A DNA stretch of 26,893 bases from Geosiphon pyriformis uo1 (taxonomy: Eukaryota; Fungi; Glomeromycota). Below the pieces are notes generated by a model. It was not told where the DNA came from, did no database searches, and saw only the letters and a program-made list of their open reading frames with translations. Below are positions 1 through 26,893 of this stretch, in pieces. Position 1 is the first letter of the stretch; the number at the start of each line of letters is the position of its first letter. Made by a program: the position numbers and the translations under genes. The stretch covers positions 1 to 26,893 of the forward strand of contig JAAOMT010000306.1 in the NCBI GenBank assembly GCA_016748015.1, in the 5' to 3' direction.

Positions 1-175
1 TAATTTGATCATCTTACTTTCTGTTGTACTAATTGGATTATTAATTGAATCGTAATATGTAATAAATTAATTAAATAATAAGTGATAATTTGGATTGATA
101 TTAACATATTAATTATTGATAAGAATTATAAAAATAATTTCATGCTAATTAATAGCTAAAATTCTACTGGTAACA
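1..175 (-). repeat. LTR family B, partial 3' LTR (runs off the window edge)
   Basis: Minus strand from 175 reads TGTTACCAGTAGAATTTTAGCTATTAATTAGCATGAAATT..., alignable to the starts of LTRs at 22057 and 25147; preceded by a purine tract. Confidence 0.8.
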
Positions 176-505
176 TAATCTCTTTTTCAAAACTAAGCTC
201 TGTCGAAGTCCAAGCACTATCTGTAATGTCAAGATAGTGGTCCAAGATGATTGAAGTGATTTGTCTGAAAATTGTTGAAATTTCAGTTCTGTGAGCTTTC
301 CAATGTATTGTATTTTCAATAGTTGAAGTATTGGGCTTTGTAGGATGTTTTCACAAGTATTAAACAAATCATAGAGTCTAAAAGCTGCTTTAAGTTTGTA
401 GTGAATGTTTGTTGATCCAGCTGCTGTCTTGAATTCATTGTGAATTTGTTTTTGTATGGCTTCTGGAGTGAGTCTTAGATATTTTAAAAAAGAAAGAAAA
501 GTCAC
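164..505 (-). pseudogene. C-terminal part of extra ORF (ORF3) of family-B element, unknown function
   Basis: 113-aa open frame running through the PPT into the LTR; decayed second copy at 24856-25158; motif AFRLYDLF...LKIQYIGKLTELKFQQF aligns to E2 ORF3. Confidence 0.55.
176..188 (-). other. Polypurine tract of family-B element
   Basis: Minus strand GAAAAAGAGA-TTA directly before the LTR TG; same arrangement at 25134-25146. Confidence 0.65.
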
Positions 506-518
506 ATCTTTTTATCTA

Positions 519-1674
519 TATCAAAAACACAACCAGCAACAAGGAAAAACCAAAACTACTTTATAAAATTATAACCAAAATTCTTTCAATTAGTCATTAA
601 AAAAGTGTGGTGTTTAAATACCCACTTTGAAAACAAATTTATATAAATTATAAAAGAATTGTAAAAGTAAAACATAAATGAAATAGATTTTAATTAAACA
701 TTTTTATTGTTGAGACTATTTTTTAACAAGATAATATTTTATTACTTATTTTTATATTTAACAACTTGTTCAATAAAACAAGACTTAATATGAAATAGTG
801 ATAACACATAATTTAAAAGATCAAAAGTAATAAAACAACTTGAAATAGTGATAACAAATAGGTAAAAGATTATAAACAATATTATTCCAAATAGTAATAA
901 AGAATATGGGAAGACATATTTGAGATTATGATAACAAGTATTTAGAGCATAGGAAAGAGAAAAAAAGAGTAAAGAATAGAGGAAAAAACTAACTACTTAC
1001 TATAAAACTATAACAAAGAGTTGGCTCAGTATTGAACTAATATTTTTCTGAGCTGACAAAAAGGCTGTATATATAGTTAAATTATATTAAATCTACATAC
1101 TATATTAAAACTATTTAAGATACATCAATTATTTATATATTTTAATTTAATCAATTCATAATAAGCTTACTTGACATGTTATTTTCTAAGAACTAGTAAT
1201 TTTAAGATAATCAGATTTAGATGGCTGGATTTAAAACATTAATCATAAATCAATAATACCAATTGTGATTATGATCAACATAATCAAAAGTATATCAATT
1301 AATTACATTTCTTGGTAACTACTTTTAAATATTGATTACAGATCTGAAATGTTAGATTGTTTTAATAAAAGCATATGAGAATTTTGGAGCATAACAAAAT
1401 CTGTTATTATCAGATTACATATGTCAATCATTCATTTTTATTGGTGTTTCTTAGTTTGTCAAGATTTTTTTGTATTCAACTTAGTTAAACTGTTAGATTG
1501 TACTATATTTTTTTGTTGTAATCGGTTTAATTACTGATCATTTATTTTAGATTGCTGGCTGATTTTGTTGATTAAATGTGATGATATAGGTTTTTTTTGC
1601 ATGATTTTGATATTAATTTTTATTGTATATGTTGTAATTTTTGCATTAAAAAGCATGAAAATTTTCTAATAACA
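519..1674 (-). repeat. Putative LTR of a fourth family (D); left boundary uncertain
   Basis: Non-coding ~1.15 kb block starting TGTTATTAG on minus exactly where E1 integrase breaks; TATATATA near 1068; ~50-bp tandem duplication 791-890. No TSD or second copy in the window. Confidence 0.35.
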
Positions 1675-3340
1675 CTATTTTGATTGGTTTCAATGATTTG
1701 CTGGGTTTTGTTTTTCCTCTCTTCTGACAAACATTACAATTTTAAACATATTAAATAATATTTAAATACATGATTGGCCAATAGTATCTTTTTTTGGTTT
1801 TTTTTATAGTTGCTTCTTTATTGAAATGTCCTGCTGTTGGATTAGCATATATGTTATATAGTATTGTTTTCTTTTCTGGTTCTGTAATTACTCTGGTTGG
1901 TTAATCTGAATTTCTTCTGTTTTTTTAATAAAGTATATTTTGGTGAGTAATAAAGTATTTTGATTGTTGTTTTATGTTGTTTTGTTTTTTTTGAGATAAT
2001 TTTTCCTTGAACTGTTAAGTATTGATATAGTGTTAAAGTTGTTAGTATTTTTGTGTTTATTTTTTGTTATATTTTTGGGTTAAAATATTTTTAAATTTGT
2101 TTTATTTATAACAAACCATTAGTATTTTTATTTTTATTTTTTATAATGTACAATATAAGTATATAATAAAAGTTTTATTTTTTATCATACATAATAATTG
2201 TTTCTAAATTTTTGTTTTTAAATTGATGTCAATTCTTTGTGATTAGTGTATATCTTGAATTTTTGGCTTAAGTATTTTTTCTACTTGATAAATGCCCAAT
2301 AAATAGTTAAGTATTTTAATGCTGGTGTTTCATAGTTTTTTTCAGTTGGGCTTAAGCTTCAGCTAGTATATACTACTGAATGTTTTCTTCTACCCAGTTT
2401 TTTTTGAAATAATATTGCTTTCAATGCTTGGCCTAATATATTTGTAGTAATAATAAATAACTTGCTGTAATCTGAATAGATCAAAACTAAAGCTTGAATA
2501 AGTCTTCTTTGCAAAATGTCAAAAACATCTTGTTAAGCTTCTATTTATTCATATTTTATGTTCTTGGCTTAAAATTGGTAGAATGGTTGAACCAGTTTAG
2601 AAAAGTTTTGGATGAAATGGCAATAATATTCTGTAAATCCCAAAAATGCTCTTAATTCTGTAAGATTTGTTGGTACTGAAAAGTTCTTAACAATTTTTAA
2701 TTTATTGAAATCTGTTTTAATGCTGTTTTTGTCTATGACATGTCCCAAAAATTTCAGTTTTGTTTTGCCAAAGAAACATTTGGTTGTATTTAGTTTTAAT
2801 CCAGCTTTTTTTAATTTCTCAAACACTTGCTATAGATAATAAAGATGATTATCAGATGTTTTTAAGAACACATTGGTGTTATTCAAATAAACTACTACTG
2901 ATTTCTATAGTAACTTAGTATAGACAATTTCCATGAGTCATTGGAAGATGGCTGGTGTATTGGTTAAGCTGAATGGCATGATTTCAAATTCGAAATTTTC
3001 TTTTCTTGTGATGAATATGGTTTTTTTTTTGTCTTCTGGTTTTATAGCTACTTGTTAGTAATTATTATCTAAATTGAGTATTAAGAATCATTTTTTTTTT
3101 CAAAAGTATCAAATAATTTTTGAATCTGTAAAGTCAGATAACTGTTTCCACAAATAATACTATTAAGTTTTTTATAATCTACACAAAAGTAAATTTTTCT
3201 ATTCTTTTTCTAAACTAATACCACTGGTAATAATTATAGACTTATTAATAGTTGAATTGGTCTATTGTTTAGTATTTAGTTAATTTCTTATCAGATAGCT
3301 TTGCTGGTGGTATTTTGTATGCTTTTTGTTTAATTAACAT
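1675..3340 (-). pseudogene. pol: E1 pol: reverse transcriptase, RNase H and N-terminal integrase (many stops/frameshifts)
   Basis: EFEIMPFSLTNTPAIFQ, VVVYLNN (YLDD after two G>A), KCFFGKTKLKFLGHVI, LRAFLGFTEYY; RNase H LSPTEKNY; integrase AGHFN...RYYWP...CNVCQK ending at PIKI. Confidence 0.9.
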
Positions 3341-3800
3341 AACATCTCTTGTTTTGATTTAATGTTAAATAATGTCAGTTCTGCCAAATTCATTTTTATT
3401 GGCAAAGATATCAGTAAAATTGTTGGTAGTATCTTGAACTGTATACATTGAAGTGGATCTAAGTTTTTTATATTTATTTGTTCTAATTTTTTTGGTTGGA
3501 GCAAATAACATTTCTCTTGTTTATAGATTGTTTGTAATATAATATTCACATATCTGCACAGTTATAGAAAATCTGAAATGGGGTTTGGTAGTTAGTTTTC
3601 AGCTTCTGGGCTTAAGTATTTGATGGTGGTTTTTTTTGGCATTTCAATAATGTCTCTTATAATGTTATAGACCAGAATTTTTATGTGACTAGAGTTTTTA
3701 ACTAGTATATAGAGATTGGTGAATCCAATTTTTTCTGATTCACAAATTGTAGCTTCTGCTTCAAAAATTTGAACTTGATCTTTTACTTTTTTTTTATGTA

Positions 3801-4292
3801 CTAGTTGTATGATAAAATAAAAATTGATTGATGGATGAAAATAATTTCTTTCTTGTTAATAACTTCTTCTTCTGCCAAATTAATTAGTATGTCTATTTTA
3901 CCCATGAATTTGAATCCATTTATCTTTCTTGCTGTTATTCCTAATTCCTCTCTCTTTCTTACTAATACTAGTTGAACTATTTTAACCAGAGACAAGAATA
4001 TTGTCTGTGCTATCTTTTCATTAGATTTTACAGTATAGATCTTTTCTGAGTCGTTTTGTAGTATTGCAATAATATTTTTTACATATTCTGCATTAATGAT
4101 TCCTTTTCTTATATTGATTTCTCTTTTTGCTAAACTACTCCTAAATTTTAGTTGAATTATTATTGTTGTTAGAATTTCCAGTGCTACTTTCAAAACAATA
4201 CATGTGCATGAATGTGATTCTAATTTTATGGCAACTTTTTTTGGATATTTCAAATCAAACTCTACATTGATATTATGTATGTATTCTGACAT
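3801..4292 (-). pseudogene. dut: dUTPase domain within E1 pol
   Basis: Five trimeric-dUTPase motifs in decayed form: EFDL, RSSLAK, GIINAEY, EKIAQ, RKINGFKFMG (RGxxGFGSTG). Confidence 0.85.
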
Positions 4293-4554
4293 AATATCTT
4301 CATTGTTATTGTTGAACCATTTTAATTTTTGGATTTTTAAAAGATCATGGAGTGTGATGTATTGTTTGGAGTTTAAATTAAGGTCTGAATTATTGCTGTT
4401 GTTATTGCTATTTTGAATAGAGCTAAAGCCATTGTTATTGTTATTATTGTTATTATTGAAGTTTAAATCTGAATTAAATAATGATTCTAATTCTGTTTTG
4501 TAGCTGCTAATTGGTTTTTTTTCTGAGATTATGTAGATTATGTGTAGTAATAAA

Positions 4555-5200
4555 TTGTAAATAATGTTACAATTATTACAATACTAGAAATCACATAAAA
4601 TCAAACAGTGGTTACATAAGTGAGTATTAAGCTGTTTTAAATATTGTTTTTGCTTTTTTTTAGTAGATGCTAATTCTTGATAATGTTCATAGAATTGTTT
4701 TGGATCCATAATGTCAAAAATAATATTAGAGTTTGGGATTTAAATGCTCTCTTCAGGTTCTGATAAGTTGTTTTTGATTGTTTTGATTTTTTTAGAAACA
4801 TGCTCTCAATTTTGACAATTATCATTCTCTAAATTTTATTGTCATTATAGAAACAGCCATCTAAACATTGTACAGCTCTCCTCTAAACAGCATTTATTGG
4901 CATTTTTTTTTTTACCCAATCACATATAAGAATCGTGTATTGACATAATTTGTCACACATTTTTCTATGACCAGAAATATTGTTCCATATTTTTTGTCTA
5001 AGAAAGTCTCTCTACAAACAAAACATAATTTGTTGTCCTATTTTTCTTGCTGTTTGGATTGTCCAAAACATTCAAAAACACATAAGTGACAATAATATTT
5101 GGTTGCTATTGGCCATTTCTTATTGTTACTACAACATGTGCTTATTGTAAACAATTTTTTGTCACATTTAACACATATAAGCTTGGATTGATGGTAAGTT
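4555..5200 (-). pseudogene. Cysteine-rich (multi CxxC) domain between protease and dUTPase in E1
   Basis: Manual translation: LICVKCDKKL...YYCHLC...K*DNKLCFVC...CDKLCQY...CNHCLILCDF*YCNNC. Confidence 0.7.
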
Positions 5201-5399
5201 GAATTGGAGCAATTGGTAGCATATGGAGTATAAATAGAAGTTGTTGCTTGTTGTTTTTTTTTTTTTTTTTTTTATATAGATACCAATAATAAATAATTGT
5301 GATCATTGTCAGTCTATAAGACTTGATAAGCTTTTTAGATAGGTTTTTTTTCTTCTTCTTTAAACTCAATCAGTAGTATTTGTGTAGTGCTTGTTTTGA

Positions 5400-5790
5400 A
5401 ATGATCACATATGGCTGGTACTTGTGTGTGTTGGCTATTTTGACTGAGTAATAACTTCTGAGTGATCCAGTCAAGTACAGTATTAGTCTTGGACAGCCAA
5501 TTATTACTAACTAACACTTAGTATTGGATGGCTTCTATGATGAGGATTTTGATTGGCACTATGATGTTATTAACTTTAAATGAGAAGTCCTTAATCTTGT
5601 CAATTAAAGTTTTTATCATTCTATTAGCAGTAATAATTTAAATACTGGCAGTGTGATCAACTTAGTGACTTAATTGGTCCATAAATTGCTTAGTAATAAT
5701 GCTATTTGCTAACCCATTATCTAGAATTAATTTGATGGATTGACTATCAACTTTAGTATTAGTGTACATTGTGATAATTGGTTTAGCATT
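5400..5790 (-). pseudogene. E1 retropepsin-type aspartic protease
   Basis: IKLILDNGLANSII (LILDSGS back-mutated) near 5700-5735 and VLVSNNWL (GNDWL). Confidence 0.8.
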
Positions 5791-6369
5791 AAAAGCAGCT
5801 CTACTAAATAATAGCATTTTTATTTAGTTTTCTAATTTGAATGAAAAATGGCTACTAAGAAATTGTTATTAGTGATAGTTGCTAAAGATATGTTGTTTGT
5901 AAGTGGCTTTTGGTTAGTTTTCTAATTGTTAAATAAGACATTTTTTGAAGTAACCAGAAAACTTAAATAGTTTTGGGAATTTGGGTTTTCTGTATACCTG
6001 TTTTCTGAACTCCACTGACATAATCTTGATAGCTGGGTTAATAAACTGGGGATTGGTTGGTGTATTACTATCACTGATTTTTAGTTTTGTTGTGTATGTA
6101 TGATTCTTAGTGTTTGGTTTTTGGATGATATTTAAGCTGGGTTTTGTGGCAGTGTTAAGATAAATTGAAATTAATAAATTACTTGTGGCTATGGTTGATA
6201 AATAACTAGGGCTGAGATTTAATAGATTGGAAGTATGTATATTGGTTGTTGCATCATTTGTAAGTAATAAAATTAATATTGATCTTAATTTGGAGAATAA
6301 TTCGGAGTTTGAAATTAGCAATCAGAGTTTTGATATTGATTGCTCAATCATTAATTATTTAATCTTAAT

Positions 6370-8070
6370 CAGCAACCTATTTGTAAGTATTTTTGTTTAC
6401 TATAATAGTGGCAGATACACATCTCTTGTTGTCACTGTTGAGTTAATAATAATAGACACAACTGATTCTAAACTTGATTAGAATTTTCTGGATTTGTATG
6501 TTATTGTGGTGGCTGATAAATAGTCTAATTATTGTTAGTTAAGTATTTCTCTAATTTTTGATTAATAGATTCAGTAAATTGTTTCAGTTTCAAATCTAAG
6601 TCAGATAATCTGTTTATTACTAGATTAATGGCTTGGATGTAATTGGCTTTTAACTTAGCTGATTTAAAGTCTCAGACATAAGTGACTGTAACTTAAAGTG
6701 TTGCTAGATGTAACAGACATACACATTGCAAAATATTGCTGCATAATCTGCAAATAAACTGATTCAAAATTTGTGTAACTGTAAAATAATCAGCATTAAT
6801 AACTTGTATTTGGTGCAAATTACAATAGAAGCATCTCAAGTAAGTGGTAATGACTTCAGTATCTCCTTGCTTAATGGTGATAAAGATATATGCCAAGCAA
6901 TTAATGCCATTATTGTTGCTAAAGTATTTTAAAAATTCAACTTTGAATTTATTAAAGTTTTGGGGTTTCTGGACCAAACTCTAATATCATGAGTTAGTAA
7001 TATCTTGAAAGAAGTATGAGATTGTCTGTAATGCTTAGGCATTATCACATCATTGAGCCATGCTTGAATATTATTTTTTTTACTAGTAAATTTTTCAAGT
7101 TTTTTTATTGGTGCATAGGCCATTGGTATGAGTAACAGTAGTGGTTGTGGTTGTTGTTAAAGTTGTTGCAGAGATGGTAGTTGTAATAGTTGTTGTTATA
7201 TAGCCAGTAGTACAACTGGTAGTAAATTGATCATAATTACTGGAGGTAGGTTTTGAGGAACAATAAAAGCTGGATTTAGATTGTTCAGGTTTTGCTGAGT
7301 TTGAACATTTGGAGTTTAAACTTCCAGATTTTCTAAGATCAGATTTTGTTTATTAATTTCTTAATCATTGTTCTTCTTTTCTTTGGAGTTGGTTATTTCT
7401 TAAAGACTAGTAGTTCCAAAATCTGGTTGTGATAGTAATAATTAAAATTTTGATGGCATTGATTATTGTGAATTAAATCTCTCAAAATAATTGCCATAGG
7501 TTTCTAATAGTTTAGTTTTTTCTTGTTTACTTTGGAATAGAATTCTGACTAAAAGTGTTTTTATGATTGTTGTAAATATGCCTGCTAATGTAATGTTGAT
7601 GGTATTTTTAGATGTGTGATAATATGATGGATTGATTGAGAAATTGATTTTTGGTTTCTTCCAAATAAGTGGTTGTAATTGCTTTAGTGTTCCTGCTGGT
7701 GTTTTCAATCTTTTTTTTCTTTGTCTGCAAAGATAATAAAAAATCATTGTTTGGCATATTTTTCAATTTTCTTGTTTATTTTTGTAATTAGTGGTAGAAA
7801 TAAACAGTTTTGTGGAAGTATAGTACTTTGGAGTAGTTCATTGAAAAAATTGTTGAAAACAGATTCTGGATCTTCTTGATTTCTCAAGTAATATATAATT
7901 TTTTTATTGATGTAATAATTGAAAGCTGATTCTGTTGGCCAATTACTATTTGTTAATCTGAAATGAATGTGATAATGTTAGAATAAAAATTTTGCAAATT
8001 CTAAGTGGTTTGTTTCTATTTCTTCTGATTTTGTTACTGTTTTAGATGATTGTTGTTGGTACTGTTTTTC
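6370..8070 (-). pseudogene. gag: E1 gag with long N-terminal extension, capsid-like domain and decayed CCHC knuckle
   Basis: MAYAPIKKLEKFT...AWLNDV, IKQGDTEVITTYL, QILNQFICRL (retrotransposon gag pattern); CHYYSKQKYLQIGC at ~6371-6412 has CX2CX4HX4C spacing after transitions. Confidence 0.75.
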
Positions 8071-8081
8071 TGTTAAATTAT

Positions 8082-8099
8082 ACTTTACAGAGAGCACCA
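8082..8099 (-). other. E1 primer-binding site (probably elongator tRNA-Met)
   Basis: TGGTGCTCTCTGTAAAGT, 2 nt after the LTR end; differs from the E2 PBS only by two G>A changes. Confidence 0.8.
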
Positions 8100-8101
8100 A
8101 A

Positions 8102-8531
8102 TATTATAGATGATTATTTGGGGTGTTAATACAAATAACAAATCTGTAATTTGGGGCTTAATAAGTAATATGGTTAATAATATTTGAAAATTTTTGTGTT
8201 TAAAAATTTCGGTTGAATTTTTAGTATAATAAATAAAGATTCAAGTATTGTTTTATCCATAGCTTCTTGGAATCACAATTCCATCAAATTTCTTTTTCAG
8301 CATAGTGGCTAGCAATCCTTTAATAAGCAATTCTTAATTTTTATGTGTTCTACTCTTTCACAGGGGTCTTTTACTAGGCAATTTTTGATGTTAATAACTC
8401 AGTGTTTTTATTTTTTTAATCAATTAATAAAAACCCAAGAAAAAAAAATAAATAAAAATAAATAAAAAAAATAAAAAAAATAAAAAAAAGGAAGCCAAGG
8501 CAGTTAAAGTTAATATCTCATCAATAGCCAT
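8102..8531 (-). repeat. E1 5' LTR (family C), 3' half
   Basis: Inverted homology to 9030-9547; ends AATAATCATCTATAATA (decayed ...TGTAACA) just before the PBS. Confidence 0.8.
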
Positions 8532-9547
8532 TGTTACACATAGAAAAAGAGAAAAATAATACATAATCAATAAAAAAAAAACACATAATATTAAATTAGC
8601 CAATTAGAATAGAAGAAAAGAAAAGAGGATTTCTTGAAAAATCCTGGATGTTTCAAAAAATTTAAGATTATTCAAAAAATTTCAGATGTTTTAAAAGTTG
8701 AGAATTTTTTAAGAAATTTTAGACTTTTCAGAAAATCAAAAATTTTGTAGGAAATCTAGCAAAGAAAAAAAATTTTTCATGTAAAAAAAATTATGTATAT
8801 ATAGCAGTAATATTAGAAAGCAAGAAAAACATTTCATTTAGAATAGAAATTTCTATTTCCATTTATTTATTAGTTATTTTAAGAATAGTTACTATTAATA
8901 GAAATAAAATCATCTAATATTAAATAAAATATACTTTTTATTATTCAAACTATGTTATTGCTATTTGTTTGAAGATTCAATTACTATTTTCTTTTATCAA
9001 CACTTTATGTTAATAAAACCCAACTCTTAATTATGGCTATTGATAGGATACTAATTGTTCTTACCTTGGCTTAATTTCTTTATTTTTTGGTTTCTTTTAT
9101 TTTTTTTTATTTGGTTTTGTTTTGCTGTTTGTTAATTGTTTAAAAATTAAGCACTAAGTAAATTGATGCTAAAAAAACTGGTAAAAGACCTGTGAAATAA
9201 GAGTAAAACACTCATAAAATTAAGGATAGCTTACCAGAAAAATTACTGATCATTATGCTAAGAAAAAAATTCAACAGAATTGCAATTCTGAAAGACTACT
9301 AAAAAAAATTATCTGCCATCAAGCTAAAAAAAAAATTTGATAGAATTGTGATTCCAAAAGACTACTGAAAACAAACATTGAATCTCTGTCTATTATACAA
9401 AAAACTCAACCAAAACTTTCAGATTATTTAAAACATTCAAACTGAGAAAACTTTCAGATTATTAATACAATTAATATCATCAAGCTATTAAGCACTAAGT
9501 TACAGGTTTGTTATTTGTTTCCAGACTCCAAATAATCATCTGTAATA
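8532..9547 (+). mobile_element. Solo LTR (family C) inserted in inverted orientation into the E1 5' LTR
   Basis: Starts TGTTACA, ends TGTAATA, flanked by CCAT at 8528-8531 and 9548-9551; removing it restores CTCTTAATCATGGCTATTG, matching the uninterrupted sequence at ~9024-9042. Confidence 0.85.
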
Positions 9548-10043
9548 CCATGATTAAGAGCTATTAATCCAGTATTATTAAGTATTAGCAATTATTAACA
9601 TGAATTGTTAATAAAAAAAAGATAAATTATAGTAATAATAAGTATTTTATTGATATTTGATGTTTTCATTTCAAGTTATAAAATATTATTGTATGAAGGA
9701 ATGAATAAGAAAATTGAAACTAGAGATTCTAAATTAAGAATTTTTTGTATTAATTCTGTCTTTTCTGGTTTTAACACTACTGCTATATATACATAAATCT
9801 TGTTATACAAGATTCTTTGAATTCTTTAATTTTCTAACCAGAAATTTTAAAATTTCTGGAATTCTGCAATTCCTTAAAAGAAATCCTGGAATTCTGAAAT
9901 CTTGCAATTTCTCCTAAGGAAATTCTGTAATTCTGCAATTCTGCAATTCTTTAACAAAAATCCTAAAATTTCTTTTTACTACATCTATTTCTGATTGGCT
10001 AATTTATATATTAATATGTAATTCATATATTTTATAAGTAATA
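9548..10043 (-). repeat. E1 5' LTR (family C), 5' half (U3)
   Basis: Minus start TATTACTTATAAAA matches the copy at 24229; contains TTAGCCAATCAG, GAATTNCAG arrays and TATATATAGC. Confidence 0.8.
9991..10002 (-). promoter_or_regulatory. CCAAT box in LTR-C U3
   Basis: TTAGCCAATCAG; retained at 24269-24280 and as TTAGCCAATTAG at 8596-8607. Confidence 0.5.
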
Positions 10044-10472
10044 CTGTCAATTTTTTTTTCAGCTTGGTGGCCAGTATCTTCTGATAAGTTATTTTCAATT
10101 TCAGTTTTCATTTATAAGTGTTTTTCTAATATAAAAATATTTAAAAATAAGAGTATATACATGATTTTATTTATTAAGACAACAGTTGAAGCTTTTATTA
10201 AGTTGTAATATTTAATAAAATGTCAATAAGGGCAAATAAAAAGTTTTTTTTTAAAGTTTGCTTTAAAAGTTTTGATAATTGAATTCCAAAGTAAATTTTT
10301 GTGTTTTTTTATAAGAGTAATAATTCTGAAAATTATTTACTACTGGTGTCATAGTTTCTTTTTGGGTGTAATTAATTTAACTTTTATTGATTATTATGAA
10401 TAAATTAGAAAGTATTTTCAAAGCTAACATTAATTTTTAAGATATTTTTTGAATGTTTCAGAAAATAATCAT
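10044..10472 (-). pseudogene. E3 ORF3, N-terminal part, cut by the E1 LTR
   Basis: ATG at 10472, downstream of integrase; LSNLFIIINK and KYFYIRKTL align to E2 ORF3 YPNATLIIGK and LYGCLSEII after reversing transitions. Confidence 0.4.
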
Positions 10473-10774
10473 AATAAAAATAAATAAATTAAATATAAAA
10501 TTTGAAAAAACTTGAAAAAAAAAAATAAGAAATAATTTTGAATATAAATTTTATATATTTTTGGTTTTGGGTTTTTCTTGTAATTATTTACTATTTTTGT
10601 TTTTACATTTGTGTATTATTAAAAAAATATTATGATAATATTAAATTAAATATTAAGATTTAGTTATTGTTTTATTATAATTATTGGTTCTAAATTTTAA
10701 AAAACATCTTCAAAATTAATTAAAAGAGAATGTTTACTAATTTGTAAAATTAATGATTTAAGATTGTTTTTGAA

Positions 10775-11028
10775 ATAATAGTGTTTCAATTAATTTTTAA
10801 ATGCAATTTTTGCTAATATTTTGTCATTCAGTCTTAATTGTATAATTTATTGTCTAAGATTTTATGAATATAAAATAGTTTATTCTATTTATGTTCAATT
10901 TTCCATTTTATTGTTTTTTGGTTCTAATTTTGTGTAAGAAAACTTTGTTTTTAACTTTAAATTCATAAGTAACTAGCAGTAGTTTGTTATCATGTTGTTT
11001 TTTTATTGGACTTGAAAGTGTTTAATAT
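10775..11028 (-). pseudogene. pol: E3 integrase C-terminal (GPY/F-like) region
   Basis: ...IKHFQVQ*KKQHDNKL...FKVKNKVFL...FYIHKILDN...N*LKHYY; continues the frame from 18687. Confidence 0.65.
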
Positions 11029-11646
11029 TGTTACAGTTAAAACTCATAGTTTTTATTAGTTATCACATGTATTAGCCACATTATTTTTAGAAAAGTAATC
11101 ATTGACCTGATCATTGACCACTTTTGATAGCTATATAAGCAATGAATCTCTTAGCTGTAGAAAAGCATATAATAACAAGCATCTGAATAATCAAGAATAA
11201 ATAAAATAACAACTTTTATCTCAATCCTTCTCTTATTGCTAATTTCTCTTTTTCTATCTTCAAGTATCTGAACATCTTAAAGATAAAAGATTACTTGTTC
11301 TTTTTCTGACATATATAATTGTAGCATTTGAAAATTATTTGAATAAACATGACTGAAAAGCACAAGTTGATACTTGATATTGAATTCTAAGAGTGCTGAC
11401 ATGAAGCATAGAATTATACCAGTGGTGATCAATTGTTGACAGTATAGATTATTTTTCTACTTACAAATTCCCCAGTTACCTTTAAAAAAAATAGCAACTG
11501 AGATATTTTATAAGACTGATCTTGCACATTGAATCCATACTCATTCAATTCACTCTTTAAAGTTGAATTCCCCTTTGATTATTTCTATTACTCTACAATC
11601 CTGTTCTCCTTTGCTATCTATTAGCTTGTTATTCCAATCCATAACA
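11029..11646 (+). repeat. E2 5' LTR (618 bp)
   Basis: TGTTACAG...CATAACA; ~93% identical to 17972-18682 apart from two indels; TATATAA at ~11132. Confidence 0.95.
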
Positions 11647-11652
11647 TAAAAG

Positions 11653-11670
11653 TGGTGCTCTCTGTGAGGT
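11653..11670 (+). other. E2 primer-binding site (probably elongator tRNA-Met)
   Basis: TGGTGCTCTCTGTGAGGT fits the complement of CCA, discriminator A, acceptor stem and CUCAC T-stem strand typical of eukaryotic elongator tRNA-Met. Confidence 0.8.
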
Positions 11671-11698
11671 TGTCAAAATCTATTTTGTTTTCTATTGT

Positions 11699-13251
11699 AT
11701 GGGTGATTATTCATACCTGCCACAACAATCAGAAGAACACTTTAAAGCATACAACAAAAATGATCTAAACTTTATTGAACTTAATCTTTTGCCCTCCTGT
11801 TTGATTTGCTTTCCCATTGAAGAACAATCCAGCAGACAATTGCAAGACTTTGGAACTGGTTCTTGAACAAGCATTCAGCTGAAACCTACACAGCTTATAC
11901 AATCTATTACTTTAACCAAGCTTATTTTGAAGATGACTTTAAAGGAAGAAACAACAGTATCAATCAGCTTTTATATTCTGTAATCTTTGAACAACAGCTC
12001 CCTAATTTTGAATATCTGAATTATCAAATTCACATTTGGATTGCTGTCCATCAATCAACAGAAACTTTTTTTGAAACAGAAGAAAAAAGCTATCAAACCA
12101 CTTCTGTTTTTGATTTCTTTTCAAGTGAATCAGAACACTCCACACAAACAGTTACACCTGAACCAATGGCTTAAAACCCTCTACAACAAAACATTCTGAT
12201 TGCCCTCCAAGATATATAGACTGTTTTAGGGCAAAGAAACAACACCCCATTACCATTATTCAGAGATAATGCCCAAGATCCAATTGAATGGTTGGATGAC
12301 TTTGAGAGAGCTGTTACAGCCAACCAATACGATGATAAGTACAAGTTTCAAATTGTTGGTGGCTACCTCCAAGGCTCCCCTGCTACATAGTTTTTACAAA
12401 AAACTGATGCTAATGCCCATCAAAAAATCATTAGATAGATGTCAACAAATGCCAGAAAAAACAACATCTCTTTCACAATCCAGTTTGAAAACAAGTTCAG
12501 AACTCCAATTTTGATATCTAAGTGGTGCATGGAATTAGAAAGAAAAACCCAAGGCTCAGGAGAAATAGTAACTAAATATGCCAAAGCAATCAGAAAATTG
12601 ATCAAGCGTGTAGACTCTGGAAGGAACTGGACAGAAAAGCAAAAAATTCATTTCTTCACAAAAAGACTGAGAACTGATTTATCTTATGCTCTTTGGCCTT
12701 TTTTGGCTCTAAAAGATAACCCTACAATAGACATGACTATTGAACTTGCCCAACAAATTGAAGACAACCAAAAAATGCATTTGGGGTTTACACTTCCAGT
12801 TTTTGCTCTTGTTTCTGTCATGGCTCCTACTCCTCAAATGGCTGCTACTTCTTTTGCTGCCCAAACTCAAGACCCAAATGAACAGTTAATAGATAGACTT
12901 ACAGCAAATCTTGCTTGGCTATTAGAACTATTAGCCCAAGCAGTTTGAGATAATCAACAACCCCAAAGACCCAGATTTGAACCACGCTTCAATCAACCTT
13001 AGCAACCATCTTATCAAAGACAACAAAATTATAGCCCACCTGTGTGCTATCACTGTGGATTAACTGGATATTTTTCAAGAGATTGCAACAATTTTCCCTT
13101 ACTCCTTTCAGCTTCCAAAAACAATGATAACCAAAACAACAGAACTATTAACAACAATGCCTCCAATCAAAGACCTAATCATGCCAATATCAATTTCTTT
13201 GGAGAGGATCCCCTAGTTAAAGCCACTGTTTATTAGCCTTTAAACTGGTAG
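11699..13251 (+). pseudogene. gag: E2 gag (one frameshift near 11850, several in-frame stops)
   Basis: ORFs 11863, 12439 and 13042 share one frame; QDPIEWLDDFERAVTANQY, QGSGEIVTKYA, KIHFFTKRLR; knuckle CYHCGLTGYFSRDC (H>Y). Confidence 0.9.
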
Positions 13252-13279
13252 ACGCACCTTCAAAGGGTGAAAGTGCAAG
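13239..13279 (+). other. Predicted -1 ribosomal frameshift signal at the gag/pol junction
   Basis: T TTA AAC in gag-frame phase, gag stop two codons later, pol frame is -1 and open; hairpin CACCTT-CAA-AGGGTG follows. Confidence 0.7.
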
Positions 13280-16200
13280 CCAATCAGAAGAAAACCCTTT
13301 TTACACCTTTAACTTAACTAATGATAATCATGACATAGATGAACTAGCAATTAACACCACAGAATCAACCAAAAAAAAGAAGAAAGCCAAGGTTGATTTT
13401 GTTTTAGATTCCAACAAAGCCTCAACTTCCACTGCTGATAACAATAAGCCACCAAAAGCCAAAGTTTTTAAGAATTTTCCAAAATTGGAACCTCCAGAAA
13501 TTATACAAAAATCTGGACCCTGTTCTGTTGTCAAAGATCTCATGGAAACCCCAGCACACATTATCTTTGGCCAGTTAATGACCTATGCACAGTTCAGAAA
13601 AGAGCTCCGCAAATCTCTAATCCCCAAAAAAAAAACACCAAAGACCAATAAATGCCCTCGCCAAGCTGGACTTGCTGACAACAGCAATTTTACTCCTCTA
13701 ATTTGCAAAGCACAAGTGGCTGGTTACTTCATTGACTTGATCCTAGACAGTGGATCATCTGTTAGTGTAATTGCCAAACACTTCTTTGAAGCAATTGGCA
13801 GAAAAATTGATGAACCTTTCACCCAACCAATGACCAACATATATGGTGACAAGAAGAAAGGTCTGGGCATTGCCAAAGCTATTCCTGTCCACATTAATAG
13901 CATCAATATTGAAACTGACATGGAAGTTTCTAAAGCTAAAGAATACACCATCATTGTTGGCAATAAGTGGCTCAAGAAAGCAAAAGTTTTACTTGATTAT
14001 GAACTTTGTGAGCTAACCATAAGATGTGGTGAAAAACTCATTGTGGTTAAATGTCGCCATTGGACAACTCCTCCAGCAACCAAACAAAATCAAAAAGATG
14101 AGCAATCAGAGGAATCAGATGATGAAGAGAGTAATGAAGAAAATGAAGAACAAAAAGAAACTGCTGAACTCGTCTACACCACCTTCACCAACAATGACAA
14201 GCCACTAGACAATGTTAAAGCTAATAAAAAGAGAATCATTGTAAATGACAAGCTGATCTGCTGGCCCTACTATGATATTCTAAGAAGAACCTTTGACCAA
14301 AAGCCTGGCAAGAAAGCCAAATACAGTTATTGGCGGCATGGCTCTTGTGCCCAGTGCTGGTGCAATAAACTTTTGTATTCTCTAAGTGATGAATGCAAAT
14401 CATGCCTGATCTATTACAAAGATTGGAAACCAATTAGCCTAATACCAAGAGATGAATTAAAAGAAGTACAGAAGTTCTTTGAAAATGAACCACCTGAGAT
14501 CCAATCATTAATAGTAAAACAAAAAGAACCCTCCCTAGAAGAAAAAAAGATAGACATTGAGAATCTGTTGGCAAGAAACAGCCCAGTTATCTTAAAAGAA
14601 AGTGATACCCCAAGACAAACTCATATGATACAACACACCATTACCACCAAAGAAACTTGCCCTATCTATTTGAAGCCTTACCAATCTAATCACCGAAATG
14701 ATAAGTTCATCAAAAAAGAAATAAACTAGATGAAAAAACTTAGATTCATACAAGAAACCAAGAGTGAATGGGCTTTCCCAGTTGTAGTGGTATTTAAGAA
14801 AGATAGAACCCTATGCTTCTGTGTTGACTACCACTAATTAAATGCCATCACTGAAAGAGACATGTACCTACTTCTCAAGATTGATGCAATGCTGAACCAA
14901 TTCAAAAATGCTGCTTTCTTTTCAACCATTGATCTAACTGCTAAATTCTGGCAAGTAGAAATGGATCCAGAAAGCCAGAAGAAAACCACCTTCATCATCA
15001 AGTATGGCACCTATGAATTCACAGTCATGCCTTTTGGTTTCACCAATGCCCCTCCCACCTTTTAATGCTTAATGGATAAAGTATTTGAATCAGTGAAAGA
15101 AAACTTTGTTCTGGTCTATCTGGACGATATAATGATGTACTCAAAAACCTGGGATGAATACCTTGAACATTTGCAAAAAGTTTTTGATCTTCTTAAAAAT
15201 GCAGGTCTCAAGATTAACCCAATCAAATCTTTCTTTGAAAGACAATCCACCCAATTCTTTGGCCATCTTATTATAAAAGATAGAATCTTCCCTGATCCAG
15301 CCAAAGTGGAAAAAGTTCAGAACATAAAACAACCAATAAATGTTCATGAATTACATTCTTTCCTTGGTTTGGTCTTTTATTATCGCAAATTTGTTAAGAA
15401 TTTCTCCAAAATTGCCTCTCCACTCAATTAGCTACTTAGGAAAAATGTCAACTACCATTGGGACACACATCAGCAGAAAGCATTTGAAACTCTCAAAGAA
15501 AAATTGGTTACAGAATCTATTCTCAAGCAACCTGATCTGGATCAACCTTTCATCCTTTACACTAATGTATCTGGCTATAGACTTGGTGCTGTTCTCTCAC
15601 AAAAAGATGAAGATGGCAGAGAACATGTAATAGCCTATGTCAGTAAAACCCTTACATCAGCAGAAAAAAATTATTCAGTTACTGAGCAGGAATGCTTAGT
15701 AGTAGTTTGGGCTACCAGCTACTGAGATAAGTATTTTCTTGGTGTAAAGTTTTTGGTGATAACAGATCACCAAGCTTTGGTTTGGCTGCACAACAAGAAA
15801 AGGCTAGAACATAAACAGATAGCCTGCTGGATACTCCACTTGGATGAATTCAACTATGATATTCAACACCATAAAGGAGCTAATCATCAAAACGCCGACG
15901 CTCTTTCTAGACTTACCATCAAGTGACAGTACAACCTCTCAAACCAAACCAACTTAATTATTAGTAATTCTCTTACAACTAAACACGATAATAGACTTGG
16001 ACAACTACTCTGCCTTAATGGAATTTTTGGGTAAAGGACAATACCCACCAAAATACACTTGACAACAAAGAGAACATTTGTGCAAACAATCAAATTTTTA
16101 TTTGATCTGCCAGAACCAATTATATAAAAGAAATAGAAAAAATCCTGACCACCTCCAGAGAGTCATAAGATTTGAAGAAAGAAAAATTGTAATCTACAAT

Positions 16201-17303
16201 ATGCACACTGATTCATTAGCTGGACACTTTGGAAAAACAAAAACAATTCAGAAAACTCTAGCTCACTATTATTGGCCTACCTTAAGAAAAGACATTGCTA
16301 AGTACATCATAACCTGTGATACCTGCCAACAAAAAGGAAAACCCAATTGCAAAGAAGACATCCATCCAATCTCTGTTGGCCAACCTTTTGACAGAATTGG
16401 TATAAATGTTGTTGGACCATTAACAGTAACTCTTGATGGCAACAAATACATTATTACAGCTACTGATTATCTTACAAAGTGGGTAGAAGCAAGAGCTACT
16501 CCAGATTAAACAGCAGTTTCCATTGCTAATTTCATTTATGAAGATATCATTTGTTGTCATGACTGCCCCAAAGAACTTTTATCTGATAGAAGAAGAGCTT
16601 TTCTTAGTACACTAGTTAAAAAACTTTGTAGAAAAATGGGAATACGTCACAAACTTTCCTTCTTTTATCACCCCCAAACAAATGGCCTAGTGGAACATTT
16701 CAATAGAACACTGTGTGAAACCTTAGCCAAAACAAGTAAAGAAACAAACTTATTGGACAAAATACTGTCTTCAGCTTTGTTTGCTTATAGAACTGTGAAT
16801 TATAACATAACAAGTTATGAACTCTTTTATCTGCTCTATGGACAAATGGCAATACTATCAATAGAAACTGATATTGAGACAATACTCTTTGAAGAAATCA
16901 CAATAAGGAATACAAAGACATTTTGCAAAGAAGACTTGATACTATTCTTGACTTATTGGTAGAGGCAAGGATAATTGCCTTTGAAAAGATAAAACAGTTC
17001 CAAAAGAAGCTTAAGAAAAAGAAAACCTATAAAACACTTTTCTTAAGCATTGGTGACTTGGTTTTGAAATACTGTTCAGACAAAAACAATGTCTATGGTA
17101 ATAAATTCTCTAGCTGATGGAAAAAACTCTTTATAGTCAACAAAGTTCTGAACAATGGTTCTTATATTCTTCAAGATCAATCCGGAACAATCTTTAATGA
17201 TCATTCTGTTTATGGCACGTGACTCAAGAAATATCACAAACAATCTAATTGGTTACCTGTTGTGGTAATACCAACCCAAATGATCAGCAAAAATCAGATA
17301 TAA
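13239..17303 (+). pseudogene. pol: E2 pol: protease, insert, RT, RNase H, integrase; no chromodomain
   Basis: LILDSGSSVS, IIVGNKWL; FCVDY, MPFGFTNAP, VYLDD; YTNVSG...EQEC...TDHQAL...NADALSR; HTDSLAGH...CDTC, IGINVVGP, LSD, NGLVEHFN. Confidence 0.95.
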
Positions 17304-17344
17304 ATAAATGCACCACTTCCAAAACAGAAGTATCTTCAATTAAC

Positions 17345-18002
17345 ATGAACAATTATTTTCTGGATCAAAACATTCAAAACGCTTTCTATACTTTTCATAA
17401 GTATTAGTTTAAAAACTATCCAAATGCTACTTTGATTATTGGAAAACAAACTACAATAACTGACAACAGTAGAACACATACTGTTATCAGACCAAAGAAA
17501 ACAACTATCAGAAGAGAAAGAATTGGTAGCAAAATGAATAAGTATTTGCTGGAAAGTATAACAGCAGCAATACTTGCACCTTTCATCACAATTGGAAAAA
17601 CAATTAAAAAAATCTTGCCCATAAACAAAAAACTTGTCATATGGAAGACAATTAAAACTCTATGGTTGCCTTAGTGAAATCATAGAAGACATAAAGCTCA
17701 TAAAGAAAACAACTTTTGAAATACAAGTAGAAATTTTGGACATTGTACGATTAGATGTCCCAAGAGTTTTGACCATTGCAAGAAGAGCCAAAACTCTTAT
17801 ACAAAGATTTGGTCTCTTGGACATAAAGCTCATTTTGCCTCAAGTTTTATATACCTTATTCACAAAAGACTTCAACAAACTAGTTAGTTTTAAGTTAGAT
17901 AAAATCTTTCAAATAGAGTATCCCCTAAATAATTTGATTTCACTGGAGCTCAATCTCTTTAGAGAGAATGATATTACAGTTGAAACTCATAGTTTTTATT
18001 AG
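17345..18002 (+). pseudogene. E2 extra ORF3 downstream of pol, unknown function, not env-like
   Basis: ATG at 17345, one TAG, then ORF 17432-17674; one extra base in an A-run near 17605-17632 would join it to ORF 17634-18002 (~218 codons); runs through the PPT into the 3' LTR. Confidence 0.55.
17961..17971 (+). other. E2 polypurine tract
   Basis: AGAGAGAATGA directly before the 3' LTR. Confidence 0.7.
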
Positions 18003-18682
18003 TTATTACATGTATTAGCCACTGATGTCATATGATTAGCTACACTATTTTTAGAAAAGAGATTATTGACCTTATCAATGACTTGACCATTGACCTGACC
18101 ATTGATCTAATCAATGACCTGATTAATGACCTAATTATTGACCTGATCATTGATCATTTTTGATAGTTATATAAGCAATGAATCTCTTAGCTATAGAAAA
18201 GCATGTAATAACAAGCATCTAAATAATCAAGAATAAATAAAATAACAATTTTCATCTCAATCCTTCTCTTATTGTTAATTTTTCTTTCTCTACCTTTAAG
18301 TATCTGAACATTTTAAAGATAAAAGATTACTTGTTCTTTTTCTGACATATATAATTGTAGCATTTGAAGATTATTTGAATAAACATGACTGAAAAGCACA
18401 AGTTGATACCTGATATTGAATTCTAAGAATGCCAACATGAGGCATAAAATTATACCAGTGGTGATCAATTGTTGACAGTACGGACTATTTTTCTACCTAC
18501 AGATTTCCCAGTTATCTTTAAAAAGAATAGCAACTGAGATATTTTATGAGACTGATCTTGCACATTGAATCTATACTCATTCAATTCACTCTTTAAAGTT
18601 GAATTCCCTTTTGATTATTTCTATTACCCTACAATCCTGTTCTCCTTTGCTATCTGTTAGCTTGTTACTTTAACTCGTAACA
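17972..18682 (+). repeat. E2 3' LTR (711 bp)
   Basis: TATTACAG (TG>TA)...CGTAACA followed by TSD ATAT. Confidence 0.95.
18061..18156 (+). repeat. 12-bp minisatellite, 8 units (consensus GATCATTGACCT), in 3' LTR U3
   Basis: Eight imperfect units read directly; only two units at 11097-11120 in the 5' LTR. Confidence 0.9.
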
Positions 18683-18686
18683 ATAT

Positions 18687-21050
18687 AAATAGCTGTTATT
18701 TATTGTTTTTCTTCCAAAGTACTAAGCAAAATATAAGCTCTTTATTAAAGTGTTTTTTAAAAGTTTTCTTAATTAATTAATTATATTAAATATGTTTCTA
18801 CTGTAAAATTAATTGGCAATATTGCTGTTTTTTTATAGGTTAAATTAAATAGTGTGTGTTTTATAGCATCTAGTTTTAGTATTCTGTATATTAATAATAT
18901 TAATAGAATAAAGTTATTTTTATCTTGTTTAAAATTATTTAAAACTTTGGCTAATAATTTACACAATGTTTAGTTAAAATGTTTTATTAATTTATTTGTT
19001 TAAAAATAATAAAATAATAAAAATGATCTTTTAACATTGAATTTTTCACATATTTTTTGTATCAAGTTATTTATGAAATATGTTTTTTGATTAGATAAAA
19101 GTTTAATTGGACATTTATGTTTACAAATAATGTTTTTTTAGATGAAATTTGCTATTAATTTTGCATTTGCTTTTTAAATGACTCTGATTTTAAACTATTT
19201 AGTAAAAAAATTTACTGTAACTGCAATATAACAATTTTTTAAGTAATAATAACTAATAGGTTGATTAAATTGATTCTTATTCTGTCAAAAAGTTGTCCAA
19301 CTTTAATTGGATTTAGAGATTCAATAAAACAAGTTTTTTTTCTTTTTTAATAACTATTCCATAATTCTATATATTATCAAATGTTTTTTTACATGTAAAA
19401 CCAAAAATAATGTTCTAATGTTCTTTAAATTGTACTATTTTTTTCTAAATATGCTAAAGATAAATCTGTGTACATATTATAAAGAATAGTTTCTTTTTTG
19501 TTTTCTTGAATAAGTCTGAGTAAATTGATTGAATTTCTATGATTTTGATAATAAATTTTGTTGTGATAAATAAAATATTGTTTTGTTTAGTATTGTAATT
19601 ATTGTTTTTTAATTAAAAACCAGTTTTCTGACATAGTAATAGTTTCCAAATAGTTTTTAATGTTGTTGTTATTTTCAGGTTTTATTATCTGTTGATTATT
19701 TGTTGTTAAGCTAGTAGATTGTAGTAAAGTTGGTATTGATGCTAATTTTATCTTATTTTTAAAAGATTATTTATGTTTATATATAATTTTTTAAATTTAT
19801 AATAAACAATATATTTTAATTAACTAAAAAGTCAGTTCATTAAGATTAATTTACACTAAGCTTAAAACTCTATTTTTTAAGCCATTTAAGACTAATGTTG
19901 TTAGTTATAATGTCAAATTTATTTTTATTGTAGAAATATTGCTAAAAGTGTTTAAAAGTCTAGATAATAACTGTTGTTTTTAATTTAGTTAAGCTATATT
20001 TGAGTTTTGTTAACTTAAGTATTCTACTGACATATGTAATTATTTGCTCTTTGTCATTGTTACTTATTTGTAATAAGATGGCACCAAAAGCTATATATAA
20101 AGCATTAGTGGCTAATTGAAATCTTTTTTTGAAGTCAAAATAGACAAGAATTAAAGCAGTTATAAGTCTTTTTTTGAAAGTATTAAATATTTTTTGTTAA
20201 ATTGGGGTCTATTAGTTTTTAACATCTTTGTTGATTAGTTAATTGAAAAATTTGGTAATTTTTGAGAATTTTTTAATGAATTTTAATAGTAGTAAGCTAA
20301 TTTAATAAATTCTCTTTATTTTATAGTATTTTGAAGAATTTAAAAGTTTTTAACAACATTAATTGTTTTTAAATTAAGTTGAACTCTATCTTTGTTTACA
20401 ATATATTCAAAAAAAATTAAACTTATTTTTCTAAAGTAATATCTTTTAATGTTTAACTTTAATTTTACTTTTTATAATTATTAAAAAACTTGTTGTAAGT
20501 AGATTAAATAAGCTTCAAATATTAAGAAATAGATATCAGTATCATCAAAATAAACAACTACTAATTGCCATAAAAGTTTTTTGTAAACAATATTTATAAG
20601 TTATTGAAATGTTGCTAATATATTGCAAAGTCTAAAAAACATTATATTAAATTCATAATTCTCTTATTGTGTAATAAATGCTGTTTTGATTTGCTAGTAT
20701 TCACTTTCCAAATCTAAAGTTAAGAAGTACTTGACTTTTTTTAAAGCATTTAACATGTTATTAATTCTTGATAATAGGTAAACATTTTCAAATATAATAT
20801 TATTAAGTTGGTAATAGTCAACACAAAATCAAATTTTCCTATTTTTTTTTGACCAGAACTACTGATAAGACCCAGGAACTTTTTAATAGTTGAATAAGAC
20901 TATTGTTGAGTATTTTTTTCACTTTTTTTTAATAAATTGGTGGCTTGTAAATAAAACTTGATAAGCTTATTGGTATTTTAATAGAACATTTTTTGTGTGG
21001 ATTTTATGTTACATAATATTGGTTTTTCAAGATTATTGTTATCTTTGGTA
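18687..21050 (-). pseudogene. pol: E3 pol: RT, RNase H, integrase (very decayed)
   Basis: SSWVLSVVLVKK, FCVDY, KTAFIT, VVVYFDD (~20545), PIKVGQLFDRI (~19290), TAILPINF. Confidence 0.85.
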
Positions 21051-21554
21051 AATATATTAGCATATTTAGTATTTAATTGTTTTAATTGTTTTTGTTTTAG
21101 AGTTTTAAGGGACCTATGTTGATAAAAAAAGCTTTTTTTCAATTAAATAGTAGTTTTTAATATTTGAAATAATGTTGGAGTTTAAGAGTAATATATGTTT
21201 TACAATTTTAATGAAATTTAAAACAGTTTAAGGAATTTTATTCTGGAAGATATTATTATGTATGATTCCAATTTCTAATCTCTTTAATAAAATAATAGAG
21301 TTGTTATTGGAATTATAAAATATAACTCAAAATCTTTTTATTTTTTTGAAAATATAAACATTTAAAATTGAGATTTTATTTTTAGGCAAATTTAATTATT
21401 TAATTTAAAGATTTGTTAAGTGATTATTGGTTTTAGGCAAATGTAAATTTTGTAATGTTCTTCAAAAAATAAAATAATAATTGGTTGTAAAAGTCAAAAA
21501 ATCTGGTAAGATTTATTTTGTATATTAAGAGTTATATTTACTAAAACTGTAAAT

Positions 21555-21970
21555 CATTCAATTGAACCAAAACTTTGGGTTTTTCTATCATTTTTGTCTA
21601 ATTGTTCTCTTTGATTAACTAATTGTAAACTCGAAATGTTAATTAAGAATAAATAAATTGCTTAAGCAATCTTTTTAGCATGTTTTATCTTAAATAACTT
21701 TTTTGTTTTATTTTGTAGCATAATTGTAATGTCTTTATTGTATCTTGTATCTATAATTTTTTCTCTTATATTAATTTTTTTTGCTGGCCAGAAGTGATTA
21801 AGAAGCAATTTAAAATATTGCTTCTAATGATATTTTAAAAGCAATTTTGAAATTAATTTTTATTAAAAATTTTGGTTTAAGAACCAAAATATCTTTTTTT
21901 AAATAATATAAATCATATTCTGCATCAATTTTGTGAGCTTTTTCTGGCTTGATCTCTTGGCCATTATTGT
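21555..21970 (-). pseudogene. dut: dUTPase domain within E3 pol
   Basis: PEKAHKIDAEYDL, IAS*SLLASK, IIDTRY, KIA*AI, RKTQSFGS: five dUTPase motifs, colinear with the E1 copy. Confidence 0.75.
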
Positions 21971-22056
21971 AAAAGTACTTGAGTTGTATGACAAGCTAAT
22001 TTTTGATCAAGTAGATTAAAGTAGTTGTAATTTTTTTTTAGATTTAGATTTTCTAT

Positions 22057-23013
22057 TGTTACCAATAGAATTTTAACTATTAATTAGCATGAAATTGCTC
22101 TTATAATTTCTATTATTAATTAGCATATATTATTATTATTTCAATTATTACTTATTATTTAATCAAATTAACAATTATCATTATTCAATTAATAACCTAA
22201 TTTGTATTATAGAAATTAAGATAATCAAATTAAACAATACCCTGAACCATATAACATAGCCAAAATTCGTCGAAATTAATGAAAATTGGCTAAAATAAAC
22301 AATAGTTCAGTAAAATAACTTGTAGTTTGCCAAAATGTATCTTTAGTTTACTTAAAATTGTAGCAAAAAGAAAAATGCAAGCTTAAAGACTAGTACTATA
22401 ACAAGTTGTATAAAAGAAAAGCTTTTTTCTTCAAAAAAATATATCTTCTTATATCTTATCATAGTATTTTACTTTATATATCTTAATTTGAACAAATCAT
22501 CTTTTACAAAACCAAATAAAAATTAAATATTTGAAAACCAAATCCTTAAATTATTTACTTGAAATTCTCTTAACACAACTAATGTTTTAAAATTAATTAG
22601 CCACTAATTTTAATAAACTGTTAGTGATTTCAGGCCTGAATAAAAAACGTTTTCCTTAACAAAATTTTATTTCTTTTATATTTTTTTTATTTTTTTTATT
22701 ATAATTATTAGGGTAGCCTACAAACAAGATTCCTGTAGAAGAGTTGATTTTCACAACAAAGTAACTACATATTTTTAGTAAGCTTTTAGATGAGCAATTC
22801 CTGGAAAAAAGTTGACATTTACTACAATATAACTATATAAGTAACTGGCATAGAATTAGTTATTTCACTTATAAGCCCAGCAGTTTAAATTATAAGAAAT
22901 AATTTAAAAATAAATTTAGTTATTGAAGATTCAACTATTTCTAGAAAATGTGAATTCACAACAAACAAACATTAATAACATTAAAAAAAAGAAACCAAAA
23001 ACCTCCAGTAACA
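22057..23013 (+). mobile_element. Solo LTR family B inserted in E3 pol
   Basis: TGTTACC...CCAGTAACA, colinear with 25147-26071; no PBS/PPT; flanks CTAT/CCAA (imperfect TSD); E3 translation resumes across it. Confidence 0.8.
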
Positions 23014-23049
23014 CCAAATTTGATTTTATGCTTATTACTTTTACTAGAC

Positions 23050-23690
23050 AGAAAAATATTAAGAACATAATATTTTAGACACTATTGGTTATTACAAAAC
23101 ATTATATATTCTTTACATTGTTAAATGTTTATCTGCTTTAATTATTGAATTTAAGTTTTTTTGGTTAGATAGATGTAACTTGTAATTTGATGGTAAGTTA
23201 TGACTTTATCTTCATAGTTATATTCAGCAATTTTGAAAGTGTATTTAATATATTCAGCTTTTTTTATTTAATAAACATCTTTTTGGGTTTTTTTATTGAT
23301 TAGACCTATAGCCAATTTATAGATCATTTTAATATTATATAGGTAATAATAGAGTTTGTTAAAAGCACTGTTATATACTGTATTAAATCAAATTTTTTTT
23401 TTAACTTTTTTGTAATTGAAAGTACATATTAACAAGTTTGATTACAGACTTCTTCTTTTATTATAATATTGATCTAGTTGTATTTTTTTGGTAACATTTT
23501 TTTACATATAAAACAAGACATATTGTTTCATTTTTTATTTTGTTTGGAGTATTTAAATTACTTTTGATAACAAGTTTTATAGTAATAGCAAGTATGTATT
23601 TCATATTTTTTTTCTAAAAATATACAAGCTTCCATAGATAAAAGCTTTTTGTTGCAGTTTTTACACTTAAGTAGAATATAAAATAGTTGT
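23050..23690 (-). pseudogene. Cysteine-rich domain of E3, homologous to E1 4555-5200
   Basis: LKCKNCNKKL...YYYKTC...K*NNMSCFIC...VCNQTC*Y...QCKEYIMFCNNQ*CLKY. Confidence 0.65.
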
Positions 23691-23899
23691 TTTTATAATT
23701 CTGATTTAGAATGCCAAACTTTGTTTCAACTACTGGTTTTTTTAAAAATTTCTTGTTTTGTTTCTTTAGTCTAATTGGATATTAATCCAAGAATTATGTA
23801 GGTTTTAGTAATTGGTATTTTTTTTAAATTTAAACACAGAGGCTTTTTTTGATTATTTGTTAAAAGTATTATATATAGTAAGCATTCTAGTATATTGTT

Positions 23900-24228
23900 T
23901 TTAATATAAAATTTTAAGTTTTTGGGTTTTTAATCTAAGTTTGTATTGGTTTTGAGAAGCCAATTATTTTTAATAAATGCTTAATATTGAAATGTATTTA
24001 TAATTAAGACTTTTATTAAAATAGTAATTCTATTAATTGTGAAAAGAAAATTATTTTTTTTTTTTACTAAAGTCTTTTTTATATTATTGGCTATTACAAT
24101 TATTGTTTGGACTGATCTGTCTATATTTTAATTAAATTGTTGCATTAGTTGGTAGGTAATAATACTTTTGGCAGATTTATTGTTTAAAATTAACCAAATT
24201 TGCTTTTTTTCTACTTTAGTTTTAATAT
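23900..24228 (-). pseudogene. E3 aspartic protease (decayed)
   Basis: KVEKKQIWLILNNKSAKSIITYQLM (LILDSGSAGSII after G>A reversal), KNNWLLK. Confidence 0.7.
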
Positions 24229-24835
24229 TATTACTTATAAAAATTAAAAGTATTGTATATTTAGAAGATTAGCCAATCAGAAGTAAGCATAATAACAGAG
24301 GAATTTCAGGATTATTCTAAAGAAATTGCAGGATTTCAGAATTCCAAAATTTCAGAATTTCTCTAAAGAAATTGTAGAATTCCAGAAATTTTGTATAATA
24401 CCAATTATGTATATATAACAGTAGCATTAGAAGCAAAAAAAGACAGAATTCAGTTCAGTTTTAATTTAGCATCTCCTTTTTTATCTATTAATTAATCTTC
24501 ATTTCACAGATAGTTACTATTAACCAAAGTGAATTCATTAATCATATCAAATAAAACATACTTATTATCATTTAATTTATATTATTATTATTTAATTAAG
24601 AATTTTTATCCAATTTCTATTATCAATACTTAATCATATTGAAAAAATAGCTTTTAATCATGACTATTAACAGAATACTAATTTTTTATTTTCTTTTATT
24701 TTCTTTTATTTATTTATTTATTTTTATTTTGTTGTTTTATTGTTTTATTAACTGATTAAAGAATTAACACATAGAGTACTGACATCAAAAATAGCATTGA
24801 TAAAAGACCCAAAAATAAGAATAAACACTCGAAAT
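24229..24835 (+). repeat. LTR family C, 3'-truncated copy
   Basis: Colinear with 10043-9552 (minus) and 8590-9220; homology stops near 24835. Confidence 0.75.
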
Positions 24836-24855
24836 TTAAAACAACAAACTTTGTT

Positions 24856-25158
24856 CCTAAAGCTATACAAAAATAAATTTACAATAAATTTAAGACAACA
24901 ACTGGATTAACAAACACTTATTACAAACTTAAACAGCTTTTAAACTTTATAATCGATTTAATATTTGTAAAAATGTCCTACAAAATCTAATACTCCAATT
25001 AATAAAGATTTAATACATTAACAAATTCACAAAACTGAAATTTTAACAATTTTCAGACCAAATTATTTAAATCATTTTGGACTATTATTTCAATATTACA
25101 AATAGTATTTGAACTTTGATAAAGCTCAGTTTTGAGAAGAAAATTATGTTACTAGTAG
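24856..25158 (+). pseudogene. Second copy of family-B ORF3 C-terminal part, including PPT 25134-25143
   Basis: PKAIQK*IYNKFKTTTG...AFKLYNRFNICKNVLQ aligns to ORF 164-505; GAGAAGAAAA-TTA precedes the LTR. Confidence 0.65.
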
Positions 25159-26071
25159 AATTTTAGCCATTAAATTAACATAAAATTATCCTTATAATTC
25201 TTATTATTAATTAATATATATTATTATTATTTAAATTATTACTTATTATTTAATTAAATTATTAAATATTACTATAATCTAATTTGTACAATAAAAATTA
25301 AGATGATCAAATTACACAATATTTTGAATTATATAACATTCAAAAATTTGCAAAAATTTACCAAAATAATAAATAGTTTACTATTTAGTTAATAGTTTGC
25401 TAAAATAACTTGTAGTTTGTCAAATATATTTTTATTTTATCAAAATTATAATAAAAAAAAAATTCAAGTTTATAAATTAGTATTACAACAAGTTATATAA
25501 AAGAAAATATATCTTATTTATAGTAATTTTATTATAGATATCTTACTTGAAAATTATTTTTTTTAGAAAAAATTTCTTAATACAAATCAAATAAAAACTA
25601 AATACTTAAAAAATACAAAAATTTGTTAGTTAATATTTGAAATTCTAATTAATGTTTTAAAATTAAATTAGCTATTAATTTTAGTAATTTATTAATAACT
25701 TCAGGTTTAAATAAAAAACAATTTCCTTAACAAAATTTTATTTCTTTTATACTTCTATTATTTTTTTTTATTTTTTTTAATATAATTATTAAAGTAGTTT
25801 ACAGACAAAATTTTTGTAAAAAAGTTGACTTTTATAGCAAAATAATTACACATTTTTAATAAGTTTTTAGATAAGTAATTCCTAAAAATAAGTTGACTTT
25901 TATTACAAAGTAATTGGCATAAAATTAGCTATTCTACTTATAAGTCCAGCAGTTTAAATTATAGAAGATAATTTGAAAATAAATTCAGTTATCAGAGATT
26001 CAACAGTTTTCAAAAATGTGAATAAACAAATATTAACAACATTTAAAAAAAAACCAAAAATCTTAGTAATA
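25147..26071 (+). repeat. LTR family B, 3' LTR of a largely deleted element
   Basis: TGTTACT...AGTAATA, colinear with 22057-23013, preceded by PPT and ORF3. Confidence 0.8.
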
Positions 26072-26893
26072 ATATTTCTAAAAATGTGTCATAATTTTCT
26101 AAAAATGTACTTACTTATTAAATACTATTTTTCTATTAGTTTATTTTTATAATCTGTTTTTTTTGTACTTTTTTTCTATGAGTAACAATAATAATAAAAA
26201 TTTCACCTAATGACTTTTATGACCAATTTGGTTTTTTGTTAATTAGAATAGTTTATTTGCTTGGTATTGTTAAGTTTTTTGTAGTTAGTTTTGGTTTGTA
26301 TAAAATATGTTTGTTTTTTTTAAGCATAGACAATAATACAGAAGTTTATATAAATATGTAGTATTGTTTTAATTATTTTAAATAACTGGTCATATATAGC
26401 AAGTATATAAGTTACATTTAATTAGATTTATTTAGTTTGTTTTTGTATACTAGATAGTGATTAAGTTGTATTCATTAATAATAATAATAATAAAAATTAA
26501 ACCAAAAGTTATTTAAATACTATTTTAATTATTAAAAAACAAATTACTATAATTAATAATAATAAAATACATACTATTATTAAGTCAAAAAAATTATTAA
26601 TAGAAAAAAATTAATAATAAAATATATAATAATAATTATATTATTGTTTTTTAATATAATTAAAAAAACAATTAAAAAAATTTATATAAAAAACAAATAA
26701 GCTTTAAATTAATTTAATAAAATTATAAAAAACATAAAACCCTTATAAAAATACAATAAAAATATATCCAATATTTTTTCTTATTTATTTATTTCTCTTT
26801 TTTAATTTTTTATCTTTAAGTATTTAAATATTTGTAAATAAAAAACTAATTGGTATTTCTTAATTTGTATTGTTAAAATTAATTTAAAAAATA

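Follow-up and report, generated by a model that had tools for sequence, protein, structure and literature searches.

Retrotransposon copies of Geosiphon pyriformis have been changed from C to T on both strands, each copy independently of the others, with CpG changed far more often than TpC and TpC more often than other cytosines. G. pyriformis belongs to the Glomeromycotina, is akin to arbuscular mycorrhizal (AM) fungi and lies outside Dikarya, the host position on which the earlier note had made the interest of its RIP-like reading depend. The somewhat favored explanation is a gradual, methylation-coupled C-to-T mutagenesis of repeats, similar to that of Zymoseptoria Dim2 with another sequence context, and not classical CpA-directed RIP.

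The E2 element and its LTR pair

E2 is a Ty3/gypsy LTR retrotransposon of 7654 bases on the plus strand (11029-18682) of the window, which is the whole 26,893-nucleotide stretch of contig JAAOMT010000306.1 that was analyzed. It has TG...CA LTRs, a target duplication and the order gag-protease-RT-RNase H-integrase, and its locus is gene model G9A89_002526; among the annotated genes of Geosiphon, hundreds represent the spliced remains of similar retrotransposon copies. The two copies of the 4-bp target-site duplication (11025-11028 and 18683-18686) are identical, and contigs of a public run (X1) bridge both flanks with omission of 7658 bases (7654 of the element plus 4), which is moderate evidence because the short side of these contigs is 25-28 bases. 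Two further runs (X2 and X3) contained almost no matches to E2 (15 and 2 contigs) and nothing was drawn from them; summed contig depths on E2 were not taken as copy numbers. The 5' LTR (11029-11646) is followed by a putative primer-binding-site-like motif that begins TGG (11653-11669), a decayed, capsid-like gag with two internal TAG stops (12232-12948; a weak match to PF19259, E 0.008, under the cut-off), a zinc knuckle (13045-13086), a 502-aa open frame with an aspartic protease (13221-14729; PF08284) that is the last exon of G9A89_002526, a decayed reverse transcriptase and RNase H (14727-15926), a decayed integrase in a different frame (16063-16962; PF17921, PF00665), and a polypurine-tract-like run (17961-17971) that, like the primer-binding motif, was read from the sequence and precedes the 3' LTR (17972-18682).

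The LTRs share 618 columns and differ by 45 substitutions (29 C/T and 16 G/A) with no transversions, exactly as the earlier note had counted; they also differ in length at two places, by 21 and 72 bases, within and next to a 12-bp tandem array that the 3' LTR contains (18065-18153). The probability of zero transversions in 45 substitutions is 1e-8 if two thirds of substitutions are transitions and 4e-5 if the share is 0.8. In 22 LTR pairs of other eukaryotes, hand-picked as one near-identical flanking pair per locus, there were 28 transitions and 20 transversions (p 2e-7 versus 45:0); a pool of 177 repeat alignments (5160 transitions, 3888 transversions) overlaps heavily and was left out of the statistics. 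Scans of viral sequences (4 loci) and of prokaryote genomes (79 loci) yielded retrotransposons of other eukaryotes, which served as controls only. Other repeat pairs within the window have transition to transversion counts of 102:30, 67:10 and 20:11 at 74-80% identity, and from 33:12 to 28:33 below 72% identity. The changes in E2 are polarized from C to T: the T/A allele is found 22 times in the 5' LTR and 23 times in the 3' LTR, on both strands of each (12+10 and 17+6, respectively; Fisher p 0.22), and the differing sites are evenly distributed along the pair (KS p 0.78).

Sorted by 3' neighbor, the fractions of available LTR sites that differ are 5/6 for CpG, 8/27 for CpC, 19/82 for CpT and 13/81 for CpA, which agrees with the earlier estimate of about five changes at CpG and many in the other contexts; sorted by 5' neighbor, they are 16/78 for T, 14/58 for A, 8/24 for C and 2/30 for G, and no 5'-T preference is evident in the LTR pair itself. 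Ordinary CpG decay would fit the near loss of CpG (observed/expected 0.11), but 27 of the 45 differences are CpT or CpC, sites with a codon-fixed 3' base change at 0.10-0.125, and wheat repeats methylated at CG, CHG and CHH reach a ratio of 2.8 at most in the available text of PMC2996936. Editing of cDNA before insertion would fit five sites within 11320-11650 that have the derived T in both LTRs, and these may predate insertion; against it, both strands are changed in both LTRs and copies were changed independently, and the earlier claim of a chromosomal origin is supported. The same E2 variants recur in contigs of a public run, which opposes an assembly artefact. Decay at CpG, cDNA editing and artefact are thus refuted as sole causes, and the chance that one of them suffices is negligible.

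Coding lesions were attributed by the earlier note to the same process. The zinc knuckle has Tyr (codon TAT) in place of a His that is retained in 13/13 matched paralog knuckles, as had been claimed. Derivation of the stop codons from CAA, CAG, TGG or CGA holds for those at 12388 and 12436, which are Trp in 14/14 and 4/4 paralogs, respectively, and for 15063, which is Gln in 112/120 homologs; for the stops at 14835 and 15723, where homologs have mostly Lys and Phe, no C-to-T origin could be traced. The supposed change of YLDD to YLNN was misplaced: YLDD is intact in E2 at 15117, and YLNN is located within 2800-3087 on the minus strand, in the neighboring element E1.

Substitution spectrum and context across copies

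Among 119 other copies of the E2 family (363 sites), non-CpG C-to-T changes occupy 3263 of 29251 cells (11.2%), compared with 0.37% for T-to-C and 0.11-0.26% for each class of transversion; private changes of other kinds occupy 130 of 179712 cells (0.07%), about 150-fold less than C-to-T. Glu>Lys was counted 715 times versus one Lys>Glu, and Asp>Asn 536 times versus 11 in reverse. A second family repeats the pattern, with 2858 of 3937 deviations of the C-to-T type. The pattern is not repeated in intact relatives from Rhizophagus and other sources, in clusters capped at 90% identity; these control protein clusters favor intact, selected copies, and decayed Rhizophagus copies may still bear the pattern. 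The R. irregularis cluster contains 41 C-to-T events versus 28 T-to-C, along with 16 transversions and 3 multi-step changes, and the Rhizophagus protein P0237 has five C-to-T-type and two other changes in 91 columns. In metagenome contigs, 122 stretches that matched a degenerate form of the LTR motif were rejected as chance, with 0/203 loci matching the window (blastn, E 1e-8), and a PF07714 search of five contaminated assemblies for genes of a fungal host gave nothing usable.

CpG is changed about seven times more than other C, and at ten columns that were once CpG, Arg is retained in 153 of 752 cells, consistent with DNMT1-type CG methylation added on top. A 3' base other than G has no effect on the rate in the 119 copies (CpA 0.121, CpC 0.116, CpT 0.103), where a CpA preference was not found, and sites whose 3' base is fixed within the codon are those cited above against CpG decay. 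A 5' T raises the rate about twofold (0.177 versus 0.071-0.102 for other 5' bases) on both strands, less so in the second family. The earlier description of the process as promiscuous with respect to context stands insofar as every non-CpG context is raised (0.059-0.203 per cell), and has to be qualified insofar as CpG is the top target and TpC is favored.

APOBEC- and DddA-type enzymes are DNA cytidine deaminases that prefer TpC. A deaminase of this kind acting on chromosomal repeats would produce the 5'-T effect and the prominence of Glu>Lys and Asp>Asn, the leading changes in both families; the small size of the TpC preference, the primacy of CpG and the lack of clustering make it quite improbable. 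G. pyriformis lives at the soil surface, and UV damage at dipyrimidines would be consistent with the highest rate at 5'-pyrimidine sites (0.152), but purine-C-A sites, which contain no dipyrimidine, still change at 0.068, and tandem double changes number 72 versus 81 expected overall (although Gly>Asn alone has 24 versus 13 expected); UV is rejected as very improbable.

Independence, load and candidate machinery

Changes common to two copies number 22728, versus 23994 expected under independence, and in each of the two families all 120 among the matches listed are singletons at 90% identity. RIP is expected to give strand-coordinated bursts. Across 119 copies the variance of the strand z is 0.98, and same-strand runs were not found (1607 of 3143 adjacent changes on the same strand versus 1674 expected), which favors gradual accumulation and not a few rounds of RIP, with the reservation that many rounds could blur strand coordination. 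True RIP, consisting of homology-triggered premeiotic C-to-T bursts catalyzed by a DIM-2-like or an unrecognized RID-like enzyme, would explain nearly pure C-to-T change and its wide variation among copies; DIM-2 of Neurospora can drive RIP without RID according to the available text of 10.1101/115501, and PMC8298701, in the portion available, credits the AM clade with RID. Set against it, besides the lack of strand asymmetry, are the flat response to a 3' A, the standard indices, which are negative (TpA/ApT 0.78, substrate index 1.48), and the lack of a RID1 row for Geosiphon in Dataset S1 of PMC9963178, so that true RIP appears improbable.

Within one family, load per copy ranges from 0.9 to 21%, a 20-fold difference, with four times the binomial variance. 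It tracks private other changes weakly (rho 0.17, versus 0.35 predicted by a clock, P 0.02, and 0 predicted by no link, P 0.04) and is thus not a simple clock. A genome-wide C-to-T mutator, such as weak repair of uracil or T:G, visible in repeats simply because these escape selection, would be compatible with this weak link, and the flat 3' context, the involvement of both strands and the lack of clustering fit unrepaired spontaneous deamination. The 20-fold spread opposes it, as do two other elements on the minus strand of the window: E1 (2221-4583), an older dUTPase-bearing Ty3/gypsy element, and E3 (19879-21008), a third and more decayed RT-RNase H. In the series E2, E1, E3, conserved columns are changed in 23/126, 37/109 and 41/106; the C-to-T or G-to-A changes are 23/27, 37/45 and 41/47, leaving 4, 8 and 6 of other kinds; and GC is 36, 26 and 20%. 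The same spectrum at higher load in E1 and E3 means that the defect would not be brand-new. At equilibrium the observed spectrum would bring GC down to 1-5%, compared to 29.25% for the genome (PMC9453076 Table 1), which suggests a process limited to a compartment. A genome-wide mutator is accordingly considered unlikely, though less so than true RIP.

The favored explanation, methylation-coupled mutagenesis of repeats, has candidate enzymes in a published table: Dataset S1 of PMC9963178 lists for Geosiphon two DIM2-like proteins (14231 and 17547; 25-28% identical to N. crassa DIM-2), one full DNMT1 (1384) and HP1. The DIM-2-like and DNMT1 methyltransferases would methylate repeat chromatin in all contexts, non-CG sites included, and methylated cytosines would probably be deaminated gradually over many cell divisions, in mitosis, with single-copy DNA spared; deamination may be catalyzed by an enzyme, or may occur passively where T:G repair is poor. 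Rhizophagus and Gigaspora each have one DIM-2-like gene, yet the R. irregularis cluster has the counts given above, so that such a gene is insufficient by itself. A tentative extension is that Geosiphon has a RID-independent, repeat-directed C-to-T defense with the signature CpG >> TpC > other C and an additional DIM-2-like paralog as its driver (two copies in Geosiphon and three in Jimgerdemannia, versus one each in Rhizophagus and Gigaspora), and that RIP-like defense is older than Dikarya; such a defense would have been overlooked because CpA indices are blind to it.

Comparison with known systems

RIP-like mutation is placed in Ascomycota with a CpA signature in the available text of PMC12543289, and that of 10.1101/2021.03.30.436303 reports none in Gigaspora margarita or Mucoromycotina. 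A roughly hundred-fold, directly counted C-to-T excess in Glomeromycotina that standard indices do not detect would be a RIP-like genome defense in a fungal group reported to be without one, would broaden the range of repeat mutagenesis, and would implicate DIM-2-like enzymes as its ancient core. Because the 7% divergence of the E2 LTR pair is all C-to-T, LTR ages and repeat landscapes of the Geosiphon lineage would be strongly overestimated.

A close likeness is to the Dim2 mutator of Zymoseptoria tritici, whose mitotic changes in methylated regions are >95% C-to-T in the available text of PMC8016269, with >90% C-to-T in transposons, a need for RID not being shown; a DIM-2-class gene in the host and plausibly gradual accumulation are common to both. 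The Geosiphon case differs in its Glomeromycotina host and in being known from sequence comparison. DIM-2-dependent mutation is described there and in 10.1101/115501 as CpA-specific, and in Z. tritici >98% is at CpA with CG spared; in Geosiphon CpG is the foremost target, CpA is unfavored and TpC is mildly favored. RIP of Neurospora crassa, which depends on RID and DIM-2 (10.1101/115501, in part), likewise converts C to T in repeats, both strands being affected, creates stop codons, lowers GC and erodes identity among copies. Near-exclusive C:G to T:A change (45/45 in the LTRs; 11.2% versus 0.07% per cell) and chromosomal origin after duplication on both strands are shared with it; CpA preference, strand runs, positive indices and a listed RID were not found in Geosiphon. 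Hypermutation at TpCpG in transposons of Pucciniomycotina also lies outside Ascomycota and is also raised by a 5' T and a 3' G, but in that case sites that match TpCpG only in part show no elevation (PMC3318451, in part), whereas all non-CpG contexts are elevated in Geosiphon. In methylated transposons of wheat, methylation in several contexts similarly raises transitions in LTR pairs, to a ratio of 2.8 (PMC2996936, in part), versus 45:0 in E2 and 7.5 family-wide, the latter including inherited differences. RIP has been claimed outside Dikarya before, in Entomophthorales, with dinucleotide indices as the basis according to the available text of PMC11105155, whereas in Geosiphon those indices are negative and the substitutions themselves were counted directly.

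Structure and host of the E2 element

The window consists of transposon debris with a GC content of 14-37% and CpG at about one tenth of expectation. Its main element, E2 (11029-18682, plus strand), has a 5' LTR at 11029-11646, a 3' LTR at 17972-18682, a flanking 4 bp target duplication and the Ty3/gypsy order gag, protease, reverse transcriptase (RT), RNase H, integrase; the integrase frame differs from that of RNase H and sits beyond the stop after RNase H (15924-16063). The best 120 of 193 matches to the gag-protease frame are all Geosiphon pyriformis proteins, and the exons of the best match, G9A89_002526, are the E2 locus, identical at every residue, which confirms a host in Glomeromycotina, outside Dikarya, as the earlier note had conditionally supposed. 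G9A89_002526 (11699-14729) is a gene model spliced past the stop codons of a dead retrotransposon, and the 240 listed matches of the gag-protease and dUTPase families look like artefacts of this kind. The Geosiphon genome is listed with 41.2% LTR elements (PMC11952901), and with 29.25% GC and 64% repeats (PMC9453076, Table 1).

Contigs of the public sequencing run X1 bridge both flanks of 11023-18684 as an empty site would, skipping 7658 nt, and their depth is roughly 2.5-fold that of most contigs; the target site is probably repetitive DNA, or else the insertion is polymorphic. A 12-bp unit array (18065-18153) has 7.4 copies in the 3' LTR versus about two in the 5' LTR, and many X1 joints indicate that its length varies among copies. 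AT-rich inverted repeats, about 70% identical, at 8102-10043 and 24229-24839 may be what is left of a family of DNA transposons or MITEs.

C-to-T change in the LTR pair and the E2 family

The E2 LTRs differ at 45 of 618 common columns by 29 C/T differences, 16 G/A differences and no transversion, which matches exactly the manual count of the earlier note; given a transition share of two thirds, 0 of 45 transversions has P = 1e-8. Control LTR pairs (22, picked by hand, one per locus, out of 177 repeat alignments) contain 28 transitions versus 20 transversions. By 3' neighbour of C, the differing sites are CpG 5 of 6, CpC 8 of 27, CpT 19 of 82 and CpA 13 of 81, and the claim that many substitutions lie outside CpG stands.

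As to direction, of the differing sites between 11320 and 11650 the 5' LTR carries T or A at 16 and C or G at 10. In the first group, C or G makes up at least 40% of X1 family depth at 10 sites (five of the other six are near stretch ends and one is a CpG); in the second group the T/A allele reaches 40% at none. A derived T is common to both LTRs at five more sites of this stretch; some change may predate insertion or have struck both copies. X1 varies at 1700 places across the whole of E2, and 1501 of these are transitions. At 126 conserved RT-RNase H columns compared with non-Geosiphon homologs, 23 of 27 changes in E2 are of the C-to-T/G-to-A type, which would make up 13% of random changes, and no change runs the other way. 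The YLDD motif is intact in E2; the YLNN lesion once assigned to it belongs to the neighbouring element E1.

Together, 119 paralogous gene models (the best 120 of 193 matches minus the E2 locus) depart from the column majority 4428 times, and 3800 of these departures are C-to-T/G-to-A types, with Glu>Lys 715 times versus Lys>Glu once. Counting each site in each copy as one cell, non-CpG C-to-T changes are present in 3263 of 29251 cells, against 0.37% for T-to-C and 0.11-0.26% for each transversion class; once changes in more than two copies are left out as inherited, all other classes amount to 130 of 179712 cells. With context taken from the window's codons, a proxy only for ancestral context, the non-CpG C-to-T rate is 0.177, 0.102, 0.082 and 0.071 after T, C, A and G, and 0.121, 0.116 and 0.103 before A, C and T, a flat 3' picture that is repeated where the codon itself fixes the 3' base. 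Arg is kept in 153 of 752 cells at ten columns, about seven times the non-CpG hazard, a figure inflated by the choice of columns that vary among Arg, Cys, His, Gln and Trp. The context promiscuity proposed earlier thus survives for the 3' base outside CpG, but not for CpG itself nor for the 5' base, where T is favoured family-wide. The 5'-T preference is not visible within the E2 LTR pair, in which GpC alone is low, and is weaker in the second family than in the E2 family. A TpC deaminase is very improbable as the cause. Ultraviolet damage is disfavoured, since purine-C-A sites mutate and tandem changes occur without overall excess.

Timing, a second family and controls

The per-copy load of C-to-T/G-to-A changes in the 119 paralogs is 0.9-21%, with a median of 11% and a variance four times binomial; plus- and minus-strand loads correlate (rho 0.58), changes common to several copies are no more frequent than independence predicts, and neither strand asymmetry nor same-strand clustering was seen. 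Load is weakly related to private other changes: rho is 0.17, which lies between the values that a pure clock and a lack of any link would give. Because of this spread, independence, lack of strand runs and weak clock link, many small events at a rate partly dependent on place are a better fit than one or two intense bouts. True premeiotic RIP is quite unlikely, because CpA preference and same-strand runs are both lacking.

The dUTPase-bearing second family has Geosiphon proteins as its best 120 of 195 matches; among the matches listed, 2858 of 3937 deviations are C-to-T/G-to-A types, with Glu>Lys 502 versus 14, Asp>Asn 322 versus 80 and, in raw counts, Val>Ile 158 versus Ile>Val 144. The dUTPase domain (PF00692, minus strand) matches 3801-4583 in E1 (2221-4583) and 21563-21971, probably in the more decayed element E3 (RT-RNase H at 19879-21008, minus strand). 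As the 120 listed of 195 matches are all Geosiphon gene models, dUTPase counts in the annotation appear largely transposon-derived. E1 has C-to-T/G-to-A changes at 37 of 109 conserved columns and 8 other changes at 26% GC, and E3 has 41 of 106 and 6 at 20% GC; E2 has 36% GC. None of the 120 best RT-RNase H matches, in a search limited by length and word filters, is a Geosiphon protein, as would be expected if intact pol copies are lacking.

The controls are seven clusters, of which one is from Rhizophagus irregularis and another includes a Paraglomus member; they are biased to intact copies and are not a matched test. C-to-T, T-to-C, transversion and multi-step events number 177, 113, 75 and 25 in these clusters, and 223-277, 17-19, 27-32 and 14-20 in three random 15-copy Geosiphon sets. 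Many prokaryote genome assemblies also contain eukaryotic Ty3/gypsy elements (loci L125-L203), most likely as contamination, and in some of these elements the LTR pair is intact.

Candidate enzymes and comparison with known systems

The spectrum implies an equilibrium GC of 1-5% versus 29.25% for the genome, and the process is not new, because the older elements E1 and E3 show it; together these form one indirect argument that it is restricted to repeats, and a genome-wide repair defect is unlikely for the same reason. The Geosiphon entries in Dataset S1 of PMC9963178 include two DIM2-like proteins, one full DNMT1, HP1 and two more C5-methyltransferase models, 12536 and 12541, which could also be candidates for the process, and no RID1 row is present for Geosiphon; DIM2-like proteins number three in Jimgerdemannia, two in Endogone (one short) and one in each of two Gigaspora and three Rhizophagus species. 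Rows 8679-8682 and 9324-9334, which between them hold the two extra C5-methyltransferase models, also list a KMT6/EZH-like protein for Geosiphon, although the preprint's text has KMT6 lost in Mucoromycota. DIM-2 methylates all contexts (10.1101/115501), and with a DIM-2 homolog of Zymoseptoria over 95% of mutations are C-to-T, in methylated regions, during mitosis (PMC8016269). Because of the listed genes and these two precedents, a gradual mutation of C to T in repeat chromatin, coupled to methylation, is somewhat favoured as the cause: DIM-2-like enzymes would methylate the repeats, and methylated cytosines would gradually turn to T. Against methylation-coupled mutagenesis, known DIM-2 mutation is CpA-specific, and Rhizophagus owns a DIM2-like gene but lacks the pattern in the Rhizophagus irregularis control cluster.

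RIP signatures are described as undetected in Gigaspora margarita and Mucoromycotina (10.1101/2021.03.30.436303) and as confined to ascomycetes in a kingdom-wide survey (PMC12543289), from whose main text and 12 searched supplements of 19 Geosiphon is absent; an index-based RIP claim exists for Entomophthorales (PMC11105155), and the words RIP and transition are absent from the transposon survey of arbuscular mycorrhizal (AM) fungi (PMC11952901). The literature searched, which did not include the Geosiphon genome paper with its supplementary files and so may miss an earlier description, does not report a C-to-T repeat pattern for Geosiphon or other AM fungi. C-to-T hypermutation in Geosiphon is real, strong and family-wide, in a lineage where such mutation is unexpected. 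Its outcome is like that of RIP, but the classical RIP label is rejected on the CpA and strand-run tests, and it differs from the Zymoseptoria Dim2 mutator, whose target is CpA, in lacking a CpA preference.

Follow-up and report, generated by a model that had tools for sequence, protein, structure and literature searches.

ORF3, an accessory gene behind integrase in chromodomain-less Gypsy elements of Geosiphon pyriformis, and its possible role in element regulation

LTR retrotransposons are usually assumed to rely on the transcription factors of their hosts. Most third open reading frames described in them are env-like, enzymes or orphans. Extra sense-oriented ORFs that lie between pol and the 3′ LTR are known from plant elements as aORF-3S (excerpts of PMC7264820), and bdelloid rotifer elements carry ORF3s in that slot (excerpts of PMC5408684); the excerpts describe such genes as env-like or as encoding GDSL esterases or DEDDy exonucleases. 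A 3′ gene may also have a promoter of its own. Foamy-virus Tas/Bel1, a DNA-binding protein, controls both the internal promoter and that of the LTR (excerpts of PMC13220597), and the env gene of the Oikopleura Tor elements is served by an internal promoter (excerpts of PMC4402516). For fungi, the consulted part of a survey reports gag and pol only (PMC3248453). The consulted part of a transposon survey of AMF, which puts LTR elements at 41.2% of the G. pyriformis genome, makes no mention of a post-integrase ORF (PMC11952901).

The gene analyzed here, ORF3, resembles aORF-3S and the rotifer ORF3s in slot, orientation, presence in most family copies and unassigned function, as far as the excerpts go (PMC7264820, PMC5408684). 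Unlike them, it encodes a protein predicted to be small, soluble and helical, belongs to no Pfam family, and is fungal. Like the TRP28 ORF of Retand (PMC11963269, in part), it would be a non-chromovirus Gypsy accessory gene with a predicted DNA-binding product and a proposed regulatory role, but the Retand ORF is antisense, comes from plants and encodes another domain, to which ORF3 has no Pfam match. Sense ORFs in this slot are already known as a kind; a description of this ORF3 family was not found in the literature searched, which did not cover Repbase.

The window, a stretch of 26,893 nucleotides from G. pyriformis, consists of stacked, decayed LTR elements with 15-39% GC. One of them, E2 (11029-18682, plus strand), is a chromodomain-less Ty3/Gypsy LTR retrotransposon (Metaviridae). 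Its 5′ LTR (11029-11646, preceded by ATAT) and 3′ LTR (17972-18682, followed by the target-site duplication ATAT at 18683-18686) are 93-94% identical. Behind the 5′ LTR, at about 11653, is a PBS-like site that was not matched to a tRNA. The decayed gag-pol (11690-17310) comprises Ty3 capsid-like, protease, RT, RNase H and integrase regions, with the Pfam domains RVP_2, RVT_1, RT_RNaseH_2, Integrase_H2C2 and rve in that order; a domain search found no chromodomain in it. In its LTRs, 4-bp target duplication, PR-RT-RH-IN order and PPT, E2 is like other Ty3/Gypsy elements, to which it adds a gene behind integrase. CpG is strongly depleted in E2 (observed/expected 0.11), and all 35 differences between the LTRs in their ungapped stretch are transitions. 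This pattern fits methylation-driven decay. In Rhizophagus, TEs carry CG methylation and give rise to small RNAs (excerpts of bioRxiv 2021.03.30.436303).

Several features of E2 and its neighbors were seen in passing. The ATAT duplication (11025-11028 and 18683-18686) would fit a decayed CpG-centered target site, as a single case. The 3′ LTR contains tandem TTGACC/TGATCA units of ∼10-12 nt (18060-18160), mostly deleted from the 5′ LTR (11085-11120), and the LTRs differ by a further 21-nt indel upstream of this array. At its N-terminus (11690-12174), gag carries an additional domain, in which a C-x2-C-x-P motif precedes F-x2-F-W-x-W; this domain is also found behind the LTR in metagenome elements L023, L027 and L033. 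Elsewhere in the window, a minus-strand element at 1-7900 has a dUTPase domain (3801-4583, minus strand; Pfam E 3e-9) between protease and RT. The minus-strand element E3 was split by the insertion of E2, leaving its 3′ part below 11028 and its integrase on the far side (18787-19577, minus strand).

ORF3 of E2 (17345-18002, plus strand) starts with ATG at 17345 and ends with a stop at 18000-18002, and its 658 nt correspond to 219 codons plus one extra base. The frame is broken twice, by an in-frame stop codon (17405-17407) and by a frameshift in an A-run, which comparison with intact paralogs places at about 17627-17635. This is a dead copy of a 218-aa gene. An earlier reading of the sequence alone had seen ∼218 codons of coding-like sequence between pol and the LTR, and the intact relatives bear this out. 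All 82 protein relatives are 'hypothetical proteins' of G. pyriformis, and 20 are full length, each exactly 218 aa and aligning without gaps, in a set where gene annotation favors open copies. By tblastn, the intact paralog P0009 is 80% identical to this copy across aa 1-97 and 73% identical across aa 80-218. An open frame of 218 codons would arise by chance with P 9e-9 under the local base composition and with P 7e-7 under 40% GC, and estimates overall run from about 1e-8 to 5e-6. A within-family selection test, which contrasted shared with single substitutions across 20 paralogs, gave p 0.47. Against an independent family model, the E2 piece in the window scores 2.3 bits; the signal sits in the intact paralogs.

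Two parts of the protein can be distinguished. A core of ∼90 aa (approximately 17640-17890, aa ∼99-181), which every family member has in common, is basic, helical and predicted to be HTH-like. The N-terminal module (17345-17520) comprises a helix and a β-hairpin in a low-confidence model; it is kept in E2-type homologs and aligns weakly to the B-type described below (E 0.035), and comparison of the modules of E2, B, L068 and L075 gave no significant alignment among them. The window holds one other piece of E2-type ORF3, a short decayed fragment at 26504-26593 (plus strand; 50% identity over 30 aa). Many Geosiphon gene models, among them P0013, P0022, P0056, P0070, P0152, P0154 and P0160, join ORF3 by splicing to pieces of integrase, gag, LINE-like sequence or other ORF3s. 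These chimeric models are likely annotation artefacts.

ORFs in the same slot had been proposed for family B, and both pieces were recovered. The C-terminal half of a family B ORF3 lies at about 156-487 (minus strand), with one frameshift near 263, and reads through the PPT into the LTR, which starts at about 175. A second, decayed fragment that matches B proteins runs from 24832 to about 25166 (plus strand). All 66 matches to B ORF3 are again 'hypothetical proteins' of G. pyriformis. Overlapping partial proteins, read together, give a length of ∼235 aa, and no single full-length record was found within the length range searched. E3 carries the N-terminal two thirds of an ORF3 (9983-10472, minus strand), heavily decayed and with a short 3′ end, meeting its PPT ahead of the last core motif. 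It had been taken as a third type with a 'PNxxxIIGK' motif. Yet it matches B-family proteins with E 1e-15, and intact B copies read P-D-L-S-I-T-I at that point. E3 ORF3 is thus B-type, and the three elements hold two types of ORF3.

We searched for homologs outside Geosiphon. A profile search over 1.84 billion representatives returned 27 matches, four of them remote colinear homologs, and a second round added nine clusters, for 13 matches altogether, all metagenome records. These proteins are colinear with E2 ORF3, mostly at 26-34% identity. ORF3 DNA scans of metagenome contigs and viral contigs gave no match, so the genomic context of the E2-type metagenome proteins P0162, P0165, P0171 and P0172 was read only from their PPT-shaped tails. 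Direct profile alignment of E2 with B was not significant (hhalign E 0.47-0.71, z 1.3-3.0), and metagenome contigs were therefore scanned for the integrase motif. The scan returned 120 loci from 17 of the 64 parts of the contig collection. We assessed the 33 soil-type Gypsy loci with at least 900 nt downstream of integrase.

A post-integrase ORF3 was present in 17 of these 33 loci. Fourteen have a clear core, 11 of which were in the model training set and three (L028, L060 and L063) outside it; the other three encode a minimal version of ∼95 aa that matches the family profile with E 2e-5. Eight more loci have weak candidates belonging to two families (E 0.008 and 0.017). Seven lack ORF3 and have the PPT right behind integrase, and one is cut off. 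In all 21 loci listed (L005, L009, L023, L027, L030, L031, L033 and 14 others), the integrase frame starts behind an in-frame stop, and in most of them a fresh ATG follows within a few codons: this lineage encodes integrase in an ORF of its own.

These loci supply the intermediates that tie E2 to B. The profile of short-type ORF3s aligns with the E2-type at E 2e-5 and with the B-type at E 2e-4 (hhalign), and L068 links to E2-type and short-type alike; L059 ORF3 is a clear B homolog (hhalign E 6e-15). The direct E2-B profile alignment, whose lack of significance the sequence-only reading had named as a refuting outcome, was indeed not significant, and the relationship is recovered only through intermediates. 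The residue register that had been noted between the types (Y-x-x-L/I-G-x-x-L, A-x-R-x-Y-x-L-F and I-x-P/Q...F) was reproduced in an 18-sequence alignment. A family HMM built from 10 metagenome cores only, with columns taken from the joint alignment, detected 14/20 E2 paralogs, 9/9 E2-type homologs and 48/56 B proteins at P<1e-3, against 1/85 reversed decoys; a model from an independently aligned seed behaves likewise. Among metagenome ORF3s, pN (0.38-0.53) is below pS (0.64-0.85) in all 21 alignable pairs, with pS saturated and the protein-guided alignment biased towards low pN. We consider it very probable that E2-type and B-type ORF3 are homologous, and regard ORF3 as almost certainly a real accessory gene. 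The data show where it lies, that it is conserved across families and that some lineages lack it. In an unrooted integrase tree of 38 rows, from which L010, L036, L046 and L072 were left out as too short, ORF3-less rows fall in three places. This would fit an old gene that has been lost a few times. The integrase of E3 is nearest to that of L059 (46% over 79 columns, on a long branch), whose ORF3 is also B-type.

The 3′ end of ORF3 overlaps DNA that the element needs in cis. In E2, the frame reads through the PPT (17961-17971) and enters the 3′ LTR by 31 nt, so that the last ∼10 codons lie inside the LTR. Taking PPT plus TG as the mark of the LTR edge, we counted 6 of 10 intact relatives that likewise read through the PPT, of which two end at that edge and four enter the LTR; the other 4 end just before the PPT. 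In L032, whose ORF has ended by that point, the purine-rich tail and its upstream motif are still present, as they are in elements that lack ORF3. Since the tail DNA is kept without ORF3, the overlap is best described as compact packing against a cis element. A conserved acidic tail was considered as a protein motif and rejected, as ORF3-less elements keep the same DNA. The special meaning first attached to the overlap thus falls away: a sizeable share of relatives stop short of the PPT, and the tail residues are imposed by cis DNA. A GGAGCTC-like motif lies ∼15-25 nt upstream of the PPT (17945-17971 in the window; also L012, L015, L024, L032, L033 and L059), in elements with and without ORF3, and probably serves plus-strand priming in cis. 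Of the LTR overlaps observed, that of L031 is the longest: its ORF3 (442-1131, minus strand) runs ∼90 codons beyond the presumed PPT, through a repeat-rich stretch.

This overlap had also invited comparison with lentiviral nef. Nef has an N-terminal myristoylation glycine and a fold of its own. The likeness is one of position (PPT/3′ LTR overlap in E2, in B and in 6 of the 10 relatives counted above); instead of the myristoylation glycine, E2-type ORF3 proteins have N, S or T at residue 2.

What kind of protein does ORF3 encode? A hydropathy scan of 19 ORF3 proteins found neither a membrane segment nor a signal-like or hydrophobic N-terminus in any of them (maximum KD19 ≤1.37), and each has 0-2 cysteines. 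This agrees with the initial view that divergent families have in common a conserved accessory gene other than env. In the core, K+R exceeds D+E in 18/18 proteins; 8 of 19 whole proteins are acidic (pI 5.3-6.0). Pfam, PHROGs and PDB-sequence searches found no family above cut-off, and no enzymatic or known suppressor domain was found in the ORF3 proteins. In an AlphaFold2 model of P0009 (pLDDT 57 overall), residues 82-181 form an all-helical bundle with pLDDT 66-88, the remainder being uncertain. The B-type model (pLDDT 55, pTM 0.35) matches generic helices only and does not reproduce the fold matches of E2.

Structural neighbors of the predicted core are weak (Z 3.0-5.1) and include KorB, SopB, Spo0J, ParB, VirB, MuA Iβ and Raf1. 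The best 8 of 20 structural matches comprise MuA Iβ, which ranks at the top, Raf1 and ParB/Spo0J, and 7 ParB-family chains are among the 50 matches listed in a separate comparison. ParB scores Z 3.0-4.5, and the N-terminal domains of Raf1, which binds protein rather than DNA, are at or above it (Z 3.2-5.1); the highest Z of all, 5.9, belongs to an unrelated PSI subunit. Foldseek comparison of this medium-confidence model with PDB and BFVD, viral fusion glycoproteins included, gave no match at E≤0.001. The Atlas model of homolog P0162 aligns with DUF1016_N (TM 0.60), DUF3102 (0.55) and ParB (0.50 and 0.53), and with Mucoromycota clusters at TM 0.75 and 0.74; every match is under the Atlas naming bar, and no family is named for it. 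The same core fold is seen in a Mucoromycota RING protein (TM 0.61) and an Ascomycota SET protein (TM 0.72). Exchange between hosts and elements is one possible origin of this distribution.

At the sequence level, Pfam DUF1016_N (PF17761, the N-terminal domain of YhcG) matches 2 of 28 B proteins weakly (E 0.036, below the gathering cut-off), and neither it nor DUF3102 (PF11300) matches any of 33 E2-type or 12 metagenome proteins; ORF3 is below every family cut-off. A nine-sequence DUF1016_N profile aligned the same helix in 5/5 comparisons (E 0.003-0.04; 0.003 for B), and this helix, Y-x-x-I/L-G-R/K-x-I/L, is common to ORF3 and DUF1016_N. Unlike the DUF1016_N and ParB proteins, ORF3 has no nuclease or ParB CTPase domain. 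The N-terminal domain of YhcG is itself uncharacterized in the consulted part of PMC1189080. Taken together, the models suggest that the ORF3 core weakly resembles the HTH domains of DUF1016_N, DUF3102 and ParB. With such a predicted fold and a uniformly basic core, the nucleic-acid binding that had been suggested from the sequence is plausible.

ORF3 is a separate frame. In the 8 loci measured, it follows the integrase stop at a distance of 41-218 nt; it overlaps the integrase end in L032, L060 and probably L047. A TATA-like box at 17299-17305 (plus strand), 46 nt upstream of the E2 ORF3 ATG, is a candidate promoter. TATAWA occurs 35-65 nt upstream of ORF3 in 9 of 22 elements, E2 among them (null 1.8; 0/1000 shuffles); this narrow window was set once the data had been inspected. 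Over the wider range of 25-150 nt, 18 of 22 elements have the box (null 6.4; local shuffle 10.2). TATAWA is also found within 150 nt before the PPT in 5 of 13 ORF3-less elements, and some TATAAA matches come from integrase codons. The ORF3 start has A at -3 in 16/22 elements. We regard the TATA enrichment as a lead for an internal ORF3 promoter, not as proof. Splicing or reinitiation is a possible route of expression as well, and the overlap with integrase also fits reinitiation. In 11 elements, the LTR of one being mislocated, the upstream region and the element's own LTR showed no excess of common k-mers (p 0.38). E2 has TGATCA shortly before each of its TATA boxes (17281; 18144 and 18151).

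We propose that ORF3 is expressed from its own promoter as a short transcript, and that its HTH-like product binds element DNA and tunes transcription of the element; we assign this reading a probability of roughly 0.4. The mRNA would run from an internal promoter behind integrase to the 3′ LTR. Its product, with a core that may fold like the HTH of ParB and DUF1016 proteins, would bind the DNA of its own element. The target could be the LTR or the internal promoter, and the protein would then work like foamy-virus Tas, with the effect being activation, repression or shielding from methylation. Many chromodomain-less Gypsy elements, likely those of mycorrhizal-type fungi, would have kept the gene. 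Tas and Tor serve here as works-like models, in that a 3′ gene is expressed from an internal promoter; promoter and DNA binding are putative for ORF3, which may work like Tas, with no sequence or fold link between the two implied.

Other roles would use the same protein differently. As an anti-silencing or RNA-binding factor, it might keep methylation or small-RNA silencing away from the element's DNA or RNA. The basic core, the CpG depletion with transition-only LTR differences in E2, and the methylation and small RNAs reported for Rhizophagus TEs speak for such a role. However, the copies are heavily deaminated although they carry ORF3, and the protein has no enzymatic or known suppressor domain; we consider this role unlikely. 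Slightly lower still we would place an integration cofactor that binds cDNA ends or target chromatin and steers the stand-alone integrase, replacing a chromodomain. The integrases end ∼180 aa past the core motif, leaving no space for a chromodomain, the end-binding Iβ domain of MuA is the top structural match, and the fold is fused to SET and RING in fungal proteins; L059, whose integrase is nearest to that of E3, also has a B-type ORF3. But ORF3-less relatives in three places of the tree have equally short integrases, which argues that such a cofactor is not required, and a particle component needs no promoter of its own.

The helical core might instead bind protein, as in Raf1, and have a protein of the host or particle assembly as its target in place of nucleic acid. 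The Raf1 scores, which equal or exceed those of ParB, and the acidity of several full-length proteins point that way, but the core is basic throughout and most other fold neighbors bind DNA, making this reading rather improbable. Least credible by far is an env-like or membrane protein, or a frame kept open through cis constraints with no gene at all. ORF3 does occupy the env slot, and its last ∼10 residues are dictated by PPT/LTR DNA. Yet hydropathy, N-termini and cysteine content of the 19 proteins scanned speak against a membrane protein, pN is below pS, and the protein is conserved over its full length in divergent families.

If ORF3 does act as an HTH-like regulator of its own element, a large Gypsy lineage of mycorrhizal fungi might resemble a complex retrovirus in having a regulator of its own, transcribed from a dedicated promoter, that binds specific DNA sequences and goes back to a ParB/DUF1016-type HTH of bacteria or phages. 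The domain might also have spread to host RING and SET proteins, and could explain a share of the orphan genes in these fungi. We hold this wider picture to be doubtful at present. Already, at least 148 clusters of 'hypothetical' Geosiphon proteins (82 + 66) can be reassigned to ORF3 copies or fused gene models, and natural elements with and without ORF3 offer a ready comparison. As an accessory gene found lineage-wide, together with its putative promoter and putative HTH, ORF3 provides a small, soluble and testable protein through which self-regulation of these elements may be approached.
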